From the NCBI GenBank assembly GCA_951406725.2, contig OX597817.1:86304001-86368000 (forward strand): 64,000 nucleotides of DNA, given 5' to 3'. Shown here in pieces: positions 1 through 64,000 of the stretch. A program made the position numbers and the translations under genes. The notes under the pieces were generated by a model. That model was not told where the DNA came from. It worked only from the letters and a program-made list of their open reading frames with translations, and did no database searches. Numbering within the stretch: position 1 is the stretch's first letter; every line of letters starts with the position of its first letter. Source of the stretch: Octopus vulgaris (lineage: Eukaryota).

Positions 1-823
1 CACATGATTTGGAATATTCTAAAATTTGTACCAAGTGCCTGAAGATATATGATCTGTGTAAGAATCTCAGCACTACGGCTGTTAGTAATTAAAAATAGTT
101 GAATATTCAACATTGTCTTTATAATCATTGAAATCTAGACTGTATAGCTAAGATGAGGCAGTAATAATAATGAAAAACCATTGTCTTTCAGGTCATTGTA
201 AAGGAAATACTTTCCTAATGTGAAGAATAAATCCTTGCAATTAGTCATAAATCGACCTGACTAGTATATTAGTAATAGTATTCTAGTTAGTCACCATTGT
301 TATCATTAAGAAGGTTGGCTTTATTTTTTTTTTGTTAATATATGGCATAGCCTACATGAATTTACAGTGCAGTATATTAACATTCCTTTTGATTCAGTGT
401 CATCTTATATGTAGACCACACAGGCACACTACTAGTTTTCACTTATATGTTCTTTCATATATTCTATTCAGAGTAAAGGGGATTGTCTTGCAAATATTGA
501 TTAACATATGTAATATCAATTCAATTCATCTATAGTGTTCGTTTACAAATTTTAAGTTTAACCATGTTGCTCTGCTTGAAACATCTTTTATATTTTAATG
601 TACTCATTGACAGTTGGAAATGGTCAGATTAATTAGTTGTCTGTCTAGCATCCAAGTAGTTAAACAGTGCAATGTTTACAGTTTCAAAGTTACTTTATTC
701 AGGGTTGCTGAATAAATTTCAGTGCATACTAGCAGCTGTAAGGATATTTTGTTAGTTTGTTTTAATCATTCAAGTCCAGCAGGCCTGGAAGCTGTAATAA
801 ATATCCAGCTCAAGTGTACTCCT

Positions 824-1590
824 CATCATTATCATCATTTAATGTTTTCCATGCTGGCATGGTTTGGATGGTTTGACATGGAGCTAGCAAGGCTGAGAAC
901 AACACCAGGTTCCATTGTCTGTTTTGGCATGGTTTATACAGCTGGATGCCCTTCCTAATGTAAACCACTTTACAGAGTGTACTGGATGTTTTTTATGTGG
1001 TACTGGCACTGACAGGGTCACCAAGTACTTTGAGAGACAAAACCCCCTCAACTGGGAGCAGAGAGTTGTATTGAGTAGGTGTAATTTTGTGCCAGTTGAG
1101 AGATTAAAGGTTTAAAGAGGGACAGATAGATGTCTTGCTATAGAGTAGATACATGAATATCCCTGTTGGGGAAAAAAAGGATAGTGAACTAGAGAGTAAG
1201 ATAAAGCTATAGCGAGAGGGGTGATGGTGAAGATGTCGATACATGACCTTGAGTGACATTTGGGGTGGTGAGAATAAGTGAGGTGATACAGAGGTTTGGA
1301 CTGGGTCTGTGTGCAAGATTGAGGTGACTGTAGCAAATGATGTGAGAGAAATATAGGAGAGTCTTGGGGACAAGTGTTGCAGTTGATATGTGAGGGTTTT
1401 GAGGGTGATAGCTGGTAAGTGTGGTGTTAATAATGGAGAACAGCACAGGGTAGACGTGTAGATGATAGATGATTAGTGGAGACAGTAAACAAGGAAACAC
1501 AAAGGGAAGTGGTTTGAGGTGAGGAAAGAAAAAATAACTGAGAAAGTCAGGGTGGGGATGTAGTATGTGCCTATTCTGCTCTCAGGTAAC
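824..1590 (-). mobile_element. RTE-derived 3' segment / RTE-tailed SINE, degenerate
   Basis: Contains the family motif (plus strand) acagctggatgcccttccta and a (CAT)n tail. 1560-1588 is the reverse complement of 24512-24540, so it is the same family as the copy at 24240-25265. Confidence 0.7.
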
Positions 1591-4500
1591 AGATGAAATG
1601 TATGTGGACGGAAGGTTGATTGAGCAGAGAGGATGGAGTTGAAATTTTTTCCATTTATCTCCCATATTTAATGGTTATTTCAAATCACTAACAATGTTTT
1701 GTCAATTTGAACAGTGAAATAATGGTTAGATAGTTTTTGTGAAATCTTTAACTAACTCATCTTCATTCTAGTCTCTCAAGACACTTGTAAAGAAGGTCAG
1801 CTGCTATTTATAGTTGAGCTATTTTCTATCTTTAAAGAAAAAGCCCATCCTTTGTGTTTTGTCTGTGCTTTAAGAAATGTCTGTTTATGTGTGGTTTAGA
1901 AGTAATACTAGCACATTGTTAATGAAGAGACAGTATGTGAAGGACTCCAAGTTAAAATCAAATGAATAGAATGTGGGTCAGAAAAGGCCACATTGGCACA
2001 TCCTGTAATTTAGTTATGGACAGGAAGCTTCCACTGCAAGTAATATGGTTTAGTTATTGTAAAACAAATTTGTTAATTTGAATACAAATGACATGAAAAG
2101 GTGGTCTTTAGTCCTTGGTTATTGTATCAAAGAAAGGAACCCTTTTGTTTTCACATTCTCTTATATTAACTATATTTAGTGCAGTTAATATTCAGTTTAG
2201 TAGAGAGGCTTGGTGGGCAGGAAGTTTCAGGGAGATACTATTTTGAGCATGGTGAATTGAAAGCCTGTGTAGCTTTTAAAGAACATGTTAGTTGCAGTTT
2301 TGAGATTAGGGAACATTTGGATAATGTCTTGATGAGTCAAATTAATCAGGTGACATGAAATCAGTGTAGATTATTGCAGTGAAGTTCTTTATGCTATCAG
2401 GATAATTCTGAAAATATAAAATTTTCCAAAATTTCTATGTAATATTATTAATCCTAAAAACAATTTGAGTTTGCCTGTATTACTTTATACCCAACTAATG
2501 CTATTCCATTACTAAAAATTGGTAAAGTTTATAAGCAAAATGACAAATTAGGGTGCCCATTAAATATTCTGAATAAGAACATTTTCACAGATGTTCTAAC
2601 TCCTTCAGATGACTTATTACAGTTAAATGTAATTCTGCTCAGACATCTGTGCATCATACTTAATGGATATACACCATTGAAAGGCATGACGCTGTGGTTT
2701 TTGTCTGAAAGAAAATCTCATCATAGAAATAAACAATATAATTTGGAGCAAGGTGAAAATTGTCTTAACCGTGACCTATCAGACTTGTTTGGTGTGGATC
2801 TTCATTAGTACTGTGTTGTTTCTTTTGGGATTTATGAATTTAAAAGAAAACTATTTTTATAGCAATGTAATGTGTGAATAATCGATTGTTTGGATAGACT
2901 GTAAAGAGAAGTGGGTTCTCTGAACTCACGATCTGCCTTAGAATCACTCTTTCTTCACTACTGTCAGTCGTCTTTTACTAGCAAGTAAATCAATCGCTTG
3001 ATTTGGTTATTAGAAAATTCCTTTCCTTCTGTTGTTTTAAGTATTTTGTTGAGAGAGTGAAACTGAATAACAAGACATTTTCTTTACAGAGGTTGTTGCA
3101 TTTATATGAAATTATAAAGGACCTTGTCATTCTAATTAGTAAGAAAGCTAATTTTGCATTTAAATTTATAACTGACAGAAAATATTAAGCAAAAAGTAAT
3201 ATATCTCCAAAATAATTAAATGCAACGAAATATATTTCCTTTAAAATCACATTTGTTTAGTGTTTTTAATATTTTGATTTAATCAGTTTTATTTATTTAT
3301 TTTGTAGAAAAAAGAAATGTGCTTTGTGAATTAATGTCCTGCTAAAGTTTTACTTTCATAGGATCAATCTCTATTTCATATCTGTCTTCCAATTACTAAA
3401 ACTGTCTCTCCTCTATAGTATCATACACTGCTTCTTTTAAGTAACTCTATATCTCTGTTTTCTTTTGATCCATTGTATTTCTTTTGTTTATCTTATTGTT
3501 CTGTAATTTGAATTTCTCTTGGTTCATTGAAGTCCTGCACAGCTTCTGCAACTGTTTCATTTGTAGATTTCTTCTCTCTGATAGCTATTAAAACTTATGG
3601 TTTCTTTTAACTTTCTATTTTCCTCTTTGCTGCTTCTGCTTGTTGGTATCATATCAAAACTTACCATTCAAAACCTTATTACTTCTTTTTAATTTCTGGA
3701 GATTACCATGTCTTCTGTGTAAACTGCTTTGCAGAAATTGTCACTTGTTGTACTCAAGCAAAAATTGTAAATATTCAAAGAATTTGAAATTTCCTTTTTA
3801 GATTCTGTATCTAGAATGCATTTATTTTTGCCAAGTCAGCTGTGTGAAGTCCCCAAGTCTCATATTCATAGGGTGCAGTTGCGGCCATATCTTTCACAGG
3901 TCACTTGAGACCAGTGAGATTGGCACAGTTAATGTTTCTGTTGAACAGTGGCAGCAAAAACATGGGCTTGGAGGGACCTTCAGAGTGTTGACATTTGGTA
4001 AAGGATGGGCTAGTGAAAATGGTTAATGCTAAGCCTGAATTCCTGAAAAGGGTGCATAATGTAAGTGGCAGGAAGAGGAGAGATGAGCAAGTCTGAATGG
4101 GGGATACACAAGACCTGCTTTTTTTTTGACAAGCACTATGCTAGCATCAGAAAAGTAGTGAAGAATCATGCCTGTGAGTCAGAAGTTGGGAGTGTTGACA
4201 AGCAACTTCATGGCATTCAGCTGAATGGACAATTTTTGGATGCACTCAGATATTTAAGTCTGTTGGACCCAGCCAAACTCCTATAAGTCACTTCCTCTTT
4301 TATATCAACCTGAAAAGATGGTGTCTTTAATACTGGTGGTATAACTACATTTGGTTGTGTTATTATTTAACCTTTAAGTTAACTACCATGAAATGAACTA
4401 TACACATCAAAAGTATTATTACAGCTGTGACTTTCTTTTTCTTTCAAACCTACTGTATTCTATATTACAGTATCCAGTTTCATATTTTTAAATGGTACAG

Positions 4501-7125
4501 TATCATTTGACAAAGATTTGGCTGCTATTTTTAGTATGTTGACTCTAAAAATTCCCTCATTGACTTAAGTTATATTATCTAGTCTGCAAGGTGTTTCAGC
4601 TGTGATTGTGCTTTTTTTTTTAGTTTCTATGACTACATTGTGTATTTTTTTTAAGATATTAGGCAATGATTTGAGGGATATTTGACTGCTGTTTCTTTTT
4701 AAAGTTGAGAGATTGTGTAGAGGCTTCTTTAGATGTTAGCTGGCATTGCAAGATCATTTAACATAAATCAAACACTGCTAAATTGGCCTAATGCTGATGA
4801 TAGCTTATTTTCTGATAAATCTAAAGCAAAAAAATTTGTTGTTGTGTCTTATGTTTTAAAACAAAAAAATTCCTAAAATTGGTTTAATTCTTTACATGGA
4901 AATTTTTGGTTATTAGTAAATTTAAATACATTACAGCAAATGTAAAAAAAGTTTTTCTCAATTCACTTGCCTGAAGCTTTTGTAAATTTCTTACGATTTG
5001 CTACAATGAATTGAATACATAGAATTACAGATATGTGAAGTACAAAAACATTTCCAAGTATTGAAAGTTGGAGTATTTATACAAAGTCATACACATATTT
5101 CATGGCCCTGACCAATGGCTTGTAAGAGGGAGTGCAATTTGAATGAGATGTGGCTGCTTTTCTAGAAGGTTAACTGACTATGTTGAAGTTTCCTCATTGG
5201 CCTTGGTTAACTTGTTAGATTCTGGTGCTGGTAGCAGTGGAAGCAAGCAGGGTGGCCTCTGTCTGAACATAACAGCTGCTGTCCCTCCTCTGCTTTTATA
5301 ATTGGTGTTATGCATTCAAGCTTTGAAGCTAGTGATCTAATTAATGGCAAAGCTATTTTTGGTTTGTGGAGAGACTGGGTTCTCTGGAAGGACTGGCATA
5401 ATCCATGATAGATCAAGTGTATTGTTTGTACACCTTAGTGTACAAACAATACTACTTTCAAACATTCTTCCATCTTAAAAATAGATGAATATAGATAATT
5501 CAGTTTTGGATATACCAAAGTGACTACAAGAAGACCAGTAAGAAAACTCCTTTTAGTAATGTTTTATGAATTAGCAACTACTAAGAACATTTTATTTTAT
5601 GATTAAATATTTTCGTGGATTTATTCTGTAAAACTATTATATTGGAGACCTCTTTGATTTGATTGGCTACTGCTTTTCTCATTTTATAGCAGTAAGCAAA
5701 TGAGCCAAAACTTTCACTATTTAGATAGGTAACTTTTTCCTGCAAGAGGAATTGAACTTGCACTGCAAGCCAATAAATCAGTATTTAATTTTTGTAACTC
5801 GACTATTTCCAGCTGTGAACTACACCATCTTAAAGTACTTGTTTAGAGTTAGGTGGACTCTCATTTATTGAGAGGTATGTTGGTTGGGAATACAATATAG
5901 TACTGATAAGTATTAATGTGTCAATCGATTGTCTTATAACATGTTCACTTGACCACTTGTGTTTTCACTATATATAAATAATTCTAAAGGTTAAGGTATT
6001 TATTGCCTTTATTTTCTGAATTTAAATCCCACTGAGATCACTTTGCAGCAGGTTTTTAGATGCCATCTATTTAATATAGGTAGACAGGAAATCAAAGAAA
6101 TTTTACTAAAATATACAGGGTGCACTAGACAGCTGAGAACAGAGCAAGAAAAAAACCCCCACATCAAATATGTGTGTGTGTGTGTGTACATATACCCCCT
6201 TCCTCAGAAAAATGGTGCACATGTTCAATTATATAAAATCCTCTGGTATATTGGGTCCTGCCAAACCTTTCCAGCATTTTTCCTTATTTCATTAATTTTT
6301 ACAATGTTTATGAGAATCTCTCTAATATAAAAAGTTTGAAGTTTGGATGCAGGCAAGCTGTGTTTTTAAGAAGTTCATTTCACAGCAGCATAGTTCTTGG
6401 TTTGATCCCATGTACAACATGGGATTCTATATACAGAAAATGTCAAATAGAAACTGCTGATGGGCATTGTATATATCTCCAAGTGGCTGGGATTTGTATA
6501 CATCAGTGTAAATTGTATGTGGTATTTAAAGTTAAAAGGACATAACTCAAGGTAAACTTAAACATTCAATAAAATGAGTACCCAAATGGGATCTGATCTA
6601 ATTGACTAAGACTCTTGAAGGGCATTCTCCAGAATGGCCACAGTCCAGAGACTGAAGCCAGTAAACAGGAGTGTGAACTCTTGTTTGTTAAGTCCTTATG
6701 TATTTATTTGTTTTTCAATATTAGTTCTCATTCTAAGTTCTTTTGGTTTTAAGCAGTGATTCGGTCATGTTAGTAGTGCATTGTTCAAAAGTACCAGTCC
6801 AGAGCACTGGATTGGCAGAACTGTAAGATTTTTTAACCTGGTGCCTTTGTGGTAGTTCCAGCTCTTTGTGTTCATAGTTTAAATCCTGGCTAGGCCTATT
6901 TGAGTGGAGCCCACTGTGTTGAAAGAATTCAGGCCAGATTTCCAGTTTGACAGTTTGAGGATACCTTTCTCCTATTAACCTAATAATCCCTGTAAATGAT
7001 TGTAGCACTGTCTTCCCTTCTCCTGAACAAAAGAAAAAGAAAAAAAAAGCTAAAAATAGGTATTGATCAACTTAGAACTCTGAACTAATATTTTTTAAAT
7101 ATTCTATTTATTTTACTGTGTAGAT

Positions 7126-7382
7126 CAGTGGTTCTCAACTAGGATCCATATAGCCCTTGGGGATCCATATGAGACTTTTTTGTTAAAATTTATGTGCAAG
7201 AACTTGTTTATACTTTTACAGTTCACAAAATATTTTAGCAATTCTGTTTTAATACAATTCCTAATAATATTTAATCATAAAAATATGATACAATATTTTA
7301 ATCACTGCATGGCTCTGAGGTACCAATAGAATAAAATAGGAGTCAGAAGTGTCCATAGGTAAAAAATGGTTGAGAAACACTG
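7126..7382. mobile_element. hAT (Charlie-type) MITE
   Basis: TIRs cagtggttctcaac / gttgagaaacactg. Flanks gtgtagat / atctagat are a 6/8-matching TSD of the NTCTAGAN type. Confidence 0.8.
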
Positions 7383-7995
7383 ATCTAGATAAAAACTGTT
7401 TCTGCTGCAGACCATCACTCCACTCACAATATAAAAGTTTTTAGATATAAAAAAATATTTAAAAGAATCTTGTCAGTGACTTTTTCTTAGTTGATACTAT
7501 GATTTTGTGGTGGAGAAGGAAAAAAAAAAGTTGATGTTCTGGGCTTAGAGATTCTGCTGGGATTGGCTTCACCTTTCATTCCATTGAGGTTGAAAACCTA
7601 AGTGCTATTTGAGTACAAAGGTTGATTCAATAAACTAAGCCCCATCCCAACAATTTTGTTGCCATGTACTGTTGTCACAAATTATATTCTGTGTGTTTGG
7701 GTTGATAGTTATTAATTCATTTGCCATCTTCAAATTTTTATTCTCCTTGGAAATATGTGAAATTGATCTTTGTAAAATCTTTTTTAAGAAAATTAAATTT
7801 TAAAATGTTTTTCAAATATAATCTTTGTGTATACATTGATTCCATTCTGTTTAAACATTTTGCTAACCATTCATTTTACTCAGATTTTGGCAAAACTTTT
7901 CAAATACTAAATTAAGTTTTAAAAAAATTTCAAAAATAGTTATAATTATACTAATTTTAAAATTTGTTCCAATTTGCTTTTTAATACTTCAAATA

Positions 7996-8018
7996 TAATT
8001 TTATTTTTCTATTTTTAG
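7996..8018 (+). promoter_or_regulatory. 3' splice acceptor ending an intron in the 5'UTR of the Egl-related gene
   Basis: Polypyrimidine tract ttttatttttctatttttAG (AG at 8017-8018), 58 nt upstream of the ATG. It implies upstream non-coding exon(s), which I did not locate. Confidence 0.65.
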
Positions 8019-8076
8019 GGATTCTTTTCAAGACACTTATCTTGATTCCTCATTTGGCTCTTACCAACCTAAAATA

Positions 8077-9918
8077 ATGGCGGAGGATCCAGGTCACAAA
8101 GCTATGTTATATTTCCTTGAGGTGTTGATGAACCACAGCCCTTCACCACTCAGTATTAGCCAGTTGGCTGGTCGCTTTGGCAGTCGAAATTTTACATCTG
8201 AAATGCGGCATGCTGCAGGTGGCAATGAGGCTGGGTTAAAAAAATTCCTGCTTAAATATCCTTCTCTTTTCACTGTAAATGGTAATCTTGTGTGTTTAAC
8301 AGATGGTACTTGTTGGAGTAGTTCAGTAAATAACAATGTTCGTGATAGTAGTCCAGCATCATCTTCCTCAAGTTTCAGTCTTCCTGAAGTATCCATTGAA
8401 ACAGAAGCCGTTCAATATTTTCGTAGCAAATTTCTTAAAAAGGGCGAAAAATGGATGGCTACCAAAAGTCTAGCTGGTCATCTGTCTCAGGCTTCTGCAG
8501 AAATCCGTGAGTGTGTTGGTCCACAGAATGAATTTGAAGACTGGTTGCATAAACATCCTTTAATTTTTGAAGTGAAAGGGGATATTGTTTGTCTTAAGGA
8601 CAATATGGCTTGTAGTCCCTTAAAGTCAGAATCAGACCAGACTGATGATGATGGTAGACAGTTTGCAGGGGACCCTGGTATGCTTTCTATGCCATTGACA
8701 CCTAAATTAAAAAATAGACCTCGCAGCTTAAATATAATGGATGCCAAGCCATTGAAGTCACCTGGCATATTGAGTTCCAAGTCTGGGCCTATGACAATGA
8801 CTGCTAATGAATACAAAGCTGTTATGTTTCTGAAAAATATTATTGAGAAGAAAGGTGACATAAAGCTTAACAGTCTTAGTGGCCATTTTAGTCAAGCACC
8901 AGAGAGTTTGAGGAATACAATTGGATGGAGTAAAACTGAATTGGAAAAATTCTTGAGGCAGCACTCAAACATCTTTGCAATATCTGAAGATGAGACGGTG
9001 TCAGTGATTAAAAATACTCGATTAAATGTTGTAATCACTGGCAGTAAACCAACATGTCCAAATAAACCAACGATTACCAATAGAAAAGGGAAGATATATC
9101 ATGTTGCTAAACTTTGGGGTATCATTGATTTAGGAAGGCATGAACATGTTTTTATTGACCGTTGCATCTTTGGCCGCCATATAGATGATTTGAATAGACT
9201 TTTGTCTGTTGGTGAAACTGTTTGCTTTGATGCTATCCCAGCTCCAAAGGGCAGTCGAGCTAGGTGGCGTGCCACTCGAGTATGGAAGGAAAATGAATCT
9301 ATTGAGGATATGATTGACCGTCTTGCTGAAAGACTCCATTTGCCTTTGGATGGAAGATCCAGAGATCCTGGCACTCCTCTCGGCAACATAGACGATGAAC
9401 TGAAGAAAGTAATTCCTGACTTAAACGACAACAACATCCTCAATTCACCAGTCACTGTGGGAGGTTTGAGGTATGCTTTCTTTGATGCAGCGCCTAGTGG
9501 TGCCGGTGTAGTGCCAGTTTGGAACTTCAAATCTGTGGAATTAGAAGGAATGAAAGACATAGATGATCTTGATCTAAGTGATGAGGCTGGTGGTGATGCA
9601 CAGAATCCTTCTATGGTAGCTGAACGATATTACATGAATCAGTCTGTTCTTGGCGACAGTCCTCGTGATTCCAGATGCCATAATGGTGAAAAAGAACCTT
9701 TCATGAATGGACTGAGCAGCAACACCAATACAATACTTGAGAATGGAGATATGTTAAATGGGCAATCTGCTGATAAATACGGTGCTGATGTTGACTTGAG
9801 CAACGAACAAACTAATGGTAACAATAATAATTGCTGTACAAAGCAAATTGATGCATCGTGCCAGACAATTGTCACTGGGGATATTCTTGCAACACAATTC
9901 TTTCATGAAGGTATTTAG
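8077..9918 (+). CDS. Egalitarian-related RNA-binding protein: 3 Egl-type winged-helix repeats + cold-shock/OB-like domain + C-terminal LC8-binding-like motif (possibly LIN-66-like)
   Basis: Clean 613-aa ORF in a good start context (aaaataATGG). Repeat 1 (AMLYFLEVLM..FGSRNFTSEMRHAAGGNEAGLKKFLLKYPSLF) and repeat 2 (EAVQYFRSK..KSLAGHLSQAS) closely resemble the Drosophila Egl N-terminus as I recall it. aa 336-405 (GKIYHVAKLWGIIDLGRHEHVFID..GETVCFDA..WRATRVW) has a CSD/OB-fold pattern. It ends IDASCQTIVTGDILATQFF. No DEDD exonuclease motifs are visible. Confidence 0.88.
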   Translation: MAEDPGHKAMLYFLEVLMNHSPSPLSISQLAGRFGSRNFTSEMRHAAGGNEAGLKKFLLKYPSLFTVNGNLVCLTDGTCWSSSVNNNVRDSSPASSSSSFSLPEVSIETEAVQYFRSKFLKKGEKWMATKSLAGHLSQASAEIRECVGPQNEFEDWLHKHPLIFEVKGDIVCLKDNMACSPLKSESDQTDDDGRQFAGDPGMLSMPLTPKLKNRPRSLNIMDAKPLKSPGILSSKSGPMTMTANEYKAVMFLKNIIEKKGDIKLNSLSGHFSQAPESLRNTIGWSKTELEKFLRQHSNIFAISEDETVSVIKNTRLNVVITGSKPTCPNKPTITNRKGKIYHVAKLWGIIDLGRHEHVFIDRCIFGRHIDDLNRLLSVGETVCFDAIPAPKGSRARWRATRVWKENESIEDMIDRLAERLHLPLDGRSRDPGTPLGNIDDELKKVIPDLNDNNILNSPVTVGGLRYAFFDAAPSGAGVVPVWNFKSVELEGMKDIDDLDLSDEAGGDAQNPSMVAERYYMNQSVLGDSPRDSRCHNGEKEPFMNGLSSNTNTILENGDMLNGQSADKYGADVDLSNEQTNGNNNNCCTKQIDASCQTIVTGDILATQFFHEGI

Positions 9919-10568
9919 CTCTTAGTTATTCTGTATTAGCTATAGGAGTTAAGTGAAGCAGCAGGGAGGCTATGTACATTTTCTATATTCAGTTTCTAAA
10001 CTCCTTACTTAGATAACTTTATGACATTTAATTTATATCATTATTTAATTTTGTCATTTTTTGTTATCTTCCTCTTAAATCTGTTTTCATTTTTTTTTTC
10101 TTTTAAAGCTATAGTTTTTAATCCAATTTCTTCCCTGCATCTGAGCTAGTACATAAGACATACATACTCTTGAAATACTCTAAGATTTGGCCTCTTTCCA
10201 ATGTTTACCATTGTATCTGTGAAGGTATGGCTGATGTTTACCTGCCTTTTTGGTTTCATGTGCCTTCTAAAGACAAAAATCATCTCGTATGCTTGTTAAC
10301 AACTATTACATTTTTCTTTATGAAAACAAAAGAAACAAAAAAAAATTTAAAAAATAAAATTTTTGAACTATTAAAGCCAAAAAAAAATTTAAAAAGTAAA
10401 CTTTATGCACAAAATAACACTTTGATTAGCAATTTTGAAATGAAAATGTTTCGAATTTCAAAATTTGTATTTAAGATTTTATCCCTAATGAACAATTTTT
10501 TCATTTAGTGAATTGAAGAAATAAAGTTTGTTGCGAAAGTATTCGAAAGAATACTCCCTGAACACTGT

Positions 10569-10606
<38 letters not shown>

Positions 10607-11359
10607 AGAAAAAAAAAAAAAAGACCTGAAATAGCCTGCAAAAGTTAATTCCAACAATCAAAATTACTGATTTTGTAGAATCTTCTTCAAGAGGAAAAAA
10701 AAAGACTTCTTTCAACTGTCAAGAATTTTTAAAGTTGACTATATTTCATGATGGTCTTCTTGTTTGAAAAAGAGCATCATTGATATTGTAAAAGAAAACA
10801 CCACATTAGCAGAATTCACCAATATGTTGATATCTTAATCTCATGGAATTTTCAAACTTCACTATTCTAGCCTGTCTACATCTTAGACAGTTTAATTTCG
10901 GTTGTTCACAATCTAAATGAATCTCAATGAAAATATTTTCGCATTTGCCAAATTATTGGGGTTTATTTTTTATTGCTTTCAAATATCCTTCCCTTCTCCC
11001 ATTCTAAAACTTATGTAAATATTGTTAGTAGACAAATTTTTAATAGAAATCTATATTTCTTCTTACCTTATATTCTTCTAAGAAATTAACATCTTGTTTA
11101 TACTTTAGTGTTAGTCGGTGAACTGTTTTCCATTGACAGGCTAGAGGCATCCTCAGGCATTTTATGAAGGTGCATTTGGCATAATTTCATTTGGAGATGA
11201 GGTTTTAGACTATTTCTTTCAAATAGTTTTTTTTTTTCTCTAGAGAAAGTTTCTTGTAAAGATTTTCTAAACTTCAAATAGAAATAATACAACTTAAGTA
11301 TTTATTGTAATCCATGCTGATGAAACCTTCAGAGACTTATGTCTGAAAGGGAATGATCA

Positions 11360-11451
11360 TACACACATACACGGGTGTGTTATATATATATATATATATA
11401 TATGTGAATGATACAATGCATGTATATATGTATATATAATTTACTGAGAGC

Positions 11452-11482
<31 letters not shown>

Positions 11483-11964
11483 ATATATATATAGATATAT
11501 AATAGTTTTAATACATATGATACAACATATGTATTGAATATACATGTATTATGTATATATATATTTATATTAAATATATTATGTAGATAAAAGTTAAGTT
11601 ACATATAATATACATATATAATAAATGTATGTTTATGTGTATCTGTGTGTATTTATATACATAAATGTATGTTTATATATGTATGAACATATATATATGC
11701 ATATGTATATATGTGTACATGTATGTATCTGCACATGTATGTAGGTATATGAATATATGTATACAAATGTGTATACATGTTTGTGTGTGTGTATATAAAC
11801 ACACACACACATATATATATACATGCATGTGTATATAAATGTGTATGTATATAAAATATGCACATAACTATATATGTATATGTGATATCTATACATGTAT
11901 GTATTGATACTCGCGTGTGTGTGTTATGTATATACGTGCTTTGTGTTTGTGTGTGTGTGTGTAT

Positions 11965-12003
<39 letters not shown>

Positions 12004-12005
12004 TG
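11360..12005. repeat. (AT)n/(GT)n/(AC)n compound microsatellite tract
   Basis: Directly visible dinucleotide runs; these are the source of spurious Y/I/C/H/T-rich ORFs. Confidence 0.95.
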
Positions 12006-15000
12006 TAATACATTTTATGTATTTGCACAGAGTTAGTAAAACGTGTATACAATAAATGTAATTTTAAAATTGTATTAAGATTCACAATCTTAGTTAATGC
12101 AGCTTCTGCTATATAATTTACTTTGCAATTCTAGTTTTGTTTATTTTGACAAAGTTTCTTATTTTCGCTATTATGATTTGAAAGAAGTTTCGCTTAGTGC
12201 AGTATTCATTAAATAGTATTGGGGGAAAAACACACCAGGAAAAAAGAAATCGACCCCTATTACTATCTTTTGTAGTATTCCTATTTCTTAGCTGTGGAAT
12301 TTTTTTCTTTACCTTTTTTGTCACATGTCAGTTATTTTCGTGAAGTTATGTTTTTCTGTGTTTTTTTAAATTATTTTTTTAGGACATAAATGTTTATTAA
12401 GATATTTTCTTGAATTAGTGAGTTATTTCTAATTACAATTCTCTAGAATAGAAGTAGGTTTATATTTGCCATACAACAAGTGTTTATATATTTTAATGCT
12501 AAGTAACATTTGAATTTAGTTCTAACTTCATGGAAAATGTTAATTTTCAGTTTTTAGCCAAAAATTTATTCTTAATACACTGCTTAGATAATTTTCTTTG
12601 GAATTTAGATTATTTTGACTCGCAGGCATTTTTTTAATCTTTAAAAATTACTTTGTATTGTATCAAATAATTCTATGAAAGCATTTAGGATTTAGAAGCT
12701 GGCTATATATTTTCTAAAATGGTTTGAGGCTTTATTTTCTAACTTGAAATGAAGGGAATTTCTATTCTCTTTCGTGCTTTCTTATTCCAAGGATTATGGC
12801 AAATGCTATGAGTTGCTCACCTAGTCTTTCTTTAACACCAAGAGTAAATGTTTGAAATTTATAAACTTATAAAATTCATGTATTTCTTTTATTTTTTCTA
12901 AAGACTATAATCATTAAAATGACAAAGGTTGAAATATATTAACTTAGGTTTCTATGCTCTACTAAAACAAGAAGCATTGTGAAATACAGTGTACATAGTT
13001 TTTCAGCAGTTTACTATGTTTTTCTCTTGAAGTGAGATTGAGTCTGACTTTTCAATCTTTTTTTTTTTCCTTCTGAATGCATATTTGTTAGGCATTACTT
13101 GGAATTTACCAAGTGTCACTTGGCTTTATCACTTTGCCTTTCTCCTAATTTTATTTTTAAAGTTCTTTAGTAAACTTGGATAAGAAGAAAATTGAATGAT
13201 TGAATTTTGCAAGGAATCTGACCAAGTGTGCAATATCTTGACAAATGAGGATCTATATCTTCAGGGCTTTCATCAAACTATGTTGGTGCCATCATAATTT
13301 TCTTCTTTTCTTACAAAAAAAAAAAAAATTAAAAAAAATATCCTTTACTCAATTGTATGCATCATTTATTCAGAAAAGACTGGACAGAAAATTCAGTTCT
13401 CCATCTTATGTTTTTCAAGTGAAATATTTAACCTTTGCTGGGCTGGTTGTTCCTTAAGATGTATACTATTTAATTTAAGAGCATCAAAATCAAAACACTG
13501 CCATTATCATTGGTATTCAGCATTTTATATTTGAAATGTCAAAGTGGATGTAAAAGAATTGCATTTGATTTCCTAGCTAATGAATTTCTGCTAGCTGCAA
13601 CCACTTTTTTGTCTCTTTAATGACCACTAAAATTCTTTTAAACTTAAATGAAATGATTATTGCCAAACCAAAATGTTTTGGTTTCAGGCCCATCCTGTTT
13701 ATAATGTGAGGGGGGGACCCTTGGTGTGGTTCTTATTAAACCTTTCTGCATGCCCTCATCTCATTCAGACATATATACATATGTGTGTATGTGTATACAT
13801 ATATATGCACATATGCATGTACACATACAAATACACTGATTTGTACACTTTAGGCCTTGGTCTAAAATATCAGTGTAAATTTTTACATAAACATTAGACC
13901 TTAATTTTTACTCTTGTTTCTTAAAGAATTTTTGAAAAGTAATTCTTAAGGTTCTTTTAAGTGCCTAACTCCTATTTATAAATTTTCTTTTAATCATTGC
14001 AGTTTGGTACATTGTATTTGTCATTTTGATGTTAAAATTTGATATATGCAAATATTCTTTTCTCTGTTCAAGTATAATTATAGTATATATGACTGGTTGT
14101 CCCTAAACTTCACATTGGCTCTAATGTTACAGTTACTACAGTTTTCTTTTCAATGAAACAATTTATTAGGTGATTTGAAGCTGTGTGTTCAGGAAGTTTT
14201 TAGTTTAGTTTTGTTTTTATCTCTAAATTTTGAGACTCGGTATTTCTTTTATTTAATTTCCTGAACTCTCAAATAAGGTTTGGTTACATGTTAAAATCTT
14301 AGCCAGGCCTCTTATGAAAATTGAGTTTTGTTTTTTACTTTTTCCCAGATTTCGCATTTAAAAAATAAATTATTGATGTGAATTTACATATTTTCAGTGC
14401 CCATTGTCATGTAGCAATACTGTATCCCCCTTTTCATCTTGATTATTGAATTAGATTGCTTTTATCACTGTTTTGATTGCTTTTTCCCTATATCTTCTAT
14501 CAAAAACCATTTAAATCTGTACAATAAATTACATGTTGTAAGCAATTAAAATTATGGCTACTTAAGGCTGGCAGTTGAAATGATTTCACTATTTCACATA
14601 GCAGCTGTGTTTGGCTGTCTTGGTGTGAAGTGAGCAAATAATAATTAAAAATTTGCAACAAATTCATATTTATGAAAAGGTTATTGATTTTTTTTTTTTT
14701 AAATTTGATTTTTTTTAATCTTTGGCTTTTATTTGCTGTTTTTTTTTCTTTTTTTCTGGTATGGAAAGAAGTTAGCCATAAAGATCCTTTCCTGTGTTGA
14801 GTCAAAATTGATCAAATATGAGGATGATATTTGTATTAATTCCAGAAAATTAAAATGACCAGAAATAGATATTGCTATGCAATATAATAATAATCCAGTT
14901 ACTTTGGTAAATTTCAAATAATGTGTTGTTAGAATTTTTTTTACATAAGTTCCTGGAATATAGTATATAACACTACAAACATTTTTTGTTTTGTCTTTTG

Positions 15001-15044
15001 GCTGCATCAAATCTTGTTAGTGGCTGCCCAAATACTGAACAGGG

Positions 15045-15276
15045 GTATGTGTGTGAGATAATATGGATGTGTATTTATAAACGAATCATATAAAGGTTAT
15101 ATATATGCATTGTGTGTGTGCATATGGTATATAACAATTATATATATTAAATACATAAAGTGTCAAGATAATAGAATAATAGTACAGACAACTATAGATA
15201 AAATGTATGGACAATATATATTTGTATGAGTATATATATGATTATATGTATATAGATAAAATGTGTAGACAATATA

Positions 15277-15308
<32 letters not shown>

Positions 15309-15695
15309 ATGTATAAATAATATATATTATACATATAATGTATATATTTTGCATGTGGTAATGTGTGGGTTTTACATATTTATATACATAAATATATAAA
15401 TAAAATATATATTATTGTATGATATATGTATATGTGTATATATTGTATATGTACATGTTTATTATATACTGTGTATATATAAATGTTATATATACTGTGT
15501 GTAAAGTCTATAGTTTGTATATATATACATAAAATGTGTATATATGTACACACATTGTGGTGTACATTTATATACACAATATGCTGTATTATATATATAT
15601 ATTTATTATGCCTATGCATGAATATACATGTATTGTGTGTTTATATGTGCGCGTGTGTGTGCGTGCTTATTTATTATTTTCTACATGTGTGTCTA
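15045..15695. repeat. (AT)n/(GT)n degenerate microsatellite tract
   Basis: Directly visible. Confidence 0.9.
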
Positions 15696-18600
15696 GCTAT
15701 GACCTGTGAAGCAATTTGATATTTTCTGGGAGAGTCTGTCACCAACTTGAAACTCTCAAACTAAATAGAAAATGAAAATGCCTACATACAGTATGAAACG
15801 TGTGGAATAAATGCTCATGTATGTTGTATCATTTGGATGATTGAAGTGTGCCTAGATGATAGGTTTTATGTAGTGGATCCATGGGTTGTCATTGTAGTGA
15901 AGCACAACATAAGGTTGGATTGAAGTCCACCAATGAAAATTGACAAAACACTTGTTAATCATATAGTGCTCCCCACTGCTTGCAATATTGAATTGGCTCT
16001 TTTATGATGTCTATTTAGGTTGTATGTGTAATACAAGTTGAATTTTTCCCATTGATAGAATATGAACAAGTGACTCTTTCAGCTACTTGGCTTTTATATG
16101 TGTGTGTGTTTCATGACATTTCTAGATTATTCTGTTAGCACTAAAATATTTGGAGCTCCACCTGCCCACCAATTTCAAAAATTGTCATCCACTTTTAATA
16201 TCCATTGGATTGGTCTTTTATTGCTGTGGCTAGCTGATTTATTTTGTTGATGAGGAAGTCTAATTACAAACGTTTCAGGTATATTAAAGTACTTAAATTA
16301 GAATTCATAGGGTTATTAAATTGTAGTGATAATAGTTAAATTCCTTGTTTTCTTTTCAAAAACTAGTTGAACTAGTTGAAATCTATAAGAAATCTTTTCT
16401 TTCACTTTTTGTTTGTTGAATTATTTCTCAAGTTACAATTTATAGTATTAGATAATTTGCAATTATTTTCATAGAAGCTCAGTTTAAAATTTTTTTTTTT
16501 TACAGATAGAAATTACACATTACAGCCGTTTATTTAGTTTTATATTAGGATTAGTTAAAATGTGGTGTTTAAATCTTAAGTTTATTTTGCATTCCCAGAG
16601 AATATCATCAACATTAAGAGATCTGAATTGTTTTTATATACCTTTTTCATGAACTATATGCTTATTTATTATTATTTTTTTTTTAATTTCCAATTCATTT
16701 CTGGCTTTCTAATTTGCCCATATGCATTCTATTTTGCATTATAGATTTGCTATGTATTTTTTAATTCAGAGCCTGTCTTCCCACTCCCACACACTATATT
16801 GCCTTACCAAATATATTTATTTAAAAAAATATATTTCATCGCAGCACCAAACATTTTTATATCTCTCATGCATTTTTATTTCTTAATCAGAATCTATTAT
16901 ACTTGGGGATGTATCATATTTATTTAAAGTAGTTTTATTTGTTAAACCAAACTGATTTTTTTTTGCCACAGGTATAATAATGAAACATAATAAAGTACTG
17001 GGATTTGAAAAATGAAAGATTTAGTCTTTCGACCAAATGATGCTTTGGTTTCGCTACATGTTACTGTGCATGTTTTAAAAATTTTCGGGTCTGTGATATG
17101 TAATATTTGCATGTACTAAATATATCTGCCTAATTTTGTCTTGTTTGTTCTTTTTTTTTGTTCTTTGTTCCACTTATTTTGATATTTTCAGTGCAACCAA
17201 AGTTTGCTTGCTTTAATTGCTTTTCACTGGAAAGGAAAAAAAAAAAACCCTTCATAGCTACATGCTATCTTTCACTTTGAAATATTTTGAAATATTACCA
17301 AATTTGAACTTCAGACTTTCAAATTACAGCATTTACATTAACAAAGAAAATTGCTTTTTAGTGTCTAGATGTTGATAGTAACTCTCATTAAATTAAATTT
17401 TTTTTCTTGGTCCTTACACATTTTCATTCACTTCAAAACATTTTTTTTTTTTCCATTCCACCATTACAAGGATGGCTTTAGATGCATGAATTATTGGAGT
17501 ACGTATTTTAGAGTGGATGCCATTTTTTAAAGACTTTTCACTCTATTTTCACGTGAGGCACTTTTCTTAATTGAGTAGACTGTGCAGCCTCTCTGTCTTT
17601 CTCCTCAAGACATGGGAAGCCCAAACCATAGAGTCAATACCGTAACATACTTCTAAAATTTTTCTGAATTTGGTATCAGGTACATCAGATACCAAATTTT
17701 AGGAAAATCTTAATGTCAGTCATTTTGCAATACTTATTGTAAAGTGGTTAGCATTAGGAAGTGCACCCAGTCACGAAACGTATGCCAAAGCAGACATTGG
17801 GGCATGATGCACTCCTTAGACATGTCAGATCCTGTTTGGTCAGCTTACTCAAACCAGCATAGGACATGGGCATTAACCAATGATGATGTCATAATGTTTA
17901 GTGTCTATAGAGACAGTGTACAGGTATTGTAACTATTAGCGTCTCTTGTAAATTTTTAACTATAGATTTTTTTCTTTGTTTGAGCAAAATTCAGTTCTAT
18001 CAGTGCCACAAGAAAGATTCTAGATGAGATTTATAGTCATAGATACCATTAAGAGTTATGGCAATATGGTTTAGGGTGCACCTGTATTACACTAAAATTT
18101 TCAATATTTGATGTAGAACTGACGGAGTTTGAGACATAGTAAATATATGAAATAAAAAAAGTGAATTCAAAGGTTTGATGAGGCTGAAATGTGTTAAAAT
18201 ATGACTGAAGTCAGTTGATAATTAGTCCTAATTGGCTCAGACTGTTTTCTGAGTTGATGAGATGATTATTCACTATAACTATCAAAGATTGCTGCTGTAG
18301 TAGTATCTCTTTATCTCAGTCAAAAACAAATAACTATTTCCATTCAGTATTTGCATAATATATTAAACAACAAATATATTATGGTAATAAAATAGATATT
18401 TGAAGTCTGAGCAAACTACACATTACTTTTATTAACATAGCAAAGTTGAAAGAACCCAGTTAGGTTGAAATTGTGCTTAATTTTAAAATTATCTAGTCCT
18501 TAATGCAATAGGTTTCCATTCCATGTCCTTCATGATCCATATACTCCTTTTCTTATCCAATGACCCACTCACCTCTGGTTGAAAACCTGAAAAAAGCCAT

Positions 18601-20799
18601 CATGCTGGAATTATAGCTTTGTCTACATATTTCTTCCACTTGTATCCCTTTAACTTTAATCATGTTTAATCATCTATGTAGATGGTCCCACACTAGACAG
18701 TTCTTAACATACAATGGCATGTTAGATTAGCTTGCTGTTTTCCTCCAAACCTTCCTATATACATACTACAGAGTAAGAATGGGAAAAACATTTGTCAAAC
18801 CTGTTCTATCACTGATTTCTTCTACTGTAACAAAATGAGCACAGCATCTGCAATATATTGCTAGTAATTATTTCTACAATTTCAAAATGTTTAAAGGCAA
18901 TCAACTCTTATCAGAACCATGCTCAATATTACAACAGTCTTAATTTTTCTCTTTGACTAGATTAGGTTCAGTGATATTGATGAAGAGGTAGAAATGGTAT
19001 TTTCATTCATCAAATTTTTTTTTTATATGGTCATACTTTTTCCTAATATATTTGCAGAATAAGGAAAATGAATTCACTTCATCAAAATATTCATTGTAAA
19101 AGGTTATGTTTTACTATCAAGGACAGTTTTGCTGTTACTCAAGTTAGCAACTCAGGATTTCATTTCATAGGGAAAATGCTAGTCTAGCAATCTATTGTGT
19201 CAGCCACCAGTGCTTTCATTAAGAAAAAAAAGACAATGATAAAACATGCTTAGGGTGATGTAATGCTTAGCCATACTGCATGGCACCTTGGGTATTTTCT
19301 GCTATAGCTTTGGACTGACCAGAACCTTGTGAAGGGAGTTTTGTAGGTGGAAACTGAAAAAAGCCTTTTGTGTGTATATATAAATATTTGTGTTATGTTT
19401 GTCTCCCTGCTACCATTATTTGACAATCAGTGTTTTGTTTACATCCCCATAAATCAGCAGTTTAGCAAAAGAGACATGTTACTTTGACTAAACGCTTCAA
19501 GGAAGTGCCCCAGCATGGCTGCAGTTCAATGACTGAAACAAGAAAAGAGAAGATAGCAAGCAGAATTAAATTTACATTTTTTTTATTGTTTTTGAATTTG
19601 TCCAAACTTTCACTGGATACTTACACAAAAATGAAGGAAAAACATTTTTAATGTCAAGCATCAATAATTTTTATGTAATTAGAGACTTGAAGAAACGAAT
19701 GTTTAAAAGTAGGAGTCCAATTTAAATTTGTGCAAGATATTTTTCCAAATTTAATGTGATTTTATTACACTGGTCTTGTTACTAACTTAAAGCACCATGG
19801 AAACAATCTCGACAGTAATTGTACAAATGTACAGCTTAGTACAATTGGCATAAAAATATCAACTTGAAAGATACTTTCATTTTATTTTTGTTAAAAACAT
19901 AGAAATCTTGAGCAAATAATGAGAGCCACAAATTGCTATTGACTAAGGTGTTGAACAGTTTGATTTGAAGGCCCACTTTTCAAATTCCCATCAGTGGCAT
20001 TTTTCTGTGTCTATTACCAAGGTCTCTAAAGTTCAGTTCACACAGGTGTAATAAATTCCCTTAATTTACTGTAGTTTGAAGTAAAATCACTCCGCCACAG
20101 TTAATGATTTTCTTCAGTGTGCAGTGCTAGATTCATGTTGCTGCCAGTGGCTTAGTTTTAACCTAACAATTCCTAACTTGTTGAGATTAAACTTTTAACA
20201 GGATCACAAAGAAAAAAAAATCCAACAGGGAAAAATAAAAATAATAAAATGTGTATGTGTATTTCCTTGTGATAGTCGTGGGTGTCACTGTCATACAAGC
20301 AGTTCATTTGTTTCCACTCTTCCATGAAAAAATGTCCAGCCAAGGGAAAATATTACCTTGTTAAGAAACACATTAGATTTGGCAAGAAGGGCATCTAGCC
20401 ACAAAAATCTGCATCAACGAATTTTGTGTGACCCATGCAAACAGATCAGATGAAAAGTGGATATTAACACAACGATGATAATGATTTCAGTAAAAATGTA
20501 GTAAACATTAAGACTATAACAGTTTCACTGTTGATGAAGTGATTTCATTTCACTTCATTTACTCTTAGAAGGGATTACTTAACATTCACAATCTTTAAAA
20601 ATCAGTTGTAAAACACGTGAGATGCATTCAGAGTTTCTCTGATGAGAATTACAGTGTTAGGAATAGTAATTGGAAGGCATAAACAATTCTTCCTTCACTG
20701 AATCTCAATGTTTTAAATAAAATTTACAAATACAAATAGGATTTACTTTCTTTTATTGTAAGTCCAAAGTATTAAAACAAAAAACTTGGACTTAATTTC

Positions 20800-21153
20800 T
20801 TTTATTTGTTTCAGTCATTTGACTGCGGCCATGCTGGAGCACCGCCTTTAGTCAAACAAATCGACTCCAGGACTTATTCTTTGTAAGCCTAGTACTTATT
20901 CTATCGGTCTCTCTTGCCGAACCACTAAGTGATGGGGATGTAAACACATCCGCATCGGTTGTCAAGTGATGTTGGGAGAACAAACACAGACACACAAATA
21001 TATACATACATACATATATGACGGGCTTCTTTCAGTTTCCGTCCATTAAATCCACTCACAAGGCTACAGTAGAAGACACTTGCCCAAGGTGCCATGCAGT
21101 GGTACTGAAACCATGTGGTTGGTAAGCAAGCTACTTACCACACAGCCACTCCT
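20800..21153 (-). mobile_element. tRNA-derived octopus-type SINE
   Basis: Minus strand begins ggagtggctgtgtggtaagtagcttgcttaccaaccacatggtt (A/B-box-like). Near-identical to 43075-43480. Degenerate plus-strand copies at about 6345-6670, 19250-19550, 21740-22050 and 44050-44230. Confidence 0.85.
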
Positions 21154-22065
21154 GCATTTTATTTTGTTGTTTGGGTAATATTGACATGTAAGTCTTTAAG
21201 GAATATATTTAAAGGAAGCTCAGCTAACTGAGACTTGACCTTCTTAAGTCTCTAGCAACAGGAGCTGAATTTAGCACTGCTAACCAAAAGAACACTCATC
21301 ACTTTTACAATGCTGTTAGTTTTTATAGTGATGGTGTTCCTTCTTTACAATCTGATGATATTGAAGAACAGTTGCAGTGCCATGCCTTACCAATGACAAA
21401 ATGTGGATTGGCTTTTCAACAAGCAACAGTCTTAAAATATTACTTAAATTTGAGTGGTTGGGAAAAAAGTAAAATAAAAAGATAAATCACTTGAAAGTGA
21501 GGAAATATTTATATAGGAAATAAGATAACTACCAAGAATAATTCATGAATGACAGGCTTTATTAGTTGAAAAATAGACTAGTTGCATGCTTAGACCTGTG
21601 TAGTCATTCCCTATTTATTGATCTAACTAAAAGGGGTTTTAATATTATAGCATTAATTTTGCTGCTAAATATAATAAGCTTTCTTGTCTCAGTTATTGAT
21701 TTCTCAAACTGGAGGCCAATTTTTTGTACACAAAATAAACACTATGTGGTAAAAATTTGCTTTCCAACCACATGGTTTTGGGTTCAGTGCTAGGCTGAAT
21801 AAAGCCTTGTGAGTGGATTTGGAAAGAAGCTCATTGTATATGTATACTAGTCTGTCCTTGTCTTGACATCACATGATAGGTGAAAATGAATGTCACTGTA
21901 ATATATGCAGTTGCTTTTGTTTGCAATCTTGTGAAAACACCTGGCCATTGGGAAATATTACTTGGAAACAGGTGAGGCCCTCTAGCTATAGAAAATCTGA
22001 TATAACAAATTCTATCTGACCCATGGAACAGTGGATGTTAAAATGTTGATATTACAGAGTCAGTT

Positions 22066-22285
22066 AAGGCTGTGAACTTGGTAGAGTTATTAGTACTCAG
22101 GATAAAATGCTTAACAGCCTTTCATTTATCTTATGTTCTGAGTTTAAATTCTGTCTAAGTCAAATTTGCTTTTAATCTTTTCGGGGTCAATGAAATGAGT
22201 ACCAGTTGTGCACTGAAATTGATGTAATCAACTCGCTCCCTCCCCACCAAATTTCAGTCCTTGTGCCTACAGTAGAAAAGATATT
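22066..22285 (+). mobile_element. tRNA-derived SINE with a MetaSINE-like core, degenerate
   Basis: gttctgagtttaaatt...tttcggggtcaatgaaatgagtaccagtt; same family as 38196-38764, 41943-42160 and 53811-54018. Confidence 0.75.
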
Positions 22286-24239
22286 AGTGAATCAGTTACG
22301 GCCAGAAATTAAGCCTGGAATTAACTTCATTACTTATATTTGATACCCTTGGGAAAGGCATGAACATCATAAATCCATTCTTCCATGCAGATAAATAGAG
22401 CTGATCACTTAATGAAAACCTTTGATCAGAAAATCTTAAGTAATTAACACTCTTTAATTAGTAAAGGTGATAACTATCCTTATATTTTTATAATTACTGG
22501 TGCTTATTTTTATTGAAACTCAAGAGTGACAAGTAAAGTCAACATTGGCAGAATTTAAACTCCTTATCATTTCACTTCTAATTTCTCAGTACTTCACCAT
22601 TTTATATATATATATAATCACTGCAGGAGTATATTTAAAGTTCAGTTACTATAAAGAAGATTATTTAAGCAATACACCAAACATTATAAAAACATTTTGA
22701 GTCATCTAGTCTGTTATTTCTGTTCATTAACAATTCTCAATTCTCTTAACATTGAATTATTGTAAATACCACACAGCAGTAAGGTCACTGCAAGATATTT
22801 CAGAAGGATTTCATTTGAGTAATGAGATCAAATCATTTTCAAGTTGGTTGAAATTAATTACAACAATAATATTATACTTTGACCAAGTTTTGGTTCTCAC
22901 TTGCTGCCAATTCACATAAACAAAATTGTATTTATTGGAAAGGAACAAACAACAGTTTGTTTCCTCTTCTTAAGATGTTAGTTTTCCTGTTTACCCGAAG
23001 AAGGAATTCACTTCAGTGTCCTGTTTCTATAGACACTATATCATAGCAGGCTAACTATACTATCAAATATGTTATTAAGCTATATCTCAATAACAAAGAA
23101 ACCAGCAGAAAATTCCTTAGATAATCAAATTCCAATAATTTTGATGATACTGCAAATCTAATTACCTTCCCTTTCCAGCAACTTCCTTTTCACATTAATG
23201 TTTCTTACCAACATTATATTTGTTTGTGTATGTGGATTCTTATTTTGTGACATGTTTACAATGCCACAATATTGGCCATATGCAAAATTTCTTAGTGAGG
23301 CAATCCAATATTTTAATATGGTGTCACACTGATAGGAACTTGTTCTGATCACTTTTTTTTACAATATTACTGAACCTTATTTAACCTTGGTTAAAACTCC
23401 CATTTAAGCCTGTTATTTGTATTCTGCAACAAAATGTTTCTGTCAAACTATATCTCCAAGATAAAAATCAAGACATTGAATAATGCCGACTGAAATGTAA
23501 TATTCCTGATAAAAAAAAATGGCTGGAATACCTTTGATCATTGATCTTTTGTCTCAGAGCTAAACAACAAATTCCTATTTGGATTTGTTTTCATATTTAT
23601 GAGCTATATTTGTAAGATACTGGAAATTCTATGGTTATTTTTAAAACTATTAAAAGCCTGTTGGAAGTTTATAGAAAACTATGAAATACAATTTCACAAA
23701 AAATTTTTTTAAGTATTTGATTCTATAGACAGGTAAATTTCACACAGGTAGTACTGAAGATGCAGTCTTTAAAAAAAAATCCATCTTTGAAAATTATATT
23801 CTTTGTTATACACTTAGTCAACTTCTTTTACTTTGAGAGTTGCTAAGAAGTGAATGTACTCTAGAAAGAGAAACAATTTGTCCATGATTCTATTTAAAGA
23901 ACAATGTATATAGCAAATGCTTTAAACAATTCTAACTTTGGAATTATATTAAAGAATTCTGTATTATGATGCTATGGTACAGCTACATTAATAATGTTTT
24001 AACAAATCTTAATATGCTGTATATTAAATTCATATTTCCAAATCAAAGAAGTATGCATTTGGTTGGATTTGAACCCACAGTCCCTATAAACAAAGTACAG
24101 TAACTGCCTCACCAAGCTTTGGATTCTAAAAAATAGTTATCAGAAATATATAGATCACAATTTTAGATATTTATCATTCAGAAAAGACTGTGTTAATTTG
24201 CTCATGTGATGCATATGAGTGAGGATAGTTGCATAAAAA

Positions 24240-25265
24240 AATGCCGATCACAAAGTAGATGTAATTTGTGGAAGAGGGAGACCCAAGAGGGCATGGATTG
24301 AAGTACTGAAGGCAAATCTCAAGATGTTGAACCTTATGAAGGAAATGACAAAGAACCGAGTTATCTGGTGCCTTGCTGTACTCAACAAGATCCATCCACT
24401 GCCACAGAATTGATATCCTAAAACCACCTTGGTAATGCTTACCTCCATCCCCTCTGTCCTGTCAACCTTCTCCTTCCACATTTCATTCCCTAACACACAT
24501 CACTTCCTCTATCACCTGAGAGCAGAATAGGCACATACTACATTTCTCAGTTACCTTTCTTCTCCAACCCAAACCACTTCCATTTCCCATTATCCTCTCC
24601 CACCCACTGTCTCCACCGATCACCTCTTTTCTGTACCTTCTCCCCACTATTGCTGTTCTCCATCATTAACACCTTGCATTTCTACTATCACCCTTAATGC
24701 CCTCACATATCTACAGCAACCTCCACCCCCAAGCCACACCTAGGTTTTTCTCCATCATTTACTACAGTCACTTCTACCCACTCCCCCAGTTCAAACCCCT
24801 GTATCAGTTTACCTATTCTCACTACCTTCAGTATCCCTCCAGGAAATGTCTTGACACATCTTTGCCATCATCTCTCTCACTATCACTCTCCTTATTTTAC
24901 TCTTTAACTCACACTCTTTTCCTTTCCAACTAAGGTTCCATGTATATAAAGATACCTATCTCTGCTCTCTCTATACATTTATTCTCTCAACTGGTGCAAA
25001 ACCACCCCTCCCCAATACTACCCCACTCTCCCAGTCAAAGGGTTTTTGTCTTGCAAGATACTTGGTGATCCTGCTGGTGATGGTACCACATAAAAAGCAC
25101 TGGTGCTGATGCTATGTAAAAAGTACACTGTAAAGTGTTTGAGGATAGGAAGGGCATCCAGCTGTAGAAACCATATCAAAACAATGTAGCTTGGTACAGC
25201 TCCTGTTAAATCGTCCAACCCATGCCAGTGTAGAAAACAAACATTAAGTGATGATGATGATTATG
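24240..25265 (+). mobile_element. RTE LINE 3' end plus long 3' tail
   Basis: 24268-24380 reads GRGRPKRAWIEVLKANLKMLNLMKEMTKNRVIWCLAVL (RTE C-terminus). It is followed by a C-rich segment, the ggaagggcatccagctgtag motif and a (GAT)n tail. Confidence 0.75.
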
Positions 25266-25849
25266 ATTCAAATGTTTTATGAACAATATGAATGGTGACT
25301 GAGTCAATAATGAACTAAGGTTTTGATTTCATAATTTATCAGTAAATTATTTTATGAATAATATATCATATGTGAACTGGATTGCCTACAAAATTAGTCC
25401 AAAAATGTGTTCAAGGCTGATCTCAGGACTTTGAACCCCATGAAGGAGAGGACAAAGGAGCAGGATGACTGGGAGTATGTAGTGCTCATATATATATCAG
25501 GGTGTTGGGATTTATGGAGGAAAAGACAAATGAACCGAGATATCTGGTAATGTGATGTTCTTGAGAAGATCTGCCCACATCAGTGAAACTGAGCTCTAGA
25601 AGTGCTGTGTTCCACCCACACATAACAAGAAAACTTCTCACATTCCCTACCACAACAAACCAAACTACATCTCTTCTCTTCCTCCCATTTCTTCCTTCAT
25701 GCACTATGCCTTTCCTCATGGCCCTCTTTCTCTGTATCATTGCTTATCCAGTAGCCTCCGCCACTCTATATACCCAGGTTTTCATTACTCACATCCCCTC
25801 TCTACTCCCTAATCATGCTTCTTTTATAATATCCTGCCTCATATTATGA

Positions 25850-26495
25850 CCTTTGAACCTCGAAGGTATGCCCTAGCACTTGCCACGATCTATATCTCTC
25901 TCTGCCTTTACATCCCATTTATATACTGATCCCTGTCCCTTGTGAGTATGCCTGGTACTTTGCCACCGTCTCTATTCTGTTGTCTCCCACTCTCTTCTCT
26001 TGTGCTTCCCTCAGGTTGGGTAGCCATGTATCTCCTTTGCAATAGCACACCTGTTTCTGTCCTCATTCCTGATCTCTCTCTCTCCCCAGCCAGGTAGCCT
26101 TGTACCTCCTCTACAAGACAGCTGTTTCTTTCTCTTTGTCTCACTATAACTTTTCATCTTCTGACGTATGATCACCTCTTCCAATGCAACCCTCTCTTCT
26201 TAAAAGATTTTTGTCTTGTAATTTATTTAGTGATCCTGTCAGTGCTTGTCCACACTGTAAAGTAGTTGGCGTTTGGAAGGGCATCCAGCTGTAAAAATCT
26301 TGCCAAAGCTGACCTTGTACCACATAAAAAGCATTAAGTCCACTCTGCTGGGTGGTTGGTGTTAGGAAGGGCACCCAGCTGTAAAAATCCTATCAAAACA
26401 CACAAGTCTGGTGCAAACTTCTGCCTGGATGGCTCCCATCAAACTGTGCCACCCATGCCAGCATGGAAGGCAGACGTTAAATGGTGATAATGATG
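25850..26495 (+). mobile_element. RTE-tailed SINE/LINE 3' fragment with duplicated ggaagggcayccagctgta motif
   Basis: Motif copies at about 26276 and 26364; ends cccatgccagcatggaa..gacgttaaatg(at)n. Confidence 0.65.
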
Positions 26496-26575
26496 ATATG
26501 TGTGTGTGTGCATATGTAACTGGCAGTGCCTCAGCCTTTGGACTGAGACATACATACATACATACATACATACAT

Positions 26576-26614
<39 letters not shown>

Positions 26615-28439
26615 ACTGTACTCCTTGCCAAATTTCCTCAGGTATTCTCCATCACCCATCATATCTCACTGACACTTCCATTACCATCATAACTGCAATA
26701 TTTTGCTTCTGTTTCATTCTTTTCTGTGATGCCAGTTATCATTCTCACTTCTTAGAACCAGTTCACTTATCATCCATCCTTAATTCTTAATATTCTCCCT
26801 CTCTTCTCACATTTCACCCTGATCACCCTTCTGTGCAAACAAGTTACCCCCCCCCGGGCCAACATACATTTCTCACTCTCCTCTAGCACTTTGTCTACCT
26901 TTCCCTTTACTTTTATGCTACCTATCCACATGTCATCTCCCCCTCTCCCATTCTTCCCTTGGTCTACATTCTTCCCTTGGTCTACTATATTATTTCTGCT
27001 CCACTACTCCTCACTCTCTTCTGCACCGTTAGTCATCATCAAAGCTTCCTTAACTTTCCCCATTTTATATGAATCATCAATCACTTCACCACACTTGTTC
27101 ACCATTCACTACTGCCATCCCTCAATCTCTACTGTCATCACCTATGGAAAGTAAATAACAGAGAAAAGAGGAAAAAAGAAAAGAAAAAGTAAACCATGAC
27201 ATTTAAATCATAATGGAAGTTTGTATACCTCTTGTAAATGCTACATCTTGAAATATGTTTAAATATGTTTGAGAGATCTTTGTATGTTTGTCCCTATTAA
27301 AGAAAATATTTTGATCTTTAGAGTTTTTAATACTCATATTAATCGATGGTATTTATGTGGCTATTCTGTGCAGATGGCTTATCAAAGTCTAATCGAGAGT
27401 TATCAGTGGGATTCCCTCATATTTATTCAATAATCTTCTTAGTTCAAGTGTTGGGATTTCTGAAGATCGATTAGAGCCATCACAGATGATGTTATTCAAT
27501 GGAGCAGCTGCCAAGAAGTTAATATACTTAGGTTTTAATGGCCATGAATCACAGGAGCATGAAAGATGTGTGGATAACATGTTCGTTTTTCAATAGTGTG
27601 GTTTGAGTTTGATCTCATTGTAAACAAACGTGCTTCTACAGCCATTCGTTTGTGTCTTTTACTATCTAAAAAAAAAAAAACGAAATCTCTTGTTTTCACC
27701 TGTTTATCTTCTCAATTGCTTGACTTATCATCACCATCATCATCATCATCATCTGTGTGTCCTGGTGATATGATACTCTTGAGAAGATCCACCTATGTCA
27801 GCGAAACTGAACTCTAGAAGACTGTGTGTCCCACCCACATAAAGTCCCTTGATATTTTTTCTGTTAAGTTTATAGATGGTATAGGTCGTTGCTGAGCCAC
27901 CAAATACGGCTCTCAGATGGCTGTGATCATGTTTGGTAGTAAACCCGGATGAACATATACAAGCAAGATTGTAACTTTAAACACATTTATTGTGGCCTAA
28001 CGTATATACACAATGGAATAATAAATAGAATGGTTGATGTGTAAAGGCCATGGTCTTCTGTGCTCTGCTTCTATCTGCATCCTCACAGATTGTATGTCAG
28101 TGCAGAAAAGAAGAAAGAGGTCACGTGTCTGAACCTTAATGTTGCGTAACGCTCTCTATATCCCCAGTTTGTTTAACCCACAGTTAAGTGTGGTAATGCG
28201 CCTACAAGTTAAAAATGCTGTGAATGTTAGAAATTTGTCAACAAAGGCACTATTGTTCACCAGTTGCTATAAAAGGAAAATATAAATGAAAATAATAACC
28301 TGGATGAAACATTAAACAAATTGTATGTCTTTCTCTCTCTTTCTCTCCACACACACATGTATATATGTACCTATAGATATATACATACACTTATATATAC
28401 GTATGTGACCTAGTTGGTCTCTTCATCCTAGATATACTA

Positions 28440-28860
28440 AAAGAGAAATTCCCTTCAACTAGCTTTGGCCTCTACAGGGACGCCGCACTGGCAATATCAA
28501 GAGGCGTCGACGACCATACTCTAAATAGGCTCAGAAAGGATTTCATAAGCACCATGAACTCCCTCGGACTGAAGGTCACTATAGAGACCATCCTGAAAAC
28601 GGTAGATTTCCTTGACGTGACCCTGGACTGGAGTACTACATAAAGTGGAAGATTTTAAAAAATGCAAATCGTACTTCAATAGCAGCAGGAAGTACAGATT
28701 ATGCTTGGCTGTGAAGAGAGCAATCTTAAAAGGTACCCAACGCCCGGATGTATGCCTGAATAGCAGGAGTGAAGTGTTTAATCCTTGCTCGCATAAAAGG
28801 AAGTGCATCCTATCGGACCTGTGCGCTCCACCGTGACTGCAACCACAGGTCACCTGCCTC
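28440..28860 (+). mobile_element. Penelope-like element remnant (RT and GIY-YIG C-terminus, internally deleted)
   Basis: FGLYRDAALA (decayed YRDD), a DFLDVTL motif at about 28605-28626, and KCKSYFNSSRKYRLCLAVKRAIL..LNSRSEVFNPCSHKRK, the typical C-x2-C..LNxRSE..CxH tail of Penelope endonucleases. Confidence 0.75.
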
Positions 28861-29294
28861 AATCCTCGACTTTCCGCCAACGACCTTCCATTAATGATCT
28901 CGGACCCGGCAAAAAGAATTTGACCAAAGCACACATGTACTCACACGCACATCCCTATAAAGCGGACACCCCACAAAATAGACTGTCTCCCACTACCCCG
29001 GCACACAAATTGTACCCCCACACATGCACAGATCCCTCACACACATTACACACCGCGCACTAACAAAAAAAACCCCACGACTTTATCCTTTACAGAAAGA
29101 AAACAGACCAACGAACACACCTACAAATACCTACACACCCGAATAAAATTATGCATATGGCACCACTACACATGTTACACACACCCATCCCCAAAGGAGC
29201 ACCACATTAATAATACACATATTCCCCACTTCAAGATAACTCTTGCCGGCTTAACAGCACACCCAACCAAGGGTGTGCTGTTAAGCGGTCTATA

Positions 29295-29880
29295 CTTGAG
29301 GATGTAAGTGAATCTATTGCTGACTGGCCAAGGACCGACTAGGTCGATATGGACATGTTGAAAACGGGCGTCTGATTGTTTGAAAGTGACAAGTGGTACT
29401 CGAACGTGTCTGTGTATCTTCGAACGCTGACACTGTCGGCAATTCCGAAGAGGAGGAACCAAAAACACATTTGGTAGGGATTATCTTCACTTGGTACGTA
29501 AATAGAAGTTGAAATAGCAGTGTTAAATGTTGGATGTGTCCTGGAGTAGAACTTGCGATAAGCAGATCGTCGATATAAGCAAAGAAAAAATGCAAACCAG
29601 GAACAACTTCGCCGGTAAACCTCTGGAATGTACTTGCAACATTCCTGAGTCCAAATGGCATGGATAGAAATTCGAATGAACCGAAAGGAGTGACGATGGC
29701 TGTCTTAGGAACAACGTCTGGATTCACAGGAATTTGATGGTAGGCTCTAACCAGGTCTAGCTTAGAATTAAAAAAATAGCAAAAGCAGTGAAGCCGTGCA
29801 GTGATGAAGAGAAATCATGTAGGTTGAGTATTGAATACCTGTCCGGAACTGTACTGGAATTAAGTCTCCTACAGGTCTAA
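29295..29880 (-). mobile_element. Ty3/Gypsy pol remnant (RT joined to integrase by an internal deletion)
   Basis: [56 protein letters not shown] (RT). In another frame, [24 protein letters not shown] (integrase). Confidence 0.92.
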
Positions 29881-30944
29881 AATTCGCAAATTCCTTAGGG
29901 GGATAAATATCTGCAAAAATTCAATCCGTGTTATGGTTGTGGAAGCCTACACTACAACAAGGATTGTCCGTTTAAAAATAAAAAGTGCTATAGTTGTTAG
30001 AAGCTGGGATAGGAGTTCTCATTGTAGAACAAGACTACGGGGCTCACATAAAGAATCTTGCAAATCAAATACCAAAACGAAATATATATAAATTCTTTGT
30101 TCATTTGGAAGTCGAAATCTCAAAAGGGGAGATGTTGTGCGAGAGCACAATAAGTTCAAAGTTTACAGTTCGGGTCAGTGTGTTGGATTGTTGGTTCTTA
30201 AAAGATTGTTACGTTCCGTGCGATTACTGCTGTTTGTTTCGCTTATATTATTACACTGTTGCAGTGTATTCGTTTATCCATAAGGATATAACACACACAC
30301 ACATATAGTTGGAATTTGCAAAAATCAAAAGACGAAGACAGGTGTATTAGTTTAACGCTCGGGAAGGTGAGGTCTTTTAAGTTTCGAGCCTACGTTCTTC
30401 AACAGAAAGGAACACGAGAAAATAAACAGAGAGAGAATTAAAAAACAGAATGCTTTAGTAGCTAGCGGTCAATCATGGCGATGGCCGATATATATATATT
30501 TAACGATAAGGATTTGTAACGACAAAGTTTTTAGTTGAAGTCGAGAGTCATCAATTGTAACGGCAGATATTTGTTTTGGTGTAGTTACCAATTGTAAGGG
30601 GTAAGATTTATTAGTAAAGAATATTATGATGTGTTGATAGTCAGCAGTTACGATAATAATTTGCTGTTATAATTGCATGTTGTAAGATGAGAAAGATGAA
30701 CAATGCGTGAAGTTTTAAGAAAGTATTTATTTACCGTTACGTTACAATTACCTTGCCTCGACGGGCAGGTTATAATAAATCCAAAAGCATGCGAGGTAAA
30801 GTTTGTGTCCTCTTCATTGTTTAGTAGTAAATACAGAGAGAGATAGAATGATGTTGTAAGAGAACAGAATTAGAGCAAATTCATAAAATTGTTTACCAAT
30901 TAATTTCTACCGTTACAAATTACTGACCACGACATACCAATCTT

Positions 30945-30991
<47 letters not shown>

Positions 30992-32129
30992 TAAATTGGG
31001 GAGCTTATAACACTCTGCAACCACAGGCATACGGATTGACAACGCTCACCAGTACATTCAATCATTCTTATTTTTAGCACCACGCTATTGAACAGATGTG
31101 TTATGCATGACTAAAGATATGTTTGTAGAGAGATATCAATTGGAAAATAGTAATAATAATAATAATAATAAAAAGGATTTTAGGGGAACTATTTTTGTTA
31201 AAAAATACAGGCTGCTCTGTAATAAATATATATATGTTTCCCACGCAGCCATAAACTGGCATAGATTTCTAAACAAACAAGCAAACAAGAAGAGAAGACG
31301 ATAAAAAAAACATATTCCTAATTATTCATAAGTAAGTTGTCTGGCCATATTTATTTGACAAAACCATTAACATATTATTAAACACTGTCATTTTGCCAAA
31401 GAATTCATTTTTATATACCCTGTTTTTCCAGTTTGTATTTCATTGAGAACATTATTTATAATTAACATATGTTGTTTATTTAAGGGATATGACTAAATAT
31501 TCGAGAATAAAATGAAATGCAATGATTATTGTCCTCATGTAGGACGTTTTTATTCTTTTGTTGTGAAATATCCCATAATGTCATTACATTATCAGAAATT
31601 ACGTTCCAAATTTTGTAGAAGTACGAGCAACGTATATGTTGTTCAGGTGCCATTAGGGTCAAGTGAATAAAATATTTGCTTCGCATTCGATGAATTGTGA
31701 ATTATATCACACAAATACATTCTAAGCATCTTCTGCCTAAGAAAGACAAACCATTGAGAAAGTAATATTCCTAGATATACTGTTAAAAATACGATATATA
31801 TTGGAGCAAGATGAATGAGCCTTTTTCAAATGAAGTGTATTCGCAAGTCACATGTCTAGATGAAATGTCCCTTCCAATATATCCTATATTTTTTACTTGT
31901 TTCAGTTACTGAATTGTGGCCACGCTGGGACACCACCTGGTAGAGTTTTAACCAAACGAATCGACTCCAGTACCTTTTTTTTTTATAGTCTGATACATAT
32001 TCTCTCAGTCACTTTTGCCGAACTGCTAACTCTCTTCTACAACAAACTTTTATGCCTCTTACATAGGTTCTCTCTTTGTCTTTATCCATTCCACAACGGT
32101 CTCTCTTTGTTATGTAGTCCCGTGTCAGC

Positions 32130-32260
32130 TTTGACTGTATAGTTACCGTTCTATGACATGCAAGTAGAGCATCCGGATATATCTTACGTATCCAACTTCT
32201 CAGTTATGCAATGTTTCTGCGTAGCCTGAGACCCATAATGCACAGTGAGTCACGCAGTGG
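32130..32260 (-). mobile_element. RTE LINE fragment, degenerate
   Basis: Minus strand reads ..LHYGSQAT..KLDT.DIRMLY, resembling the RTE LYGSETW..KLD..RML region. Confidence 0.45.
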
Positions 32261-32927
32261 TAAGAGGTACAGTGCGATATTCTGACCATAATACATTCTC
32301 TCTACAGTTCAGCCTATTCCTATACGTGCACAGATTTTAGTGGCGGCAGGAAAATTAACATGTAGCATCTTTTGTTTTCAATTATTTTTGATTATTTTCT
32401 TTTTCAATACTGACAATGAAATTATACGAAGATGTATTTCTCGTAAAATTTCGGTCAAAAATTTAATTTCATACTTATTAGAATATCTGCTACTCCAGCT
32501 ATTGCAAAACTTCTCATTATAATACTGTGGTTATAATTCTTTCACTTTCCCCTCATCTATATTTAACGTCTCTGACTGCTACCCATTACTCCGTTTATTG
32601 CATGAGTCTTTCCCTATAGTGTGACCACGAACACAGATATATTTCTTAGAAGATATAATTCTTATAAATACCCTGGGTTCTAACCCTTCTCTTCTAGAGA
32701 TTCGTTTGAGATGTAACAGGAGCCCATACCCAACAGCATTATGATTTTAAGACAAATGTTTCACTATATACATTTGCATTCACTTAACTTTTTCTTTCAT
32801 ACATACTCACTTTTCTCTCTCTCGTGCTTAAACTACTAGGAGCAGGTATCAAACACATACATGCATATCTATATATACGAGTTAAATTATACACTAACGT
32901 AGCATGCATTTTAAAACTTTATACATA

Positions 32928-33282
32928 CTAGCAGTATCGCCCGGCATTGCTCGGGTTTGTTTCGACCCTTTAGAATTGGAATTTTTGAAAAGTAAAAATT
33001 TTGCATTATGTAGCTTGTTATTCTCTTTAAGTGAACATTTTTCTGGTTGAAATACACCGAAAAATGGCGACACAGCAGTCAAAAAATCGTAAAAAATAGG
33101 GATTTTCATAGAAATGTAAATAATTTTTGGTGTTAACATGGTCCGATTTGAATTTTTTCTTCTACGGAATGAAGAGCAAGCCTTCTATCATATTTTCAAT
33201 TTTGGTCAACTTGCGCCGCAGGGTCTCGGAGGAGATAGTGTTAACCTGCCATACACAGACAACTTCAGCTTTATACGAGAGA
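32928..33282 (-). mobile_element. Non-autonomous Helitron-like element
   Basis: Minus strand starts TC and ends with the hairpin cccgagcaatgccggg followed by CTAG. Inserted between A and T with no TSD. A second copy lies at 34850-35740. Confidence 0.75.
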
Positions 33283-33299
33283 TTTATATTGAGAGATGA

Positions 33300-33532
33300 G
33301 TGTTTTAGAAAGCTTCTGGCGATGCGGAGAAGTTTTGTAAAATCTTTATATTTCAGGCGCAAAGGCCCTTCTTCAGAAGAAAAACAGTCTAGGAAATCCT
33401 CGTGGAATTTGAATGGGTTAACGGAACCTGCATAACTGGACATTTTCCAAATTGTTTTTCTTCTGAAGATGGGCCTTTGTGCCTGAAATATAAAGGTTTT
33501 ATAAAACTTGCCGCATAGTCAGAAGCTCTCTA
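33300..33532. repeat. About 230-bp imperfect palindrome with Penelope-type hammerhead-like cores on both strands
   Basis: 33340-33386 is the reverse complement of 33452-33505; the core is ctgaagatgggcctttgtgcctgaaa. Confidence 0.75.
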
Positions 33533-34849
33533 TTTTCTATCTTTTTTTAAAAACCTTCTTTGATATTACAATGCTTCAAGCGAACTACACTGCTCTTATA
33601 TGAATGTTTTGCTTATATATGGATAAAAATGTTTCTGTTAATTCAAGCGATGTCTTAAAGTCAGGGTTCTTCAAATATAATATATGTTTGGTGTTTAACT
33701 CGATGATGTCATATAGTATAGAAAGACACCAGGTTAACGCTGTTAGTAGGAGAGGTTAGAAAGATAAAAGAGGGTGAAATATTATATCTGAATAAATCAA
33801 GGGAAGTTAAATTAAGAGAAGTTAAAAGTACTTATGAACAAGACAAGAGAAGGTAGAAAAAAAAAATGAAGTGGAAAATGAAAAAAAAAAGGGAAAGTTT
33901 GAAAAAATTGAGAAAATATAAAAGTGGAAAAAGTGTGAAAGGATTTTAATAGACTACCCAAATTAAAAAAAAAAAACCTCGAAAAAAAAAAAAGAGTTTA
34001 TGGAACAATGCATAAAATATCAAAAATTTCTCAGAGAAGTCTCAAAGAATCTCGAAAAGTTTTGAAGGCTTCAGAGTTAGGAAGTTTTAAAGTTTTAAGG
34101 TTTAAACCATAGATGGATGGATAGATAGATAGATAGATGTCAATGATGCCATTTCTAATTCTACGGGAGTCGACACCCACTTTTATCTTTCCTTCTCAGT
34201 ACAATAAATTCTTGATATGTTTGGGGATAGATTTCACCGATTTCCCTATTCCTTATACATTGTTCAATATGAAACGAGCCAACGTTGCTCGACTTGCTAG
34301 TAATAGCAATCAAATCACACACTACAATTGTAAAGGAAAAGGGGAGGGTACGTTAAATATTGTAGTTCTTGATGCGCTATTCCCGAAAGCAAGACGGCGT
34401 GGTCACGACTGGAAAGCTTGTTCAGGCCCAATCTGGGATTCATCTATGTGTTGAATAGGGAAAAACTAGAGAAACAGAACAAATTCCTTATTCATTTTCA
34501 CTATCGAAACTATTGCCTCGGGAAAGGCATGTACGACATAAACACATCTGAAGTTTTAGACTCATGTCTCCCCCATCCCCAGTTATTAACAAGATATGTG
34601 ACAGAATAGAGGTAATTTTCTTGTGAACTAACTGCCTCCACGTTGGTTTTAGTCATCATATAGAACGACTTTTACTTGTAGTGATATATTTATAAAACGT
34701 AGAAATGGTGCAATTTCCTAGATTCCAGCCTGAGGAGCCATTATTAACCAAATAACTGTTAAAGGTGTGTTCCACTGGAATAAGGTCTCGTGTGCGTATG
34801 TATGAGTGTGTGCGTATGCATGTGTGAGTATGCGCACGCATGCATGTAA

Positions 34850-35740
34850 GTGCCCGGCGTTGCTCGGGATTGTTTTCTTTTCGACCCTTTAGAATTGGAA
34901 TTTTTGAAAAGTAAAAATTTTGCATTATGTAGCTTGTTATATTCTTTAAGTGAACATTTTTCTGGTTGAAATACACCAAAAAATGGCCACACAGCAGTCA
35001 AAAAATCGTAAAAAATAGGGATTTTCATAGAAAAAAAAGCACCTTTTTCATGTAAATAATTTTTGGTCTTAATATGGTCCGATTTGAATTTTTTCTTCTA
35101 CGGAATGAAGAGCAAGCCTTCTTCTATCATACTCTCAATTTTGGTCAACTTGCGCCGCAGGGTCTCGGAGGAGATAGTGTTAGTTGAAGGCTACGAAACC
35201 TACCACACACAAACTATCTATCTATCCGCTCAGTCGAAGTCGACTCTCGGTTACTCGTTGGATCAGTGTCCTCCAGTCAGTTCTATCCTGGGCCGCTTCT
35301 TTCAGATTGGCTATGTCCATTCCGGTATCACTCTTGATGGTGTCAAGCCAGCGGGTTCTTGGTCGGCCTCTTCCTCTCTTGCCACTGACCATTCCGAACA
35401 TGATGTCCTTCTCCTGGGATTTTCTCCGCATAATATGACCGAAATATGCCAATCTATTCTTGGTGATCCTACCTTCTAGCGACATTTTCGGCCTGATCTG
35501 CTTAAGAACTTCTCCATTGGTGAGCCTCGCTGTCCATGGAATCCGTAAAAGTCTTCTCCAACACCAAAGCTCGAATGCATTAATTCTCTTCTGGTCAGCT
35601 TTCTTTAGTGTCCAGGTCTCGCATCCATATGTTGCTATTGGGAAGACAATTGCATTCACCAATCTGCATTTGGTAGCGAGTCTGATGTCTCTACTCTTCC
35701 AGACCCTGCTCACAAGTAGACAACTTCAGCTTTATATATA
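34850..35740 (-). mobile_element. Second Helitron-like copy (CTAG end missing), interrupted by an RTE insertion
   Basis: Near-identical to 32939-33275. The terminal agacaacttcagctttata resumes at about 35718 after the insertion. Confidence 0.8.
35213..35715 (-). mobile_element. 5'-truncated RTE (BovB-like) LINE with an uninterrupted ORF
   Basis: 163-aa stop-free segment: VFPIATYGCETWTLKKADQKRINAFELWCWRRLLRIPWT..YFGHIMRR..GKRGRGRPRTRWLD. Short (GATA)n tail after the stop. Confidence 0.92.
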
Positions 35741-38195
35741 AAAATATATGTATATATATGAAAGAAAGACTTTTGTTCCGGAGAAATTAACTTTTTCCCA
35801 GTGAGCTGACACGAATGTTTGTCATAGAAAGTCTGTTAAAAACACCCACAGTGCTTGGCAAAGATGTACCGAGCAAGCCGATTAATTCTCCCAAAGACTC
35901 AAATAGTAAAGAATCCTGTCGTGTGACGGTCTAACAACCTCGCCGTTATACCGGATTACTCCTTTATGCTATTAACTCTAAAAGAATGAACAACAAAGTA
36001 AAGTTCAACTTGATTTGAACTCAGTGCATACTGAGTCGGAACAAATACCATAAATTTTAAGGCTTTAATGACTGCCACTTTTCAGACGAGAAAATAGATT
36101 GTGTGATGTTTATGGTTTTCTGGAAGGTATTAGGCGAGTAAAATAATTAAAAACTGAAACTGTGTCATGGACTTCACTAACTGGGAAGCTCATCGCTGTC
36201 TCTACATCGGTCGTCACTCTCAAGAAGTAAATATATCTCAAGCAACACGTTGATTTAGATTCTATCTTCAAAGAATGAATGACAAGGAAAAATTAGTTGA
36301 GTCACGCTGAAAGAACGTATTTAATTGATGTTAGATTAAAGCTAGCTACTGCCTTCGCTCTGACATACCGCCGATGTAGTATCTAAACGTAACATTTCTC
36401 TTAACTCAAATGTATATATTTAGAATGGGTATTTAAGTGAAACAAAAAAGAAATTGAAGAATGTAAATGCATAGGTGTCAATGTGGTTATTTCACGCATT
36501 TGTGTGAATACTTGTATATTTTACTCTATTGAATTTGTTGTGTACTCCAAGTTACAATTTAATAATGTTAAGCTACGATTTCGCAAATGAAAAGTATTTT
36601 GTCGAAAGTCGTACGAACATTTATTAAAATATATATTGTTGTTAATAATTTGTATTAAATAATTGGAGAAGAACACTGTAGTTTGCTTGAAACATTTTGA
36701 TACAGAAGTAATATAACTAACAACTAAGGAGACTTAGCAATGCGAAACGGAAAAAGTCCTTTTCGCATTGTTAGAAGGTCTCCATTTGTTGTTTTATTAA
36801 ATAATTAGTTAACACCATCAATATTATAGCCTTTCCTCGTATATAATCTACGTTTACATATATATTCCCACAAAATTATCGACAAATACCTGGGCGCTCT
36901 TAATAACAACACATTCTGAAAATTAGATTTTATGAACGGGGGGGGGCGGGCTATCCTTAAGTCCACTCGGACCATGCAGATCTATGTTAAAAGGTTTTCC
37001 AGGCATGATCATTTCGTCTTTTCCGGGTAGGTTAATATATCCAGGTATACTATATCTAGAACAAATATTATTTGGCAGTCTTTCGGTATTAGTAGTACTA
37101 ATACCGAAAGATTTCCCATTATTTAATATATCCTTCCCTTGAGGGGTGGGGGTGGGGTGATTTGAGAGAGATTTTGGTAGCTGTTTCTAGCAGCTGGTAT
37201 GATCGTATAATAGAAGCTCTTCAAGCCATAAACGTTTTTCTCATATGTTACAACAGACAGTAGCTTTCAAGAACAGTCATTCTACTTCATTGCGGTTACG
37301 AATTCCCTTGAGAAAGTTGTGAATGTCACAATTTACACAGTTTAAAAGTTCTCTTCCTTTATTTGTAGTCTTGAACTTCTATAGAAACCCAAATTTCAAA
37401 TGAATGTCGCAGGACAAGATGTAAAATATCATTACTAGTCCTAGTTTTAAAACTGTCTATTGTACAATAATTGTTATCATCTTTATAATTTAAAACTACC
37501 GCCCAGGTCTCTAGCTTAGGCGGCACTTCCCCTTGGGGCGTTATAAATTTGTTGCCTCATAGCTTCCAGAAAAATGGATACTTTTTCACGAAATTTTCAA
37601 CAAATACCGCTTAGATGCTGTGGATTCAAACTATAAAGGGATTTATGGGAAAGAATTTTCCCGAGAGGGTAGGGAGAGGAGTTTAGGAAAATTCACATGA
37701 TCTGATTTTTTCCCCTCATAACTTTCAGGAAAATGTATATCTTTTAATGAAATTTTATACAAATACCTTTCAAATGGTATAGATCACGATTATAAAGAAA
37801 TTTGTTGAGGATTTTTTCTGAGGGGGTGGGGAGAGGAGTTTCGGATCAGGAAGACCAAATACTCCACTTCGACGGGGATTTGCTCATTTTTTTTCATTTC
37901 ACAACAATCTTCGAAATGATGGTGGGGGTAGGGGCGTCTTTTTATGAAAATAAGTTTTGAAATTTTTTTAATCCCCCCATCCCACTCCGGACCGATTTTG
38001 GCTAATTGTTTTTAACTTAAAAACCATGGGAGGAGCCTTCGAGAGAAAAAAAAAAAGAAATTGTAAATATTTTCAGAGGGAAAGGTGTATTTAGATTCAA
38101 GGGAGATTTGGCTGTTGTTTCTAACACATCCCAAACTACCCTCTGTTTTCACTCTCACATGTATTGATGTTTTTTCAATATTTTTCTCCCATTAA

Positions 38196-38764
38196 GGCGG
38201 CGAGCTGGCAGAAACGCTAGCACGCCGGGCGAAATGCCTAGCGTCGTCTGCCGCTACGTTCTGAGTTCAAATTCCGCCGAGGTCGACTTTGCCTTTCATT
38301 CTTTCGGGGTCGATTAAATAAGTACCAGTTACGCACTGGGGTCGATGTAATCAACTTAATCCGTTTGTCTGTCCTTGTTTGTCCTCTCTGTGTTTAGCCC
38401 CTTGTGAGTAGTAAAGAAATAGGTATTTCGTCTGCCGCTACATTCTGAGTTCAAATTCCACCGAGGTCGACTTTGCCTTTCATTCTTTCGGGGTCGATTA
38501 AATAAGTACCAGTTACGCACTTGGGTCCATGTAATCGACTTAATCCGTTTGTCTGTCCTTGTTTGTCCCCTTTGTGGGTAGTAAAGAAATAGGTACTTCG
38601 TCTATCTTTACATTCTGTGTTCAAATTCTGCTGAGGTCGACTCTGCCTTTCATCCTTTCAGGAGGTCGATAAATTAAGTACCAGTTGCGTACTGGGGTTG
38701 ATATAATCAACTGGCACACCCGCCCCCACCCCAAATTTCAGGCCTTGTGCCTAGTGCAGAAAAG
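38196..38764 (+). mobile_element. Young tRNA-derived SINE with a triplicated MetaSINE-like core
   Basis: Starts ggcggcgagctggcagaaacg. The core gttcaaattc..gaggtcgactttgcctttcat..ggtcgat..aagtaccagtt occurs three times. 19-bp TSD aatatttt(t/c)ctcccattaa at 38177-38195 and 38765-38783. Confidence 0.88.
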
Positions 38765-38990
38765 AATATTTTCCTCCCATTAAACACATTTTATGGAATG
38801 ATGATGCCAAAGTAACATACGCATGGTCCATTAGTAGAATATAAGCAACAACAAAAAAAAATTGTAACTTAAATTTTTATTCCCACCTCAATCAAGGGAA
38901 GCCTTGTGTATGTGTGTGTGTGTATAAGAAAAAATATTTTCTAACAGAAAATTATGCTCTTAAAATGAATTATCATTTATATACCTCAGA

Positions 38991-39792
38991 CCTTTGTGGT
39001 TTTCATCACTGTTTACGATTATCTTTAACAAATTTTTTTAATGTATCATATAAATGTAATTTTTGATGCTGAATTTGAATTTATTATTAATTTATTCCAG
39101 AAAAATTTTCCAAAAATGTTACAGGTGTTCAAACTTTGATAATTTTCAGAATTTCCAGCCAATCAGAAAACAGCACGTTAGCTGCCACTTCTATCATCAA
39201 AGGGGTGGGGACATCAGCATGTCAAAACATTAAACTAACTACAGTAAGCAGTGAAAAGCACGACAGCATTTGCGAGTATATTAAATATTTAAAAGTTTGG
39301 ATCAAACCAGAAGAAGTTGCTAGAAATAACAGTCAAAATATTAAACTATACACAAAGTTAGCATGAAAACATTCATGAGCAAATCAAATATCTAAAAGCT
39401 ACAAACAAACCAACAGGAGTTGCTAGAAATAACAGTCAACACATTGTTTAAAACAGACATTTATTAGTTTTAAAAAATTCAAGAATGAAAGTTTGCACTC
39501 TAGGATTTTATAAAATAAATTAGCTTTCTCTTATCTCCTCCTCCTTGTGCACATGCACAGCATCTTTGGTTACTATGGAAACACTTCTTCGCCATGATGA
39601 TGTGTAAAATATTCTCTTCTGATTGGCTAAAATATCCAAATTTTGCAAATTTTAAAGGCTAATAACTTTTTAATTATAGATTTATAGAGAAAATGAATTT
39701 TATTTTCATAATTAATGTACAAAACTTAATCCATATACCAAATTTGAAAGCAATTGGAACAAAATTGTAAACAGTGATGAAAACCATAAAGA
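38991..39792. mobile_element. Non-autonomous TIR element nested in the spacer of the large inverted repeat
   Basis: ctttgtggttttcatcactgtttac (38992-39016) pairs with gtaaacagtgatgaaaaccataaag (about 39767-39791). TSD not resolved. Confidence 0.65.
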
Positions 39793-40935
39793 TCCCATAA
39801 CTCTTTTTGTTTTGTAAATTCACTGGATAAATGCCAGCAATGACCTTTTCAAGGCTCTCCAATATTTTAAATCATAATCAAAAACAATCATGGACAGGTT
39901 GAAAAAAAAAAAATTTTCGAATTTTTTTTTTCTAGCATATTTATGGGGAGAAAATATTGAAAAACATCAATATATTCAAGAGTGAGACAGAAATGAGGAA
40001 GGTTGTCTTAGGATATGCCAGAAACAACAGCCAAAGCTCCCTTAAATCATTCACTTTTTCCTCTGAAAATGTTAAAAATTTTTTGTATTTTTTTATTACT
40101 GAAAAGTCTTCTCCCTCGGTTTTGAAGTGCAAAAAAAAAATTGATCACAATCGGTCCAGAGTGGGATGATGAGGTTGGGGGGAGTTGTAGAAAAATTTTC
40201 CAAACTTTTTTCATAAAAAGATGTTCTCCCTCATCATTTCGAAGGCTGTGGTTTAAAAACATGAGAAAAATCCTCTCAAAACGGAGTAGTTCCAACTTAT
40301 TTGGTCTTCCTGATCCAAAACTCTGTTTTTTCAAAACTCCTCTTCCCACCCCTTCAGGAAACATTTCTCCACAAATTTTTTTATAATCGTAATCTATGTT
40401 GTTTGAAAGGTTTTTGTTTAAAATTTCATTAAAAGATATCCATTTTCCTGAAAGTTACGAGGGAAAAAAGTCAGTTTGTGTGAATTTTCTGAAACACCTC
40501 TCTCTACCCTCTCGGAAAATTCTTTCCCATAAATCCCTCTATACTTTGGATTCACAGCATCTAAGTGGTATTTGTTGAAAATTTTGTTAAAAAGTATCTA
40601 TTTTTATGGAAGTTTTGAGGCAACAAATATGGGGTCTTACACATCTGTAATTATGCCGCTGATTGTTTAGAGGGGTCATGAACATTTTAGGAATAAAATT
40701 AGGAATAGATCAAGTCATATATTTATATTCTAAACACATTTTCAAAATAATCTTTGTTGGGATTAAAATGAGATGGACATTGTATTATAAGTGAGTTGAA
40801 ACATGACTGATAGTATGCAAGATTCATTATGATTTCATTATATAAATCCTCACCTTTAATAATTTCCATAAAAATTTAACATGGAGGCAATTATCCATGC
40901 AAATATCTAAAAGAAGAGACACATGCTGGATGGAA

Positions 40936-41192
40936 TAAAATAATAAATGTGCCCATTTAAAGCCTAGCCAGGCTCATGGGCCCAGTTTCCCGGTTTCAAT
41001 GGTGTATGTGTTCCCCATCTGGATGGGACGCCAGTCCATTGCAGCGTTATTCATTTTTGCCAGCTGAGTGGACTGGAGCAATGTGAAATGAAGTGTTTTG
41101 CTCAAGAAAACAATGCGTCACCCGGTCCAGGAATCAAAACTACAATCTTCTGATCATGATGCTGACACCCTAACCACTAAGCAACGTGCCTC
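40936..41192 (-). mobile_element. tRNA-derived SINE (third family)
   Basis: Minus strand starts gaggcacgttgcttagtggttagggtgtcag. Perfect 14-bp TSD catgctggatggaa at 40922-40935 and 41193-41206. Confidence 0.85.
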
Positions 41193-43074
41193 CATGCTGG
41201 ATGGAAAAGTAGAAAAAAAAAAACACTGCAAATCAATTTCTCTTTGATTAAAATAATCTTGTATTTTTTTCTTTTTGGCAAAACAAGGGCAGAGGACATT
41301 TATAAAATATCGTTTAGTGGAAGAGGATACAAGCTATAAAAGGGTAGAGAAGAATTGTTTTACAATACTTAACTATGGGTTGGAATGAAACTCATGTGTC
41401 AGAGGGTCTAAACAAGTTTTTAAAAATATGTGGCCCTTATCTTGCCCACAACAAAATTCAAGTTGGATCCAATTCATAGCTGATACGCCTGTGGGTACCA
41501 ATGTTTATGATGCTAGAATATCAATCTATATCAATTGTATGAGTAACAATTTCCATTTGACAATCTAATATTTAGCAGGGCAACTAGCTTATTTAAAAGA
41601 GATGGTGAAAACATATTGACACTTTCATGAAAATGATTCATTAAAAACGATTTTGCCAAGTTATTGACTTGAAAAGTTCAATTGATTTTCCATTTTCAGG
41701 ACATTATTTTAGAAAAAAATCACATTCATATACAGTAGAAACTCGTTAATCTGGCACTCATGGGACCTGACAAAAATGAACTTATAGAAAATACTACATT
41801 ACAGTAAATGGATGCATAAAGTGACCCCTGTCTCACACACAAAGACACAAGAAATTTAAATACTGAAATGTGCACCATTAAATATTGAATTAAATCTATC
41901 ACAGAAAACAATTTCATTAAAGGTAGAAAGCTGATGGTATTAAGGTGGCAAACTCACAGAATTATCAAAATGTGAGACAGAATGCTTAGTAGAATTTCTT
42001 CTGGCTCTTTATGTTCTGAGTTTGAATTTTGCCAAAGTTGACTTTGCTTATCATCTTTTCCAGACCAATAAAATAAGTACCAGTTGAGCACTGGGTATAA
42101 TGTAATTGACTAACTCCTACCACTTCAAATTACTGGCCTTGAGCCAAAATCTGAAACTATTATTTTGTACCTTAACACAAGTGCAAAACGATGTATGAAA
42201 CATTTAGATATTTCCTTTCTTTTAAAAACAGGCAGAAAATGGATGTTTTTGAAAATTGGAATACAGTTTTTCTTCTGTGTATAGCATAGGTGAATATTAC
42301 AAAAGTTGGACAAAGGGGATATTTGAAACATTTGTTAAAGCTAACTTGTTAACTGAAAATTATGCCAAGAATAAGGAACACCCTAAATGTTTCTACTTTC
42401 TATGTCACTTGTTTCTTTATAATGTGGCTTTCAATCCATTTTCATTGCATCTGTATATCATTCACAGTAAACCTTATATATTTGAATGCAAATTTTTATT
42501 ATATAATATACATTCATATGTATATACATAAATTCATATGTATACACATACATTCATATGTATACACATAAATATGCCAAAATAAGGATTAAACAAAAAC
42601 TAGTGTGGCACAAAGTACTCTTTAATCTACCCTCCATTCCCAAATATATGATGCAAACTATAATTGTAACATTTGATAAAAGTCACTCAATAATCACTTG
42701 AATATTCTCCCCTGGTTCAATTTGACAACACAATCATTTAGTACTTCATCAATCATGCTTTGTCTTGAACTTTCTTTACTTCTTTATTAATAGTCATATG
42801 TAACTCTCCCACTGCTACCCATCAATTGTATTCATTCTCATTCCTTGAGGGCTATTACTGCAACTTCAAGATGAAACATTTTACTGTGACACCTTACCAA
42901 CTTTTACTGCCCTATCATCATAATCTGTGTTCTATGACAGTTGACTACCCGCATGTTGCAAAAGCTCTGCATTTTGCATTATCTGACCTAGCACCCAAAA
43001 GACTAGACCAAGTTCCTGCTTGTTGAAACATGACATGTGCTTGACTTATGCTCAGAATTTCATGCTCACTTATA

Positions 43075-43480
43075 CTCTTTTACTCTTTTACTTGTTTCAG
43101 TCATTTGAATGTGGCCATGCTGGAGCACTGTCTTTAGTTGAGCAAATCGACCCCAGGACTTATTCTTTGTAAGCCTAGTACTTATTCTATCGGTCTCTTT
43201 TGCCGGACCGCTAAGTTACGGGGATGTAAACACACCAGCATCGGTTGTCAAGTGATGTTGGGGGGACAAACACAGACACACAAACACACACGCACACACA
43301 CACACTCATATATATACATATATACGATGGGCTTCTTTCAGTTTCCCTCTACCAAATCCACTCACAAGGCTTTGGTCGGCCCAAGGCTATAGTAGAAGAC
43401 ACTTGCCCAAGGTGCCACGCAGTGGGACTGAACCTGGAACCATGTGGTTGGTAAGCAAGCTACTTAACACACAGCCACTC
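43075..43480 (-). mobile_element. tRNA-derived octopus-type SINE, near full length
   Basis: Same family as 20800-21153, with an internal (CA)n/(TA)n tract. Confidence 0.85.
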
Positions 43481-44225
43481 AGAAAAAAATATTGATAATT
43501 ATCTATAGTCCTTCTGCTGAAGTTACATTAACTGGCATAAATAAATGTAAAAAAATGACACACAAAGAATATGTCTGCACAGAAATACTGCAGTACCATA
43601 AGCTTCACTAACTCCTAGCTTTGTGTTGGATTGCACTGGCTAAAATTACAAAAAGAACATCAATCTTTACAGGTTTGTAACTTTTTTATTATTAGTTTCT
43701 CAATAAAGAGAAAAATAGGTGGCATAGTTGGGTGAATTTTTGTAATTGGATAGAAAACTATGTCCGTTTACAAGTTTTCAATAAAATCAGAAGTTTGACT
43801 TGTTGAAAAGATCCTGTTTTGTGGGTTCTTTTTTATTGATCAGGGAACAATAAACTTTGTCATGATTAAAATATGAATTAGACATGACTGACGATATGCT
43901 AAGATCCAATATTATTTCCTCATATAAGCCCTCATTTTTTAAAATAATTTCTTAAAATCTAACACAATAACTCTAGTCCAGACAAATAACCAAAAAGAAG
44001 CACATATGGATAATAACTTCTGTTTGATTTGAATAATCTGAATAATATAGATGCAGGCTTGGTTGTATGGTTAAGAAGGTTGGTTTCCAACCACATGGTT
44101 TCAGGTTCAATCTCACTGTATGACACTTGGGAGCAAGTGTATTCTTCTATAGTTCAGAGCTGACCAAAGCCTTGGATTTGGTAGACAGAAACTGAAAGAA
44201 GCCCATGGATTGTGTTTATGTGTGT

Positions 44226-44279
<54 letters not shown>

Positions 44280-44699
44280 TAATCAGCAGAAGTTATAGAG
44301 TGATTGAAAAACCAAGAGTTTCATGTGTTGGCACTTATCAAACTGAGAGCATACATTTATGTACCAGTGATAATTAGATTTCCCTGTATTGTTCTGAAGC
44401 AAATTGTTAAAACAGTAATGGATAATGCATATTTTTCAATTGGTCTGCCCAAAACAGAGTTCAATAAATGAATGAATAAATAGATAAATAAATAAACAAA
44501 TAAGGAAAATTTGAAGATGTAAGGTACATTCCAGAATGCACTATACTTCTCATAAACTGACCTGCCAACTTTTACTATTCCAGATTGAAGAGATGACTGT
44601 AACAGCACTTTGAACACACTACACTAAACACTGCTTGTCACAGATGACTAATCTGTAGAATGCAGTCGAGATGTGAAGATAATTTGGAAGCTTGCTATG

Positions 44700-45170
44700 C
44701 AATAAAGTTTTGTGTTAAACTGAGAAAAAACACTGCAGAAAGTTAAGAAATGTTCCAAACTGCTTACGATCAATTTGTATGAGCTAAGCATCTGTTTTTC
44801 ACTGGCACAAGAGGCAAGGCAAACAAGTCTAGTGAGAAGCTCATAACAATCCAATTTTACAACAGAAAGGGCATCATCTACATCCACTGAGTTCCATCTG
44901 GCCATACAGTCAACAAAAAATACTTTGTGGAGGTTTTGAAGGAGTTCAGGAAGAGATTTCATCACAAAAGGCCAGAGCACTAGGCCAATGTACCAGTCCA
45001 CAATTTCACCCTGGTAACCAACTACTTGACAGAAATGGACACCAAAACTATCCCCCACTCTCCCCAATGCCCAGACATTGCTCCCTGTGACTTTTGGTTG
45101 TTCCTCAAACTGAAGGAAAAGATGAAGGAAGCTGTGGCAAGGGTCCCGAACAGCTTGACTTTGGAGAACA
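44700..45170 (+). mobile_element. mariner transposase remnant
   Basis: TVNKKYFVEVLKEFR and IPHSPQCPDIAPCDFWLFLKLK (decayed YSPDLAPxDF motif); frameshifts and stops present. Confidence 0.85.
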
Positions 45171-45171
45171 T

Positions 45172-47040
45172 CTATGAAAAAAGCATGTGTCAGGATGTAG
45201 GCCTACATTGCAATTTGATGCAAACAAATTTGGTGCATTTTCCACAAACTGTGCATTACCTTTGAGTTTCAATTTTGTTGACAAGGTAGTCTCTATTTTG
45301 AATCGTGCCACATGTGGAACTTGCTTCTTTGTTTTAGGATGTACCACTCTCTTCTTTTCTAAATCTGGTGCAGCAAGCAATGCAGTAACTATTTGCCTTA
45401 TAAATTTCATTAGAGAAATATTCCTCTGAATAGAGCAGAAAAGAATCCATAAATTTACAATGCTTCCATTGAGGCAAAATCTAAACAAAGGCCAATACCA
45501 TTTTCTTGATTGTATTCTAATTTGATAATGACCTCTCAGTTTGTCAAATAGGTTGACACCTCTCGTTTGTTTGTTATATAGCTTCACAATTTTTTATTGA
45601 GGTACAAATATTCTATTTCTCTCAAGATTTTTTTCATCATTTACAGCTACCAACATCAAAAACCTTCTCATATTTCAAATTGGTTACAAGATTTACTTAG
45701 TTATTATCATGCCATCTTAGCAGGGTAATTCCATTCTCCTTATCCTCAACTGCACCTCAATTGCCTCATGCAGCTTTGCTTATATCCTGTAGTGGTGCCA
45801 TTTTTGTTCCATAATTTCAAATAGTCCTAACACAAAAGAGACCATTGTTTCAACACATCTAGTATTGATCTCTCATGGGTGGGATACTTACCTGGTTCAG
45901 GAGCATCTGACAGTACAGATGTGTTGCTTCATGTGATAAGTAGATAGAACTGGTTAGAATACACACACTCACACGCACACGCACACACACACATGTATAC
46001 ACATACATATATACATGGAGAGAGAGAGAGAGAGAAAGATACATATGCAGAGACGGTGCGCACATACAGATGAATGCAAAGTAAATTAATGTATATTTGA
46101 ATATCATGCAAACAGGTAAAATTAGTATACACATATACCAACAAACATGCACACAGACATATGCATCCATATCACCATACACACACCCGGCTCCCTGTGC
46201 CAGTGGCACATAAAAAGCACCCACTACACTCTCAGAGTGATTGGAGTTAGGAAGGGCATCGAGCTGTAGAAACATTGCCAGATCAGATTGGAGCCTGGTG
46301 TGGCCTCCCAGCTTGCCAGTCCCCAGTCAAACCGTCCAACCCATGCCAGCATGGACGTTAAATGATAATGATAAATTCGATACTGTCTGCTGTGTAATAA
46401 CATAAGAATGAAATACGCCATTAATATTTCGAACTGTCTGTGATGCTGTATTTCCAAGAATTTCCGACTTACCCATCTCTAAACAAAAATAGCAACAAAA
46501 AAAACGGATTTATAAATACTTTATAAAGTGCAAAATGAGTTAGAATAAAGAAATAAATGTGTCAGCTTTCTAACAAAAAATAAAGATTGTCAAAATATAA
46601 TAGTGGTCCAAAATGAGTAGCTGTTAAAGTTTACCATATACCTTACTTCAAAATTCATACCTGACAACCTAATAAATGATTGTTTGAACTGGATCTAGTC
46701 TCTCAGTACATTCTTCTACAGGGTAGTTTATTGTAGCTTGACAAAAGAATTCCAAAAAACTTGTAAAGATCCTTAACAGACAAAGTAAACTGCAAATCTC
46801 CCTTTTGTGCGGCATATCTAACAGTTTCTTTGCAAATATGATTTATAATATCTTTAGAGAAGCATTCCTTGATGACATCATCGGGAAGTATTACCTTCCT
46901 TGGAAACAGGTGAGGGGGTTCACTACAGGAAGAGCAACTGGCAGTAGAAAATCTGCCTTGATAAACCACATCCAACCCTTGCAAGCACTAACCCTTTGCC
47001 TGAACAAAGCATCTTCATAAATTTGTGCTAAACATCCTTG
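45172..47040 (-). mobile_element. piggyBac transposase remnant, interrupted by a microsatellite and a SINE
   Basis: IINHICKETVRYAAQKG..KFFGILLSSYNKLPCRRMY, ITLLRWHDNN, YNKQTRGVNLFD..SRKWYWPLFRFCLNGSIVNLW, and a C-terminal CNVGLH. Confidence 0.88.
46188..46372 (+). mobile_element. RTE-tailed SINE 3' part
   Basis: cagtggcacataaaaagcacccactacactctc..ggaagggcatc..cgtccaacccatgccagcatgg. Confidence 0.8.
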
Positions 47041-48372
47041 CTTGTTTTTGGACTTTTAGTTAGCCCTTGTTTCATATATTCTGAGTTATATAAAGCTTTC
47101 CTTTCATAAATCCCAAGTTATTCTGGTGGTTGAAAAAAAATTGGTAATGTTTATTAAGTATGATGCATGGATACCAGTGGAATAGATTGTATGCGTCACA
47201 TGTGATACACAGGACACACAAAGAATTTAAACAATGATGATGTATTTTTCTTTGCAAAACAAGAGGAGGAGTTATTTGTAAAATGCCATTTGATGAAAGA
47301 TTGAGAGAACCATTTTTCAACATAGATCCTTTATGCTGGTAGAGATTTATTCTTCTGGTGCTAAGCAGAGAATAAAAGAGAATTATATTTAATTTATTGT
47401 TACACAAGTACGGTAAGTATAGCAGACTTTGTTTATATCTTCTATTCATGAGTTCTGGGAGGTAGAATTAGTTCAAACAATTCATACTTGGCAACTTACT
47501 GAATATGATTAAAAAAAAATATTTTTAATGAATGCCACTCTCAGTAGAATTCTTTTGGGTTATGGTCACAAACTGAAAGTGGAAAAATCGTCACAGGCAA
47601 ATGACATTGATAGTTTGGAAAAAAGATAAATTTAAAAAAAATCTGTGGGTTAATGTTTACCTGGAAACGAAAAAAAAAAAAAATAATGCAACGAGTGTAA
47701 AAAAATGTACGGAAAACGAATATGAAAACAAAAATGCTCGGAAAGCAACGGGGGTAGGGGTGGTGGGGAGAGGATTACGGAAAATTCACAAGATCTGATA
47801 TCTGTCCTCATCACTTTAAGGATATTGGATATCTTTAACGAAATATATATACATTTCATTGGTACATGGAATATGAACTATTTTTTCGTATAACAAAAGA
47901 CAACGACCCTTCATCAGTTGTGGGCTGTTTTTCTACACTTGTATTTTGAGCATTTAACAACAATATATGCTTTCGATAAAGCAAATTAAATAAAATTTGG
48001 GATTTTGTGGAGGGTCAAAATTGGTAACACAAACAGGACAGTGAAAACAAACAGGAAGGGCTGCTAAGCCTAAACAAGGTTGTGGTGGCGAACGCGTAAA
48101 TCAAGCTTGGACAGGAGACAGACAAGAACACGTCTTCCTTGTTCCAGCTACAATGGAGAGAAAGAAAGATGGCTGATGGTCACGTGGGAGCCACATGAGC
48201 AAAGGAGGAGGAGTGAGGGAGAGAGAGTGACAGAATAATAGGATAGACTAGTGGGAGAATAGAAGGTAAAAAAATAAGAGAGAAAGAGTAAAAAGATCGT
48301 ATAGAGTGCGCATCATAATTATTAAGATAAAACTTACCTGGAAGAGGATGTGTGGTGTTCAATCATATAATA

Positions 48373-48419
<47 letters not shown>

Positions 48420-48456
48420 TATATACATACATATATGTACATACTTACATCTATAT

Positions 48457-48905
48457 CATCATCATCATCGTTTAATGTCCACTTTCCATGCTAGCATGGG
48501 TTGGACGGTTCAACTGGGGTCTGGGGAGCCCAAAGGCTGCACCAGGCCAGTCAGATCTGGCAGTGTTTCTACAGCTGGATGCCCTTCCTAACGCCAACCA
48601 CTCCGAGAGTATAGTGGGTGATTTTATGTGCCACCGACACAGGTGCCAGACGAGGCTGGCGAACGGCGACGCTCGGATGGTGTTTTTTATGTGCCACCGA
48701 CACAGGTGCCAGACGAGGCTGGCGATCGGCCACGATCGGATGGTGTTTGTTACATGCCACCGACACAGGTGCCAGATGAGGCTGGCGATCGGCCACGATC
48801 GGATGGTGTTTGTTACGTGCCCACAGCACGGAGGCCAGTCGATGTGGTACTGGCTACGGCCACGTTCGGATGGTTTTCTTATGTGCCACCGGCACTGGTA
48901 CCACA
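48457..48905 (-). mobile_element. RTE-tailed SINE with an internal 63-bp tandem array
   Basis: Units begin (tgcc) at 48629, 48692, 48755 and 48818. A related plus-strand element lies at 56770-57253. Confidence 0.85.
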
Positions 48906-49239
48906 AGATTCACAAAATATGAAGTGTGAGTACATGGAATATGAACTATTTTTTCGAACAACGAAAGACAAACAACATAAAGAATGACCGTACTGCAAAC
49001 CCCTTATTTGCATTCGGAAAAAGGGGGTGTGCAGAAACCAGAATTATTGGAAAATGCTTTTCTTTTTGTTTTGATGAATGAATCACAGCGACCTAATATG
49101 TCACAATCTGCAATCTGGGATTTATATGTCCAGTGATTTTTAAGAGGTATGTAAAAGATAATTTGTTTTAATATTATACTCTTACTTGTTTCTCAAATAC
49201 ACAAACACTAATGTGTAAGGATTTTGTATCATTCTTTTT

Positions 49240-49652
49240 GGATCTTTTCGGTTTGACCGGCAGTTTTTAAAAATAATTTCCACGTAACTAAACACTTTTA
49301 AACTTTGTATACTGGTAGAATGTGTTTATAAAACATCTTTTTCTCTTGGCTTTATTGAGAAAATTCTATAGTTTGTAAGATATTTGTTGTTTTCTTTCTT
49401 CAATTTCTGCAATTTCAACCAATCAATGACGTCTATTGAGGTGAAAACATTCTGTGCCGTATGTATATGTCCCTCGTTTAAGAAACAGATTGGGTTTATT
49501 TACATTTCTGAAAAAAAAATAAGAGACCCTTCCCCCCACCCCTAATCCTAAAACAGATTGAAATGCAATAGATCGATACTAGGGTCATAATTATAGGTGA
49601 CAATTTCATATGACACCGCTAGAAAAAACTGCCGGTCAAACCGAAAAGATTC
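49240..49652. mobile_element. Merlin-type MITE
   Basis: Perfect 27-bp inverted repeat atcttttcggtttgaccggcagttttt (49242-49268 / 49624-49650), GG at the left terminus, and an 8-bp TSD ttcttttt (49232-49239 / 49653-49660). Confidence 0.85.
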
Positions 49653-51492
49653 TTCTTTTTCTCACCTGTCTAGACTTTGTTACCACTAATTTTTATAACT
49701 TCAGTATTTTCACTTATTATTCTTTTCAAACTTCTTTGAATTTTCAATCTAATGTAATCCACATTCTAGAAAACGTATTTCTTAAAAATGTTATCTTAAA
49801 ATATGGGTTAAGAAAAGGGGCCAATGCAGTTTCCACTTCACCTTAAAAAACGCATTTTTGGGGGTTCCCCCATCTTTTTTCCTGAACAAAATAAGGGGTT
49901 TATGGCACATTAGGCATCTCTAATGCATGTCGTTTGAAAGGTGTTAATATACAATTTCATTAAAAGATATCCATTTTCCTTAAAGTTACGAAGGAAAAAA
50001 TCGGATCTTGCGAATTTTTCGAAGTTCTCTCCCCACCCATTTGGAAAAGATTTTACTCACAAATTTCTTTATAATCGTAATCTTTGCTGTTTGAAAGGTA
50101 GTTATATAAAATTTCATTAAAAAACCCCACATTTTCCTAAAAGTTCGGAGGAAAAACTCGGATCTTCTGAATTTTCCGAAGTCCTCTTCCCCTCCCCCAT
50201 CGCTTTCCACGCATTTTTGTTTTCATATTCGTTTCCTACACATTTCTTTTTTACACCGTTGCACTATTTTTTAAAACTTCGTTTCCGGGTAATATTGTAA
50301 ACATTAACCAATTTTTGTCTCTTTAAATGTGAGCGAGGATTAAAAATTCGCAACCTTTATCTCCATGGTTGAAAATAAAGATCCGTAAAAAAAATTTTGT
50401 AGAAAAAAAGGTTAGTGGGAGGGGGTGTTCTTATTCGACACGTCCGCCTGGACATAGCCGGGTAGATTTTCCACTTTCCGTTTGTGGTCACAAACCGAAA
50501 GTAAGCAGTAACAGCCGTGAAAATGTGACATTATTTTTATTAAATATTCCATTGCCCAAAATGTAATTTTAAAAATTTAACCACGTTTTCCAGGCAGTCT
50601 TTTGAGATATTGGGCGTTTCTGAGCAGTTGACCATGAAGTGCTTTTGCCTCGCTGACCATATCTGTTCCAGCGCATCATCCTCACAAACTCCTGCTTTAA
50701 TGTCGTCAGTATTTTCACTTGTCTCAAAAATTTAGGGAGAGGAACATCAGTTTTTCTGGCATCATAAGTAATTGAGGCAGTGTGCCTGTCTCATCTGATT
50801 TCCTTTTATTTATATTTTTTCCATTCTGAAATAAATATTTCCTGTCTTAGAAATATTAATACCGAAAGAGAGTAACTGAGAGGTTGAGATTTAAAAATTT
50901 TTATTCTATTCTTTTAAAATTTAATTCGTAGTTGTAAGTGAACGCAGCACTAAACGAATATAGATATGTTTTCGGTTAACTATCCATTATCCATGCTCCA
51001 TAACAAACGTCAAAGTTATGCAGACGAGTAACTGTTAACCCAGCCGACGTCGTCGTATATGGTAGGTCAATGAATATTATTAAGCAAAATACATTTTTGG
51101 AAATGAATAATTTCGCTCTTCAATGTATCTCTATCACATACGATGATTTTACACTCCACTAAACTTGTGGTAACTAATGTAGCACATCACACTCAAGAAA
51201 TCAAAACGTATGTTCTTAGTTGTTTTGGATAACCTTTGAAACAGTTCTCAGTTCCTTACGTAACTTATAATACACTAGTATACACCACATTTAAAAGGAA
51301 AAATTTGATATACCCAGAAAAACATTATACTGTTTCTAAGGATTACGTTATGTTTTTTTTATACATTTCAACAAATGTATTTCTCGTTTCTAATTAGTTT
51401 TATGTGAATATTTGAGGCTAGATTACTTAATCCCGGTATAATGTTTTTTCATGAAACTTTCACCGGTTGTTCGACTTAGTGTAGAGGACAAA

Positions 51493-51573
51493 ATGTTGAT
51501 GGTCAGGCTTCGCTTGAATACGGCGCCAGCCTTTTTGAATAGAATTCTAACAACTAGTGGCTGTAACATATTT
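51493..51573 (+). CDS. TMEM70: TMEM70 exon 1 (mitochondrial targeting presequence)
   Basis: MLMVRLRLNTAPAFLNRILTTSGCNIF is Arg-rich with no acidic residues. It is followed by a consensus donor GTAAGT at 51574, phase 0, matching the phase-0 acceptor at 52781-52782. An in-frame upstream ATG exists at 51451. Confidence 0.7.
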
Positions 51574-51914
51574 GTAAGTATATATGTATATATATATATT
51601 TTAGTTTGTTTCTCAATCATAATGTACAATCCACTTTGTAGTGAAACCAAATCACTTTTCAATTCTGCTATGTGAATGCTAATACACTTGAAACATTGTT
51701 TTGGGGATTAATATAAAGACCTTCACTCGGGAACAAAAAAATAAATAACCAGCTTGGTGGGTGTTAGCAAGTGTATGGAAAACGAATATGAAAAAAATGC
51801 GCGCTGACGACCCTGGGGATGGGGAGAGGACTTTCGAAAAATTAACAAGAACCGATTTTTCCGTCATAACTTCGGGTAAAATGGATATATATTGATATAG
51901 TTCAAAAATCAAAC

Positions 51915-52045
51915 CGATGCTGAAAGTGCGTTCAAAGAGTTCATCAGTTCCAGAACTCCAGATTTTTATGTTATTAGAATAAACAAACTTGTAACTCGTT
52001 GGCAAAAATGTGTTGATTGTAATGGTACTTACTTCGATGAATAAA
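51915..52045 (+). mobile_element. mariner transposase C-terminal fragment in the TMEM70 intron
   Basis: AESAFKEFISSRTPDFYVIRINKLVTRWQKCVDCNGTYFDE*. Confidence 0.85.
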
Positions 52046-52782
52046 ATTCCCACACTGTTGAAATATATTGTGATGAATTTCATGTTTCAAAACGTTGCTT
52101 GCTTTTTACTCGGCCTGATATATCAAAGAGCCCTTAGGAGCTAAGAAATTATAAAGATTTATAAATAATTCATTGTTCAATTATGGCCTTTAATGGGTTA
52201 ATTTGAAATAACATCAAAATATTTCTTGATGTTTTAAGACTGACTTGTGTTTTATGTCTTTATGTGTAACACCTTGTGAAAGTTGAAGCTTGAATTCTAA
52301 TAAACTCAAACTTTTATGAAATAAAGACATGTTAAAGACTATGTATAGAAGATTGTATGGAGATGCAGCATGAATGAATAATTAGAGTTTACTTTGCAAT
52401 TACAATGTCGCAGATTTGATCCTATTGCATGGTATCTTGGGCAAGTGTCTCTTACCATTGCCTCATGTTGACCCACACTTTATGAGTGAAAATTGGGTTG
52501 ATAGAAAATGAGTGTTGAGTGAATTGTACCTGTAATTTGCAAAGTACAGCTGTTTCACACTATTATACTATCACACTAGTACAGCTGCATCACACTATTA
52601 CACTGAGTATATTAAGGATACACATATCCATGGAATGCTCTGCTCATGTTAATTCAGTTGATTGAACTACTGAAACCCCATCAGAGATCCATTTATTTAG
52701 TAAAAGAATCTATAAACCATTGTTAATTGATATTTCAAAATTGACTAGAAATAGCCTGACATATTTTGTTTACTATTTTCAG

Positions 52783-53379
52783 CCTAATTTTCAGGTTTCC
52801 AAATTTCATTCAAGTCTTAAACCCTACCAGGCTGAGAAACTATCTATACCAAAAGATGAATTTACTAATCAACCATTGTATGATCCTACAAAAGGCAAAC
52901 TTATTTATAGTGGACCTTTGACCAAGACAATAAAAGCAGTTAAGTTGTTTTCTATATCCACCAGTCTTTTAGGTCTGGGTATGCAACCAGTCATTTTGTA
53001 TAACTCTGTAGACACATCATTGCCATTGAAGGCTGCTGTAAGTGTTTTCTTTGCATTTTTTATAGTTGTGACACCATTGTTAATACATATGGTAAGTAAG
53101 AAGTATGTGACTGATGTTTACTTTGAGGACACTTCCAATGTCTTTACTGCTGCTACTTTCAACCTTTTTAGCATGCGTAAGCAACTGACTTTTAAAGCTG
53201 AAGATGTGAATGCTCCAACTCTTACTGGTCCTTTCACAAGTGTGATAATTAAAGGAAAACCCCTTTTTCTGGATCCAAAATTCTTTCTTGATAAACAATC
53301 TTATATTCACTTGATGGGTTTTGACAAACCACTGGACTTGGAGTTGCCAAAATCTATTAAGCAGCAAACTGAAAAATAA
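52783..53379 (+). CDS. TMEM70: TMEM70 exon 2 (mitochondrial inner-membrane ATP synthase assembly factor)
   Basis: Motifs GKLIYSGPLTKTIKAVKLFSISTS, two hydrophobic TM segments, TPLLIHMVSKKYV, and KGKPLFLDPKFF..YIHLMGFDKP are typical of TMEM70. Acceptor tattttcAG at 52781-52782. Predicted product is about 225 aa with exon 1. Confidence 0.9.
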   Translation, partial: PNFQVSKFHSSLKPYQAEKLSIPKDEFTNQPLYDPTKGKLIYSGPLTKTIKAVKLFSISTSLLGLGMQPVILYNSVDTSLPLKAAVSVFFAFFIVVTPLLIHMVSKKYVTDVYFEDTSNVFTAATFNLFSMRKQLTFKAEDVNAPTLTGPFTSVIIKGKPLFLDPKFFLDKQSYIHLMGFDKPLDLELPKSIKQQTEK

Positions 53380-53449
53380 AGTCTCTTGCCTTTGATTTAA
53401 AATATTTTTACTGGATTTTTTAAATTTATAAATTATGCACATGTGTGCG

Positions 53450-53495
<46 letters not shown>

Positions 53496-53810
53496 CTCTC
53501 TCATATTTCAGTAATTCTAGAGTGAATTTGGGGAGCTGTTTCTATATGATTTGTGTTTTGCCAGATTGGATCTTGTTACATACACTCACATATTGTTAGA
53601 TTTATTGTATAACTTTATAGATGTAAAAATAAGTTTGTTTGATTTTACTAGCATGGGTTAGATCAGCATTTCTCAAGTGGGGTTCTCCTGAACCTTAAGG
53701 TTCTGCAAAAGGTTTCTAGAGGTTCCATGAGAAAGTGTGAGATAAGCTAATGTTAATTACATGATCATACATGCACAACATATTATTGGTTATTGTAATA
53801 TTGTAATATT

Positions 53811-54018
53811 CTTTTCTACTCTAAGGCACAAGGCCCAAAATTTTTGGAGAGGGGACCAGTTGATTAGATTGACCCCAGTATGTGACTTAATTTATTGGCC
53901 CCCAAAAGGATGAAAGGCAAAGTCAACCTTGGAGAAATTTGAACTCAGAATGGAAAGACAGACGAAATACTGCTAAGCATTTCGCCCAGCATGCTAATAT
54001 TTCTGCCAGGTTGCTGCC
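53811..54018 (-). mobile_element. tRNA-derived SINE (MetaSINE-like core)
   Basis: Family match to 38196-38764. 18-bp TSD ttgtaatattgtaatatt at 53793-53810 and 54019-54036. Confidence 0.85.
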
Positions 54019-54224
54019 TTGTAATATTGTAATATTACTATATGTATATATGTATAATATATATATATTGTATTCATCTTTGCTTAGATAAAATGAGTAA
54101 ATTGTGGGTGCTAAGTCCCCATGAAGAGGTCTTTCTAACTTGTAAGAAGATGAAATTTTATAAATATTACTTCATTTGTGTCTAATATGTATGGTTAAAA
54201 TTTCATCAACAGCAAAAATATATG

Positions 54225-54731
54225 AATTGTCATGGGGGTTGCGGCCCTTATGCATTGAATATAATTTCCAAATTTCGTAAAGATCCATTCAGTACTTTTA
54301 ACCTAGTTTTGGATCATAAAAGAAATGACTAAAATTTGTGAGTTAAGTCCCCCATTAGGGTGTCTTAGAATCCTCATGAGAAGTGGAAACTTTGAGAATA
54401 CTTCTTGATGTGTGTCGATTACCCATGGTTGAAATTTTATCAACATCAAAAATTTATGAATTTTCATGGGGGTTCTGCCTGCTTTAAGCCATCTGAAATT
54501 CAAACCAAACATATTGCATTATACCCACCCTTATGCATTGAATCTAAGTTCCAAATATCATAAGGATCCATTCGGTAATTTTGGTCCATGAAATTGTATG
54601 AAACACACAGCATTACCCTTCTCCCTACGCTTGGATTTGTGTTCCAAATTTCATTTGGATCGGTGCAGCAGTTTTTGAATGTAAAAGTAACACACGAACA
54701 CACATAAAGATATTGACTTTGATATAATAGA
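54225..54731 (-). mobile_element. Helitron-like non-autonomous fragment with internal subrepeats
   Basis: Repeated ccaaatttc..gatcca/gatcgg units. Plus-strand end acacataaagatattgactttgatatataaga|t resembles the 5' TC end of the other Helitron-like copies. Confidence 0.5.
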
Positions 54732-54809
54732 TGTGAATATATAATAGATATGAATATGCATACATGTATAGATATGAATATACATACATGTACATATATG
54801 TGTATGTAT

Positions 54810-54840
<31 letters not shown>

Positions 54841-54862
<22 letters not shown>

Positions 54863-55415
54863 AAAGATAAATTGCTAGATACAGCTGAGTGGGCAAACAA
54901 AAATATGAGACATTGCCTAGTGCTTTTTTTATGTTGATAAGCCTGGTACTTATTCTATCAGTTTCTTCTTGTCAAACCAGTAAGTTATGGGGATGTAAAT
55001 AAATGAACAGCAGTGTGAAGCAGTGATGAGGGCGAAACACAGAGACAAAGACACACACATACACTTACTTATATACATACATATATGTACGATTGATTTC
55101 TTTCAGTTTCTGTTTATGAAATCCATATGTATGTATATATATATATATGCACACACACACACACACAAAGATAAATTGATAGATACAACTGAGTGGGCAA
55201 ACCAAAATATGAGACACTGCCTAGTGCTTTTTTTATTTTGATAAGCCTGGTACTTATTCTATTAGTTTCTTCTTATGAAACCAGTAAGTTACGGGTATGT
55301 AAATAAGCAAACAGCAGTGTGAAGCAGTGATGAGGGAGAAACACAGAGACAAAGATACACACACAGACTTATATACATATACGATTGATTTCTTTCTGTT
55401 TCTGTCTACAAAATC
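54841..55415. repeat. About 304-bp tandem duplication (SINE tail plus flank)
   Basis: gagtgggcaaac at 54887 and 55191, with colinear downstream sequence. Confidence 0.85.
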
Positions 55416-55539
55416 CTCTGACAAGGCTTTGGTTGGTCTGAGGCTATAGAAGACACATACCAAGTCACCACACAGTGGGACTGAACTCAGGACCAAGTTT
55501 CGGAACCAAGTTTGTTACTACACAGCCACACCTCCACCT

Positions 55540-55607
55540 ATGTAAATATGTGTGTATGGGTGTATATATGTATGCATGTATATTTGTGTATATATATGTG
55601 TACATAT

Positions 55608-55661
<54 letters not shown>

Positions 55662-55845
55662 TCTACACATATAGATGTATACATATACATCTATATCTAT
55701 AGAAATACATCTATACATATACATCTATATATATACATTTGTGTAGATGTATACATATATATATATTATATATATATATTATATATATGTATGTATGTAT
55801 GTATATATGTATGTATGTATGTATGCCTGTATATATGTGAGATAA
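55540..55845. repeat. (AT)n-rich microsatellite
   Basis: Directly visible; further tracts at 44231-44276, 48372-48445 and 56117-56226. Confidence 0.95.
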
Positions 55846-56113
55846 TAGTTTCAGTATTAAAGTGAAATTATTAAAGTAAAAGCATCTGCCATTACAATAG
55901 AGAGATGTTTTTGTTTCACTTTTGACACGTAATACTGAAATAGTGGAGAAGATATGATATTGCTGTGGGCTCGCCCCAGGCAAGAAGTTAAAAATTTCTT
56001 TTGCCCACGACACTACATGGACACTAAGTAAGGCATGTGTAAAATTTGAATGAAATTAGTTGTGTAGTTCTCAAGTTTTAGGGATTCACAGACAGAAAGA
56101 CACACATTCTCAT

Positions 56114-56164
<51 letters not shown>

Positions 56165-56176
56165 AATATTACTATA

Positions 56177-56217
<41 letters not shown>

Positions 56218-56769
56218 ACACACACACTTTGTGAACTACGATGAAAATATATGAGAAAGATATGGTATATAATTTGTTTTTGTCAGAGATTCCTTGAGAC
56301 ATGTAATTTATTTTAAGGGTTACACAAGGGTAAAAAGGTTGAGAAACACTGGGTTAGATGAATATGTTATCGAGGCATTGTTTATATCCAGATGCTTCTC
56401 CAGTCACTAATCCTTATCTATTTATTTAGTAAAAGATCTCTAATTTCAGACATCTTCAAAAGTGCAAAGTGAGTGGACAATTTGTTGACAGGAGAAATGA
56501 CAGCAATATCACTACTTGTATCTCATGGTTTTTTAGAAGTGCAAATTTAAATAAACATGTACACGTACACGTGTTCCCCCTCCCATGAATATATGCAACG
56601 AGTTTCTTTCAGTTTCCATCAATGAAAACCATTCACAAAGCTTTGGTTTGAAGCTTAAGTAGAAGACACTTGTTCTAGGATCTGCACAGTGTGACTGACC
56701 AGAAATCATATGGTTGGTAAGTGTGTATGTATATATATATATATATATATATAATCAAAATCAATTCGA

Positions 56770-57253
56770 TGACTGGCATCTGTGCTAGTGGGGTGCAAAG
56801 AGCACCATACGAGTGTGATCGTTGACAGAGCGGCTATTCAAGTATGATCGTTACCAGCATCGCCTTACTGGCACTTTTGCCTGTGCTAGTAGGGTGCCAA
56901 GAGCACCATCCGAGCGTGATCGTTGCTAGAGCAGCCAACTGGCTTCCGTACCCGTGGCACGTAAAAGAGCACCATTCGAGCGTGATCGTTACCAATGTCG
57001 CTTCACTGGCACGTTTAAAAAGATTTGAGCAAGGTCATTGCCAGTACCGCCTGACTGGCCCCTGTGCTGGTGGCATGTAAAAAGCACCCACTACACTCTC
57101 GGAGTGGTTGGCGTTAGGAAGGGCATCCAGCTGTAGAAACTCTGCCAGATCAAGATTGGAGCCTGGTGCAGCCATCTGGCTCGCCAGCCCTCAGTCAAAA
57201 TCGTCCAACCCATGCTAGCATGGAAAGCGGACGTTAAACGATGATGATGATGA
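56770..57253 (+). mobile_element. RTE-tailed SINE with degenerate internal tandem units
   Basis: Repeated gagcaccat..cgagcgtgatcgtt units, then gttggcgttaggaagggcatccagctgtag and a (GAT)n tail. Confidence 0.85.
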
Positions 57254-57385
57254 TATATATATCAAAAAGTACAATATGGGATAAGAACACAAAACATCCA
57301 AATAGACGATACAAAGAAAACAAGGATGGGTCATTCGGAGTTTTCTTTCCTCAGTCAAGTTCCAGATTATCGTTGCAATTTTGGA

Positions 57386-58639
57386 CTACCTGTGACCCAT
57401 GGGTCACCGGGTAAGTTTGAGTTTTGCTTCATGGGTTTTTTTCTTTCTTTTCCATGTTATTTTGCATGCTTTCAACGAATGTGACATCAAAATCATGCGT
57501 AAACGGCTCCTTTCTCCAGAAAAGGAAAGATTTAGCTGCTATTTCTTGCTACCACGTATTTGGCTGCTATTTCTTGCTACCACGTAACAGGTATTTTGGG
57601 TCCTTTTTCGCAAATAGCTGTTACATGGTGGCAGGATATGCTAGAAATAGCAGCTAAATCTTTGGAGGTAAGATATGTTGAATGCACTTGAAAGAAACCT
57701 ATGGAAAAATACTATTTCTCACTGAGGTTATAAATGGGTCTTTTGCAAAATATTTACTGTATTTTTAAAGTCATTTTCACTTTAAAATATTTTGCCCATC
57801 ATATTGTGTCTAATGGAAAGGTTAGAGTTTCTTCCCTTTCAGGGTTAAGTTATTTTCGAAATATTTTCCCATTATGCACCATTTTGGGTTTTTAAACCCC
57901 AAAACCCTGAATATTTCAATAACTACTGGTCCGATTTATACAAAACTTGTTTAATTCCATTCCTATTCACATTTCGTGGTAGCAGGGTGTGCTAGAAATA
58001 GCAGCCAAATCTTTGGCGGTGACATACATTGAATGCACTTTAAAAAACTATTTCACACTAAGGTTACGAACGGGTCTTTTACGAAATATTTACTGTATTT
58101 TTTAAGTCATTTTCACTTCAGAAAATTTTTTAAATATGCCAAAAAATATTTTTGTAATGGTATTCACTTGAAAATAATTAAAAAAAAAACGTTAAAATAT
58201 TGTCTGTTTAAAAAAGCTAAAATATACATACTTACTGTACAAACAACTTACATTTTTGAAATAGCATTCACTTAAAAATATTTCTAAATGATTAAAATAT
58301 TGTGCTTAAAAAATGTGAAAATAGAAATTGTAAAAAAAAAAATCGTATTTTTGTTGTTGTCAACTCACTGTCTAATAGAAAGGTAAGAGTTTCTTCCCTT
58401 TCAATATGAAGATTATTTTCGGCGCATGTTCCCATTATGCACCATTTTGGGTATTTATACCTTGAAACTTTCTAATATCTTGAAAACTACTTTAGCGATT
58501 TATGTGAAACTTGTTTCATTCCATTCGTATTAGCATGTCAGGTTAAACTTAATTCATGGTATTTTTCCATTATGCGCTAGTTTGGCTGGGTAACAATGCA
58601 AGCAAACAAGATTCAAACTGACTTTTAATATATTATAGA
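57386..58639 (-). mobile_element. Helitron-like element with internal duplications
   Basis: GC hairpin gtgacccatgggtcac at 57392-57407 beside a|ctac (cf. a|ctag). The other end is ttttaatatattataga|t. Internal direct repeats: 57625-57790 with 57975-58125, and 57805-57970 with 58365-58530. Confidence 0.6.
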
Positions 58640-58829
58640 TATACACATATCTTTAATCTTTTACCTGTTCTAGCCATTGAGGTATGGCCTTGCTAGGGCA
58701 CTGCTTTGAACAGTACAGTTGTCACACACTATTACACTGATTCTGCCTGAGTATATTAAGGGTGTATATGTCCATGGAATGCTCAGCTCTTATTAATTGA
58801 TGCAATTTGCATAAAAGGAAAATGAAACA

Positions 58830-59530
58830 CAATATGTCATTCAAAAATAAAGGTATTTTAAAAAATCAAAATATATCGACTAGATTATGACTGGGAGATA
58901 ACAGTTTACTCAAAGTAGCTGCTCTCAACTTCCACCACAGCCTCAAAATAGCTATGGAACTTGGTGGATGCATTCCTCACTGTGTCCCTGGGAAGATCTT
59001 GGAATGCCTCCTTGATCTTAACCACTAGCTTAGCTTTGGTGTTGTAGGCTGAGTGGTTGGTGTTTTTCTCAGCTGTGTCTCAGACATAATAATCCATGGG
59101 GTTATAGTTGGGGAAGTTAGAAGGTCAGAAATCAGGGTTGGTGAAGTTGTAGAAATTCCATGACAACCACCTCTGGCACTTTCCGGTGGTATGACAAATG
59201 GATTCTGCTGTGATATCATACATATGGCCTTCCAGCAGCAACCCTTTTCAGCCAGGAACTGACTACAGTCTTTAGTAGCTTCACTTAGGCATCTGAATTG
59301 AGTCATAGGTTCTGTTCAAAAATGCGCGGATGAATCCTGGTGCATGGATACAGTCAGAATGCCTGCTGTGTCCCTTGCTGCTGGCCATGGCTTTGTAGTC
59401 TCCATTGCAGCTGTCCATGTCATGTCTTGTGACTGTTACAGTGTTCACAGAACATTGCACAGCAGTCATGATGTCAGCATTTTGATATCCAGCAGGAATC
59501 ATCATGATAAAGGTACCTCTTTTTCAGTAT
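58830..59530 (-). mobile_element. Tc1/mariner-superfamily transposase remnant
   Basis: Minus strand IKEAFQDLPRDTVRNASTKFHSYFEAVVEVESSYFE* (typical C-terminus), preceded by a decayed SPDLNPxDY-like segment. Confidence 0.7.
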
Positions 59531-60473
59531 TTAGATGGCTTTAATATTTTGTGCTCTCCAATGCTGTTGACTGTTCACCAATACATCAAGCTGTTCCTGA
59601 GAAAGAGAGGCATAAAAAAAAAATCAAATTTAACCTGAACATCGTGTGTGAGTGTATACACACATGCATGCATGCTCTTGAATAGGCTTTCAGTTTCTGT
59701 CTATCAAATCTACTCAAAAGGCTTGGGTTGTTCTTGGGCTCTAGTAGAAGACACTTGCTGAAGATCTCACACAGTGAAACTGAACCTGAAAGTTTTGGAA
59801 GAAAAATGTTGACAGTGACTTTGAAGTTTTTTTGCTTCACCACCATTGTCGCATTGTGATTTACTTTGGGATGGGTGGGTTCTTTCTGACTTTATACAGT
59901 CTGTGGCAAATATATTTTTTTTGTAGTAGGGGGAGCTATGTGAAATGATAATTAGGTGTGGTACAGGTAGCTAAAGGAAGTAGATATGTAGGAATGGGAT
60001 AGAACGTATGGTAAGGAGATATCTTTTGCATGGAAGTAACTGTGTAAACAGGTATGTCAAATTCAAGTTATAGGATTCTTTGTATACAAAATTGGTTTTG
60101 TTCTGTTTAATTGTTCACTAAGGAATGTTTGTAGATAAATTAGTTGGTCACACAGCATAGGTCAGACTGAAGTTGTATTGGTGTTTTGTGAGGTTTAGGA
60201 CAGGAGATTATGTTACTATAAATATTATTTGTGGTTTTCTAGCTTATTTAGGCATGGTTATTTGTATTGATATTATTTTAGGGAAATGCATTCACATAAT
60301 TCCATGTCACTTCTTATACATCCAGGTGAATGCCGAAAGGGTGATGCATTGACCTATAGGTATATGTATCTATATGGAAATAAAAGAGATATACATGTAT
60401 AAGCAATATATAAATATAGTAAAAAAAAATCTGTTATATTTGATTAAAATAGCCATCTGTGTATGATACTTAA

Positions 60474-60689
60474 CCCTATAGCATTTAAACTAGCCATATC
60501 CAACCCAAATATTCCACCTATTTTATGTTCAAACCAGCCAAATCCAGCTTCTTACACCTATCCAATGATGTCATTCTAAAAAATATCATATCATCGAAAT
60601 TTTAAAGCTGTGAGATAATGCATAATAAATCCAAAACAATGTAAATGAATGAGCATTACATTCAACAAAGTAATCTGAATGTTAAAGGG
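60474..60689. mobile_element. piggyBac-type MITE
   Basis: TTAA-ccctatagcatt ... aatgttaaaggg-TTAA; 10/12 TIR match. Confidence 0.75.
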
Positions 60690-62120
60690 TTAATGCAGTA
60701 CATCACAAGAAGGTAAATTATTTATGTATTCATTCAAAGATAATATCTTATATGGATGTACTGTATTTAAAAACACTAATATATCAGTAACGAACAAAAA
60801 TTGTCTATCAATAATGGTGTGGAGACTAGATGTGCATTTCTACCTCATTAGGCTTTTGTCAATAACATGTACTCACTGCCAAGAGCATGCCAAGACAAAA
60901 TCTGTTGCTACTAATTCAAGGTTACTTAAAAAATAAACATTACAGAACATTGAATGTTTTCTGTAAAAGAATTTAATGAAAGAAAAGAAATTTTTTTTCT
61001 CTCAAAAGCATCTAAGAAGGTTTTCAAACAATTACAAAATTGTATGGTACATTCAAATTGTTTTCTGAATAGGTCAAGATTTTCATACCTGTGGTACTAC
61101 ACGAACTCACAGAGATACAAGTACTGTAGAATGATGAGTACCATAGCACCATTTATTGCCTTGTTGAAGGCAGACTCAAGTATTTTCTACTTGTTGAGTG
61201 TGAATCCTGTCTTGTGAGCTGACAAACTCATTGTTGTAGTTCGCTGTTCTCTGCTGACATTGGAAACCTGGTATCTTTTGGAATCTGTGAGTATGCTCTT
61301 CACAAGTTGCTGTAAATCGTTTCCAGCTGAATTGATTGTCACATCCAGTAATACAAAAATAAAATTTAACTCCTAAGAAGAAGGTTACCACAGACACAGC
61401 ATTTGCTTTTGCTATGACAGCTGACTGTTGCAACATCTGGAGAATTCTGATTGGTTAAAATTACATAACTTTAAATGTTTGTAATTTCTTTATTATTTAT
61501 TCTTAATATATATGAATGTAATTTTCGTCATCAGTATGCAAAACTACATTCTTTGAAAAAAAATCAGGTGAAAATTTGAAATACTTGAAGTGGTTAGAAG
61601 AAATTTAACATGGTCAGATATGTTCTGAAGTACATTATAGCATACACATGCATGTACATCCAAAATGTAGCAAAGGAGACAATCTCTGTGATTTCCCGCC
61701 CTCATTGTATTGTTCTAATTCTCATGGAAAGTTGATCCTATTACTATGTTCAGTAGTAAACAAGATGTAAGTCTTGTAACAGATACGATTTCCATGTTAT
61801 ATTAAGATTGCTAGAATGCAATTATTACCTTCTACAGCCAGAAAATGGACTTAATCATATACTTTAAAAAAAGAGGAGCACATTGAATTTGTATCCCTAG
61901 GTACACTTTTTGAGCAAGAAACGAGATGGTCAAGGTTGGAATGCTTTTATTGACACTTCTGCACCTTAAAGCTTCATTTAGTGTTAAAGAAGAAAATGAA
62001 ATAATGTATTTAGTTTTACACTAAAATTATTTTGATAATGTAAATCTGTATCTAACTTCAGCATTATTTTAGAGATAAAGTTATAAGATTTAGAGATCAG
62101 CACTTATGCAGCTGTCTTAA

Positions 62121-63207
62121 CCCTTTCGTTACCAAACCGCCCAAAGCCGCCCGAAAAAAATTTTGGTTAATGTGACCAAACCGCCCAAACCCGCCCGTAT
62201 TTACCTATTCATATTTAAATGAGAATATCAGAGCAAATCTCTTTAGTACATTCGTGAAAACAAGTGATTATGCTTCGTAAACAGTTCATCTACAGTTTTG
62301 TACAACGATCGAAGTGTAATTTTAATTCCGTGAATTTTGGGAGATCTCTTTCCGAAATTTGTTCCTATTGTGTTTTCAAAATTTGTAATTCTGACAAAAA
62401 ATGGATACGAATTTCATTATATCAAGCAGCGCGTCAGAATTCGAAGGATTTTCTACTGAAGACCTTCATAAATCTAACTCTATGACTGTAAAAAAAAAGC
62501 ATGTGGTATTTGATAATGAATCTGATGTTTCATTTTCCGAAAGTGAAAACAGTGAATCCGAGAGCTCCGACAGCGATAAAGAAAATGAATTGGCACCTGA
62601 ATGGTGTGAAAATTTAAAAACTGTTTCTTTCGGTGATTTTTCTGAAGAAACTGGACCAAGCCACAGACTTTCCCATGAGAGTAAAGCCTTAGACTATTTC
62701 TTTTTACTTTTTCGAATGAGCCTATTTGAAATCATTACGGCAGAAATGAACTGTTACGCTGAATGTAAACAAAGCGAAAGAAAGGATAGTTTGTGGTTTC
62801 CCACAACCTTAAATGAAATTAAGACTATTTTGCCATAAATATTATTATGGGTATCAGGAAGTTACCCAGAATAACAAATTCTGTCGTAAAATTTTGTTGT
62901 ATACCCAATTGAATATTAGCTAATAACCCATTTTCTATAGCGATGTTTGAACAAAATTTTTATAATTTTATATTTTGTTGAATTTACCTGTATCTACCTG
63001 CAATTAGAGTCACTTTGTGACAAAAATTATAGTATAGAATTGGTTAAGAACATTTCATTAAATTATCTTCCAAAATTCACGTTAATATATTGATAAATAA
63101 AAAAGTTATAGTTGTTTAATGAAACCAAACTAAATTTATGATTATGGTAGAAATTAATCGAAACACATAAGGGGTATATTTTGGTCAGAAATATAGTAAC
63201 GAAAGGG
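62121..63207 (+). mobile_element. Internally deleted piggyBac element with intact ends
   Basis: TTAA TSDs (62117-62120, 63208-63211) and perfect 12-bp TIR ccctttcgttac. ORF 62401-62838 has the acidic N-terminus and ALDYFFLLF..IITAEMNCYA..W.PTTLNEIK of piggyBac transposase; the catalytic core is absent. Confidence 0.92.
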
Positions 63208-63229
63208 TTAATCCATACACATATATAAC

Positions 63230-63990
63230 CATACCAACAGTCTTCTCTCTTGCACACTACATCTGATGCTTCATATACTCAATTTTTCCCTAAAATACCT
63301 TTACACTTTGTCATACTTGCACACTGACATAGTACACCCAATGGAGCCTACTGGCCTCATTTCTTTCAAGCCTTTGTATGTCCTCTATAGTCACAGCCCA
63401 CGTTTCCCTAACATGCAGTAAAACGTGGACTGTGATACAAGTATCATACAATCTACCTTTCACTCTGAAGGAGAAGCCTTTTGTTACGAACAAAGATAGC
63501 CCTCTGAATTGTGTCCAGCTGGTTCTAATTCTAGTAACACCACTTTCAGAGCCTCCTCCACTGTTAATTTGGTCACCAAGGTAATGGAAATTGTCTACGT
63601 CCTCTAAGTTTCCTCTTGGGTATTGAAAGAAATCTTTTTCGTGTGTGTTCTTAGTGTTTATTGTTCCAGCACATCTACTACACACAGATTACTTTCTATG
63701 CTCCCCTTCCAGTGATTCCACTACACAAGTGTACATAGCTTGTACTAGGTACACTGTATGGAATTTCTACCTACACTTTTACTAATATCAAGCAGGGCTG
63801 TTTCCCTAAAGAGATTAGTAATTTGTCTGCTTACTAATACTTCAGCCTTTGGTGAATTAGCTCTAAGGTCCTTTTATTCCACATCTGATATTTCTTTTAC
63901 AATAGTTTCAGCTATAAAAACATGTTCATTAGCATAGAGAATCACTTTTGGATAACTAATTTTAAATTCCTCTGTTATAACCTGGAGGAC
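63230..63990 (-). mobile_element. RTE LINE RT fragment, degenerate
   Basis: LEDVDNFHYLGDQINSGGGSE..RIRTSW..RVKGRLYDTC..ETWAVT. Confidence 0.85.
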
Positions 63991-64000
63991 TATGATAAAT

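Follow-up and report, generated by a model that had tools for sequence, protein, structure and literature searches.

The window analysed here, i.e. the whole 64-kb stretch of Octopus vulgaris DNA, contains an uninterrupted ATG-to-stop open reading frame encoding a 613-aa Egalitarian (Egl)-like protein, and thus the intact frame that an earlier note on this DNA had claimed (Table 1). Among the matches listed, homologues of this protein are full-length and 34–94% identical to it, most of them spanning 96–100% of the query. The database model P0002 counts 633 aa, being 20 residues longer at the N-terminus, and a splice acceptor followed by an in-frame stop-free stretch lies ahead of the ATG, so that the coding sequence possibly starts in an upstream exon; judged from the sequence, the stretch in question may belong to the 5′ UTR or else encode 20 further N-terminal residues continuous with a predicted upstream exon. 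The host genome is AT-rich and 2.8 Gb in size. Most of the coding sequence of the host BicD gene lies in one 750-codon open frame (G000:C11:34151066-34153318 (+), L019), likewise a single long coding exon as in the gene described here. An ordinary neighbouring gene is represented in the window by a TMEM70-family coding exon at ~52780-53379 (+) (Pfam PF06979, E 3.6e-21), the open frame of which runs from 52666.

Table 1. Features of the octopus gene, with their positions in the window and the basis of each assignment.
Feature	Position	Strand	Basis
Splice acceptor AG at 8017-8018 and in-frame stop-free stretch ahead of the ATG	8017..8076	+	sequence; model P0002
Coding frame, spiralian Egalitarian-like protein, 613 aa	8077..9918	+	ORF; full-length homologues
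ED1, aa 6-76, FG..FT..MR...GG signature; predicted BicD-CC3 and RNA lower-helix contact	8092..8304	+	profile, alignment; role as described for Egl (PMC13186709)
ED2, aa 106-175, Ser137-Gln138 as counterpart of base-reading fly Egl Ser127-Gln128	8392..8601	+	alignment, conservation
ED3, aa 241-312, last of the three Egl domains, conserved well across the family	8797..9012	+	profile, alignment, fold
Conserved ED3-to-OB connector strand, aa 313-325	9013..9051	+	structure prediction, conservation
Predicted S1/cold-shock-type OB fold, aa ~331-406	9067..9294	+	predicted structure, fold matches, conservation
Short Trp-containing motif, aa 470-484, conserved within the disordered linker	9484..9528	+	conservation
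Second, weaker conserved linker motif, aa 512-520	9610..9636	+	conservation
Egl-type C-terminal motif, aa 590-611; predicted LC8/Dlc anchor Gln596-Thr597	9844..9909	+	conservation, alignment

Domain architecture of the octopus protein

Three repeats, described before as mutually similar, scored 68, 56 and 90 in local alignments with each other, against means of 20–22 for shuffled sequences (0 of 1000 shuffles as high for each pair). The Pfam WH_Egal model (PF23713) matched all three (E 2e-68, three stretches), each also exceeding the cut-off in a separate profile search. Drosophila Egl was the sole significant PDB sequence match (aa 8-181, E 6e-21). Because WH_Egal matches all three repeats, the third is an Egl domain (ED) too, and its predicted structure, folded alone, had Egl as best PDB match (in most rows rmsd 1.5–2.7 Å over 71–75 columns; E values of 1e-3 to 2e-2). 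The repeats thus find Egl winged-helix counterparts by profile and by structure. ED1 shares its signature with ecdysozoan Egl and is identical to arthropod Egl at 31–32 of 73 positions. In an alignment of the 120 listed homologues, where counts refer to the sequences with a residue at the given position, the ED2 Ser-Gln pair is invariant (119/119 for both S and Q) and that of ED3 mostly kept (S272 in 92/120, Q273 in 99/119), and the positions of fly ED1 His31 and Cys35 are occupied by Ser28 (113/114) and Gly32 (112/113). Within the canonical minor-groove reader set, the ED2 pair is therefore retained and the ED1 pair replaced.

Among the stretches measured, conservation peaks in the connector following ED3 (aa 313-323, mean column identity 0.88), and the central region behind it (aa 336-405) is conserved across the 120 listed sequences, the mean conservation of the OB fold being 0.79 versus 0.78 for ED1. 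This beta-rich domain is predicted to form a five-stranded barrel with structural matches to S1 and cold-shock domain (CSD) OB folds, in line with the OB/cold-shock-like character proposed for it earlier. Nearly all matches of the region are nucleic-acid-binding S1 or CSD domains, including the CSDs of Unr, YBX and Lin28, and the top non-Egl Foldseek match is the S1-like domain of DBC1, in an entry whose title refers to the DBC1/SIRT1 interaction. Searched in Pfam, the isolated domain gave no match to PF00313, PF00575 or PF14444 and hit DUF7930 alone (E 0.044); the relative P0215 matched S1-like at E 2.9e-5, under the cut-off. Ten basic, aromatic or acidic residues are invariant in 120/120 listed homologues (H342, K345, W347, H355, H357, F359, D361, R394, W397 and W403), with basic and aromatic residues among them on OB strands 1–3. 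W347 and F359 fill what we take to be two of the RNP1/RNP2 aromatic positions of the consensus, His342 standing at the beta-1 Trp and Ile or Asp at the others. Together, it is predicted that the central domain, left unnamed in earlier work, adopts an S1/CSD-type OB fold, an assignment that appears to be new.

The linker (aa 410-590), correctly described before as acidic and Asn-rich, contains 11.6% Asp and 11% Asn, mostly with pLDDT <50. It includes two conserved motifs that had been missed. Among the matches listed, the motif at aa 470-484 has D470 in 116/116, S474 in 116/117, G477 in 114/117 and W482 in 111/116 sequences, is absent in flatworm and syndermatan members and is seen only in lophotrochozoan-type members; the motif at aa 512-520 has E516 in 115/117 and M520 in 110/119. 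At the C-terminus, aa 587-611 aligned to fly Egl 957-981 with 2.3 bits alone, which is weak, and with 14.4 bits using the profile. The Gln-Thr of this tail is invariant in 120/120 listed homologues, and the tail pattern occurs in 130/134 OB-type and 9/11 exonuclease-type proteins, consistent with the putative Egl-type LC8 tail recognized earlier. The exonuclease reported as missing was found neither by Pfam in the 613-aa protein nor, using Egl Exo and XAD profiles, in the six frames of the 64-kb window.

Family members and a predicted role in RNA transport

A homologue search gave 214 matches among 8000 scored candidates, the 120 listed including bivalves, gastropods, a chiton, annelids, nemerteans and a brachiopod. 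Of the 488 matches that a profile search against 1.84 billion representatives retrieved, 150 were listed; individual look-ups of 30 of the latter brought up flatworms, acanthocephalans and Seison with an ED-ED-ED-OB layout, most also with the tail. The family, previously placed in molluscs, thus spans Spiralia. Among 281 family proteins, a sample selected for its similarity to the spiralian profile and also the source of the OB profile, OB was present in 197, exonuclease in 44 and both in 0. Eight of 11 ED+exonuclease clusters looked up carried an organism name, and all eight were arthropod or nematode.

The layout has been published. In the available parts of their paper, Miliard et al. 2025 (PMC12579938) describe planarian Egal-1, Egal-2 and Egal-3 as lacking a clear exonuclease and having three N-terminal modules, a 67–71-aa spiralian central region and a Dlc motif. 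Homologues from Crassostrea, Lingula and Owenia are also listed there; the Lingula and Owenia entries match our homologues P0099 and P0069 in length and visible N-terminus, and the OB-region motif is also visible in planarian Egal-1 (Table S3). The central region is called a ‘unique fold’ in the review file, and the terms ‘shock’, ‘OB fold’, ‘LIN-66’ and ‘Octopus’ are absent from the main text. A literature search with most subscription journals outside its scope found nothing pairing a lophotrochozoan egalitarian winged helix with a cold shock or OB-fold. In planarians, egal-1 RNAi and microtubule drugs both led to ectopic notum at posterior wounds, and perinuclear Egal-1 foci were lost with colchicine (PMC12579938). 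The octopus gene, held to be uncharacterised in the earlier note, therefore belongs to a snail-worm-flatworm version of Egalitarian that has been described before, with a published layout and RNAi phenotype. The note's own refuting case of a well-characterised family thus applies in part, biochemical characterisation not being part of what the available text reports.

According to the accessible sections of Singh et al. 2026 (PMC13186709), one face of BicD CC3 is bound by each Egl ED1, and RNA minor grooves are read by ED1 (His31, Cys35) and ED2 (Ser127, Gln128) belonging to different chains, with ExoHD-XAD making up the rest of the pocket; fly ED3 is divergent and dispensable, ED1 and ED2 alone hold one stem-loop weakly without ExoHD-XAD, and XAD is important for RNA affinity. 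The Egl central module was reported to bind K10 RNA alone (10.1101/2025.08.03.668247), and Dlc to dimerise Egl via the C-terminal motif (10.1101/2021.05.12.443861). BicD is present in the host genome, and its C-terminal region is intact and 100% identical to an Octopus bimaculoides cluster. The octopus protein is likely a spiralian ortholog of Egl and a predicted RNA-cargo adaptor for BicD-dynein (probability of about 0.6), and the Egl-type domains and tail make the dynein-mRNA adaptor role suggested earlier plausible by analogy. From fly Egl we infer LC8 dimerisation, BicD docking, stem-loop binding, OB single-strand binding and transport for the octopus protein as follows: LC8 on the QT tail would dimerise two chains, each ED1 would contact the BicD C-terminal coiled coil at one of its faces, and a bent stem-loop would be recognised in its minor groove by helix 2 (Ser137/Gln138) of ED1 and ED2 from different chains; the OB fold, held beside ED3 by the conserved strand, may stand in for the missing ExoHD-XAD in providing affinity, through contacts with single-stranded bases of the loop or flanks, and the RNA-stabilised dimers would activate BicD for minus-end transport. 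This model is supported by the presence of the BicD gene, the invariant ED2 Ser-Gln, the dimerisation of Egl by Dlc and the mimicking of planarian egal-1 RNAi by microtubule drugs; the importance of XAD for fly affinity and the binding of K10 RNA by the Egl central module alone argue against it. The earlier proposal of retained motor-coupling ends with a different RNA module is overstated: in Egl, ED1 and ED2 also bind RNA, and the key residues of ED2 are kept, so that about half of the Egl pocket remains.

It is possible, if rather doubtful, that the protein acts as a LIN-66/Unr/Lin28-like component of cytoplasmic RNP granules, its OB fold and EDs binding mRNA so as to control its translation or stability, with LC8 serving dimerisation only and motor coupling lost or minor. 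LC8 dimerises non-motor proteins as well, the OB region matches the CSDs of Unr, YBX and Lin28, and the octopus protein has long disordered regions. The Lin-66 winged-helix model PF26288 has precomputed matches on the octopus protein and several homologues, and in the Atlas a LIN-66-like cluster comes second with a score of 0.85, which is no more than a lead. These pointers to LIN-66, a possible relative according to the earlier note, are weak and at the level of the winged helices. Planarian Egal-1 foci also lie near nuclei, but the egal-1 phenotype is mimicked by microtubule drugs (PMC12579938); in addition, ED1, the BicD-binding domain of Egl, equals the OB fold in conservation and keeps its Egl-specific signature, and the LIN-66 CSD comes first with a beta-1 Trp whereas the OB fold here comes last with a His.

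Orthologs and paralogs among Egl-type proteins

Only the present gene exceeded the WH_Egal cut-off in the host genome (23/23 candidates scored). A scorpion (arthropod) Egl query retrieved this gene and one weak exonuclease exon in a stricter first look, the exonuclease part of Egl identified only the locus of this exon, which is EXD1-like (two exons, G000:C7 ~100458900-100460350 (+)) and the nearest counterpart of the Egl exonuclease in the host, and the 50 kb around which gave no ED, OB, XAD or tail match, the XAD query gave 0 matches, and the OB query matched itself only. No separate canonical egl was thus found with the WH_Egal, arthropod Egl, exonuclease and XAD queries, which work exon by exon and are not exhaustive for such a gene. 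A weak single ED-like fragment (G000:C10:72646674-72646745 (-), L007; E 0.16 genome-wide and, using a broad profile, 2e-4 within 40 kb), beside which no companion exons were seen, may be due to chance or be a piece of another winged-helix gene.

In an unrooted tree of ED1+ED2 (49 proteins, 148 columns; four flatworm paralogs with degenerate ED1 left out), 30 OB-type proteins fell on one side (89/92), 16 exonuclease-type proteins on another (93/89) and three multi-domain proteins apart (100/99), the supports of 89/92 and 93/89 being unstarred and the tree tool giving a long-branch warning. The ED1 signature was found only in the OB-type and exonuclease-type groups. The ecdysozoan Priapulus caudatus protein XP_014669428, with three EDs, four OBs and the tail, lacks this signature and lies outside both groups (100/99); by parsimony, this ED3-OB4-tail protein would make the OB form the older one, an argument drawn from a long-branch outgroup. 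A search for relatives of this multi-OB protein found none. Several EDs with 2–6 OB copies, in some cases with the Egl tail motif, occur in P0264/P0187 (Priapulus caudatus), P0192, P0169, P0215 and P0227, and 5–13 tandem Egl domains in P0158, P0168, P0190, P0201, P0236 and P0255, the last being five EDs plus exonuclease. In Table S3 of PMC12579938, a Lytechinus protein seems, by eye, to have an OB-like stretch followed by a winged-helix-like stretch and an exonuclease; if this order is real, the OB/winged-helix/exonuclease kit would also be present in deuterostomes.

These sequences are most simply read as a single Egl lineage with different central modules in Spiralia and Ecdysozoa, and Miliard et al. 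also read the OB-type and exonuclease-type proteins as descendants of one ancestral gene (PMC12579938). The ‘distinct paralog’ of the earlier note gives way to orthology with a swapped central module, which the tree fits, canonical egl not having been found in the genome searches. A true paralog, from a protostome ancestor with both ED-OB-tail and ED-exonuclease-tail genes and with canonical egl unseen or reciprocally lost in spiralians, is improbable: the Priapulus protein does represent an OB-bearing relative outside Spiralia, multi-ED proteins exist, including P0255 with its exonuclease, and the genome searches leave room for it, but the Priapulus type is without the ED1 signature and outside both groups, canonical egl was not found in the host genome, no spiralian is among the eight named ED+exonuclease clusters, and the published account favours one ancestral gene.

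Implications and comparison with known systems

An alternative in which the protein connects protein or organelle cargo to BicD-dynein and its OB fold is a protein-interaction module, like some S1-like domains, is very unlikely. The DBC1 match and the lack of a known RNA target would favour it, but the invariant ED2 Ser-Gln corresponds to RNA base readers in Egl, OB strands 1–3 carry invariant basic and aromatic residues, and the OB-region matches are nearly all nucleic-acid-binding. For the preferred RNA-cargo adaptor, the OB assignment and its mapping onto the 2026 Egl-BicD-RNA structures provide a concrete model, with half of the Egl pocket kept and half replaced, that names S137/Q138, W347, F359 and Q596/T597 as key residues. 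As the gene family is already published, the octopus gene itself is no surprise; it adds one member to a known family, along with a fold assignment that is new and useful and a hint at how the family evolved. In snail embryos, many mRNAs are partitioned via microtubule- and MTOC-associated aggregates (10.64898/2026.10.05.756875; for Ilyanassa also PMC8595238), and a mud-snail 3′ UTR element is sufficient for centrosomal localisation (10.64898/2026.10.05.756875), the available text of the preprint making no mention of egal, BicD or dynein. An Egl-type protein like the present one would be a reasonable candidate adaptor for this sorting of mRNAs to MTOCs. Very tentatively, the OB form may be the ancestral protostome Egalitarian, into which arthropods and nematodes swapped an EXD1-like exonuclease, and the spiralian protein the missing BicD-dynein adaptor, reading stem (ED1/ED2, perhaps ED3) and single-stranded bases (OB) in 3′ UTR signals and carrying mRNAs to centrosomes or MTOCs, so that spiral cleavage partitions them asymmetrically, and, in planarians, to the ends of muscle fibres to set polarity.

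With Drosophila Egl and C. elegans EGAL-1 (PDB 9RVY, PMC13186709, as far as described there), the octopus protein shares ED1-ED2-ED3, the ED1 signature, the ED2 Ser-Gln and the QT tail, whereas ExoHD and XAD are missing and an OB fold follows ED3 instead, Ser and Gly stand at the ED1 positions of fly His31 and Cys35, and ED3 is conserved with its Ser-Gln mostly kept. The three N-terminal modules, central region and Dlc motif of the planarian and spiralian Egal proteins described in PMC12579938, and their lack of a clear exonuclease, all recur in the octopus protein, although planarians have three Egal paralogs and one gene was found in the octopus genome. An OB beta-barrel as in the S1/cold-shock domains of Rrp4, PNPase, ribosomal S1, DBC1 (S1-like), Unr/CSDE1, YBX1 and Lin28 is also predicted here, but without a Pfam match, with a family-specific motif set and fused to EDs. 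Proteins of the Priapulus XP_014669428 type and other multi-ED/multi-OB proteins contain ED and OB modules and the tail motif as in the octopus protein, the Priapulus type differing by its missing ED1 signature, several OB copies and long branch outside both Egl groups. C. elegans LIN-66 resembles the octopus protein in its cold-shock-like domain, winged-helix-type domains (PF26288 label), long disordered regions and cytoplasmic puncta; its CSD (aa 101-170) opens the structured region (aa 101-370) and keeps the beta-1 Trp, whereas the octopus OB fold follows all three EDs with His at this position, and LIN-66 is reported, in the accessible text, to have no homologues outside nematodes, which also have a separate EGAL-1 (PMC11184513; 10.64898/2026.07.07.737059). 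Orthology with LIN-66 is unlikely, whereas a module kit common to LIN-66 and the octopus family is plausible.
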